Source: Geosiphon pyriformis uo1
Taxonomy: Eukaryota > Fungi > Glomeromycota
Direction: 5' to 3'
Length of the DNA: 64,000 nucleotides
Assembly (NCBI GenBank): GCA_016748015.1
Contig: JAAOMT010000319.1
Span: 1-64,000, forward strand
Position numbers and translations under genes: made by a program. A model generated the notes under the pieces. That model saw only the letters and a program-made list of their open reading frames with translations. It was not told where the DNA came from and did not search any database. This document shows, piece after piece, positions 1-64,000 of the stretch (position 1 is its first letter; the number at the start of each line of letters is the position of its first letter).

Positions 1-1033
1 ATGGTTTGGGAAGATATGGGCCTAATATATGTTTGGTTCGTGTCAATGACGTTTCAGATCTTTGATTTATCAGTATTTAGGTAACAAACCCGCTATTGTT
101 AAATTATAACCCTGCCGTATGCCTATATAATATAATTGTTTTTTAATAATTATTGTATTGTGCAATATTCATTAAATTATTTTTGTTTTGTTAAAATAAC
201 ATTCTTATTGTTTTATATATTTAATATTGAATAAAATTCGTTTCATAATTTTAAAATCAAAATAATTGTAAGTTTTAAAATTGGAAAAAATTAAATATAT
301 TTTTATTATTATTTTGCATATATATATGTAACTTTATATTAATTTTAAACTTATTAAATAAAAGTTTATATATTTAATTTAAAAATAAAACAAATTTAAT
401 AATGTTATTTTTTATGTATTAATTAAATATAATTTTAATTAAAACTTAAAATATATAACAAAAATATTACTTACACATTTTTTATATATAACCAATAATT
501 TAAACTTATATTAAGCTATATAAATTAAAAAAACTATTTGTTTTTATTTTATTTAAGTATTTAACAATTTTTTATTTAAATGCTTATTTAATTTTTTATT
601 TTAAACATATTTATATATTTAAGTTCAATAACTTTTATATTAATTAATTATTTTTATTTTTATTATTAATTTATTATTTTTATTATTTAAAGACATATAT
701 TATAGTTTTGTAAATTTTTAAACAACAAAATAATAATAATAATAATAATCCTTTCAATTTAAAAGATTTTAGTATTTAATATTAAATATTAACTATTTTT
801 AACAATTAATAAAAAAATAATTTAAATTATTAAAACACTAATAAAAATTTTTTTTTATTAAAATTTAACAAATGAGATCTAAACACTACTTAATTAAAAG
901 GAATTTAATTTTTCTCTTGTTGATCCCCTGACCATGACAAGAGCAAAAAATTTTTTGAAGAAATCACTTATCTTTTCCCTTTTACTCTTTGTTTCCCTAA
1001 GTCATTTCATCCAACATACCTCCTTTTATCATA

Positions 1034-2997
1034 ATGGAGCAGGTGGGTTTGTCTGTTGGTAGTTCTGATTCGGTTTTGGCTGAGTTGGGGACCTGGTCTG
1101 GTGCCAAAAAAAAGGCACATGTTAAAAGTGTCTACTCTTATAGTTCTTTATTCAAAAAGCCGAAAAAGTCTGATGCTTCTGGCATCATAGTAGATTCGTC
1201 GGCTGGATCTCTGTTTGCTAATATATTACAAGATACCAGTGTTGAGCATACTAAATCTTGGGGCAGTGAAATGGACAGTGAAGAAAACAGTGTTAGTAAA
1301 GTATCAGATATAGAAAACATGAAGAACATAGTCACTAAAGAAATGAGCTATGTTAATTTTAACACTTTTGAGACAAATGACATGATGAATGATGCTACTC
1401 TGAGGAAAACACAAATGAGAACTTATGTGCTGGAACAGCCGCCGAAAGTGCCTTCTTTTGATGCTTTGAGTGATAATGATGCCAAATTAGTGCTTTTGGG
1501 GCCTAAGTTTTCTGGATCTTATAAGCTGTTATTGGCTGAATCATGTGATCAGAATGTTAGGAATTTTGGCTCTGCTAAGTTATTTGCACTGGATATTAAA
1601 CTGTCAGCAATTTCTGGGAAGACTAATAGTGATAAATTAATCACAATTAAAAAAATTTTTTATTATATTGATGGTTTTGGGAGGGCTTCCACTTCCTTAA
1701 AATTTCCTGGAATCATTAAGTCATCTTTTACATCCAAATTTAATTTAGATAAGGCAAAGGAATTGGCAATCTGTGAGAAAATTTTTGTTAATGATAATCT
1801 AAGAAAAGTAAATATTTACTCAGATCAGAAAATAATTGTCAAGAAAATTCCTGTTGATTTTTCCAAATCGGCTGTGGAATCTGTTTTTTCCAAATTTGGT
1901 AAGATAGTGTCTATCAAAATGCAACTGATTAGTTTATGGCAAAAAGTCTTAGTGGAGTTTGATTTATTTGAAGTAGCTAGTTTAGTTGCTTCCAAGTAGT
2001 CTGTTTTCATGAAAAAGGATTCTGTGCAAGTAGTCTTGGCAATTGAGGATAAACAATCTTGGATATTTAGGGATTGGCATAGAGCTTTGCTCTATACTTT
2101 ACCAGTTGGTATCACTGCTTATGATTTGTCTGGTTTACTTGAATTATATGGTGGGAGGACCTGTTTTATTGGTCACAATCCTAGTTTTTATGTATATGAC
2201 AGATGTGCTATGGTTTGTTTTGTTGATAAGACATCCAAGTTGGCTGCTATTGGCTCTGTTCCTGTTTTTAAGAGTGTGAATCTGTACTGGGCTAACCTTT
2301 TTCTGGCTTGTTGTGCCACATGCAAACAATTTGGTCATATCTTAGATGCGTGTTCAGTTGGTGGGAATTCTGGAGTTCATGGGAAGTAGATGGTGACTAA
2401 TCAAGATCGGGTTTATCTGGCCAATATTTATAAAAAAAAGCAGGCACCTATTATTTGCTTGGTTTCTTTTAGTGGCAGAATTTGGGCTCAAGTTGCAGGT
2501 GGTTCCTCTTTTCTTTTAAGTTCTTTGTCTCCTTTAGGTACTGGTCCATCTTCTGGCACTAAACTTTCTATTGGTACTTGGTTCTCTTTTAGCAGTGCCA
2601 ATCCCTATAGTGTCTCTAGTTTGTTCAATTACTTGGCGTCTTTGGAGCTTTTAACTAATCAGGTTTCTGATATTGTGAGAAAGTTGAGCTTTGTGAAACT
2701 AGTGCCTTTGTCACCTGTTCACATGAGCTTCTTTTGGCTGTTTTTACATCTTTGGCTCCAGAAGTTAACTCGAATATAGTTTTGGATGGTGTGCCAGAGC
2801 TTTCTGTTCCCTTTTTTTCTGCTGTTGTTGATAATACTTCTGGTTTCAGTTTGAGTAGCTCCAAGATGCTAACCACCAAAGTGGATGGATTAGAGTCAAA
2901 AATGATGTCTTTGGAAACTTTAATTAGTTCAGTATTGATCAGATTGGATCATTTGTGTTCTGGTTCTGGCTCCCTATTACCTTTTTCATCCCAATAA
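1034..2997 (+). pseudogene. LINE ORF1 (RRM + CCHC zinc knuckle + C-terminal coiled coil), disrupted
   Basis: RRM-like IIVKKIPVDFSKSAVESVFSKFGKIVSIKM...VLVEF, zinc knuckle CATCKQFGHILDAC, and heptad KVDGLESKMMSLETLI. In-frame stops at 1997 and 2387; frameshift near 2730. Confidence 0.88.
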
Positions 2998-5900
2998 GTG
3001 GTTTGGTTTGGAAATTTGCTATGTGCAACATTCGAGGTATCAATGTTCCTACAAAACAAGTGGATGTTGTTCACTGGCATATAAGTTCTGAGAATATGAT
3101 TTCTTTCATTACTGAGATAAAGTTGAGGTCTACCTCTGAGCTTTGGATTAAGGATAAATATGATAGAGTTCAGATTTTTACTTCTGGTTTGAATGTTGGA
3201 TATCTTGGTGCTGGTGTTGTTGTTGTCATGAACAATTCTTTGGCTTATCATGTTTCTAAGATTGAGGTGGTTTCTGGTCAGATTATTTTGGTGCAGCTTC
3301 TATTCAAGAGCAAGCTCTTGGTGTCTGTTCTCAGTTTGTATGCTGGTGCATCTGCTGGCATCTATTTTGGGCAAGCATCTAAGGTTAACTCTATCATTGC
3401 TAAGACTGTTAACACCAGTACTTTTGTGGTCTTGGGTGGGAATTTTAATGAGTGTGGGTCTAGAAGAAATACAAGTTTCAAGTTCTGCTCAAGTTTGGGT
3501 CTAGTTAATTTATTTAATGGCTATCATTTGATTAAGGCTCCTATGTGGTGCAATTTAAAAGGTGTTGAGAGGACCATTGATTACATTTTTGTTAGTGAAA
3601 GTCTATTTTTCGCTGTTGTAAAATGTTGGGTTGGTTCTGTTTCTGATTTTTTTAATACAGACCATAATGCTGTGACAGTATCAATCGGTCTGGGTGGGCT
3701 CCTGGATGTTCAGTTGAATGGTTTATGCAAACAGGCTAACAAGAATTGTTAGAAGTTCAAAATCAAGGATGCAGACAGTACTGGGTGGTCTTGCTTTAGA
3801 GATTACTCCTCCATCAGAATTCTGATAATAAAGGATAGGTTTCTTACTGCAGCTGTGAGTCATAATTTAGATGCTATGTAGTCACTACTGAAAAAGGCAT
3901 TAGTGGGTTCTGCAGATGAGATCTTTTCTAGACTTTGGTTCAGTGATTTTTAGTGTTCAAAAAATAAGCAGTCTTCTAAATTTCTGGAATTGAAGTTGTT
4001 AGTTGCCAAGATTGTTAAGAGGTTAGAATCTGATGACACTTTCGGGTTCAATTGTCTTGTTAAAAAATGGTTAATTTTGGATGCTGATAAGGCTCTTGTG
4101 TTAAGAAACATGGTTTATGCTGATCAAAAAATGATAGACATTCTTAAATATTTGTCAATTGTCAGAAAAGGGTACAGAAAATCCAAAATATATGAATCAA
4201 AATTGGTGCAAGAGGCTTCTATTAAAGCAGCTATTGAGAAATGCATGGAGAAGTTTTGTTTGAACAAGAACAATATGATCAGAAGTGTTTTGGATAGACT
4301 CTTTTGAAAGGTAGTGTTGGATTACTTGGTGGTTAATGATGAGCTGGTATTGGATCCAGATGGGATAAAATTGAATGTTGACAGGATCATAGAAGGTTGG
4401 ACAAGGAAATATGTGGTGCCTTCTGCATTGTCTAATCTCTGGGCTTGCCAGTATGTATCATTGAACTATGTTAAAGATAATGTTTTTTCTGGTGTAATAG
4501 ATGTGATTGTCATAAGTAAGTTGCTTGTAATTGTTGGTGGTCTGTCTGATGACAAAGCTGCTGGCTTGTTTGGCATTCTGAACAAACTTTGGAAGCATGG
4601 TGGCAAGAGTATAATGAAGTGCCTTTTGGTGTTGTTGAATGAATGTCTCTTTATTGGTACAGTGCCTGCCTTGTAAAAAAGAGCATGGTTTTCAATGATT
4701 CCTAAATCTTATAATTGGAATGGAATTTTCACGAATATCCACCTTATTGCTTTAATTAAGACAGCCAGAAAGATTTTTTCTGATAAAATTTTTTTCGCTT
4801 ACAGCAAGTTTGGTGTTTTTCATGGTGACAATTTTTCAGTGTTAAAGAGTATCTTTACTCAGGTTCTGGTGTTTGCTGTTGGGTTGGTGGTTGAAGATGC
4901 TCTTGAAAAAAATAAGGAACTTTGGTTGGTTTTGCAGGATATGCGTAAGGCATATAATTCTGTTGGTTGGCACTACTTAAAGGCTAGCCTACGGCATATC
5001 AAGATATGTGACAAATTTATCAAGTTTTTTGGTAGTATTTATGAGAATAGGATTAACAGAGTAATAACCAATTTTGGCCTCTTAAATGGTTATAGGGTAC
5101 ATGATAGTTTGGATCAGAGTGAGGTTTTTTCACCCCTTCTTTGAAGGATTTTCTATAATCTGCTATTGTATGAAGTTAAAAGACATAAGCATTTATGTAG
5201 GTACCAAATTAATATTAAGTTTGTGGCTAAATTGGACAGAGTTGAGAGTAATGATGGAATGTCTTCCTTTTTTGCAGCTGAGGCTTTTGTTAATAACATT
5301 ATTTGGATCAAAGATTGCCAAGCATCAATGCAATATGCCTTGGACATTGCTAGTAATTTCTTTTTGATTAATGATATTTTCATCAATAGTAAGAAAACTG
5401 TAACCATTCCTATTAACCAGAGTGTTAAGGTTGCTTCTCTGAATATTAATGGACAGCCAATTTCTATTGCCAAAAGAGGCAAAGCACACAGATATTTGGG
5501 GATTTTTTTGTCAACAGAGGACTTGTCTAGGTCTAGTTTGGCCAAGACTCATTCAGATGTTCATTTTTTTGCCAATGTAGTGCTCAGGAAGGCTATCACA
5601 GATAAGCAGTTTTTGTATTTAGTGTCAGCTGTCTTATAATCCATTGTCAACTATCATACTCAATTTAGCTTTGTTTCTTTGAATGTGTGCCACAAGTAGA
5701 ATGCCTTGGTCAGAAAGGGTCTTAAGCTTAAGGCTGGTCTTTCTCATGACTTTCCTAATGCAGCTTTACATCATTCCTCATTGTATGGCCTGAAATCTTT
5801 TGAGCAGATACAGACTGAGAGCAAATTGGCTGCTGTGATCACATTTTCTAATGCTTCAGACATTTTGGAACGTTTGTTTGATTATAAATTCCTGGATTTG

Positions 5901-7671
5901 CAGGTTCTGGATTGGACTCCTTTGAATCCTCTGCAGTTCCCTGTCAAGTTGCATGTTAATTCTGTGAACAATTTTTTGGCTGGTATGGTTAAGATTTTTT
6001 TGGGTAATAAGCTGTCTTTGGCAAATAACCTGCCTTGCTTTTCATGATCCTGGTAATTTTCTTATGTTATTGGTGTTGGGAAGTGCTTCTTATTTTGGTT
6101 TTGTTCATTCTTTGAAGTAATTTAGTGTTGCCTTTGGAAACAGATTGTTTGACAAGAAGGGTCATGTAATAGATTGGAAAACTTTTCGCCAGTAGAAAAA
6201 GCTCAACCCAAGAGGGTCTGTCCCTTATTAGTTCAATTTCACATCTGGGTTTTTGCATGATGGTGGTGTTTTGCTATCTGGTCTGACTAGAGTCAATCAT
6301 CTTTCTGGTTTGGACATTCTGGCTTCTGGGAAGTTTTTTAATTTGCATAATAGTTTACACAAATTATGGTTTGGTTTTTTTGAGATTTTTACAGATGGTT
6401 CACTAAAAGCTTTTGGCTTTTCTAGTGTTGTTGGTAGTGCTGCTGCATATTTTTCTGCCATCAACTATAGTATTAATATTAGAGTCTGTGGTTTGATGTC
6501 TTTCACCTTGGCCAAGTTGCAGGCTGTTGCTTTGGCATTAGAATGTGTTCTATTTTCTAGTGCGGTGACAGTACACTTTGATAGCCAAGCTGTCATTGAC
6601 ACATGTGTCTCTGAATTGTCTCATCTGGTGCCTGATTTCTGAGTTCCGTGCTGGGTAGAGAGACATTACATTTTTAATTTGATTAGTAAGAAAAATTTGA
6701 GTGTGAGTTGGGTCAAAGTTAAAGGTCATTCTGGTGTTTGTGGCAATATTAAAGCTGATGCTGCTGCTGGTGCTGCTGTATGTTCTCAGTTTTTTTTGCC
6801 TATTGGGATGTGGAAACAGCTTTTAATTGCTGAGAATATGGTCATGTCTGGCAATGCCCACCATTTTGTTAGGGATCTGTTTAGGTCTATATGCCAGGCA
6901 CATTGGGAGACTGGGCCTGGCTGTGATATGATTCAGAGTAGTTTGATCAAATGTGTGGACTAGAATGCTACCTTAAGAGTGTGACACCCTAATTCACACA
7001 TGCTTACTGGGTCTACTAGCCAGAAGTCTTCTGTGCTGTAGTCATATTTGATAAAGGCTGTGCACTATTGACTCTCTATAGCTGTTCAAAAAAAATTGTA
7101 TAATAAGAGTTACTCTAGTGTGCTGTGCTTATTGTGTAGAGAGATGGAGTTGCCCGATTATGTGTTTTCTTGTGCCATAGATGCTAGTGTCTGAGATGAG
7201 ATCTTTGCTGAGACCATTGCATCTTGGATTTCTTTGGTGAGTTCTTGTGTTTTGTCTTCTTCTGCTGTTCTGTAGTTTCTCAGTTGTTGTTTCTCGAATG
7301 TTGGTTTGTATTTTGTTCTGTGTAAGGGATTTGTCATAAGTGATTGGTGCTCAGAGGCTGTTGAAGTTTTTGAAGTCAGGAAGGTGGCTGTTGGTATTGT
7401 TGTCAATTTTGTAAGGAGTGTTGTTGAGCTACACCATAATAAGGTCTGGCTAATAAGATCTAGTTATAGAGTGAGCATGGAAAAAGCTGGTTCAGTTAGG
7501 AATGATGAAGTAGTATTAGGTTTGTCACATTGCAGGACATTTGTGTTGTCTGATGGCATGGTTTGGATGCTTGGTGTTTTGGGTTTTTTTTCTGTTAGCT
7601 TTGATTATCATAGACCTAAACTTTTCTTTTCTGGTTTGGATTTCAGTCCTCAAATCATTATAAGTGTGTAG
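2994..7671 (+). pseudogene. LINE ORF2 (AP endonuclease, reverse transcriptase, RNase H, C-terminal zinc finger), disrupted
   Basis: APE motifs: MCNIRGIN, ITEIKL, LGGNFN, TIDYIF, NTDHNAV. RT motifs: LQDMRKAYNSV, QSEVFSPLL, AFVNNIIW (xxDD decayed to NN), RYLGIFL. RNase H motifs: IFTDGS, FDSQA, WVKVKGHSGVCGNIKAD. C-terminal CLLC...YVFSC. About 18 premature stops and few indels. Confidence 0.92.
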
Positions 7672-9742
7672 TATTGCTTTGTCTGACCTGAATGGCTAGC
7701 CATATGTAGTAAGTACATGAGCTGTATTTAATCTGGGCCTTTTAGTTTGACTCTATATACTAGACAGCAGTTGGATTTTATTCATAAAACATGTAATAAA
7801 AAAAAAAAAAAAATTTATTATTATTGTTATAATTAAAATGATTATTATATATATATTATATATTAAAATTTGTAATTATTAATTATTTTATTATTGTTTT
7901 ACTAATAAAATAGTTAATATAGTCAAATTTTTATAAAAAAACATAATTAAAACATACAAATTATGTTTTATTTTAAAGATATTTTATTATAAAATTTTAT
8001 AATTATTATTAAATAAACTATATTTATTTATTAAATTAATTATTATTATTATTATTATTAAAATATTGATTAATTGTTTTAAAATCTTTATTTTCTCATA
8101 TTTATATAATTTTTTTTTTAAATAAATTTTGGTTTTCTATATTGAAATTTTTTTTTGTTAATTGTTTTTTAAATCTAATTATTTTTTTTAATGCTTTATA
8201 TGCTTTTGTAATTATATTTATAGCAGATAAAAATTCTTTTAATTTTTTTTTTGAATTATTAATTATATTTTTAATTTGAGTATTAACTAAAATTATATCT
8301 ACAATTTTATTATTATTAAGAATATTTTTAATTGCTAATAATTCATTAACTGCTATAATATAATCTTTAAAATTTTCGATTAATTGTTGTGTATTTAATA
8401 ATAAATTATTGAATATATTTATAATAATTAATGTTTTAGATTCTTAAATTTCTAATTTTTGATTATAAAAAAAAATATTTGTTTTTTGCCAATAATTTTG
8501 AATTATAATAGGCGTTACTTAAAATTATGATTAAATAATATAACCAATTACTTGTTTTATGTTTAATTTATTTTTATAAAATAAATTAATATTATATAAA
8601 ATTATATAATATATAATAATACTAATATTTATTAATTAAAAATATAATGTTGTATTTGGAAAAAAATAATGCAAAATAATATTAATTAATTAAAATAAAG
8701 TTTTTTCAATTTAAGTATGATAAAAATTTACATTATTAATCAAAAATAATATGCTGATTTTGAATTTAAAAATTTTTATTTATATATTTAAGTTATGTTT
8801 TCTATATATCTAAATACATCTATGTTTTAAAATTACATTTGTAAATTATAAATAGATTAAAAGTATTAATTTTTTTAAAGCATTTTGAATTTTTTGTATG
8901 TTCAATTATTAAAAATTGTAATTTATAAGATTTAATTAAATTTGTAGCCAAAAAAAATTGTAATTTGAGATTTATTTTATAAAAAACCCAATTAATTTAA
9001 TATAATAATAATTAGTAAATATAATACACTGATTTTTTTTGTATTTTAATATTTTGTAAGTATTTAATTTAGTTTCATATAAAAAAATAATTCTGTTTTA
9101 TTAGTATTATATATGTTAACAGAATTAAATTCAAATATAATATTTTTCTATTTTTTTTATTTTTTGGTAATTTTTAGTTAATATATTTTTTACTTTACTA
9201 TAAAATTAATAAACATATAACTAGTTTTGTTTTTTGAATTTTTAAACTTATTTATTTGATAATTGTATTTTATTTTTATATATACCAAGAAATTTGGCAA
9301 ATTTTTTTTCTTTTTTTAATTAGTTAATTATTAAATTTAATAGTGGCTGTAATTATTTGTTTTCTCAATAACTTAAAATTTGATCTAATAATAAAAAATT
9401 AATGCTTTTATGTTAAATAGATCTTTTTAAGATTTTATTAATTTTAATATTTAACTATTTTGTATGTTTTTTAATTATTTTAGAAATAGTTAGACAAAAA
9501 ATATAAAGTTTTAAATATTTATAATTAAAATAAATTATAATATTATTATGTTTTATATTATAATAATTTTTGCAATATTGATAAATTTTTTTATAAAAAT
9601 GTTATTAATTGTTGTTTATTTTTGTTTTTTAAATAAAAATTTTAATATTATAATAATTTAGCAAATCTGTTAAAAAATATGTCTATAATAATAATATTAA
9701 ATTTAATTTTAACAAGTTTAAATTAAAATACAATAGAGACTA

Positions 9743-12056
9743 GAGCATTTAATTAATAATTTGGAAAAAAAAAACTCTTTGTCTTCTTAATTTTATGACT
9801 ACAACCAGAGCAAAGAGTAAAAAGACTACACTTGATATCTGTCTTAAAATATCTAATAAAATTTCAATTAGAAGAGCTCTTTTTGTTGTAGAAGCAACTA
9901 GGCAAAACGTTTTAGAAGCCTTTCCCTTACCTAGTAATTGTGATAAGCTGCCTTTGATAGCCACTAAAGCAACTTTTTCATCTTTGGTTGGTTTTTCACC
10001 AGTCAAAGTCTCCTCAAAAAGACACACCTGGGTTAGTCTTAGTGTTGCCTCCACCCCAACCAAGAGCCCAAAAGTTTTTAATAATAGACTAGTAAATAAG
10101 CTGGTATTTCTCTCCATAGCTTCAACATCTGGTGCTGCTAGCACTTCTTTTTCAAAAAAAATGGTCAAAAAGACCAAAAGTTTAGATAAGTGGAAGCAGT
10201 CGCTTGTCTCTGCTATTGTTACACCGAACCCCTTTGTGGTTCCCAATGAGATTTTAGATGAGATCTCTATAGCATTATCTGGCACATCATCTAAGATGGA
10301 CCAAGATCAACTACTGGCTGTATTGCCAAATATGGTGTCTTTTGGTAGATCATCACTGGTTTTAGAAGCAAAACAATCTTCTTCTATTAGATTATCTGTT
10401 CTTGGGAACTGGACTGATTAAATGAAAACTGATTCATCTCCTCCTCTAGTTTCTGGTGCTACTTTTGGTGGTGCTTGGGAAACTATTACTAGTCGTCAAA
10501 GGTTTGTTGGGTGGGTGGCCTCCACTCTGGTGCTTGGTGCTATTTTTAAGATCAAATTGGCTTATGTTAAGACTGTTTTTCAGTCTGTGCATAGTTTCTT
10601 GGGTGCTAAATCTGTTTCAAAAGACAATGTGAAGCTTTTTTGTGTGGAGTTTGCTTCTCAACAGTCTTTGGATGCTGCATTTCTGGTTGAGCTTACAAGC
10701 TCTGTTTATTTGACCACTCTCAAAATTGCCAAGTTTTTAGTAGTTTCTGAATCTGGTTCCTTTTTTGCTGCTGTTGCACTGCATAATGTACCTTTAGATG
10801 TGTTTGCTACTAACATTAAGTTAGCTCTCAGTGTGTTTGGTAGTATCACTTGTGTTGTGCTAAAGCCTGCTGGCATTTGGCAGTATGTAGTGATTTATTT
10901 TGAAAAGTTGAACTCTGCTGTGTCTGCTTTGAAGCATTGGTCAATCTTGGTGGGCAAGAATAGTGTTAGAATCCTCTCTCTGGTAAATTAAAATGAGACT
11001 ATTTTGTTTCGTGATAAGTTTAAGGCCAAATTGGTCAACCTTCCCTCTGGCTGTACCACCTTTGAAATCAGTGATATGATTTCTTAGATTGGTGGTCAAA
11101 CATGTTTCATCCCTCGTTCTCCTGGTTCTGGTTATCGTTCCCAGTTTGCTTTGGTTACATTTGACTCTCAAGGCAATTTGAATTCTGCTGTAGTCAAAAC
11201 TAGTACTCTAAGAAAATGCCATATCTGGTGGAAAACTCCTGGCTGTTGGCACTGCTTTATGTGTCAAAAAATGAGCCATCTGGCCGTGGATTGCAAGATT
11301 TTTCCACCTTCCACTCCCAAGATTCTCAAGGTTTTTAAGTTTCATTTTGTGGGTTCTGCTTCATATGCCAAGACTGCTACTTCTTCTGGTCTTTCTGAGT
11401 TTCCTTCTTTAGTGGCTCTTTCGGCTGCTTCTACTGCTGATTCTGTTGTTGATTCCAGATTGGACTCTTTAAAAAAGCAGATTTCGGATTTGGCTGCTCT
11501 GGTTAAGTCTATTGTTGAACCTATTGGTTCTTTGGTCGCTTTGGTGTCTTGTCTTCTTGATGATAATGCTGTTAAAGCTGTTCAGGTTGAGAAAAATATC
11601 ATTTCTATGAAGAGTGCTGCTAACAATTTTGCTAAATTTATGGTTGGAGTTTCTAAGGACATTGCTTGTCTTAGATCTGAAGTTGACTTTGGTGATATAG
11701 ATTATGATAGTATACTGGCTGCTAAGCCTTCCTTTTTAAGTGAAGGCACAGTTGAGCATGTTATTGCTTTGTAGTGAATGTCTAATGCTGAAACCAAGAG
11801 CAATATTGAATCTACTAGATTGTTTCTTAGTGAGTTTATTTTTGACTCTAGGAATTTGAATGGTATCATTGAGAGAATTCGTAAGTTGGAGTTATTTTCA
11901 CCTATTTTAGATTCAGTGTAGTGAATCCTTAATTGGGTCGAGTGTCTGATCATGTGTAGAAAACACATGATTTACACCTATAATGTAATTCCTTCTGTGA
12001 TAGTATAGTTTTAGGTTGTATTTGGATCTTGCTCATTAAATAAATAAATAAATAAA
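9743..12056 (+). mobile_element. Non-autonomous ORF1-only retroelement (HAL1/half-LINE-like), 2.3 kb
   Basis: Perfect 11-bp TSD AATAGAGACTA at 9732-9742 and 12057-12067, and a (TAAA)n tail at ~12037-12056. It has a single ORF1-like frame and a ~115-nt 3' UTR, with no endonuclease or RT sequence. Confidence 0.85.
9795..11921 (+). pseudogene. ORF1-like protein (~708 codons; Ser/Pro-rich N-terminus, RRM-like domains, CCHC knuckle, coiled coil)
   Basis: One frame with no frameshift, interrupted by stops at 10419, 10989, ~11085 and 11772-11777. RRM-like ALHNVPLDVFATNIKLALSVFGSI and KAKLVNLPSGCTTFEI, knuckle CFMCQKMSHLAVDC, heptad RLDSLKKQISDLAALVKSI. Confidence 0.85.
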
Positions 12057-12399
12057 AATAGAGACTAAATAATTGTATATAAAAACAGAAAAGATTAAAA
12101 AAAGTAAATTTAATATAAATCAATTTTAAAAAAGTTAAAATAAAATTAAATTAATTTTTTTTCTAATTATTAATTAATATTCAACACATTATATTTGTTC
12201 TTATATAAAAATAAATTTTAAATAAACATTTAATGAAATTATGTTTTTATTTTTTTATAGATTATTTTTTTATAAAAAAAATTGTTAATTAATTAATTAG
12301 TTTTATAAAAAAAATGTTTTTATAAGAAATTGTTTTTTTATTAAGAATTTTTTTATAAAAATTTGACTGTATATTATTAATTAAATTATTAGATTGTTG

Positions 12400-15300
12400 T
12401 TTTTATTTTATGAGTATAATCCAATTACTATCTAGTATATAGAAGCAAACCAAATAATTTTAATTAAATATAATTTTGTGCTAACTATATATAACTAACT
12501 ACTTAGACTAATTAAGACAATACTTACTTATATAAACTTTTATACTATTAAAAATATTAGAAAAAAACAAACAAGTCTTGTATAATTTAAAACTAATAGC
12601 AAATAACTTAATAATACTAAACAAATAAACAACTTTAATTAATAATAAATTAGACAATTTACAACAAATACTAAATACAAATTTTATATTACCAACTAAA
12701 TTACTTTTTTTCATATTTATCTTAAACTTTGACTTAAACAATTACAATTTACTATGATGTTTCTTAGCCAAATAATAAATAAAATTGACTACTATTAATA
12801 TAGTTTTCTTTTTATTACCAAAAATTAATACTGTTTTATTAGTTTAATTCTTAAAAACAAAGCTTTTACACAAAATTACATATATACCAATGTTTAAAAC
12901 TTAGATAAAAAAATATGTAATACCAAGAACAATAACAGAAAACAGGTCTCTATTAATGATTTTTATAAATTAATATAATTCTACAGAATTATAAAGCATA
13001 CAAAACTATTTTTTAGACAAGTAAAAACGTTATTAAGCAGTTTAATATTATCACACATCAAATATAAAACATTAAATAGCTCTTATTATAGAGTTTTTTT
13101 TTAATTACAATGAACAGTCTTCTATAGACTGTCTTTATAAAAAGGTACAGAAAGCAATTAACATTTTGTTAACAAACTTTAAAAGTATATGAAAGTTTAG
13201 ATTCCAAATTGCAACAGTACTAGTCCAATTTATGTCTTAAATTATTGATTTATTTTTAATTTTAGCATTTAAACTAGCTTATTATTCAACATAACAAACA
13301 GTTTAAAAAATATTTTAAACAAAGTAGTAAGTATTTTTTAATACAATCTAACTATTAGCAATAATAAATTTCTTATAAATTTTAACAGAAAAAACAAATT
13401 CAAAATGTGTTATATTATATATAAAAGCATTAATTTGTTTATTGCTATTTTTAATTTTTACTTACTTAATAGAAATATCTTAAGATTTTATTAATTTAGC
13501 TACATAATATTTTTTTACTTAATATTTGTTTTAAAAGTTAGACAAATAAAGTTTAAGTTCTGAAGCACATATATTTATGGTTGCTTAATTGTTTATATAT
13601 ACAATTACTAAGCTGAATAAAAAAACATATTTTAATACTAAAATAATTTTTTATAGTTTTAATATTATTAAAGATAACAATTCATGTACTTTAATGCTTA
13701 TATTTATTTTAATATTAAAAAAATAAGTTTCTGTTTTACTAACAACTCTTGCAGTACTAAATACTTTAATAAATTATCTGTGTAAATGCTTTTGTATATC
13801 CGAAAAGTTTTTTAAACAAAAAAAATCTAAGCAATTAAAGATAAATAAAATTTCATCAAAATTAGCAAAAGAACTATACATGTAAACTAAAGTTTTTTTA
13901 AAATACAATGATACTAAACTTTTAAAACTCAGTCTTTTCTAGTAACAAAAAGTTTCTAATTTATTACTAACTTATACTTATTTAACAACATGTTATTAAA
14001 AGCAATATCAAAGTATTTTAAAAAACAAATTACATTAAAATAAAAGTAATTTTTTAAAATTTTTAATATTAAAAAGTAATTAAAACCATAAAATATACTG
14101 AACAAATTATTGGCCAGAAAAATTTTGCTATTCAAAAAAATTTTTACAATACTTATTAAAAAGTTATTTATAAGATTAATTCTTAATCTAATAAAATATC
14201 ACAGTAAATTTATAGGCACTTATTTTTAAACTTATAAATCTAGTAAACAATGTTCAAACAACTGCTCAAAAATTTTAGTTGTATTAAAAAATTCAACCAA
14301 AAAAGCTACTTTGTTTTTTACTTATATTTGCTTAAAGATTTTTAATCTATAAAAAAATAGATAATACAAAGTTTTATTAAAAAAATCTCTTAACAGATTG
14401 ATCTTAAACTTAAACTCTTTTTTTAGTATAATATTCTATTTTTAATATACACTTTTAAATATAAAATTAAACTGTATTTAATAATTAATTATTCACTATA
14501 AAATTACTAAAACCAGATAGAAAAATTGTTTATTTAACAATATCTTCTTAAGAATTAAAATAAAAAAAATCTAATATCTGAATATGTTGTTACGGAATGG
14601 TTTTCTTGTTATATTTAATTGCTGATATCCCACTTTAATTGCAATCAGTCTTTCGTGAGTTCCTCAATTCTATTTGTGTGATAATATCACTGTTACACTA
14701 AAGGCTTTCTTTTTACTGTTGTGATGTAAGTTATTCTTTAATTCTTGATTGTTGTATGTGTTTATGTATTCCTTCTCAGAGGCTGAACTGAAATCTACCC
14801 ATTGTCTGGGGTTTTTTTTGAGGCTATCCTTGCAATTGTCTGATGTGTTTCTCTAATCTAGAAACACAGAATGTTAATGGTCTTTAGTGCTTTTCTAATT
14901 CTCACAATAAAGCTTTTATCAATTAGTAACAACATGAATAATCTTGATCAAGGATTATTCTTCCAAAGGATTCAGTTGATGAATGATAGTTTCATTCAAT
15001 AAATAATACAAGTAAGTTTCTTAATACTTTGGGTTGTGATAGTTCCGTTTTAAATATTTTTTTTCATTTCTTTTTGATTTTTAAAGGTTTTTTGGGATAT
15101 TTAATTTGAAAGTATGATTTAAAGTGGAGTTTGTTGAATAAAATTGGATCTGTTGCTTGATAAGTTATGATTTTTATTACTTAATTAATTATTTCCCAAT
15201 ATTAAAACTACTGTATATATACATGTTTGTAGTTCTACGAGAAAACACATTGTAATACTTTTTTTTTGATATTTCAACCTGGTGTTTGCTGCTATCACCA

Positions 15301-17700
15301 GTTGGTGTTGGCTGCTATTGTGAACTGGTGCTTGCCACTATTGCGAGATGGTGTTTGCTACTATGTTAATCATTACCTTTCTAAGATCATTACTGTGCTA
15401 TATTATGATTGAATAGTTTGTATTATTTTTATGATTCTTTTTGCTAAATTCTTAAACCGTAACAATGTCTTAACAAAAATAAACTTAAACATACTCTCTA
15501 TTAACAAAAAAATTTTCAAGTATTTATAAAATTTATTGTATTTAATTATAGAAATTAACTGACTGCTAATACATAAAAAAATATTTACAACTTTTTAATT
15601 AATAAGAACTATTATAGTTTTGTTATTGTTAATAAAAATGTTATTTAACTTAAAAAATTTACTAAAAATATCTAAAATATATTGTGTTGAAATTTGGTTA
15701 TTTTATATTCAAATCATATTATTAACAAATACATTAGCTGCAAAAAAATATTTATTTTTACTAATTTCTATTTTGTCTGTTTTTGTTATAATATTTGTGT
15801 TAATTTTATATTTACAAAAATATTTATGCTTTTTAACCTTATATAATAAGGAATCATAAAAAAGTTTCCAAAGAAGTAATGAGAATATTTTATCTTAATT
15901 AAATTTATTTTGTATTCTAAAATCATTTAAAAAGCCAAAATTAGTTATTATTTTGTTAATTCTATTCTTGTATATATTTTTAAAAAACCTAATAAACTTA
16001 TTAAACATCTTAATATGTCTTAAACTAGTTTTTAAATAATGTTATCTAACTAAATTATATGCTTTACACATATTTTACAGAACCAGTTAAAGCTTTTGGT
16101 CTTTTTTTAATGTATTTTTTATTATTAAATTAAAATATTCTTTAAAACTGAGAAATTGTTGTTCCAAAAAACATTATACTTATTACAAACAGATAAAATA
16201 CAATCTAACAGAATCTTAAACAAAATTTTTTTAATTATTTCTATTAGTACAATAAGTCTTGTTAAAATACTGTCTTAATTATAAAATTTAAAGATCATTA
16301 AGACTTATGCTCTTTTCCAAAAAATTAAAACATTACTAAAAGTCGACAAAAATTCAACAAATTTAAAAAACATCTCATTATTCTATTATTACAATATTTC
16401 TAAAGTTTATTTAATATATCAACTTTAAATTTTACTTTATTTAGCTTCAAAACCAATTTTTTTTCAATTACCAAATAATTCAAAACACTTTTTATTATAC
16501 TTCTTTTATTAAAGCAAAAATACTCTATTTATTTCTTAATTACTTTTTTAATAAACACACTTTTTGTTATTTCTGATTTATAATACTTGGGATTTTTAAT
16601 AACTTTTTTTGACTTTTAACAAATGTTTAATTATTATTGTAAACTTTATGTCATTAAAAATTATATTGTTAATCTTAAAAGCTTAGTACTATTAATAATT
16701 AACTATACTTTAATAAAGTAATTAAATTTAAACCTATTATTTGAACTCAGATTTTTTACCATCTTAGCTATTAATAATTTCAACTTAAAAAATCTTAACA
16801 ATTGCCTATTTTTTAAGCAATCAAATTTATTAAACCAATATTTAAAAAAAATTTTATTTGCTAAATTTACTATTACTATTCTTAATATTTTTTATATTGT
16901 ATCTAAATTTTTAAAATTTTATGTATTTATAAATTTGTTAAGCTTTGTCAATATTTTAACAAAAACACAATTTTTAAAACATGTTTATTTGGGCTTATCC
17001 ACATCCTTAATCTTCAATTTTCAATAATTTCTATTAGCTTGTTTGTGAATATTATTCAAACAAGTATCTAAAAAATTTCTTAATCTAACTAAGATCATAA
17101 TCATCTTGTAATTAGTATTAAAAAAATCAAACATAGAACCAACTTTACAATTCACAATTACTAATGTTAAATATTCATTCATGAAAATGTAGTCAATAAT
17201 TTTCTTGACTTCTTTTAAGTTGCTTTAAGTAAAAGTTTTAATTAATAAATGTTCACTCAACAATTTAATCAAACTAATACTTAAATACTTTTTGAGACTT
17301 GCACTTTTCTTAGAACTATTTTCATTGAAGTTATTACTCAGAATTACAAAAAACCAGAAATAACAGTTTTCAAAATAACAGAGTTAACATTAAAAGTCTG
17401 ACCAAACTGTGTATTAGAAGATGTATTAGCATACAAACCCAAAATCATAACTGAAAGTTTACTCTTAAATAATAAATAAATTAAAATAACTTAACCGAAA
17501 ACCTCTTTGATCTTCAAAACATATCAATTTAAGAAGAGTTTATAATAACAGTCACTTCAACACCAAGAAAACTTTCATTCAAACTTAATGTAAAGATCCA
17601 GACATCATCAAACTTATTTTTAATCTATGATCTAATACTAGACCATGTAAATTTACACTATAATACATTTAATATTGATAAATTTGTCTTTATTGATTAA
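12400..17700 (-). mobile_element. Highly degenerate LINE (same family as 901-7813): ORF2 plus 3' UTR, 5'-truncated
   Basis: Reverse complement of 12406-12535 matches the first LINE's 3' UTR (CTATATACTAGATAGTAATTGGATTATACTCATAAAA vs CTATATACTAGACAGCAGTTGGATTTTATTCATAAAA). Minus-strand translation gives SNLKEVKKIIDYIF at ~17180-17225 and IKNKFDDVWIFTLSLNESFLG at ~17560-17620, both endonuclease segments. Confidence 0.82.
14588..15464. mobile_element. Solo LTR (Ty3/gypsy-type) or small TG..CA element nested in the degenerate LINE
   Basis: Ends are TGTTACGG and CCGTAACA (8-bp inverted termini, TG...CA). 4-bp TSD ATGT at 14584-14587 and 15465-15468. 877 bp long, less AT-drifted than the host LINE, no long ORF. 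Confidence 0.8.
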
Positions 17701-18757
17701 CATTTTTTGCAATTTGTAATTAGCAATTTTGAAATACTACCATGTTTAAAATAAAAACAATTGATTTAAAACCATCTCACTTTTAAGCTTTTACAAATAA
17801 ACCATTTTTTGTGCCAAATTCAATTTAAAATTTTACCTTGAAAAATATTTTATTACAGTTTAAATCATGTAGATTTACCATAACAACCATTCCAGTTTCA
17901 AGAGCAATATAATTTGGGTTTATTGCCTCGTCCTTGGATGGAAATAAAAATACCAGGTTCGAGATTTGGTGAAAATTTAATAACTGTTATGATGTGCAGT
18001 TTGCAGAAACAAATAAACGTACAAAAGACAAAACATTAGACTAAAAATCAGAGTAAATTTTCATGACATGATCTATTTCACATACCAATAAGGATTCAAT
18101 TTTTAATAACGTATATAATTGAAACTCTCATGATTAACGATTATTCTCAACAACTGATCAAAGCTTCTTTCCCATCTCACACTATCATCATTTTTTACGG
18201 ATAATATCAAAGTTTAGTTTTTCATTGAGACAAAAGCATGTGAAGAGATGTTTTTTTTGCTAATACAAAGTTAAACGTTTTTCCCAAATGATGTGTAAAA
18301 ATTTCCAATTTCTGTATCGTATTGGGAAATATTTTGATTGGTAAAAACCAATTGAAAATCTAATCAAAAAAATTAGGTTTGTGAAATAACACAACCGACC
18401 ATTTAATTGCTTTTTCCTATCAAAATTCAATTTTTTTTTGCGGCAAAATATATTAATTTAAAATAGAAATAGAAATTATATTGAAAATTTTTCTTAATTT
18501 ATGACTTTCCTCTTTAGTCTAACAAATTTTTGGCCGAATTCAGAATCGTAAAAATTAAACAGATTTCTCCTAAATTGAAAAGAAGATTAAAGCTTTTAAA
18601 TTGCTACATTATTGATTTTCATCTATCTATTTAGTAAAATGTAATAAGCAATAAAAAATGAGTTTTGCTTATAAAAATCTTGTAATAATGAAAGGATTAA
18701 ATATTGATGTGGTACACTTTTGCCCTCGCTTCATGATTTCCAAATGGGTATATCTCG

Positions 18758-18788
<31 letters not shown>

Positions 18789-20063
18789 TTACTATTCGCG
18801 AGTTCCTTAATATGCATACATGATTGATCTCAAGGACAAAAGCAAGAATGAAATTAATTTGTTTAGTTTCATATTCAATTCCGTGTTGGTAAATCAATCA
18901 TGAGCTTTCTAATTACATGACCAAAGAGCCCCCCCCCCCCCCCCCTAAACGCCAATACATGTATTAGGGATGATCTTTTTGTATCACAATTTTAGAAAAA
19001 GTTAAATTAAAATTCAAAAGAAACTTTAAAACTCATTTCTTTATCTGAAAGAAATCTTGACTTAATAAGTATACCCGAAAAAACTAGTTTTATCAAGTTT
19101 GATAACCTGAATTTGCTACTTTTATTTAATGTGATGAATATTTCAATATAATCTTATTTAATTTCTATTTCTATTTCTATTTCTATTTCTCTATGTAAAC
19201 TGATGTCTTATTAGTGTAAGCTTTAACAAAATATTTAAAATTTAAAAAATCTCAGAATATCAAAAAAAAACGTTCATTTTTTTTCCTTGTTTGCTTAATA
19301 AAGTCCTTAAGCGGGATACAATTTTAATTAAAAATTTATTTTTATCATGTGCAAAGAGTTAATTAAAGCAATAATGTGATAGTTTTTCTTGCTAGAATTT
19401 TTGACTTGCTTTTGAGTCTTTATGAAATTATTCACAAAATTTTACCCTCTTTACACAAGGATGTCTACCTTTTACTTGAGTAATTAAAATTGATGTTGAA
19501 CGCCCGTTCTCCAAATTGTTGTCGACTAAAAAACAGAATGTAAAATTAGAAAACAAAAAAAAATTACTTCTAAAACACAAACCTAATTTTTTTGAAAAAA
19601 TTTATTGAATTATGATATATATAAATAAATAATTTAAAATTTAAATCTAAATTTATAAATTCTTTTAAACATGGAGAAGCTGTCTCTTAAACTTAATTGG
19701 TTGGGAAAGGGATCAAATTAAAAATTCTTTTATGAAATCAGAATTGAGTTAGTTATTCCGAAACTTTTATTAAATATTTATGGAGTTTTATAACATGTTT
19801 ATTTTTTTTGCTATCTATTATAAAAATCAGTTCACTGATGGATAATCGAGATAACGAGATTAAAAGGTAAAGAGATGAAGTATCTCAGTTCTTAATTATT
19901 AAACAAATTTGATTGGAATCGCATTTTTAACACTTTTTTGATTCTCGGTTTTTGATATCGTCCGAATTAGAAATTGGTAAGTAGTTTTTGTTGAAAACTT
20001 TAATGAACATGAACTTTGAAATTGAGAGTCTAGAATAATATCACGTTTAACTCTTTGCAATGA

Positions 20064-20121
<58 letters not shown>

Positions 20122-20160
20122 TAATAATAATGTAATAATAAAATAATAATAATGTAATAA
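20064..20160. repeat. (AAT)n microsatellite
   Basis: Long AAT run with imperfect continuation. Confidence 0.9.
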
Positions 20161-21759
20161 TTTTTGAAAAATGAGCTTTAATTCCACATACAAACAATTT
20201 AATATTCTGTAAAAATGTTGCAGGACCAAGAATTAAAAAAAATTCAATTTTTTAGAAAATGTACAACAAAGGATCAATAATTATCTGTATTACAATTATA
20301 ACATTCAAAACTCAAGATAGGTTATTATCAAAAAAATAATAGTCTTATTGATTTGAAGAGTTCAAAAATTTTTAATCATGAATTTAAAAAAACAAAGATA
20401 CAAATTTAACTAAGCTTTTCTTCACGGTAAAAAATAATTTAATACAATTCATTAGAAATTTGATTTAAAAAGTTACAATACTTTTTAGTATGTGTGGAAG
20501 GTGACTAATAAAACGATACAAAATATTCTCTTATATATCAAAATACTTGAACTGATGATACTCGCATCAAAACCTTTTCATAATTTTATGTTTGGTGACC
20601 AATTAAAGGCAATATCATAAAATCTAGAAAATTCTAGACCACATAAAGTATCCTCATCTCTCAAATTGGAAACCCCCCCCCCCCAAGATTGTTTATAGAA
20701 ATTTTTATAGTAAAAGAAATGGTTAATGACTAGTTACGCATAATTCATCTTTAAATAAATTTTATTTGACAGTTTCAAAGAAAGAAAAATATTAATGCAC
20801 AATGACAACTTGACAACCAATGTTTTCAATTCGAAATTCCAACTTTCAATGCTATTAAAAGCTCTAGAACTTTGTTGAAAAAATAAATACAGTTAAACTT
20901 TTCCGAAATGGATATATAATTGGCATTATTATCATTGTCAATGAGTCAAATGCATATTGATTAATTCGCTAACCGAATTTAAAAGCGGGTCAATCTCGTT
21001 ATTATAATACCCCCGATTGTATCTTAGTAAGATGTTGCAAAAAAACCTCACAGATTTTCAGTGTCACACGAGAATCTAAACGTCTTTAATGTGCTCTAAA
21101 GATCGACGTTAAGATTTACGCGAGATTAATATATGAACCTATTATATGCGTGATAAGAAGTTACTCTAATCTAATATGATTACCTTTGCATGATATCACA
21201 CACTCTATTAATAATACGTTGCCATGTAAGGCAACAAGGTTGCTATCTTGACCTTTTCAAAAAAACAAAAACAAATATAGGATGTCGCTCCGGAATTGGT
21301 TCAGACTAATCAACTCTTTTGGCGACCGAGGAAGCACCAACTGTCCCTGCATTATCAAATAGGAGAAAAAAAGAATTTTAAAACTTTGTTCTTTGGCATT
21401 CAATTTTTTATTCCTCTCATGTAATAATAATCATAATATATTATTATTATTACAATTGATATCAAGTTTATATAAAACCTGGACGATATTCAATTATCTA
21501 AATAATATTTGTCAATATTACCTTTTTTTACCTCTCTTTAAAAAGGGTCCACCCTTATCTAATGCCAAAATTACTTATGGGAATGATAATCCCTAAAGAG
21601 GTTTTTATCGAACTAGTCCTTTTAACAACTCAAACCAAGTCTTTCATTTATTCTTTTCTTGTGTCCTTTTTTGGTCTTTGTATTTGAACTTTTTTTTTAA
21701 TCATCGGTTCATCCCATTTATTTTTTCCATTTTTGAAAATAATAACTAATCATAATAGT

Positions 21760-21761
<2 letters not shown>

Positions 21762-21803
<42 letters not shown>
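21762..21803. repeat. (CAT)n microsatellite in the probable 5' UTR of the methyltransferase
   Basis: About 14 ATC/CAT units ending ~30 nt before the ATG at 21831. It explains the poly-His ORF in the track. Confidence 0.9.
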
Positions 21804-21804
<1 letters not shown>

Positions 21805-21830
21805 AATAATAACAATAATATTATTAATCA

Positions 21831-23232
21831 ATGGGAAACTGCTTCAAGAGACCATCATCTTCATCGTCAGCGTCATCTCCATCACCATCCCCATCACCAT
21901 CACAACACACTGAACTATCAGCTACAACTTCACATACTCATCTAAATTCATCTTCATTTTCAAATTTAATGACTGATTCAATATTTTCAAAATTTTATGA
22001 TTCAATTAAAACACCAACCACCTCAACCACACCTAAAAATACGAATTGCAATCATTCTCCTGATATTTGTGAGCATTCTTTTATCATTAATGGCCCAAGT
22101 GCTTGTTCTAATTTCCCCTCCTCAAAATATACACATCAACAAATGATTCCATTGGGAAAAATACAAGAGGGAAAGTTTCTAAATGATGACGATAGGTTTG
22201 AAAAACAACATGCTTTTTATCATTATACGTGGCAAGCAAATTTTTTGGCTCCAGTTCATGATCAGTTGAGATTAAGTAACTCTAGAGTATTAGATATAGG
22301 GTAAGAAATAGCAAGTTGAAATTGGGATTTATAATGGAACCTGAAAAAATATTTTACAAAGCTAAAAAGCTAACAATTTAATTTCTATTATGATTTTTTT
22401 TTCATGATTCTTCTTCACATTAGATGCTCAACGGGAGAATGGGTACTTGACGTTGCCCGAAAATTTCCATGGACAAACGTATGGGGCATCGATTCTTCAT
22501 CCGTATTTCCAAACTCCACACCACTGAATGCCACATTTTTACATTGGAATATACTCGACGGATTACCCATTGTTGAAAACATTTTTAATCTCGTACATGC
22601 CCGTTGTTTATCCTCTTCTTTTACAGAAACTGAATGGGAAAAGCAAGTAATCAAAGAGATGGTACGAGTTACGAAACCTGGAGGCTGGATTAGTTTAATG
22701 GAGGTTGATGGAGTGTACCTCAATGAAGGTCCGGTTACGGCGAAATTGACGGGTGGAAGTGAGTTTGATAATTTGTGACTCTATATCATCCCATTATTGA
22801 TTGATTGATTAAATAAATAAATTTAAAATGCTAATCATTTCGAAATTTCATTCATCATCATCCACAGTGCGATCATTATTACTTGAAAAACAAATAATTC
22901 CGGTGATCCTCCCGTTACAACAGCGACTTTTAAAATCATTCCCACAACTCACCGATATCCAAACATATGAGAAATTTCCACCATTAGGAAGTAGAGCAGG
23001 TCGAGCTGGGGTGATCGCATCCAATGAATTTGAAAAAACATTTTATGATTTATCCAAAGATTTAGCGACGTTTTTGAAAATAACAGAAGAGGAATACCAA
23101 TTGCTGGTGAAAAAAAGTTTAAAAGAGTTTAACGAGTATAAAACTTGCGCCAGGCATACAAGAATTTTGGCAAGAAAAAAGCAAATGGATGTAAATATTG
23201 AAGGTGATGACAAAGGTTGCAGCAGAATTTGA
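21831..23232 (+). CDS. Class I SAM-dependent methyltransferase (fungal LaeA-like/Methyltransf_25 type) with N-terminal MGNC motif
   Basis: Exons 21831-22300, 22424-22758 and 22868-23232 join in frame across GT-AG introns. Motifs WQANFLAPV, VLDIGCSTGEW, GIDSS, NILDGLP, FNLVHAR, RVTKPGGWI. Confidence 0.9.
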
Positions 23233-25084
23233 ATTTTATTAGACAAGTGTGAATTAGATTTTGAAAAATAAACAAATATTTACATGATGATCACCCAAAG
23301 AAATTCTTCAATTGTGGTGCAACCAAATTCTCATTCTAGAAATACGTTGAAAATCGACTGTTTTTCTTTTCAAAAGATTTGTCAAAAATTTTAATGGTGA
23401 TAAAATTGATTCTAAATATCTTTCATTTAATCCTATATATTTAAACCTGTATTAATGTTAATCTTTCCTAAATCTAAAATTATCTTTAAATGTACTTTAA
23501 ACCATTTAACAGATCTTTAATTTTCTAAAAAGATTTCCAATTTTATCTCAGTAAATTCGAATTCATTTCATTCCCTGATGATGAATCAAATAAAAATAAT
23601 CAGCTTTTTGAAAAATCAAAGCGTACAACATCTGATAAAATTTGGTTAAATTTCCGCACTGTTCAGTACACTGGGTACCAGGTATATTATGAGGACCTCC
23701 TGTTTAAGTGTTTTTAATTTAGAAATGGTTTGCTAACGAAAATACTAAAAAACGTAGAATTTTTTGTTAACATTGTAGTATACACACAAACGAATGTTGT
23801 GCAATTTGGGTCATTTGACTCATGAATTAAGAAATTTGTCTGTGTGCATAAATATTAGGGTTATTTTTCAATTACACGAGATTTTACTAATGGAGTATCA
23901 ATTTACGATATTTTTTTTTTTTTTGAATTTGTGGCAAAGATTATATCAAAGTGTTACTTACTACAACAGCTTATGTCATCAAAAGAATTAGTGATAATCT
24001 AAACATATACTGAGATTGCATCCCCTTTTTTTAAATGAAAAAAATTTAGTCAGCAGATTTAATGTAATTTTGTGAACTTGAAAATTTGCAAATTTCCCCG
24101 AGTTTCCACCACAAATAACATCATTTCAAAGATTTGAAAAACATACGATCTTGTATACATCTTGAAATTCGTAATCAAATAAAATTTTCACTTAATTAAC
24201 ACAAAAATATAAATGTATAAAGTTTCTTAGCCTTTTAGTTCAATTACAAAATTTACCGAAACAGGTCTAGATCCTGATTTTTGAAAATAAAGTAATGGCT
24301 TCCACTCACTCTCACGTTTGAGAACGAAAAATTAAAAATTCCTCACACTTTTATGCTATCATATTTGTAATATTAAAATACATAAATGATAATTAATCCC
24401 AATCAAACGCTTTCTCAAACGATTTCTCAAATAATTGTAAAGGCTTATGTCGTGCAACCAGCGAAATTCCTGTGACCGTGCGTCAATCAAATGAAAAAAT
24501 GGAAATCCTCTCAAATAGAATCGATGACATTTAACACACACACAGAAAGTCTAATGTCACTCAACAGCGCCAAAAATTCAAAATCAAAAATAAATTTGAT
24601 TCCAGAAAATTAATCGTCAATTTTCAAATCAAGGATTCGAAGCCTCAATTTTACTTATGTGAATGTTCATAGGTTTTACTATTTTTCGAGCATTTCGGAA
24701 AAAAAAATGAAAATCACCTTTGATAAAAGTCATACAAAATAACTACTCTTATGCATAGTAAAGCAGGGAAAATTGAAAATCTTTTCCAAATTAACCTAAT
24801 TGTGAAAGTTAGCTGTTTTATAAAATGGAAAATCTTGATTTTTTTAACCCTTATCGAAGGTTGAATGACCTCTGTTTTTTAAATCTCCTTTACTTTATTC
24901 TTCTCGTGAAGTTATTTAATATTAAGCTTCAATGTAAAAAGACAAGATTTTCAATAAATATTCATTTCAAATTAGAAATACAATCTCTAAAGCTTTCTTA
25001 TCCCTTCCTCACTTCTCCCTGCCTGCCTATCTACGACATTCCTTTTAGGGGACTCTCATTACCCGCAAAACTTTCTTTTTTAGA

Positions 25085-26284
25085 ATGGGAACATGTCTAA
25101 CCAAGAATGATGACCTAAACTCTGAGCCCCGTTCAATTGATAACTTGATGGCATTATCATCTTCTTCACTGGTGACACCATACAAAAATGGTCCAGAAGT
25201 CGCGATGTCTCGTTCCCAAAGTATCATTGAACATTCGTTTATTCTCAATGGCTCAAACTTGTATCATCAAAAAATCCAAAATGAAATCACGAATTTCGGT
25301 ATAAAAATAAAAAAAGAGAGATTTGAAAAGCAAAATGCTTGGTTACAATATATCTGGCAAGCGAATTTCCTGGCTCCAGTTGAAGATCAGTTAATGTATG
25401 GCAGCGCTAGAGTTTTGGATTTGGGGTAAATAATTTTAAAATAATAAATTCCCAAATTGGGTTGAAACAAAACTTTTTAATATTTGGGTTTAAATCGTTA
25501 GATCTTAAAATAAGATTTAGATTTAAATTCTCACATATCTTTATTTGAAGTTGTATCACTGGAGAATGGGTATTAGAAGTTGCCAAATCCTACCCTTGGG
25601 CAAATGTGTATGGCATTGATACAGCGCCAGTATTTCCTTCCGTTTCCCCCTTAAACGCTACCTTTCTACAATACAATATCCTTGAAGGGCTGCCGATTGC
25701 CATCAATACATTTAACCTTGTACACGCACGATGCTTAACGTTCACATATAGCCAAAAGGATTGGAAACGAAAAGTGATGAAGGAAATTATAAGAATTACT
25801 AAATCTGGTGGTTGGATCAGTTTGATGGAAATCGAGATAAAATATCAGAATGAAGGACCGGTGACGACACGATTGACTGATGCAAGTGAGTAATCAAAAT
25901 TGATCAATTAAACCTTTATTAAATTAAATATTTCTGTAATAATTCATCAAATCTAAAAATTGATCAGCACGAGAAGTCTTAAGGCAAAAAGGTTTCTCAT
26001 CAACAATATCCACGCTACAAGAATATCTACTCCGTGAATGTGACTTACTAGAAGATATTCAAACCCACGAAAGATTTCCATCAGTTGGGAGTTGGGCAGG
26101 AAGAGCAGGGATTATTGCCGCGCATGAATTTGTACAAACAATGCGAATATTACAATCAGATTTATCGTTTTTTTTAGGGATTAACTCAGACGAGTTTAGC
26201 TCAATGCTTCAGATCTGTTTAAAAGAGTTTACCGAGTTTAAAACTACTGGAAGGGTTGTTAAGGTCCTTGCCAGAAAGAAATGA
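25085..26284 (+). CDS. Tandem paralogous SAM-dependent methyltransferase with N-terminal MGTC motif
   Basis: Exons 25085-25425, 25551-25885 and 25968-26284, with the same intron positions and phases as the upstream paralog. Motifs VLDLGCITGEW, GIDTA, RITKSGGWI, GSWAGRAG; ends ARKK*. Confidence 0.9.
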
Positions 26285-29124
26285 ATCATGAATTGAAAAT
26301 TCTTTAATTTGATACACGGTTTCAAAATTTTAATTTTAAAATTCATATAACCTTTACATTTTTTTGCACTTTATGCAGATTCACCTACAAGCTTATGTTT
26401 TATTTATTTATTTAGGATCATGCACTTAAGAAATTTTATTAAGCTTTTATTTTAGCAGCCAAGTTCAAAGAACAAGATTTTACCCCAGATTTTTTCGTCA
26501 ACTTGTGATGAATACCAATCTTTCTTTTCGCAAGAGATCACATCTATTTTTGATTGATTGTTGTGAACAGGAAATTTTTTTTATAAAACTTTATATTTTT
26601 ATATTTTTAAATTGTTCTAAAAATGAGAATATATCTGACTTTAATATTTATTGTAAATAAAATTAGACCGAAGATTATTAATATTAAATTAAATAAAGAA
26701 AGCCTTTGATGACAGCTTTAATAAAAAGAACGAATTGACTCAGTTTATCAGAACAATTGTTGTTTGGGTTTCAAAACATAATATTGAAAATCCAAATCCA
26801 TTTGATGCATTAAATACATCAATCCAATTTCTTGGTAAATGCGCAATTAAATATATATTACTGCCATTTCAATTACCAAAAAATAAATAAAAAAATAAAT
26901 TGAGGAGCACAGCAGTTTTTGCTAATAGTTTTTATGCCCATATATAAAATGAATATTAAATTTAAAGGGTAAATTTTAAAAAAATTTTTGTTATTTTATC
27001 CACAGCATATTTAATAAGAGATAATATATGATAAAAAAACTTTTGTTAATTTCGAAATTGTGATAAAATATTAATTGTATTTCTAAAATTATTTCATTCT
27101 TTAATAAAACCTGTTTTTTGTTTTTTTTAACTATGAAGTTTTGCTAATATTTGCTAAATTTTAATTAATTAAAATATAAAATTTCAAAGTATTTTAATAA
27201 TGTTTCAACTTTAACAACAATAATAAATATATTTTTTTATAATTATTATTTTTCAACTCATAAATTTTATTGTTTTATATTTTTAATAAATTATTTACAT
27301 AAATATAAAAATTTGATAAAATAACTACGTATTTTTAATATATTTATAATACCTAACCAATTTTTAGTAACATTTTATTAAAATAAAAAACAGCAGTAGT
27401 TTTAATAATGGTATAATTAAAAGTAATAATAATTAACCAAAAATTATAATAATAGTATAATTACAAAATAGTAAAAGAAAATTTAATAAAATGTATTTAT
27501 AATAATTATTATAAAACAAATATACCAAAATATTTCGGAACTATAGAAACTCAAGGTTCCAACAATTTTAACTGGTATTACTATAAAAAATTTAGATATT
27601 ATGTAGAGAGTATCCAATCTATTAACACAATTAATATTTATTTATTAAAAAATAATTTATAATAAACCCAACCCAAATTAATTTAATAATTAATATTCAA
27701 AGACCAAATAATTAAGATGATAGTATTCAAAATAAAAAAATTCTGGTCAACAAATATACTAATAGTCCGAGCTTTTAACTATTTAAAATATCCATAATAA
27801 AAAACAGTCATGAAATGGAGACATTCCTATTGTCAAATTATATATATTAAGATAAAACTATCAATATCATCAGCATTTTTAATTAAATCAAATTAAAACT
27901 AATAATAATAATAATCCAAATTGCCATTTTTCTATACATTATTAGACGGATATATAGATTGAATACTTAATTATTTTATCAACTTTATTGCTGCTTGAAA
28001 AGTCGTAATAAGATTCAAAAAATATAAAACAATATGTATTATAGTAATTTATTTTATTGCTTAGAATTTTTTTTTAACATAATTAATATTTATTGCAATC
28101 ATAAAAGATAAAAGATAAGTATAGATAAAATGTAAATATGTTATTATAAGAATTTTGATAAAATAAAAATTTTATTTTGTAATTACATTATTTTTTTAGT
28201 TAATCTTATTCCAGTAATTCTGTTCAACTTGGATGTAAATACAGTTCAGATAATTTATATGATTTTTAATAAGTAAAAGTCTTCAAAATTTTCTAATAGT
28301 ATTAAAAATTTCTTGATTCCAATAATTTTTCTTTAGCTATTTTTTGTACAGTATTATAATTAATATTCAAAGCAAAAACTTTTTGCCATCAATGGTAAAT
28401 TTTTTTAAAAACTTAATATTTTTCAAATAAGCTCAATATTAATATTTTTGATTTTAATTGTTTTGGTATTTTTTTATATTTTTTGTTTGTAAAAGAAAAA
28501 AAGTTGTTGGTTTAATCAATTTAATATATTTTGATTTAGTACACTTATTTTTGTTTTTATTTACTACTTTTGTTATTATTTACAGAATTTTTATTGTTTA
28601 ATTAATGTTTGTTTTTAATTTAATTTACTTTTTAAATAAAGTAAATATTCTAAAAAAATATTAAATTAATATTAAAATATTTTATTTAATTGTGATATTA
28701 ATGTTAAAAATATATAGAGTAAAAATAATTTAATAAAATTGAAAATAACAATTATATTATTTAATAATAATAGCTTTATTATCTAAATAGTAAATTTATA
28801 ATAATATATAAAACATTTGAAATGTTATTAATACAAACCAAACATATATTAGTGTTCTCTTTTTCAAACTATAATAAATACACAAAATATTATAATTACT
28901 ATTGAAAATATCAAATGTGAATTAAAATACATTAAAACTAAACATAAAAAATGTGTAAAACAGTTAAAAAAGAGAGATAGCTTGAGTAAATTAAAAATAA
29001 AAATTAAAAAAAGAATTGGTAAATAAAAGAAAAAAAACTAAAAGAAAAAATACAGGATTTAAATACAAAATTTAAAAGATAAATTGATAGAAATATATAA
29101 GACAGATAGTTATATTATAATTTA

Positions 29125-30398
29125 CAGTCTGGTAAGAAAAAAATTGGAAATATAAAAATAATTACTATGGCTTAACTAATGTACCAAATTACATAAAACA
29201 ACTTTTATTAGAAAGTCAAATACCATATAATTTTATTAAAAAAAATTAATAGGAAATTCTTTCACCATTTGTCTCAATTATCATTTCACAACGCTGCCTG
29301 ATTGATCCTACTAAACCAATTAAGGTAGATTCAGGAATATCTTGCCACTCTTCCCCTATAAATCTCTCTAATTCATTACGATTTTGAGGCATTCTTTTTT
29401 CTACATTCTTTTTAACAATAGCCCAAAGGTTTTCTATTGGGTTTAAGTCGGGACTATTAGATGGCCACCCCAACAAATCAATTGTATTCTCAGCAATAAA
29501 TCTTTGGCAAGCTTGCTAGTATGCTTGGGGTCATTATCTTATTGGAAATGCCAATATCCCCCAGCATTGCTCTAATTTCAAGTAAGTGGTTACGAAGAAT
29601 ATCTATATAAAATTGAGCATTCATTATTTGAACAAAACAAAATAAACTAGTCTTTCCTTTTTCGTAGAAACCCCCCCCTCCCCACGCGAGAATTTTTGTT
29701 CGATCTTTAGGCATAGAACGAATTGGTCGAGTACCTTTATGCCAACGTTTTACCGTGTTTTGAAAAAGTTGAAAAGACGTTTCGTCAGTAAAAACTGTTC
29801 TTTTCCAATCGTCGTTCAGGTGTTTTTTGGCCCATTCTACACGTTTTCGCTTATGCTCTTCGGTCAGCATTGGAGTTGCTCTAGGAAGACTTTTTTTATA
29901 ATTAAGGTTGGATAAATGGTTTTGAATAGTAACATGAGAAACATTTATTCCCTTCTTAGCCAACTTTATTGCTAAATATCTAGACGAAACTGAGGAATCT
30001 CTACAATTAATCTGCCCTAATACTTTCGAAGAATTTCCCATAATCTTTCTTGGCCGACCATTACCACTCGCATGCTTTATTGTTTGAGTTTTTCGAGGAT
30101 ATTATAGATTGTAGAAAGGGGTATATTCGTTTTATTCTGTATTTCTTTCGCCTTTCGTATTCCTTGCTTCCAAAAATGTAATACGACTTGCCGTTGCGTT
30201 TCTTGCTTTGAAGTCGGCATTTAAAAGACAAGTTTTAAAAAAAACTATTAGTTAATACGCGAGAAAATGTTTTTAGAGCTCAGCCACTTATCTAATATTC
30301 TGTTTCCATTTTTACCCTCACAAAACTTACAAAAATAGTTAAACCAAATGCAATCTTAGTAGATTCATATTTTTCCAATTTTTTTTTTTACCAGACTG
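29125..30398 (-). mobile_element. Tc1/mariner DNA transposon with frameshifted transposase (29246-30220)
   Basis: TIRs CAGTCTGGTAA.AAAAAAATTGGAAA at both ends, TA TSD at 29123-29124 and 30399-30400. Transposase motifs FTDETSF, QDNDPKH, WPSNSPDLNPIENLW; ATG at 30220; several frameshifts. Confidence 0.93.
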
Positions 30399-32358
30399 TA
30401 GATATCAAAATAACAAAGTATATAAATTATTATTTGAAGTAATATTTCTGTTTTTTACTTGATTATTAAAAACATAACAAAATTTATACATGAACAAAAT
30501 AAAAACCATACAACTTAAAATAATAAAAATAGTAATAACTTTATAATATAGAGTATTATTATGGTTCAAAAAATTAGTAAAAATTATAAATAGTAAAAAT
30601 TATTTAATTATAATATAACACAGTAATAATCTTAGAAAGATAATAATTTATATAACAGTAATTATCAAATAATGATAACAACAAGCACTATTTTGTAATA
30701 ACAGCAAACATCATAATATAATAATAGCAAATATTATTTAAAAATATCAAAAATAGAGTATTACAATATATTATTTTGTACAACTACAAACATGTATATA
30801 TATAATAATTTTAATATTGAAAAAAATATTTTCCATTTTTTACTTTTTAATAACATCTAAATAAATTTTTAATTAATTAAAAGAAATAACAATATAATTT
30901 TGAAAACTAAATTATTGTGCAAATCTATTAAAAAACTCACTTGCATTTATTTATTGAAAAAATAATTTCTAATCAAGATTATTCATTTTTTTTTATTAAT
31001 TAATTAAAAGCTTTATTATTTAGAATTAAAAAAAAAACACTCAAAACAATAACATTCTGTGTTTTTAGATTAAAAAAAACACTTTAGACAATTGGAAGAA
31101 AATATATTTTAACCATTTCTTTACAAGACAAAATATGATCTTATTAATTTAATTTGTACTATATATGTTATAATACATTTTTAAGTTAATAATTTTCTAA
31201 AGTTGTTATTTAATGAGACAAAATTTAGAGTTTTTAAAAAGAATATAATCAAGATAATGTATAAAAAAATTTTTATTACAAAATAGATAATAAAAATTAT
31301 AATAGTTTTAAAAAAGCAATTGTTTAAATTATTAATTAGATAAAAATAATAAATAGATTAAAGATATTATGGAAATAATATGAAGTTAAATAATAAATAA
31401 TGAATTATAACTAAATTAATAACTTATTGATTAAGCAAATAAACCAATAGGTTAATTGGCTAAAACATAATTTTATTTTTTATACCTCTAAAATCTTTGT
31501 TTTTGATAATTAAAAACAATTTCCAATTGAATTATAACTTTGAAAAAAATTAAAATTAAATAATTATATTATTCATAATAGTTTTTCAAAAATATGAAGT
31601 AGCATATAATTCAGTTATTTAATTTATTGTTTAAAAAACTCTTAAAATAATTTACATTCATTGAAAATTATATGTCCTTTTAATGAGCCAAAAATGAACG
31701 AGTTTTCAAACTATTCACTTCTAGAATTTGAGCTCCATACTATTTTGATTGGGTAGGATAGCAGGTTTATGTGCAATGACGAACCACAGTAACAGAACGC
31801 CAATTATTAACGATGTGCTGTAATCGAGAAAATGTATCTGTATCAATTTCGGCACACAAAAAAGCTCAGCGTGTCAAACAGACTTGATAAGAATTTAGAC
31901 GTTATTTAAAAAAGTTAAAATAGTTTAAAAGAATTTTCTAGCCATAATAAAAATACGATAAAAAGTTTTGATGTTAAATATTTAAAAATTATATATATAT
32001 TGATATTTTATTGCCTGATTGATTTTATTTCATTTCTTTTTCAAAAATAAATAAATTAATTACTATTAGCCTAAAAATATTTTGAAAAGGGTAAAATTAA
32101 CATCAATAAAAACAGTTTTATGCTTAAATGGCTTAATTATTTAACAAAAATTAAAATATTGTTTAATTTCAAAAAGGTTATAAATACATCGGGTATTCAC
32201 TTGGTAAAATTTCAAAATAAATTAATTATTTAACCATTGAAATATTGTTAAGCATAGAAGAAATTATATATAGTAAAAACCTTAAAATTATCAGATCAAT
32301 AAAACAAAGGAGAGTGATCTGGGGTATTGAATATTTTAACAGAATTTTTCCAAAATGG

Positions 32359-32566
32359 TCAAATATATGAAGCTACTTGAGTTTCTTCAGTTTTTTCGAA
32401 ATTTTGATTGATTGGTGCTAAGGTTTGATTGGGTGATGATGAGAAGTTATTTTTATTTTTGGACCCTTCATTCAAAAAGAATTGAATTGAATTCGTGAAT
32501 CTGAAATATTTTATTTAAGATGGTCAAGGTAGAACTTGTTAAAACTATTGAATCAAGTAAAGAGGA

Positions 32567-32606
<40 letters not shown>

Positions 32607-34348
32607 TTCAAAACCTTTACATACCCGCTAATATTGCATGCTACCGCAAAAGTTACATGTAAACCTAAATATTCGTTTTTCTTTAAAAAAAAAAAACCCC
32701 CCACCCCAATTGTAAAATTAGTGAAAAATTGTAAGGTTACTTGCATTATTATTTTCTTGTTTTATTTGAGTTAAAATTTCGATAAAATTCTTACTTTAAT
32801 CGTCGCCATAAAAATAAATGCGATTCCTGCTATCTGTAAAGTAAAAGTTGTATTTGTTTTAGTGAATTTTAAACTTGATAAGAATTGTAGAGTTTTTATG
32901 AAACACATATATTCTTGATTGATTGATTGATTGATTGATTGATTAATTACCAGCTGATACCCGTACATTAAGCAATAACTAAGAATTCTTCGATTCACAA
33001 TTTGTTGAACTTTATTAAATCGCACTTGGTCATAACTTTCTGTCCCTTTGGTTGATTCCCCATTCTGTATAGAAAGCTGAGCTTTTCGAACCATGTTTAA
33101 ACTTTTTAAGGTTCTTTGATAGCAAAAAAAGATCCAAGACATTGCTGTAAGATGGATTGAGAGTGTAAGCCAGGTCATTAGGTGTGAAGGATTTTTTGCG
33201 GTTGTATAGCACCTATTAAATAATTTTTTTCAAGTTTAAAAATTAGTCCAAGGCTTAATAATTTCTATTTAACTGATTTGGGGAACAATCAAACGAAAAA
33301 TAAAATAAAATAAAATAAAATAAAATAAATAAATAAAGAGAAAGAAATAATATTTTTACCAGTATGCACCTTCCCCCGATTGACTTTTATAAAATAAGCC
33401 ACAGAATACACAAAATGTAGGTAGTATAACCTGTGGGAGAATTAATTTCCACTCATATTTTCCCAAATAAATTTTTTTCATTCGACATACTATAAATAAT
33501 TCATTTCACATCATAAAAAAATTTTATGTGAGAAAAATGAGTTTTTGCTTTAAAGGATAAAAGTTTATTTTAATTATTGTGATTAAAAATAAACTTTGAA
33601 ATTACCTTTTAAATATATTATCGTAGCAACTGAAACTGATAAAGCCAGGTCCATAACGAAAGATGAATAAAATAAATTAATCAAAATTTTACAAGACATT
33701 TGTGGCCATAGACGAAGATGTATCAATGGGTAACCCTAAAGAAAACCAAAAAAAAAAGTTTTATTTAATTAATTCTTGCAGTCCATGTAAACTTGTTTAA
33801 TTTTTTTTTATAAATTTGTTAATTATATCTTACCATATTAATTAAAGATTGGGTATGTAAGAAAAGACCTGTAAAAAAATTTGAAAATTATAAATTTAAA
33901 AACCTCAAATCAATACATTCTACAAAAAATTTTAAACAAAAAACTCACTACGTAGCCCCAAATATATAGGTACAGTCAATGACATTTGTAATGGAGCTTT
34001 GTTATTAAGCTTCCACAACCTATAAACGTGAATGAAAACAAAAAAACATCCGACGATCGATATCGATGCCATGGTCATCCCGGCTATTGAGACAATTCGT
34101 TGTTTCAAAGGGAATTTAGGGTCAAAATCTTGGAATGTTGTAGTGATGTTGATTTCTTTTTGTGGCGTAACTTGTCGCTGAACTTCATTTTTTATTGATT
34201 GATCGGTAATAGTCGATAATATTGATGATGAACTTAATACCTCTGTCTGTGGAAAACTTTGAAATTCTGGGCAGAGATTCAATAAGCATAATATCAGGAT
34301 AAGGAAGTACAAAACATTGGATTTGGGACGTATTATTCTTGATGACAT
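32359..34348 (-). CDS. Seven-transmembrane receptor (Git3/cAMP-receptor-like GPCR) with predicted signal peptide
   Basis: About 8 exons splice into one frame. Hydrophobic N-terminus, TM1 IAGMTMASISIVGCFFVFI, then LWPQMSCK, LGKYEWKL, GEGAYWC, RRILSYCLMY and NISGFTNSIQFFLNEG; stop at 32359-32361. Some splice sites are uncertain. Confidence 0.78.
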
Positions 34349-34674
34349 TTTCAACGAGGATTACGAACTTTTGCAGATAAAAAAAATAAACAATACTTTT
34401 TAAATTTTAACTTTTTAACGTTTATTTCAAGAGGAGGCATGTTTATATATATATATATATATATGTTCGATTTCACTCGTCTTTGAGTAAAAAGATATCT
34501 TTTCTCGATCGGAAGTTTTTTTTAAATTTTCTTAATGTGGTTAGAGATAAGTGAATTCGTGTTTAATTAGAGGTTTTCGGAAATTTCTAAATGTAGATTA
34601 GATAATTGATCAATGTTCATTGGATCCCCAGTTATTAAAATTGGTTAAACAAATTTTAGTGTACAAAGGATTTT

Positions 34675-34709
<35 letters not shown>

Positions 34710-35600
34710 ATTTTAGTTAGATAATTCAAAGTGTATTTTTTGGATATTAAAAATTTTTCTAAAAGTATCTTTTGGATTAAATTTAATGCGAATAATAATA
34801 ACCAAATGTGGTATTTGATGTTATGAAAGGACATTTGTCAAGTTACTGAAGGAGAATTAAGAAATTTCTGAACTCTCATCGTGTGATTAATAGAGTAGGG
34901 AGGTTGAAAATTATGTCTTTGATAAAAATAAAATTTTAAATTCGACATAAAAGTAATCGTATCGTCGAAATAAATAACATCATTTAAATAAATGACATCA
35001 TTCAAATAAATGATATCATTTGATAATAATAATAATTAAATTTAAAAGATAGACTCTAATAAATTTTGTTATTAATTTATTAAGTCAGCTATTTATAATA
35101 GTATTAAAAAACAAATCATTCTAAACAAATAGAAATACTTTAAACATTTAAAAGTAAATGAATTCTAAAGATAATTGAAAACAACATTCAAAATATTCTC
35201 GACATATATATATATATATATATAAAAGAAAATATAAATATGAATAAAATTTAGTTCTCTTTTGGTTGTTTTCTATTAAGATAAAAAAACTTTCAAAATG
35301 TCAATTTTTGCTGTTGTTCAAAAAAGAAAATAATTTGAAATTAACTCTAAAAGACTATCATCTTACTTTCATAACCTATTTCGAAAAAGAGAGTTCAGAT
35401 ACTTTATTTCATTTAAAGAATAATCTATTACTAGAAATCTAATTGTGAGGACAATTGATACAATTATGGTCAAACGGAATGGTCAGATACGTTTTAGCTG
35501 TCGTACCACGATCAACCCCGAGAATAGTGTTTTTTCACTGCGCGTTTACATAAATTTAAATAATGATTACGTAAAGACAAATAGCGTAAAAGTACATGTA

Positions 35601-36520
35601 CAGTACCTTCAAAAAGTAAAGCTCGATTCAAATTTGAACACAAAATTCTGATACTTTTTACTCTTTTTACGATTTATACACCAAATAAAAAATTTTACAT
35701 ATCTAATTAATACTTTGTCGGCCCTCCTTGTGACTCTAATACTACTTCAATACTCCTTGGCATTGAGTTAATAACTTTTTCGAGAACAGAGATATCAAAT
35801 TTCTCCCATTCCTCCTTTAACGCAATTTTAAGTTCGACCACAGAATTTGAAAAGACTTTATGTTTTTGAATATTTTTCTTAAATAGCTTCCAATTTTTCT
35901 CAATTACATTTAGGTCTGGCGAATTTACCGCACAGTTGATAATCATAATTTTATGGATTTTCGTCCACTTTTGAAACTAGTTACTAAGCAATTACCATTA
36001 AACTTTTTTCAAAACCTGATTGCTTCCCAATTTTCACACACTCGTCTTACAAGAGAATATAATTCATGCTCAACCATAAGCGCTCCTATCCCCCATCTCC
36101 CCTATATCACCTAACACGAGCATAAATAAGCATGTGTTTCCGGGATATAAGGTTTTTTTGTTGCGACGCGTGAATGAAGTCTGGCATTATAGAGTACATT
36201 TGGGTATAGTTGACAAACTACATTTAGACCTAAATTGTTGTCAATTTCATGGAGTGTGGCATGTCATTTTTCTTTTTGGCTTTAAACACTAGTAAATCTT
36301 TTTCGTCGTTGCTGAGAATTTGTGATCTTCTAGAACGTATAAACTTTACACTTTTTTCTGTTCTCTGGTACTTGTCAATAAAGTGCCACATTCTTGTGGA
36401 AGCATTTTTGGGGAATTTATTTTTTCCATGTACCTCAGAATCTTTCCTTTATTTATTAAGTGGTTACACTGCAAATCGAGTGTTACTTTTTAGGGGTATT
36501 GTATATCGTTATTAGCAAAA
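35601..36520 (-). mobile_element. Degenerate Tc1/mariner remnant
   Basis: TA+CAGT candidate terminus at 35599-35604. C-terminal SPDLNVIEKNW...SMPRSIEVVLESQGGPTKY at 35707-35946; fragmented HTH-like N-terminus at ~36250-36500. Confidence 0.75.
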
Positions 36521-36899
36521 TCAATGGCTCACAAAATTGATTAAAATTTAGGTGTCACTTTAATGATGATGATGAATCGAATTCAAAATTACAATAATGA
36601 TGTCACATTTCGTAATTAAAGAAATTATCAATCATTAAAAAATTAACAACCGAGAAAATCAACAATAAGTCCTCGCGTTTCTTATCCAACCTTTATTGCA
36701 CATTTCCGATTGTCTTTATATAAATAATTCAAGAGAAGAATTTTTTGTATATTGAACCCGGAATAGAGTCCTCAGGAAAGAATCAACAAATCTTTTTGTC
36801 ATAAAAAAATTTTTTTATCTACGTCAAATAAGCATAAAAAATGAAATTGGTAGTTTAACAGATCTGACTTTTAACTAAATTTGATGAACGAAAATTTTT

Positions 36900-37330
36900 T
36901 CGTCTGATTTCTACTAAAGAATGTTCAAAATTAAAATCGACGATAACATTAATCTTGGTGTTGAAACTGTTCGTAGAGCACTCTAACGAAATGCTTTACA
37001 AGCAATTAAAAAACCTTAAAAACGAAACAAATTTCCGAATTCTCTGGTCTGACGGACACAAGTACTGTTGGGAAAAGCCAATAGAACCAATCATGTACAA
37101 TCAACAATAAAATTTGATGGGGGTGGTGGCATTATGGTGTACCAATCTCTGTCACATTGAAGGAAAATCGAATGGAGAAGAGTGTAGAAAAATACTTACA
37201 GATGATTGATTGGAATCTGACACTTGCCAAGAAGTGGTTTGGGGATGATAAAAATTGAGATTCTTGATTAGTCCCCATTGAACACTTCTTGGAATCTATC
37301 TGTACAAGTTCATAGCACGAGGGAAAAAAT
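36900..37330 (+). mobile_element. Second degenerate Tc1 transposase remnant, divergent to the first
   Basis: Broken peptides VETVRRAL, ILWSD, VQSTIKF..GGGGIMV, HIEGK and PIEH. Confidence 0.6.
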
Positions 37331-37412
37331 TCAACACATTTAAAATAATATTGAGATTGAAACTTCTCAATAGAATAACGAATGTTATCTTAAATCATTT
37401 AATGGTTCTAAT

Positions 37413-38070
37413 CAGTGATGTTCGCTGGAACGTCCAGTGGGAGTTATTGGAATTGGAATGTCACTGGACCCTTCCAATTAGGATTTTTTATTCACTGGAT
37501 GGAAAGGTCCAGTGACGTCCAGTGATGTCCAGTGGCTTGGCAAAGTTTTTTCTCTATTAAAATGTACCCATCGATGAGGTTGTCGATGAGTCTACCGATG
37601 AACCTACTAACGAACTAAATGAATATAGGATGGATAATGAACAAAACGAATTGCAAGATATCGAACCATCAAGTATAATAACGCCCGATGATTGGGAAAA
37701 TCAATTACGTGACTGGGAACAGATGTTAATAGATGAAAAGGCAGAACGTGATAATAATGGCAATATGGAAGGTGATTTGTTAAGTAATTACAAACACCCA
37801 GCAATAGATAACAGAGCAAAATGGGAAGTGAGTAGTATATTTGGTTTATTGTTTCAAAAACCAAATTTTAAAAATAATAACAATTAATTTTCACTATTAA
37901 TGTATACATTTTTATTGGTTACATTATTTACTATGCCTACATTTTGATTGGTTAACATTATATTGGTTCCAGTGGAATAATCGTTCCAGTGAGAGTTTCC
38001 ACTGGAATTACTGGAACTCTTAAAAAATCTGGCCGTCCAGTGGAATTCCAGAAGTCCAGTGCCAACACTG
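37413..38070 (+). mobile_element. Non-autonomous hAT deletion derivative (658 bp)
   Basis: CAGTG...CACTG termini and an 8-bp TSD GTTCTAAT at 37405-37412 and 38071-38078. Many subterminal CCAGTG/CACTGG motifs at both ends. The internal acidic ORF 37630-37887 (HPAIDNRAKW) resembles a transposase C-terminal remnant. Confidence 0.87.
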
Positions 38071-38711
38071 GTTCTAATGGTTACAAAAGAAGAATTTAAT
38101 CACAGACCTGAAAGCTTGATTGATGTACAAAAATTGATCTTGAAAGAAAGATTCAATTTATTTTTTTATCTCCAATCACCGACATGATATCTAAATTTTT
38201 AATGGACGTTACGATGATTTTGCGATGAATTTAGTTTAAAAAGAGCCACAGTATATGCGCCTTAAAATTCTATCAGGTGTTGAATTTTTCAAGCAAAAAA
38301 CATAGTACATTTACATTTATTCAGATGGTGCAAAACTGGCACTGGATTTATGTGTCAACCGCGGAATCATGACTTTCATCTTTTAATCCATAAATTTTAA
38401 AATGAATTAAAATTCATATTTCTTCATTTTTCTGCTCATTTAAAATACCGAATATCTATAAGTTTTTTTGAGAAAATTATTGCAATTACTTTCACAAGTC
38501 ATGCTCAAAACTTGAGTATTCATACTCAATAATTTCACCTGACAAGATACCAAAAAAAATTTTGAAATTTTAAAACTTATTTTTTCAAAATTTATTTCAA
38601 ATTAGATAAACGCCACATTCCACTTTTACAATTATAGCAATAAAAGTAAAAACGTCACTTGGGTAAATTTAGCTAGACCACTTTGTAGGCTCTTTAAGAA
38701 AATAATAGTTA

Positions 38712-38850
38712 AAGGCAGGGGTTATCCCAATTTGGTCGTTGCCTACAGACTAATGTTGTCGTAATTCATTTACTTAAATAAAGATCAAAAGCAGGGTTAT
38801 CTCAATTTGGTCGTAGCACATTTGTCGACATTCGTTTGCTTATAAAAAAG
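38712..38850 (+). promoter_or_regulatory. Imperfect ~75-bp tandem duplication just upstream of the phospholipase C ATG
   Basis: GCAGGGGTTATCCCAATTTGGTCGTTGC (~38715) and GCAGGGTTATCTCAATTTGGTCGTAGC (38791), each followed by TTGTCG...TTC.TTT.CTTA.A.AAAG. Confidence 0.6.
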
Positions 38851-38914
38851 AGAGGAATTGAAACTCATTTTTTCTCACTTGGTTTTCCTGAATATCGCTA
38901 AAAAATTTTTTTTA

Positions 38915-40929
38915 ATGAAGTCCTTTCCAACAAAAATTTTGCTTTTAACCATTTTCGCAATTGCTATTACCAATTCACTCCCAAATTTACCACCGTCATC
39001 TACCGGATTCGACTCCCGAATTAAAAATGTTGTCTTACTCGTAATGGAAAACCGTTCATTTTCAAAGATAGCCGGTTATTTTCGTTATTCATCAGAAATT
39101 AAAGGGTTGACCGGTAGAGAATATAATTTGGTCGACCCTTCAGATCAGAAAAGTAAAAAAATCTACGCAACTCAAGATGCTGTCTATATCGATTCAGATG
39201 ATCCGGGTCATTCGGTGAACGACACTTTTGAACAAATTTCTGGATACCCGGGGGATCCAAGAACTAAATTTCGTGATATCCCTCCAATGTCTGGTTTCGT
39301 TCAAAATTTGATTAGAAATTATAAAATTGATGTGAAAGATGAAAAGAGATTAAAACATGTGATGAATGCCTTCAATCCAGATGATGTACCAGTTATTCAT
39401 ACTTTAGCGAAAAATTTTGCATTGTTTGATCGATGGTTTGCTAGTATTCCTGGAAGTACTGTTCCAAATCGATTATTTATTCATTCAGCTACTTCGAATG
39501 GCGTAATTGAAACCTCCTATGACGCTGCTTTTAATGGCTTTGATCAGAGAAGTTTATATGATTCTTTCAATGAGGTAAATATAAATTCTAATTTAATTAA
39601 AATTCAATATCACACATTGTGATTTATACAATTATCATCACTTTACGTCAGGCGAACATCACTTGGAAGAATTATTTCAGCTTCTTCCCAAGTTTGACGG
39701 AATTAAGAAGCTTACGTAAGGATATTACGAAATTCAAAAAACTTCAATCGTTTCTTAACGATGCTAAAAACGGAAAATTACCACAATTTAGTTTCATTGA
39801 TGCGTAAAGTTTTTTAAAATTTTTAAATCTTGCTTCGCTTTCTTTTTTGATTAAAATTCTCAACATGTTATTATATTTTTCTCTTTGATGGATACATCTT
39901 AGGGCTTCTGATTCCAGACCATGCTATAATGGTACAGTTAATGATGAGCACCCTCCTTATAGTGTTGCCGATGGTGAACTTTTTATAAAACAAATTTATG
40001 AAGGTTAGAATTGATCACCATCAAAGTTTTCAAAAAATCGTGACTAAATTAAAATCTTACTCGTATAAACCGAACTTTTATTCCAGCCTTACACGCTTCA
40101 CCTCAATGGAATCAGTCTTTATTCATCTTGACTTTTGACGAACATGGTAAGCTATTGGCTCCGAATAGCTTTTCTTCTTCATATAAACTACCGAATGTCA
40201 CAGTAGAGCTTAAGAAATTGAATCCTAATTTAACTTTCCTAACTACTAATCTCAATTTTCTTTCGCTTCGAATCAAAAGGTGGCTTTTACGACCCCGTTC
40301 CACCGCCTGAGAATGTACCAGCACCAGATAATAAAACTGCTCCATATTTCAATTTTGATCGTTTGGGTGTTCGTGTTCCTACAATTTTGATTTCCCCTTG
40401 GATCGCTAAAGGGAAAGGTAAGGAAATTTTTTCCAAAATGGAGTTTTTAAAAAAGCGCTCAACTAGTCTTTGTTGGCAAAAATTTTTGAATCAAAAACTT
40501 TTTATACAAATAAATTGTTTATTCAAAATATTTCAGTTGTTCATGATCCAATCTTACAACCGGGAAGTTATTATGAACATTCTTCGATTGCAGCTACGAT
40601 GAAACGTGTTTTCAATTTGCCGAACTTTTTAACTAAACGGTAGGTCTATTGTTTGCATTATTACTTCAAACATTCATTCAATTCCGAGACTCATGCCAAT
40701 TATGATTGAACAAATATGTGTCAGCGATGCATGGGCAGGAACATTCGAACACATATGGTCCAAATTACCATCTCCACGTACAGATACTCCAGTTATTCTT
40801 CCATCACCACCAGAAAATTCTCCAGCTTCCTCATCTCGTAAACGCCGTCGTTCAGAAGATGAATTCTCGCCTGAAGCCTGTGCTGAAATTTCAAAGTTTC
40901 TGGCTGCTGTTGAAGCCACCGGACCATAA
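38915..40929 (+). CDS. Secreted phosphoesterase / non-specific phospholipase C (NPC/PlcH/AcpA family)
   Basis: Exons 38915-39574, 39652-39803, 39903-40003, 40087-40146, 40280-40417, 40537-40639 and 40725-40929 join in frame. Signal-peptide-like MKSFPTKILLLTIFAIAITNS. Motifs VMENRSF, DPGHS, FDRWFAS, STVPNR, NDEHP, FDEHGGFYD, RLGVRVP, YEHSSI, RDAWAGTFE. Confidence 0.93.
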
Positions 40930-42029
40930 TAAATTTAATTTAGAAAAAAGTTTTCAAGTGTTTTAAAGAATGAATATCTTTGTGTTTATATATAAATTGA
41001 CGACAATGATTTATACTCACTCGAATAAAATGACTTATCAGGCTAGAATCTGCAATTAATAAAAAAAATAAGAATTTAGCAATCTCTTCAACAAATTTTG
41101 ACCGTTTTCAATTCTTTTATGCAAAAACAAAGCCCCACTTTCTTTTGTCATTCCCTGCTCAGATGGATGAATAGTAATTCTGTTAAACATCAATCAACTC
41201 GTATGTGATGTTGATTTAAAATAAATTCAACTTTTAATCGGTGAATTGCTGTTTCTACTTTTCATTTTCAAAGTCCTCGTTCCGACTTATTCACAACAAA
41301 AATACTGTGGATAGTTTTACAATTGATATGAGCTTGGATCTTTTCAAAATTATAATGAGAAAATAAGCAGAGATAGGAATTTCCTTCTGAAAAAATGAAT
41401 TTAATAAAAATTAACCATTTCGTCAGCCTTTTTACTAATATTCTTAAGGCCACCATATAATTTGGGAAACTTTTTAATGCCTGTCTTTAGTAACTCCTGT
41501 CAATGAATTATTTCCTTATTAGATTTCCAACAAAAATACATTGTACGTCGTGGCTGAATTCAAAGCTATCATAATAATGTTGTTTCCCATATTTAGACCT
41601 TTCACGAACTAAATGAAACCTGTTTTATGCAAGATTAATTCTTGGAAATAAGTTAGATATAATGTTCATAGAAACAATAAAAAGAGAGAATAATAATTAT
41701 TATTATTTTAATTTGCAATATGTATCAGTTCTTTGTATAATATATTTTTTAAAAAACTTATTGATTATTGGATTAAATTTGAAATATAAAGTATGTTGAA
41801 ATTAAAGAAAATATTTTAAGATTGTCATTTTAGTTTTCTAAATATTATAGATAGTAAAAAACCGTGTAACTATAAATACAGTATATCTAAATTTTCCCTT
41901 CAGTGAGATAGATTAAGTCTTTTGAATTAGGAATTCATAAAGTTAAGTATAAATTTAAAATATTAATTAAACTAAATAAATCAATCTTTGAAATCTAACA
42001 CTATAGAATAAATAATGTGACTTATTGAA

Positions 42030-42799
42030 AAATTTAACCATTTAAGCAGTTAAAAGTCTGCTTGTATAAACTGCTCCTGAATAAATATTTATCAGGAATT
42101 TGGCTAAGAATTTTATCACATTATTGTGTTTTATAGTTTTTTCAAAGAGTCAAATACTATTTCGAAGATTTCGTTACCTCATTTTTTCTTCAAAATTTCC
42201 TCTACAAATTTATCCGATTTCTTAAACTGTAACTTCTCAGAACTCTCATTTATAAACTCATCCTCATACGATCAATAAAATCCCAACAATCTATTGTAAA
42301 CCTCCAATTCAGTAGGACGATCCTCAGGAATAGCGTTTCAATGAGCTCAGTGGTAGAAGGTGAAAGGTGATCTAGTGCCATTTAAAATGTTCAATTATAA
42401 GAATGGCATCATGAGAACAATCATGAAAGTGAGACATTCCAGTTGCCAACTCCCATAATAGTATCCCTAAACTATAAATATCGCCAGCCGTTGTAAACTT
42501 TTCTTCTCTTAAAACTACTGGTGGTACATATGGAACCACTCCAAATACTCCTTTTTTGGTGTTTGCCTTGTTTGCAAGTTGACTTAATCCAATGTCGAAA
42601 ATTGTTGTGGTATCTTTATTAAGTTGTAGAACATTGCCCGAGTGTAGGTCACGATGAACGATATCAGCAGAATGAATTGTATCAAGTTCAGAAGCGATAT
42701 TTTTTGTTATAAATAATTTAGCATGTAACGAAGAGAGTGATAAATTTTTATGCAATCATGAGCTTTTGAACTAATTCTTTTTTTTTTAAGGTTTTCCAT
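42030..42799 (-). pseudogene. Tyrosine-kinase-like (HRDLHSGN) kinase pseudogene, inverted paralog of 46845-48232
   Basis: VHRDLHSGNVL, GVVPYVPP, GDIYSLG, WELATG and C-terminal AVYTSRLL (~42050-42080). The N-lobe is deleted and there are frameshifts after ~42390. Confidence 0.88.
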
Positions 42800-44189
42800 A
42801 ATATAGATAAAATTGAAAAATATGATATAATGAGGATATCAATAAAATAATACTCTCTCTAAAAATTAAAAAAGTATTATTTTCAAGTCAGAATTCGTAT
42901 CTCCATGTGAACTACAAAACTCAACTAACACTATTAGCTATAGCATTAAACCAATCAAATTTCTTAATTATAGAGGTTATTTGCATAATTTAAAAGTATG
43001 AATACCTGCAGTACACGAAAAAAAAACATGTAAGATACACAAAGGTCCAAGTATTTAGTGCCAAATAATTTACTGGCTGAAACCATTGTTAATAAACTCA
43101 ATTCAGCTTAAAAATTGAATATTATTGATTAAAATTAGTGTTGGAATAAGAATTTCCAAAAAAATCTTATTCATGGCAGATTATATCTTGAAAAAAAAAA
43201 AGTATTCCTAGTCAATAATAAACGATCTCATTTACAAAAAGATTAAAAGATAAGTAATATAGTTCCTAGTTAATAAACTTTGTTTTTAAAAGAGAAGTTA
43301 TTAGTAATAAAATAGATTTTGTTTTTCTAATTCGAATCATATAATTAGTAATTTTGACTTGAAATTTATTCAATCTTTATACAACTTTTTAACAATAGGT
43401 TTAAATAAAATAAAAAGCAATATTACCACATTTATAATACTTTTAACTTGAAGTTTTTTTTCTACATATTTGATCTTTATGCATAAATGCTTCATTATTT
43501 TCATTTTAACAAACTAAAGAATTACAAATCAAAAAATATGTAATACTTGAAACTTAAACTAAAAATAATTTTATTTAATAAAATAAATTTAATTTAAATT
43601 TAAAATAAACAAAGATAATTGTTTAAACCAAAAAAAAATTAATTCTTGAATTAAAAATTTATTTGTTTAAGAATAAAAATAAATAAAAATCTTTTGAAGT
43701 GCATAATTGTAATTTTATCACACACAAATAAATTAAATTTTAAAAGTACACAAAGTATTGAAATAATAAGAAAAAAGTTGAATAAATAAAAAATTAAACA
43801 AATAGATTTGAAAATTATTTTATAATACGAGTTCATGTAATTATTTTGTTAATATTGATAAGAAAAAAAACTTTTTTTATTAAAAATATTATTAATTTTT
43901 TTTTAATAAAACCAAATAAAAATTTTACTTAACTAATACAATATTATTTTTAAAGTATTTAAAAATTAAAATATTATAAAAGTTATTATTTTAAATTATT
44001 CATAAAAAAATTGTTTAATTCAAAAAACTTTTAATATTAAATTACTGTTCGTGTTAAAGTAAATTTGTTTATTTATAAAATTATTTTTATTTTAAATTGC
44101 ACAAAATGCATGTATTAATTTAATCAATGAAACTAATCGATATTTTATTAAAAAAAATCTTAATTAATAAAATAGTTTTAAAGTTTATC

Positions 44190-44221
<32 letters not shown>

Positions 44222-44945
44222 TATCAAAAATTTATATTACATTTTAATGTTTTTAAAAAATTACTCATAAATTATAATAATAAATTAACTTATTGAATTA
44301 TTGTTAAAATTGTTCAATAATATAAATTTCAATTTTGCTCAACTTAATTTTGTTATAATATTTTGTAGTGTATTTGTATTTGTATTAAACTACAAGAAAA
44401 AATCAAGATAATTAAGATTAAATGTAAATTATTAATTTCTACCAAGCATTTAAATTTATTTTTATTCAAAATAAAATTTATTGTCAATTGAAAAATTAAT
44501 AAAACAGGAAGTGTATTAAAAACTTGCTTTAATGGGTGTACTTACATAAATGTGGCTCATTGCGAACTTTATAAAAATTTCCTAATTTTGAAATTTATCA
44601 TATTTAAATTTAACAAAAGTCATTGACCTAATCATTTATTTACTTATTAAATTTGTATTATTATTATTTTCAGAGTTAATATTGAATAATTTTTTTTGGT
44701 TGTTTTTCCACAATAACCAAAAATTACCATTTAATTTTTTTATCAAACTTTTCAATCTCAAGATTTTTACTCAATTGTTTTTGCAAGAAATAATTTATTT
44801 TGAAAATTTTATCGAAATAATTATATTGACATTTTATTTAAATTGTCTAATTTATTTGCTTTCATTTTAAATACTGATTACTAAACTCACAAAATAGGTA
44901 ACCAAACTATCAAAATCAAGATTCAATTATATTTGTCTAAATTAA

Positions 44946-45743
44946 TTAAGCATTATATTCAGTTTTACTAAAAAAAAGACTTTTTAACTTAGCTAAATCT
45001 TGGTTTATATTGAAAAGATCTCTCTCTAAATTTAAAAAATGCTGCCAAAGAGCTGGGTTGGGATTTTGTTCCAAATTCAGAAATTGGTTAACTCGAAGAT
45101 CATGGTTTCGGATAGCATTAGCTTGGTTGTGCGCCGCAAAAGAGTTCAAGTTATTATTATTCCTAATATGTTGGAGCCTAGGGATAAATTCTTGCTGATT
45201 GTTTATCGGCCTTTGATTAAACTCGTGAGAATTATTATGTTGTACCATTTGAGCCAAAGGGTCCACAATTCTAAAACTTGAACTTTGTTGAATAGAATTT
45301 GAGTTGAAAGGTACTTGCATTAAATTTTGTGAATTGGGTTGCTGGTTTGATTGAGTTTCTAACGATTTTAAAGGGGTCAATGTAAAATTAGCTACATGAT
45401 TTACTGGTTTTTGATTAGGTTCGTGAGAGTTATTTTGTTGTAACATTTGAGCCATAGGATCTGCAATTCTAAAACCTGAACTTTGTTGAATAGAATTTGA
45501 GTTGAAAAGTGGTTGCATTAGATTTTGTGAATTGGATTGTTGGTTTGATTGAATTTCTAACGGTCCTAAAGGAGCAAATGTAGAGGCAGTAACATGACAA
45601 TGATTATGGTTTAATGAAGACGTGAAACTAGAATCATTAAAGGCATTATAATTAGAGAAATTCATATAGGAATTATGATCATTGATTCTCAAGGGTTGTT
45701 GATTTTCGACAAAGTTATGATAATTAGAAACTTGCTCTTCCAT
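44946..45743 (-). CDS. Intronless Q/N/S-rich orphan protein with ~65-aa internal duplication and C-terminal coiled coil
   Basis: 265-codon open frame in very AT-rich DNA. The repeat PL..LE.QSNQQ.NSQNLMQ..FNSNSIQQSS.FRI.DP.AQM.Q.NNSHE.NQ.P.N occurs twice; heptad LWQHFLNLERDLFNINQDLAKLKSLF. Confidence 0.7.
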   Translation of the reverse strand: MEEQVSNYHNFVENQQPLRINDHNSYMNFSNYNAFNDSSFTSSLNHNHCHVTASTFAPLGPLEIQSNQQSNSQNLMQPLFNSNSIQQSSGFRIADPMAQMLQQNNSHEPNQKPVNHVANFTLTPLKSLETQSNQQPNSQNLMQVPFNSNSIQQSSSFRIVDPLAQMVQHNNSHEFNQRPINNQQEFIPRLQHIRNNNNLNSFAAHNQANAIRNHDLRVNQFLNLEQNPNPALWQHFLNLERDLFNINQDLAKLKSLFFSKTEYNA

Positions 45744-46844
45744 GGCTAGGTTTAATATAATAAATTCTATGATTATTAATGAATAAATAAATATCGTTCT
45801 TTATTATTATTGTTCAAAAGGGTGTTTTTAAATAGAATGGTTTGTACTTATGGTTTCACAGCCTGATAATTTTATGAAACAAACATACGCCAGTGATGAT
45901 TTCTTTGCATTGTATTACAGTCAAAATAACCTTCACCTACTTAAAAAGTAACACAGGTTTAATAATAAAAGACGCTTTCTGTGGCATAAGCAAGAAAGTC
46001 TAAAAAAAAACACAGCTGAATAAAATTCCCAGGATATTTAGAAACGCAAAAATCTTTGTAATGCCTAGATTGAACTGATTATAATGCGAAAAGATCTTAA
46101 AATATTGAAGCGAAATTATATTGTTAAGGTAAATTGTGCTATTTAAATTATCGAAAAATTAATTTTTGATAGTAAATAACGAAAAAGTGAATGATTTTTT
46201 GACTTTCCTGGTTAAGGAATCGATTGAAGAGTTTTTGAAAGGCACCTGAAACATTCGCCCAATATAATCAATATTTTACGTTCCATTAAAAATTTATTTT
46301 CTACAAATTTATACTCCCTCTCAGGTTTGAACAAACTATCCATCTCTGTATATTATTTTCGAATGATAAGTTTATCTAAAATAAATTTATTGCTAAGCTT
46401 TCCGATTTTTTTTCAAATAACTCGGAGTATTTTTTTCAGTCTCCTTAAAAAAAAGACCAAATTATATTATAATAAATGTTTATGATTGAAGTTTGATATA
46501 ACTAACACTATATTTTGTCTTTTGGTTTTCTCTATGTATTACAGTGGTTCAAACTAATCAATGGAAATTAATATCATTATTGACATATTTGCAAATTGCA
46601 TAACTGTTCTTCCTGAAAGAACTTTATTAACAATAATTTAAACCAGTAAATTTTTTGGCTATGATTAACTCAATTTTGTGTACTATAAAGAAAAATTTAC
46701 ACGCTTTATTTTACAGTTTTTATCATGCAAATAATCTAGTTCGTTGCACAAATTAATAATTTATAATATTAATAAAAGCTTTTGAAAAGAATCGTTCTTT
46801 TGCAAAATTTACTAAATCCTATTTCTTATTAAAGTTTGTTCACT

Positions 46845-48232
46845 ATGGGAAATTTTCAAACTAAAAAAATCCCCTTTCATGTTAAAAAAACTCGTCCTCT
46901 ACCTCATGATTGCGAAAAATGTGGAATTTGCAAACCTCCCATTGCTTGGAGATATCAATGCGGAGCATGCAAATTGTTTTTTTTAAATAATCTTTACAAA
47001 GACTTTTCGAGTGGCAATAAAATAGTCGATGAGATAATTAAAAATCCAATTTATTTACCTAATGAATATTATCTATGTTATTATTCTGAATGGATTCCTT
47101 GGGAGCGTTTGAAGAATACCGAGAAAATTGCAAAGGGAGGGTTCGGTACCATATATAAAGCAACATGGATAGATGGCCACATTGATTTTACAACTCTACA
47201 TAATAATAATAATAATAATAATATAAACTATAAGAGAAAAGGAGAGATAAACGTAGCAATAAAATTTATGAATAAATCTTTAAAGAGGTAATCAAATTAT
47301 TATGATTATTGATATTTTATCTAAATTTAATTATTTATTCAATTTTAATTAACTACTTATTTCACTTTTGTTAGATAAATATTCAAAGAGCCATGTTCAT
47401 TGAAAGTGGAGACCTTTATAATATCTCTTCGATAATAGGAGTTACACAAAACCTTGAGACACTCGATTACGGGATTGTAATGGATTTTGCTAAACATGGA
47501 GATATGCGGAAACATTTGTCAACAAAACTTCATTCTACTCTTTGGAATAATAAATTACAAATAGCAATCGATATTGCCAAAGGACTTAATAGAATTCATC
47601 TTTCTGGTGTGATGCATTGGGACCTACATTCGGGCAACATTCTACAATTATCTTCTAAAAAAACAATCATTGGAGATCTTGGATTGAGTCAACCGGCAAG
47701 AAATAAAACAGAAAAATCAGGAACAACAACAGAGGAAAAAGGGATATTTGGTGTGATCCCATACATTCCACCCGAAGTTTTTCGGGGAGAAAATTTCACA
47801 ATGGCTGGTGATATTTATAGTTTAGGAATGATATTATGGGAATTGGCAACAGGAAAGCCTCCCTTTCACGATTGTCCTCATGACGCCATTCTTATAATGA
47901 ATATTTTAAACGGTGCTAGACCTGAAATAGCGTCTCCTCTTATTCCACCTTGTTACGCTGGACTAATTAAAAAATGTTGGAATCCCAGTCCATCGAATCG
48001 CCCTACTGCTCAAGAAGTTTATAATGATTTGTATCAATTTTGGAAGGTACTGCGCGATAATAAGTCTATAAATGAAAGATTGCAGTTTGAGGAATCAGAT
48101 AAAGTAGTAAAAGAAATGCTAAACGATGAGACAACAAATTATTCAACAACAATTATTCATCCAGAGGCGGTTTATACAAGTCGTCTTTTAACCGCTCAAA
48201 TGATTGATTTTTCAACAGGTTTGTTCATTTAA
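46845..48232 (+). CDS. Glomeromycotina-type tyrosine-kinase-like protein kinase (possibly decaying)
   Basis: MGN start, CxxC...CxxC, EWIPWERL, AKGGFGTIYKATW, VAIK, HWDLHSGN, DLG, GVIPYIPPE, HPEAVYTSRLL. The intron at ~47288-47374 has a phase problem. Short 3' exons probably extend to ~48460. Confidence 0.8.
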
Positions 48233-49109
48233 CTTAAATGTGTTAGATTTTATTGATTGAACTATGCAATATTATAACTTATTACTAACTCTATGAATTC
48301 TAATCTAAAGGAGTAGTTTATATTCCTGAAGGTAAACAAAAAATATTTAAAGAAAATTCAAATTTAATATGAGGCATTAATAAAACTTCTTTCCTCTCTA
48401 TTATTTTTAGAAACCGGAATCGACTCTTATTTAGTTATCCTTGGTTACATCGTGATTGGTAAACTTTATTATCTTACGAGGAGAAACCTATAATACCACG
48501 ATAAAAGAGATAAATAACTTTTATTATTATATTTTTCAAAATTTTTAAGGGTTATATAATTATATAAAAATTGGTTAAATAAAGTGTTAAAAATAATTAT
48601 TATTCTTAAATGATATAATAAATACATGAAATCGTTCAAAATATCTAAAAGTTTAAAAATTAATTTAAGAGTTAAATTGAGAATCATATTATACTTATTA
48701 ATGTAATAATTAAAACCAATAATCAAATGTTAAAATAATAGTATAGTTTTGTTACAAATAATAAAGTTATTAAAAAAACAAATAAAAATATTTTTTTAAA
48801 AAAATAAATGAAAAATTGGGTATAAAAAAATTAAACAAATAAAATATTTGAATTAATTAAAATTAGAACTTGAATAAATATATTTTGTATAATAAATTTT
48901 TAATGTTAATAAATATATTAACAAAAAATATAAATAGTATATAAAACAATAAGAATTTAATAAATGCAAAGATTGTATTTATGAAAATTTTAAACTGTAT
49001 TTTTTAACTTTAAATGTCGATTTAAAAATTTCTGTTCTTTGAACCAAATCCTTACTCTAGAATCCAAATGATCATATCATTTAGGAAAAAGGTTTACATC
49101 ATAAAGCTT

Positions 49110-50122
49110 TTAATCTTTTTTAGCATTCTGTTTTGCCTGCTGCTCTGTATAGCGCACCCATTGTTCTAGCTCAACTTTTTCCTGAATTTTTCTTTTCACA
49201 TACCATTCAGAATTATTTTCGATCCAATCGAGCAATGCACTTGTGTAAGTATCCTCTTTTAAGGATTTTTTCTCCACAAAAAACAACCCCTCTGCGGAAA
49301 GCATGTGACTCAACCTTGTACCTTTATCCCCATTATTTTTGACTTGTTCCCACAAGGCCATTCGATAGCTTCTTTTTATTCATTTGCAATTCGCTTAGCG
49401 GTACCCGTGTTTCATATAACCCGCCCAACCAATCGTAACGTTCAAAAATGAGAAAAGGATCACCGTTTTCAGGTGACAAGAGTTTCGGATTGAATGAGGC
49501 TTTCCTGGCTCTTAGACTAATACTACGCGGGATCTCAATATAAAAGCGAGACACGTAGGGGGCGCTTACGAAATTTACCAAAATGATTGGGATTAGAGAA
49601 GCTATTCCAACTGGGATCAGGGAAGAATAATACAAATCATGTCCGACAGGCATTTTAAAATTTATTGGAACGAGTCAGATCTAAAATTAAAATCAAAAGC
49701 TTCGTGAATAAAAACCTACCTAAAATACTCCCAATCACAGGTTCCTTGCCCACAGCAAGTATGTAAGGGGTAAGGGCATAACCGCAAGACCCCACCGAAA
49801 ATGAGAATTACTTAAATTGTTTGACTGTTCTACCTAATGGGTCAATATATAGGAGCTCACGGTCCATTTTTTGAGGTTTGATGTCTAATGTGTGTTTTTT
49901 ATCATTTTTATTCTTTTCATCACTAGAAAGGAATCTTGAATGAGAAAAGCTTTGTGAAGACATTTTTCGGAGAAGTGAATTTAAAGTAACATTAAGACGC
50001 GAAATTTTCAAGTTTTCATTGGGAAGTAGACGTGACTTATAATTTGTGCACAAGAAAATTTTAGTTTTAATGTTGACACTATGCAAGGAGTTTGACAATG
50101 AACTGAATACTCGCCACTGCAT
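49110..50122 (-). pseudogene. Mitochondrial TMEM70/TMEM186/TMEM223-family-like gene, disrupted
   Basis: Presequence-like N-terminus, LLYIDPLGRTVKQFK*FSFSV, two hydrophobic segments and PYVSR. In-frame TAA at 49808-49810 and a frameshift near 49380. Confidence 0.62.
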
Positions 50123-50308
50123 CTTGGATAAAGGGTAAATGTGACTAGTCCTCGAGAATAAGAATTCAACATATAATGTGCAGCATGTTTTAAAAAGAAT
50201 CGGAATCAAAGGTCACTTTAAATCCAACAAAGTCAGTTTAAATTTTGATTGGCCAAAGAAGATTTTATCGGACTATTTACGATGACTAAACTTTGATATC
50301 TAAAGCTA

Positions 50309-52751
50309 ATGAAACGAGTTTTTCAATACTTTTATTCTGAAGCTAGAAGATTAAAGAGCAAACTTGACAAACCAAAAGCTAGAGTTTGACCACTGTTTAT
50401 TTCCAAAATTATTCCTTCAAGGTTTGCCAAACTGCCGTCTGACCTGACCAACAAGTCTTTGCCACAACTTCGGCACAAACCCTATTCTGGGTCAAAAGAC
50501 ACTCTTCCAGCAGGTTTTTCGACTACTATTTCTTATGGGCCTCTTAACAATACACGTATAGTAAAAACGGATATGAAAATCCTCTTGACAGAACAGGAAA
50601 CAAAAATATGCAATATCTTGACTGATGTTACTGAATTGTTGAAAAAAGATAAACCAAAAATGGCCGACTTAACTTTAAGAATTGCTGGTGGATGGGTTCG
50701 TGATAAAGTGAGCTTTTTTTACTCACAACTATTGATGATTCTGTACGTTTAAAGTGGGCTTCTTTGACTTTAGTCTTCCTCAATGTCTTGATTTTTCAAT
50801 TCAATACATCAGCTTCTCGGATTAGAGTGTGAACAAGTATCTTTGTGAAAACAACTACCCAGTAAGTTCAATAGGCAAAATTGAAAAAAATTCTGGTAGA
50901 TCGAAACATTTGCAGACCGCCGCAACAAAAGTATTTGGGCTTGAAGTAGATTTGTAAATTGAAGGAGTGAGGTTTATCAAGAGGATAGGCGAATCCCGAA
51001 GAAAGTCGTGAGTATTTTGAAAAAATCAAATGAATTATGGTGCGTCTATCTATTAAATCTAACCTTATATATAGGTTTTTGGTACACCAAAAGAAGATGC
51101 ATTGCGTCGGGATATCACGATCATTCTACAATATACATACGCGACAAGTTGAAGATTTCACAGAAAAAGTTTGTTTCTATGATAACAGATTTTACTGTTA
51201 ACGTTTTATCAAAAATCCCCTTAATAATCATTGAATTGATTAATGTTTTTGCAGGGTCTTGAGAATTTGTCGCTTGGATTGATTAGAACACCGCTTCCCG
51301 CATATCAAACATTCTTGGAGAATCCCCTACGTGTCCTTCGATGTATACGTTTCGCTAGTCGATTTCATTTCAGTATAGTGGATGAAATATTAGAAACTGT
51401 TAAAAATGAAGATATAAGGGTGAAACCAATTTTTATATCCCGGGTTGCACACGGCTGTTAAACCCTTATTCATATTTTGGTCTATTAAAGGTGGCTTTGT
51501 TGTCAAAGATTAGTAGAGAACGTGTGGGAATAGAGATTGATAAAATGATCAAAGGTGTGTATACTCTGTGAACAATATTCCTTTGCTTTTTGATTGTTTT
51601 CCACTCTAATAGTTATCCGATCATTCCAGCAAGTGATCCCCTACATTCTTTTGAACTCATTCAATCATTCAATCTTTATGAGATTATATTCATTCCACCA
51701 TCTCAAACGACAATAATTTCTGGAATTATTCATAAACCAATTATGGGTGTAAATGTCTCCAGAATCTTAAAATGGTGAGAATAAATAATTTGCTTCTCCG
51801 AGCAAAAAGGTAACTTCTAAACTCTTTAATTTGTTAATAGGTTAATTTCGTCAGGTGAAAGCACCCTTGATCCCGATATTTCCATTCGACCATTGGCAGA
51901 AGTCAGATCATTGTATCTTGCATCAATTCTAGTTCCTTATTTAAATGTGGTTGTACAAGATGGTAAAAGAGAAGTTCCAGCTGTTTCTTCAGTTATTCGA
52001 AAAAGCTTAAAGGTTTTGGCAATCCCTTTCATTAATAATTATTGGCACTCAGCAAATATGAATTATTGAATTTTAACTTGGATTTTTCAGCTACCAAATT
52101 CCGACATTGATAATATTACTAAATTATTTGATGCGATGGGGCCACTAAACTCGGCTGCAATCAAAAACGAAGCGACTCCTTTGGATAGGGTTTACCTCGG
52201 TAATCTTTATCTTATTGGAATTTTCTAAGAACGTAACTGGATTGATTAACTTTTTTTAATAGGCCTGTTGATATGAAAAATTGGAGATAAATGGCCAATG
52301 GCTTTAATTTTAGGACTAGCATTAGAGCTATTGCCGAAGGAAAAAGATATTGAATATCAGCCGAGTAAGTTGTTGTTGTGGTTTCTCAATCTTCATTTCT
52401 AATCTCAATCAAATTTTTCTTTTTGACTTTTGAAGCTTTAAATTAAAATAGTCTGCACATGATCCAAAGATTCAATAAACTGATAGATCGAATTAGAGAG
52501 TTAGTCTTGCAAGACTCCTACGAAATTAAGCCTATTATTAACGTAAGAATTGTTCGATGTTTTCTAAAAAATTCTATCTTGTTAAAGTAAATGAAATTTT
52601 GTAGGGTAAAGAAATCATCCAACTACTGGATATACGAATGAGACCAGGTTTTAAAGAGTACCAGCGATGGGTGTTGGAATGATAATTGGAACATCCTGAA
52701 GGAACAAAAGAAAAATGCAAAGAATACATAAAAGATAAATATAAAGAATAA
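50309..52751 (+). pseudogene. CCA1: CCA tRNA nucleotidyltransferase pseudogene
   Basis: LRIAGGWVRDK|LLG, SKHLQTA, GTPKEDALRRDITI, ENPLRVLRCIRFASRF, KISRERVGIEIDKM. The catalytic DxD segment is missing (LLGLEC joins directly to NKYL at ~50830). Frameshifts at ~50950 and ~51122; stops at 52274 and 52680-52685. Confidence 0.92.
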
Positions 52752-52823
52752 ACAGCTGAAGTCTTTTATAGAGGGCGATAATAGACACAGGTGGATTAGG
52801 ATAATGTAGGTCAGCCATCAAGG

Positions 52824-53563
52824 TTATCGCCGATGTCGCTTTACCAATTGAAATCCCTCTTCGTCTACAATAGGCGGTCGCGAATCACAAAAGTTATTTG
52901 TACTATTTCCCCTCCATTTCACTTGACCCAGTATACATTGATTCATCTTGGCCACTCACCTCGTTACTGTTCCCATCGCTACTATCATTGTCATTATCAA
53001 TCTTAGCTTTATTTGAAGTGGAAATCTGATTCATAAATCTTTGATGCCTTTCCTGTAACATGGTGACTGTAACATAGTAGCCTTCCACGCAGTCTTGATA
53101 CAAGTTTACTAAATCTTGGGATAACTGTAAGATGTGGACAAACGGATCAGTGATGAGAATATCTAACAATAAATTGATTTTCCTTTTTACCTGATATGCT
53201 GAATCATCTTCGAGCAGGGTATTGAATTCTTCTGTCATCACCAGGATAAGAATTGATTCAATATCCTCCGGATAAGTATCTTTTCAATCTATTTGTATGA
53301 GATCGAGAATTAATATGGTATTTTTTAAACTCTACGTATGTCTATATCCTAATGAACATTGAAAAATTCTCACTTTTCTCAAACTGCTCTACCACCACAC
53401 CAGCCAGCCACCCCCGCTTATCCTCGGAATCAACGCCACCCCATTGATCATCAACCGCCAGTTTTAAGGCAGTCCAGAAATGTAATAGAAGGGCTACCCC
53501 ATTCGAAAAGTGTGCAAGCGATTCGGAGGGAATATTCGGTCTTGCGTCGGTAGATGAAGACAT
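52824..53563 (-). pseudogene. TSR2: Pre-rRNA-processing protein Tsr2 pseudogene
   Basis: WTALKLAVDDQWGG (WGG domain), EEFNTLLEDDS and an acidic tail. C-terminal PIVDEEGFQLVKRHRR lies in a shifted frame. In-frame TGA at the start of exon 2 (~53284). Confidence 0.88.
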
Positions 53564-53685
53564 TGGGGCTATTATGATATGAGTAATAATTAGTTGGGCT
53601 CCAGAAAAAACCAAAATTTTGGACCAATAACATAATAGTTTTTGGGATAAATAGTCTGATCGCTGTCAATAACAATCATTCGCAA

Positions 53686-53758
53686 CGACGCGCCTCGACG
53701 CGTCGCACCGTTTTTTTGTTATTGTTTTTGATTGTCGATCCCCCTAACAATATATAAA
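53686..53758. promoter_or_regulatory. Probable bidirectional promoter with MCB-like ACGCGT elements and TATA box
   Basis: CGACGCG at 53686, palindrome CGACGCGTCG at 53696-53705 and TATATAAA at 53751-53758. It sits between TSR2 (minus strand) and the structured non-coding segment. Confidence 0.5.
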
Positions 53759-53789
53759 GGTCCTTTGAATCAGCCCAATTTCGTCTTTA

Positions 53790-55028
53790 TAACATGAAGA
53801 TAGGTTATTTCCTTTCACTTTGGTTCAATCCTTTTTTCTCTTTTTCATGGTTAAATATACTTATGTTCTTTACCCAGTTTCAATCACCTATTTTCAAAGT
53901 TTTCAGGTTATACTTTTATGTTACTTTTCCTTTGTTGTAAACCTCTTCCTCTACAGAATATTAATCTATACATTTCGTATGAGCTTTGGAATTCCGTGGC
54001 TTTTTCATCCCCATTTATTCATCCTTTTGCCCCTTGAGCTTTAGACACCTTATACCAAATGCGACAGTTTTCTTCTACCTGTGGTTCACCCGGGTTTGAC
54101 TTTTTGCTTTTTAGTCTTGAAAATGTTGGGAGCTTGCTCGGAATCGGTCCAAGTGTTTTACGGCCCAAGACAACTGCGAGTAGGTGTGACGGTAAAGAGA
54201 GCCACGGAATATCCTTTCAAATTTTCAGCTTTACCTTCCATTCGATTAGATTAAGGGCAGTATAAATGTTTTTTGTATTTTCCCCAACTGTTCGGATACT
54301 CACTGTCATTTTTCGGTTTTTGAATTTCCTCCTTACAAAATCCTTTGGTTTGTATTGGTAAGAAATTGCCTTTTGAAATGATTGTAAATGCCTAACTTTT
54401 TCATTATTTAACTCACTTCATATTCTTGACTTTGGGTTCGGAGCGGTCCTCGATCAATTTATGGGAGAAGTGCAAATATTCCAAAGCGGTTGGTGAGGCG
54501 GGACACCTCACAAACTGAGGACTTCCTACCTTGAAATTAAGGGCATGCCCCTGCAATTACAGGACATTTCTCCATGTTCAGTTACCTGCGTGTAGGATAT
54601 TGATTTTCTTTTCTTTTAGAAACGTTACAGTACACGAGACGCGAATGCTGCGTACGATCAGATTTTTCAGTTTTAATTGCAGACCCTGAGTTAGGGCTCT
54701 CCCAACTCCTAAGACTTAGACGAGGATTCGAGTCCCCCGTACTCCACCTTAGCGACACCATGATTCAGCCTATTAACTGTAATGGAGTATCAGGTGTGTG
54801 GGAAAGCGCCTTGTTCAACTTAATAGTTTTGACTTTAACACCTTAATAACTTTCTCGGTGCATTGGCCAAACTCACATCTGTCCAGTGGTTCGATGGTTT
54901 CTTTGGCTAGCTAATTTCCTCGTAAATTTTCACTCCATTCCCAACCTGGTTCTCTTGCCTCTCATCGGATTCGCCCATGGACCTGGTCTTAATTGCTCTC
55001 GCCTCACCGTGGCGACCAGGTGACAAAT
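53790..55028 (+). ncRNA. Candidate long structured ncRNA (telomerase-RNA-like layout, unconfirmed)
   Basis: Gene-sized, GC-elevated and without a credible ORF. Nested complementary segments 53991-54001/54200-54210, 54045-54050/54182-54187, 54065-54074/54167-54176, 54551-54559/54674-54682, 54740-54746/54783-54789 and 54981-54988/55014-55021, the last followed by ACA. Confidence 0.4.
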
Positions 55029-55302
55029 AATTTATTAATGAATTATTTGGCTAAGAAGAGCACGATAAAATTGCCATGGGAAGATTGAATAGCTTTTTGT
55101 AATTCATCTCAATAACTATTTAATTATAAATATATCCAAAAATGTAAAACTAATTTCGTCTGAAAAATTCACATTTGCATTTCTTGAGCACCTATAATAA
55201 ATAAATAAGCTATTATCAATTATTTTAACCCAAAATTTACATGATATTAAAGAGAGAAAATGTTGTGTCCCGTCTTGGATTAGCATTTCAATTCTGTATA
55301 AT

Positions 55303-57588
<2,286 letters not shown>

Positions 57589-58059
57589 AGCTCAAATGCT
57601 GCTTGTGGAGCCAAGCTGTTTATTTACACGAGGGAAAATCCAACCTAATTATACGATCTATAAGCGGTATCTATGTCAATAGAACGTCAAAGGTCAAGTC
57701 CTGAAGTAGCAGAATGTGATATTTATATTATGCGGAGAAATTTCTGAGGTGCTGGTGATCTCTATTTTAGAGTTTCGAAAGTCACCGATCATGATTATCC
57801 CATGGTTTGACTACTCTATTCAATAGTAACCTACCATATTGATAAATCTGGTAGAAGTTAATTGAACATTAACCAAAAAGCGAGTTTACTCGCACGCGAG
57901 GCAATTAAATTAAATAAACTTTTATTTTTTCTAGATTATATTTGATACTATTAGGTAAATTAAGTAGTAATACCAAATATTTATAATTAATAAATGAATA
58001 CAATTTTATTTTATAATTATGATCATATTTTGATGATCAATCCGAAATTTGGAATTGTA

Positions 58060-59500
58060 TATAAAACGATTTTATTAATTAAAATAAAATTATATATTTA
58101 TTCAATATAAATTTGATTTAATTCTTCTAAAATACTATCTGGAAATCTTCAGAGACTTGTATTTTTTAACTGCATATTCTGTAAATTCCTTTTCTATATA
58201 ACCAAGTTTTTCTAGCAAATCTTCTAATTGTAATTGAAAGACACAGATTCGAAACTTTAAAGTAGAATTTGTTGCAATTTTGTTTATAAATAATCACAAT
58301 TTTCTCTAACATAGTGTTTGGCTGCTTCCAATGTTTCTCAATAAAATTCAGTTCACAATGAAATTTAAAATAAAAAATACATTTATGTTTTGCTTTTTCA
58401 ATTACTTCTGCAATTGCACTTTTTTGTGTTAAAAAATCTGGCTCTAAAAAAATTGCTTAGTATATACAACAAAAAGTGTTATAGTTTTTGTTTTTGCATT
58501 CTTTAGATTCAATCATAAGTTCTTTTAATAGCCATTTTTCTCTTTTTAATAAAATATAAGCATTTTTTTATAATTTTTTATTAAAATAATTAATGAAAAT
58601 ACTATTAATTAATTTTGATTATTTGATTTAAAATAAGCATTATGCATCTTTGGTTGTTTTTTATTAGGTTTAAAACATATTTGCTGTGTAATTAAAGTAA
58701 TTTTTTGGTATATTGCATAATTTAAACTGTAATAAAAAGCAATAATGTCTATACAATTTAGATAAAGTTCTTTAAAAATTAAAATTGCTTTTTTTAATTG
58801 TTTAATTATTTAATTAAATATTCAATAATTTAATATCTTTATTATTATTTTTAGCTTTAAATAACAACATGGTTTTTTTGAAATTGTTAGATAATTTTGA
58901 ATATAAGCAAGTTTAAGTTGTAATTCTTTATTCATTTTTGTAAAAAATTTATTAATTATAATTAATTTTTTTGTATAATAGCAATTTTTTATGATTATTA
59001 TAAAAGATTTTTACTTAATAAAATAAGTTAATATAAAGTAATTCTGACTATTTTTTGTGATTTTTATATTTATTAAAATAATTTTTCTTTTTTTTTATAA
59101 TTACATTTAGAGCAAAAAATAAAATAATTGTAACTTTTATTTTTGATATTGTTTTTACCAATTTTAATGTTTAAAAAAAATTTTAATGTAAAAACAATTA
59201 AATAACACTTTTTCAAAATGGTTTGTTAAGTAATATAGAATTAAAGTAATCTTTAACTGTTGTTAAAACACTATTTTGTGGCTTTAAGTAGAAGTTTTTT
59301 TTATTTAAGAATTTTTTTAAATAACTAACTAAATATAATTATTATTATTACAAAAAATTTTAAAGTTTTTAATAACAAATTGGTAATAAACTTTTTTTTG
59401 TTATTTTTCATATATCTGTTTAAATAACTAAAAAAGCCAAAATAATAATTTTTTTTAAAATCGGTATTTTTTTTATAAAAAATAAAATATTGGTTTTATT
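58060..59500 (-). mobile_element. Highly degenerate IS630/Tc1-like (PKFHCELNFIE-type) transposase relic
   Basis: Minus-strand reading of ~58200-58450 gives PDFLTQKSAIAEVIEKAKHKCIFYFKFHCELNFIEKHW..AKHYVRENCDY...IRRFARKTW. Boundaries are approximate. Confidence 0.7.
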
Positions 59501-62270
59501 TAGTTTTTTCATATTTACAATAATTTTATAGTAAATATACTAATTATAATATCTAATTTGAATTTAATTATAAACAAAAATTTTTTTATTTAAATATTAA
59601 TAATAATATGTTTGTTAAAATTGGCTTTAATTAATATAGAATTAAATTGCTTAATATATTAAATTTTTTTCAATTCTAAAAGCTAAACAATTTATATTTC
59701 TATAATAAAACTAATTCCATTATAAAGAAAGAATATAATTAACAGATAATAACACATACTAATATAAAATAGTAAATAATAATAAAAAATAGTATAAAAT
59801 AATTAGTAATATATTAAATAGCAAAAAATAACAATAAATAACAAATTATGATAAGTAATAACAAAATAGTATAAAAATAACAAAATTTTAAAAGTTATTT
59901 CATAAAACAAAAAATATGTATATATATAAATAATTTTAATTTAAAAAAAAATTTAATTGTTAATATTGTTTTTAATATTAAAGTTTGAGTTATTTGGATT
60001 TAAATTATATAATTTTTTTTTAGACTAATAAAATCTGTAATTGGTTTTAAAATCTTTATAATTATTTTATTTATAAAAAGTTATATGTAAAAACTGTTGT
60101 TTTTTTGGTTTTTTTGTTATTGGTATTAATTTTTTAGTTGACTTTAAATTGGCTTTTTTAAAATTTATTTTGAATAAAATTTATATTATTTATAAGTTTA
60201 TTAATGTTTTGGTTGTTTTAATTATTAAATTAATAAGTGATTTTTTCTTAATATTAAAATAAAAAAGAAATTTATTGTAATTAAAAAGAATATTAGCATT
60301 TTTAGAAAAATTGTTAATTTGAATAAAAAAATTATGATTTTTAAAATAAAATATAAAATAAATAGTTTACCAAATAATAATATATTTAATAATAATTCAT
60401 ATTTTTTTGTTAATAAAAAATAAATTTTGCGAAAATAATAATACTTTGAAATCTATAAACTTTTAATATCAAATTTAATGCAAATAAAACTGTTGTATGA
60501 TTAACTGGTTTGGTTTTTGGTAGTAATAATTTGGTTGGGGTTATGCAAAAAATGGCATTTTTGAATAAGTTTTTTTTTTGTAAATTTAATTTAGTTTAAT
60601 CTTAATTGGTTTAAGTAACTAATCATATTAAAAAACATATAAATTATATTTAATTTAGAGTATTTTTCAATTATATTTTATTAAATAGTAATTGAATTAC
60701 ACTTAGTTAAATTAATTATAAAGTTTTTTTTCGTTTTAACAAAGTTTTTGGAGTTTTAAAAACTAATACTGTTTTTTATTTTTTTGTTTAAGATTTTTTT
60801 TTAATATTATATAGTGTTATTTAATTGATTTAAGTAGTTAATTACATATAAAAAAGTATATGTTTATTATGTATATTATTATATTAGTAAATAACATTGT
60901 AAAAATAGCATAGGTGTAGATTATGCGCTTTCTACACGTGACCACACACACCAGCATCATTTTAATAGATTAATTTATATCTCCAAAACTGATCGCGATT
61001 GGATTCATTCCGTTAATCCGACTTGAATTGGAAATCCTCTTCTTCCTTTTCCTCTTTTTCCATTTCAGCAGTTAAATACTCATTGAGACCCTTTTGTAGT
61101 ACTATTAAGGCATTTGTGAGTCTTCTATTATGATTTTTCTTTTGAGATTAGAAAATTAGTAGTTTGCCGAACATTACTGAATCAAGGTCAATTATAAAGA
61201 GCTTCTTTCCTTCTCTATATGCAATTCATATTAAGAAGCGTCAATAATTTTATGCGTAATAAACTTTTAGATTTCATTTAAATTTCGCGTCACGAAGTTG
61301 GTATGGATTAACATGACTGGTTTCTTTAAAAAGAACACGATTCTCATTACCATAGAATAATGATCAGGAGATGGTCCCCATCAACATGCATGGATGGAGA
61401 TAGGATTCAACAACGTTCCTATGAGGATGCCAATGAAAGCACAGATAAAAATATGGGAATGAGACTCATGGGAATGATGCCAAGGCATAACGAGATGATG
61501 TCGCTTTCAAGCCCTGAAAAGCCCTTGAAACCAATTACCTTCAAACAAACTGAGCACATTCTTTCCTTTGCATACCGGCTAACTCTTTTTTTCATATTCG
61601 GCCCGTTGTAAAGAAAAACTTTAAATCTAATAGCCTTTAATTTCCTTTGACTTTTTCTCGCATATTAAATACAACATGTTATTATCTCTTCGATATATTC
61701 GATCATAGTAAGCGGAAATATTTATCTTCTATTCATTATAATTAATTTATAATTTATTGTGGCAACAACCTACTACCTAGGGGTGACTAGAAAACAATTG
61801 AAATAACAAACTCAGAAACAACAGCAACGACAAAAACCAGGGAAAAGTGAATTTTAAAGCGATTATATACATTCCATTTCTGGATAGATTATCATCGGCT
61901 ATTTACTAACTCAGGTTTTAAAATATAAATATAAATATGTCACATGTATTTTTGATTTATTAAACATCTCTGCAATAATAAAACATAACAAGTCAGGAAA
62001 TTAGAAATTTCAAATAGCCTAAATCAATCATGAATCAATACAAAATTAAGCAAATAAAGTCTTTTGATTAACCATTTTTGTAAGACCAATATTGGCCATT
62101 CATAAACGTTTCGCTGCCCAAATATTTAAGAGCGTAGAGCCGAGCTGATTTGTTTTGGTCATTGTATAAACTCCGTCACCATTATCTATTGGCCGCTGTT
62201 ATCCTTCGTGTCAATAGAAAAGTACCCATTGTGATTTTTCTTTTGCAAAGAAAATATTTTTGTAGTTGAC

Positions 62271-62790
62271 ATGGAAAAAATACTTGCGAGACGATGGTCA
62301 GCGACACTATCGAGATTCATATAACGAAAATGAGGATATTTTTTCCGGGTTATCACATGACATAATGTTAAAAATCTTATGCTTGTTGAATGAGCGAGAT
62401 ATTTTTTCTGTTGCTCTAGTAATGTCTCATAAAATTTTGTTTTGTATATCTCAAAGGAAAATTGTAAATAATTTATGTATTTAACCAAAAAATTTTGCTA
62501 TTAATCAGGTTAACAAAAACTAGTTTTCGCATACCAAAGATAATTAATAGTGGGACATAATTTTTATGTTACGTTTTGGAGATGAAGAGAATGGAAAGGG
62601 ACAAAGCTTTAAATCTAGTGATGATGAAGAGCAGGAGGAACAGGAAGATGATGAAGATGAAGAGGAGGAGGAACAGGGACAGGAAGATGTACGAAATAGA
62701 CCTGAAAAAGATCCAAAAGAAGATAGATGAGGAAAAAACAGAAATTGATTGGCGTAAATTATACAAAAAATTAGGTAAGAGGTGGTAATT
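62271..62790 (+). pseudogene. F-box protein pseudogene with acidic tract
   Basis: DIFSGLSHDIMLKILCLLNERDIFSVAL | intron | VNKN*FSHTKDN**WDIIF...DDEEQEEQEDDEDEEEEE...IDWRKLYKK, with several stops and frameshifts. Confidence 0.7.
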
Positions 62791-63821
62791 TTTTTGTCTC
62801 CTCAATTTATATAATCAAAGGAATAAAGTTGGAATAATATTAACATGGATCGAATTACTCCTTTTTAGCGGGAAACCTAATATCCTACGTTGCAAAAGAA
62901 AGACAGATTATTTGGATTGAAAGCAGTGCTTATTGGGTAATTGAAAATGATAAAGAGAGGTGATTATCTTCATTTATTTCTCTCCCAAATTTTGATTAAA
63001 AGTTAATAACTTTTAATTTTAATAAAAGTAAATTTGGAAAAATTGCGCGATTCAACCATGTTTGGTGATTTAATTAGAACTCACTTATTAGGGATTTTCT
63101 TAGCAGTAGACTATAAACCTTTGATTATTTTTTATAATTAATAATAGAGAAGGTATTTATTAAAAAAATAATTGATAATGTCCAAGACCAAACCACTTGG
63201 AAAGCTTGCTTGAAAAAAACTTGTTTGCTAGATTTTTCAGGTTAAAAAAAGGTTCTTGTGGTTATTTAATGAGATAGTTTTGCTCTCTTTTCTCTTAACC
63301 GTTTTAGTTCCAAGTAGATTTTTTAAGTTATCCCCCCTCTTTATGACAAAAGATTTTCCAGCCATCCCGATTACTCTCTTTTTCATTAGTTCAGTAAGAA
63401 ACTCTGTTTAGTCTACTTCACCCATTACTGGCTGCGAATAAACCTCTTATGGCATTTATCACATTTTTGCTTTTGATCCATGTCTAGCTGTTAATTCTTA
63501 TTGTCCTATTAATAGCATCGAAGTAGAGTAATTTAAATTGATTTTTCCTAATCGTCAAGACATTAAATTTATCCAAAAAAGAAAGCAGACAAAAAAACTC
63601 TTAATGGTATTCATAGAACGCTCTTGTATGATGCGTCATGAGATGAAAGGATGTATAATAAAAAGTAGCATTATCCTACAAAAAAGATGCCAAAGTTATT
63701 ATGAACAGATAAGTGCTTGAAAAAAAGAAAGTCAAATAAAGGAATGAGAGGTCATTTTTAAAGAGATTATTGAGTATCTTTGGATGAATAGAAAACAAAC
63801 TTATAATTACTTACCTATTAT

Positions 63822-64000
63822 TCACTTCTTTCCTTTTCTTTTGGTGCCATCTGGCAAGACATTATGATAAGCTCCATAACGTCCACTAGGGTATTCGACA
63901 TCCCAGTGGGGGCCACTATGAGAATTAGGATTCCCTGGGTCACGTCCTGTCGGAACCCAAACACTCCCGTCTTTGTGGGGGTATCCTTTTTTGTGACTAT
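63822..64000 (-). CDS. C-terminus of a polymorphic-toxin-like domain (Ntox37-like predicted RNase); gene continues beyond the window
   Basis: Minus-strand frame reads SHKKGYPHKDGSVWVPTGRDPGNPNSHSGPHWDVEYPSGRYGAYHNVLPDGTKRKGKK* (TGA at 63822-63824). From memory this matches the G[YW]PxKxGxVWVPTG...HxGPHWDV..P.G..Y.NV.P.G pattern of bacterial toxin-37 domains. It is absent from the ORF track because the start lies outside the window. Confidence 0.75.
   Translation of the reverse strand, partial: SHKKGYPHKDGSVWVPTGRDPGNPNSHSGPHWDVEYPSGRYGAYHNVLPDGTKRKGKK

Follow-up and report, generated by a model that had tools for sequence, protein, structure and literature searches.

DNA of endosymbionts or organelles inserted into nuclear genomes is known from Wolbachia-to-arthropod transfers and from numts and nupts. 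Ntox37, a domain of bacterial polymorphic toxins, was described with the signature E, [KR], Hx[DH] and as paired with Imm32 (Zhang et al. 2012, PMC3482391); the same survey reported at least 13 polymorphic-toxin domains laterally transferred to fungi (e.g. Tox-URI, Het-C and Tox-ARC), and Ntox37 is absent from its eukaryote listings. Between Mollicutes-related fungal endobacteria (MRE) and their hosts, transfers from fungus to MRE have been documented for kinase, LRR and MGMT genes (PMC10507103), and the literature searched describes transfers in this direction only, none from MRE to fungus.

The locus analysed here lies at the end of a window of 64,000 nt (positions 1 to 64,000 of contig JAAOMT010000319.1 of Geosiphon pyriformis); the whole contig, designated C489, is 89 kb long and carries fungal genes. 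With a probability of roughly 0.8, the locus is read as a nuclear integrant of MRE toxin–immunity cassette DNA, with the surviving toxin open reading frame (ORF) as a likely relic. The ORF (C489:63822-64091, minus strand; 89 codons) encodes a complete stand-alone Ntox37 domain, as seen from its translation and from comparison with Pfam. Its 3' 58–59 codons and stop lie within the window (63822..64000, minus strand); the stop-free translation of 63825-63998 on the minus strand is SHKKGYPHKDGSVWVPTGRDPGNPNSHSGPHWDVEYPSGRYGAYHNVLPDGTKRKGKK, and the stop codon is TGA at 63822-63824. Past the window edge the frame reaches only as far as an ATG at C489:64091, 31 codons on and 91 nt outside, with an in-frame TAA 5 codons upstream of this ATG. 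The GC content of the ORF is 47%, compared with 24–30% in the 500-bp flanks and 28% in the window, and its GC3 is still 40% in a genome of 28% GC. A GC-elevated open stretch of 58 codons ending at a stop, as described in an earlier note on this window, was thus confirmed by translation and GC count, and extension of the contig past 64000, proposed in that note, closed the frame after 31 codons. An N-terminal delivery or sensor domain, which the note had placed just outside the window, was not recovered: the ORF consists of the domain alone and abuts a dead kinase fragment, and the first 110 residues of the full-length relatives occur nowhere in the genome.

Against the Pfam profile PF15535 (Ntox37, 'Bacterial toxin 37'; gathering score 27.8 bits), the full 89-codon ORF scored 52.8 bits (E 6.4e-14) over profile positions 2–78 of 78, and the 58-aa in-window piece alone scored 36.1 bits (E 9.8e-9), so that the Ntox37-type assignment of the earlier note holds over the whole domain. 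A six-frame search of the 128-Mb genome with this profile returned only two Ntox37 copies, the window ORF with 52 bits; NCBIfam contained no family matching the ORF. PemK-family sequences did not turn up in the genome at E <= 0.001. The signature residues are E13, R20 and H62-W63-D64, the last being the HxD-type motif that had been noticed before. In an alignment of 80 sequences the invariant columns G8, P10, G24, G36, W45, W63 and V65 were all kept in the ORF, as were the nearly invariant columns checked, with one noted change, the conservative K20 to R. Ntox37 is a putative nuclease, this activity being a prediction only in the literature. An AlphaFold2 model of the ORF is all-beta with 5 strands (mean pLDDT 83.9). 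Searches of the PDB gave nothing below E 0.29 by sequence (single ORF and 80-sequence profile) and nothing below E 0.6 by structure (Foldseek), and no Ntox37 member with a solved structure was found by either route; Polo-box matches returned by Foldseek were discarded as meaningless (rmsd 13 Å). In a wide structure search with the ORF model using VIA-align the best Z was 3.7, and the top four included the colicin E3 rRNase (Z 3.6) and E. cloacae CdiA-CT (Z 3.2), values below the noise level of the tool; the modelled resemblance to these rRNases may at most serve as a weak lead.

A decayed DUF8220 gene remnant (63487..63701, plus strand), which the first reading of the window had missed, faces the toxin ORF in the convergent arrangement of the endobacterium. 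DUF8220 corresponds to PF26665, assigned from the precomputed annotations of GvMRE (the MRE of Glomus versiforme/Diversispora epigaea) and of metagenome contigs. The GvMRE DUF8220 product gave two tblastn matches in the window, one of 30 aa at 63% identity and one of 42 aa at 52% (joint E 8e-13), and the gene gave two by blastn, of 80 nt at 80% and of 114 nt at 69%. The reading frame of the remnant is interrupted by stops at 63529-63531 (TAA) and 63666-63668 (TAG), shifts at about 63576 and has lost ~26 internal codons. The remnant also contains a TGA at 63639-63641; this TGA occupies the codon of GvMRE TGA number 3 (Trp in the Mollicutes code) and is shared by the DUF8220 remnant next to the second toxin copy of the genome, on contig C520. 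Since an in-frame TGA means Trp only in the Mollicutes code, the fungus could never read the DUF8220 gene. An intact DUF8220 was not found in the genome, in which the DUF8220 piece from Glomus cerebriforme matched only the window place. By its adjacency alone, DUF8220 is a putative cognate immunity gene of the toxin. The spacer between the two remnants (63702..63821) consists of the decayed DUF8220 3' end and original intergenic DNA; the matching interval in GvMRE would measure about 182 nt (49 codons and a further 35 nt), and the C520 copy has lost it. A splice donor AG|GTAAGT with a 3'-UTR intron had been proposed here. The motif is present as described (63816-63809, minus strand; G|G boundary 63815/63814), but the proposed intron found no support; the GTAAGT sits in the decayed spacer.

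For identification of relatives, 1.84 billion representative proteins were searched exhaustively. The best match of the ORF was GvMRE WP_147411421 (67% identity, 114 bits), followed by copies on contigs of Funneliformis caledonium and Glomus cerebriforme; the next match had 84 bits or less. The GvMRE contig is bacterial (genes for arginyl-tRNA synthetase, ribosomal S3/L16 and methionine aminopeptidase) and carries the toxin gene (201 aa) followed by a convergent DUF8220 gene, which was called with 163 aa and spans 3 in-frame TGA codons. MRE-like metagenome contigs have the same convergent pair, and MRE-type contigs have both called as genes (toxin 187–201 aa; DUF8220 163 aa in GvMRE and 61 aa in the metagenome). 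Window and GvMRE pair agree in convergent order and in the position of the DUF8220 TGA codon, with 67% protein identity and 76–80% DNA identity (76% over 160 nt for the toxin gene), but the GvMRE pair is complete and readable in code 4, whereas the window holds only toxin residues ~112 to 201 and a broken DUF8220. The synteny with the GvMRE pair and the TGA at a bacterial TGA codon argue that a fragment of a toxin–immunity cassette moved from the endobacterium to the fungal nucleus; it is the DUF8220 remnant that identifies donor and direction. The comparison was made with GvMRE, and an identity of 67% leaves room for a donor that may have been another, unsampled related endobacterium.

A convergent DUF8220 remnant just 3' of the toxin recurs on C520, in F. 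caledonium and in G. cerebriforme (72% identity over 109 aa), the latter two sharing another in-frame DUF8220 TGA. Every fungal DUF8220 copy is broken, with in-frame TGAs within otherwise well-conserved sequence. The fungal copies are without introns; the sole annotated one (F. caledonium) merely skips a TAG stop. In a tree of only 84 columns, which alone cannot root the clade, the fungal copies, GvMRE and MRE-like metagenome sequences formed one clade (support 91/82), and the window copy grouped with GvMRE and F. caledonium (91/91). The phylogeny against bacterial homologs that the earlier note had suggested thus places the window copy within the MRE clade; monophyly of the fungal copies, which bears on one versus several transfers, was not rejected (AU p = 0.21). 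The clade also has in common an insertion around NPNS that directly precedes the H-G-G-P-H-W-D motif. In bacteria, Ntox37 was found in 376 clusters at E <= 0.001, with relatives in Deltaproteobacteria, Rifleibacteriota, Babeliales, Chloroflexia and others. A scan of a genome collection gave distant relatives only (41–51% identity; Deltaproteobacteria, Rifleibacteriota, Babeliales, Pseudomonadota and Chloroflexia MAGs), with no MRE genome among its matches.

On the other side, the start of the ORF coincides with the junction to a decayed TKL-type protein-kinase pseudogene, for which each of the two kinase exons was searched on its own. The start codon arose by chance at this junction. MRE carry fungal kinases (PMC10507103), and import of the kinase fragment together with the bacterial DNA was considered and rejected: the fragment retains the intron position of its nuclear paralogs, and kinase homology ends at the junction, with none after the ORF. 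The whole cassette remnant and the kinase pseudogenes are contained in a segmental duplication of ~5 kb, in which C489:62312-67256 matches C520:68564-60720 in inverted orientation (in-window part 62312..64000; blastn blocks of 87–95% identity). The other Ntox37 copy, at C520:65024-65230, is interrupted by a TAA stop (read as X) and lacks the last ~20 codons. A public short-read run yielded an independent contig of 563 nt (0 mismatches) that spans C489:63629-64191 at a depth of 89, compared with 78–113 in its neighbours. It takes in the ORF together with both AT-rich flanks and crosses both junctions, so that a chimeric assembly join is excluded; the claim of bacterial DNA inside a fungal nuclear contig is confirmed, and the chimeric join that would have overturned it is contradicted.

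The following course of events would account for the locus. About 600 bp (C489:63487-64089) would have been copied from an MRE cassette in the cytoplasm of Geosiphon pyriformis or an ancestor. The fragment would have comprised the final 40% of a gene for a small polymorphic-type toxin, exactly the C-terminal Ntox37 domain, and most of the convergent downstream DUF8220 gene, the putative immunity gene. It would have joined the kinase pseudogene at its catalytic-loop codons, whereby the junction made the ATG. The region as a whole would later have been copied in the ~5 kb duplication, while DUF8220, unreadable to the fungus from its arrival, decayed further. The toxin ORF is probably an inert or dying relic and not a working fungal gene: export or delivery part and living immunity partner are missing, and no run recorded as RNA contained the stretch, all of which argues for this reading.

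The main alternative is that Geosiphon expresses a domesticated mini-gene, a stand-alone Ntox37 domain of 81 or 89 residues (ATG at codons 1 and 9 in both the C489 and C520 copies) taken from its endobacteria, which might act as an RNase/DNase-type effector against the endobacteria, in non-self or cell-death reactions, or in defence. This is possible but doubtful; that the bare domain is kept under selection as a cytosolic effector, policing endobacteria or triggering cell death, is rather unlikely. Domestication is favoured by the open frame with all family-invariant residues kept, by the persisting GC3 and by the heavy decay of the neighbouring DUF8220 and kinase remnants over the same period. 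Between the C489 and C520 toxin copies, 11 of 22 substitutions were synonymous, as against 22% expected from the flank spectrum (P = 0.003), a codon-model fit gave an omega of 0.28 (likelihood-ratio test, p about 0.01), and the 201 nt of toxin contained no indels versus 15 per kb in the flanks (P = 0.05). Most amino-acid changes fell on the C520 branch, and the terminal branch of C489 was short (0.026 vs 0.17 for C520). These values count for domestication as well and hint at purifying selection on the frame, but they derive from 22 differences only. Total divergence was moreover not reduced (17.8% at G/C sites vs about 19% in the flanks), and the nonsynonymous count of 11 lay near the roughly 12 expected under neutrality, so that the signal consists in a synonymous excess and not in a deficit of replacements. 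Further points speak against a domesticated gene: an ORF without delivery domain, signal or intron, begun by a junction accident; a genome without a living immunity gene; a dead sister copy on C520; and a locus surrounded by pseudogenes. Among the public runs searched, none recorded as RNA contained the stretch, and two further runs from this sample, of unknown type, had nothing over the ORF, matching only low-complexity or kinase-motif stretches. The domesticated toxin of the earlier note is left with hints from the codon pattern, set against a dead immunity partner, a broken sister copy and this negative result of the run search.

A fungal origin of the gene pair, with passage to the endobacteria, is very improbable. 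All published MRE–Glomeromycotina transfers run in this direction (PMC10507103), the tree alone does not root the clade and fungal monophyly is compatible with the AU test, but Ntox37 is broadly bacterial and was without eukaryotes in the 2012 survey, all fungal DUF8220 copies are broken, the window TGA falls exactly on a bacterial TGA-Trp codon, the pair is called as genes in MRE-type contigs, and the fungal copies are intronless. Least credible of all is an assembly artefact or contamination, in which endobacterial DNA was assembled along with a fungal contig or fused to it as a chimera: published screens of Glomeromycotina assemblies report both MRE contigs and MRE–fungus chimeras (PMC10507103, PMC11423566) and the GC content of the ORF stands out from its flanks, but the mismatch-free independent contig crosses both junctions at the depth of its neighbours, the insert is only ~600 bp within 89 kb of fungal contig, the truncated toxin gene is fused to a kinase fragment still holding its intron, the cassette is duplicated with 5 kb of fungal flank at ~10% divergence, and the putative immunity gene is disrupted by TAA, TAG and a frameshift.

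Read as an endobacterial integrant, the locus and its counterparts in G. cerebriforme and F. caledonium represent a flow from MRE to fungus, opposite to the published transfers. Its direction has internal proof, because the gene pair is in its original order and contains TGA-for-Trp codons that are unreadable in a fungal nucleus. Such TGA fossils in conserved frames offer a simple marker for further inserts of this kind and for distinguishing genuine nuclear inserts from MRE DNA that contaminates fungal assemblies. From the insert it would follow that an MRE with this cassette lived in Geosiphon or in one of its ancestors, and the toxin-plus-DUF8220 module is likely an interbacterial weapon of these uncultured endobacteria. 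If the ORF were kept as an effector, the host would be turning the interbacterial weapon of its symbiont on that symbiont, without the matching immunity protein.

In bacterial polymorphic toxins Ntox37 is placed at the protein C-terminus (PMC3482391), whereas here it is a bare domain in a eukaryotic nuclear genome. The N-terminal trafficking or secretion part that characterizes polymorphic toxins is absent from the ORF but present in its bacterial relatives; in the nearest of these it consists of a short hydrophobic head, a Ser-rich linker and a WWGxG..LGY piece, and is not an RHS, WXG or PLOTU protease part. The gene adjoining the toxin, here and in GvMRE, is DUF8220 and not Imm32. With the fungal toxin domains of Zhang et al. 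(2012) the locus shares a bacterial toxin domain in a fungal genome; those domains lie within fungal multidomain proteins, while this one is a bare fragment beside a dead immunity gene. As in Wolbachia transfers, numts and nupts, a short piece of the genome of a cytoplasmic bacterium is found in host nuclear DNA, mostly non-functional and decaying. An independent recurrence in related hosts is likewise suggested by the different TGA fossils of Geosiphon, Glomus cerebriforme and Funneliformis caledonium, with a single transfer not rejected by the AU test. Gene order matching that of GvMRE, host flanks on one molecule and the in-frame TGA signature place the locus among endosymbiont-to-nucleus insertions; it differs from Wolbachia transfers, numts and nupts in that the donor is a Mollicutes-related fungal endobacterium, whose code makes one gene unreadable on arrival.

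The stop-free translation of window positions 63825-63998 (minus strand) reads SHKKGYPHKDGSVWVPTGRDPGNPNSHSGPHWDVEYPSGRYGAYHNVLPDGTKRKGKK and ends at a TGA at 63822-63824, followed on the same strand by the motif AG|GTAAGT at 63816-63809; the 58 codons, the terminal stop and the motif all lie as the earlier note had described. The family named there, Ntox37, was the correct one: the 58 residues alone reached 36.1 bits (E 9.8e-9) against Pfam Ntox37 (PF15535), for which the cut-off is 27.8 bits. The elevated GC content of the segment was also borne out (ORF 47%, GC3 40%; window 28%). Beyond the window edge, C489:63001-73000 of the same contig (JAAOMT010000319.1) and the genome (128 Mb, 792 contigs) were examined. 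The frame adds 31 codons only, to an ATG at C489:64091, with an in-frame TAA 5 codons upstream of it, and the complete 89-residue product covers profile positions 2-78 of 78 (52.8 bits, E 6.4e-14), so that the ORF consists solely of the toxin domain. The N-terminal delivery or sensor domain expected just outside the window does not exist; the ORF starts against a kinase remnant. Ntox37 matches were obtained at two places only in the genome, on C489 and at C520:65024-65230 on a second contig.

When 1.84 billion representative proteins were searched exhaustively with phmmer, 376 matched at E <= 0.001. The best were WP_147411421 (67% identity, 114.5 bits; annotated 'polymorphic toxin type 37 domain-containing protein') from GvMRE, the Mollicutes-related endobacterium (MRE) of Glomus versiforme, CAG8452298 (64% identity, 107.9 bits) from Funneliformis caledonium and RIA93358 (68% identity, 105.0 bits) from Glomus cerebriforme, already labelled 'Toxin 37-like' in UniProt; the next match reached 83.6 bits only. 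These three proteins and several metagenome proteins have a common architecture of hydrophobic N-terminus (MAF...), Ser-rich linker, WWGxGLT...LGY and Ntox37, of which Geosiphon keeps only the stretch matching RIA93358 residues 110-187; the N-terminal part was searched for across the Geosiphon genome and found nowhere. In a 49-row tree, the sequences of arbuscular mycorrhizal fungi (AMF), MRE and related metagenomes formed one clade (91/82), and both Geosiphon copies clustered with GvMRE and F. caledonium (91/91). An insertion around NPNS ahead of the HGGPHWD motif is common to the AMF/MRE/metagenome group. The remaining relatives (41-51% identity) are bacterial and come from Deltaproteobacteria, Rifleibacteriota, Babeliales, Pseudomonadota and Chloroflexia MAGs, the Babeliales/Babelota MAGs (sequence pieces L026 and L027) standing at 46-51%. 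Babeliales (Dependentiae) are intracellular symbionts of protists. Chlamydiae are among the Ntox37 hosts (Zhang et al. 2012, PMC3482391), and bacteria living within eukaryotic cells may be over-represented among the carriers of this family.

On its 571-kb contig, the GvMRE toxin gene is neighboured by genes for arginyl-tRNA synthetase, ribosomal S3/L16 and methionine aminopeptidase. Next after it comes a gene of 163 codons, annotated DUF8220 and convergent with the toxin gene; MRE-like metagenome contigs have this pair as well, in one case together with a PemK toxin gene. In the Geosiphon genome, the Pfam PemK profile matched nowhere at E <= 0.001. The GvMRE DUF8220 gene contains three in-frame TGA codons and is therefore readable in the Mollicutes code only. 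Pieces of TGA-bearing genes were searched separately. With the GvMRE DUF8220 product as tblastn query, all fungal loci showed a remnant of this gene, convergent with the toxin and directly 3' of it: the window (63487-63576 and 63576-63701, plus strand, joint E 8e-13), C520, G. cerebriforme (72% identity over 109 aa) and F. caledonium (81% identity over 42 aa). At the DNA level the window matches GvMRE with 76% identity across 160 nt of the toxin gene and 80% across 80 nt of DUF8220. The remnant in the window is broken by a TAA, a frameshift, a TAG and an internal loss of ~26 codons; its TGA at 63639-63641 aligns with the third TGA of the GvMRE gene (TAT GAT GCx xxx TGA ... ATG TAT), and a TGA at this position is also kept in C520. 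Another in-frame TGA is common to the G. cerebriforme and F. caledonium remnants, with the surrounding sequence well kept. Because TGA-Trp codons bar DUF8220 from having worked as a fungal nuclear gene, this neighbour settles both origin and direction: the horizontal acquisition from a bacterium proposed in the earlier note ran from endobacterium to fungus. The differing TGA fossils and the interleaving of fungal with MRE sequences on the tree would favour several transfers into fungi rather than one, although the tree does not reject a single origin of the fungal copies (AU p = 0.21).

The F. caledonium toxin locus (L022:8001-8588, a piece of CAJVPQ010000160.1), with its DUF8220 remnant next after the toxin, has an in-frame TAG masked by a 90-nt 'intron' of the gene model (TGG TAG where WWGxG has WW) and is probably a pseudogene of the same MRE toxin. 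At the G. cerebriforme locus (L019:6001-6971, a piece of QKYT01000106.1) a full-length MRE-type toxin of 190 codons is intact on a fungal, very AT-rich contig (7% GC in the 5' flank of the toxin), and the one in-frame TGA is the sole defect of DUF8220 over the 109 aa compared with GvMRE; this insertion looks much younger than that of Geosiphon.

Upstream of the Geosiphon ORF, kinase exons were searched singly, with no joined model. Three fragments (C489:64403-64332, 64247-64173 and 64135-64100) contain stops and frameshifts and retain the intron position of intact paralogs, which are PK_Tyr_Ser-Thr/Pkinase genes with >100 copies in the genome, one of them 99% identical to Geosiphon pyriformis G9A89_023457. 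Kinase homology stops inside the catalytic-loop codons (HRDLHxxNIL) at ~64092, and the ATG of the toxin ORF arises exactly at this junction; kinase sequence was looked for after the ORF and none was found. Two more kinase genes upstream (C489:66008-66889 and 70295-71554; sequence piece L006), one a pseudogene with an internal deletion of the catalytic region and the other apparently intact, are members of a tandem kinase array. The cassette remnant and several kinase pseudogenes are carried by an inverted segmental duplication of ~5 kb (C489:62312-67256 versus C520:68564-60720, 87-95% identity; in-window part 62312-64000), within which the C520 contig terminates. As the kinase junction is common to both copies, toxin truncation and kinase fusion are older than the duplication. 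The C520 copy has GGA changed to a TAA stop at codon 36 (read as X in comparisons) and has lost its final ~20 codons and the spacer. Between the blocks, positions at which at least one copy has G or C diverge by ~19% (range 12-29%) and A/T-only positions by ~2%; substitution is strongly AT-biased, so that GC-rich foreign DNA seems to evolve faster than its flanks.

Domestication of the C489 frame by Geosiphon, as the earlier note had it, is possible but less likely than not. The ORF keeps every family-invariant and signature residue (E13, R20 and H62-W63-D64), and the 67 codons shared with C520 show 22 differences, 11 synonymous and 11 nonsynonymous (the two changes of the stop included), where the mutation spectrum of the 3.3 kb duplicated flank predicts a synonymous share of 22% (P(>=11 of 22) = 0.003); a pairwise codon model with kappa estimated gave omega 0.28 (likelihood-ratio test, p ~0.01). 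Indels number 0 in 201 nt of ORF versus 15 gap openings per kb in the flanks (P = 0.05), with ten gap openings in the 150-nt kinase fragment beside it, and replacements fall mainly on the C520 branch (terminal branches 0.026 for C489 versus 0.17 for C520). However, G/C-site divergence of the ORF (17.8%) equals the flank level, and the 11 replacements are close to the ~12 expected under neutrality while the 11 synonymous changes exceed the 3.4 expected; locally varying rates, or chance given so small a sample, may thus lie behind the outcome of the ratio tests. Moreover, the C489 ORF is without export part and intron, the genome search detected no living immunity gene anywhere in Geosiphon, and the public sequencing runs searched gave no RNA support for the ORF.

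A public run of Geosiphon pyriformis contains 91% of sampled words from the stretch, and from this run a short-read contig of 563 nt (0 mismatches, depth 89; neighbouring contigs 78-113) spans C489:63629-64191, taking in the ORF, 193 nt on its 3' side and 100 nt of the kinase fragment. A chimeric join with bacterial DNA, raised in the earlier note, or contamination is ruled out by this crossing of the ORF and both flanks at neighbour-like depth. Two further runs of the same sample gave contigs whose sole matches are window 62620-62677 (L001:1121-1178 in the window piece), an acidic low-complexity stretch in a D/E-rich ORF (62566-62730), and C489:64173-64212, a kinase catalytic-loop motif of 40 nt; other genes probably account for both as cross-matches.

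Ntox37 was described as an all-beta domain with signature E, [KR], Hx[DH], linked with T2SS/T7SS-WXG toxins, RHS repeats, PLOTU protease and the Imm32 immunity protein, and such novel domains were argued, as a prediction, to be mostly nucleases (Zhang et al. 2012, PMC3482391). The AlphaFold2 model of the ORF (C489:63825-64091) is all-beta (pLDDT 83.9). No solved structure matched the toxin domain by sequence or by fold. Among the top four fold matches, all weak, are two cytotoxic 16S rRNase domains that share a fold: colicin E3 rRNase (71 residues aligned, Z 3.6) and E. cloacae CdiA-CT rRNase (63 residues aligned, Z 3.2); this likeness might point to the fold and target of Ntox37, as a lead and not as evidence.

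Insertion of endosymbiont DNA into the nucleus is a known kind of event. At least 13 polymorphic-toxin domains moved to fungi have been listed, Ntox37 not among them (Zhang et al. 2012, PMC3482391). Transfer from MRE to fungus was not met in the literature examined, earlier mention in Sun et al. 2019/the Geosiphon genome paper being possible, and a 2026 review does not mention MRE-to-host transfer. For the Rhizophagus genes of bacterial origin the donors were stated not to be MRE, and the gene flow described for mycorrhizal-type fungi in the papers examined runs from fungus to MRE.
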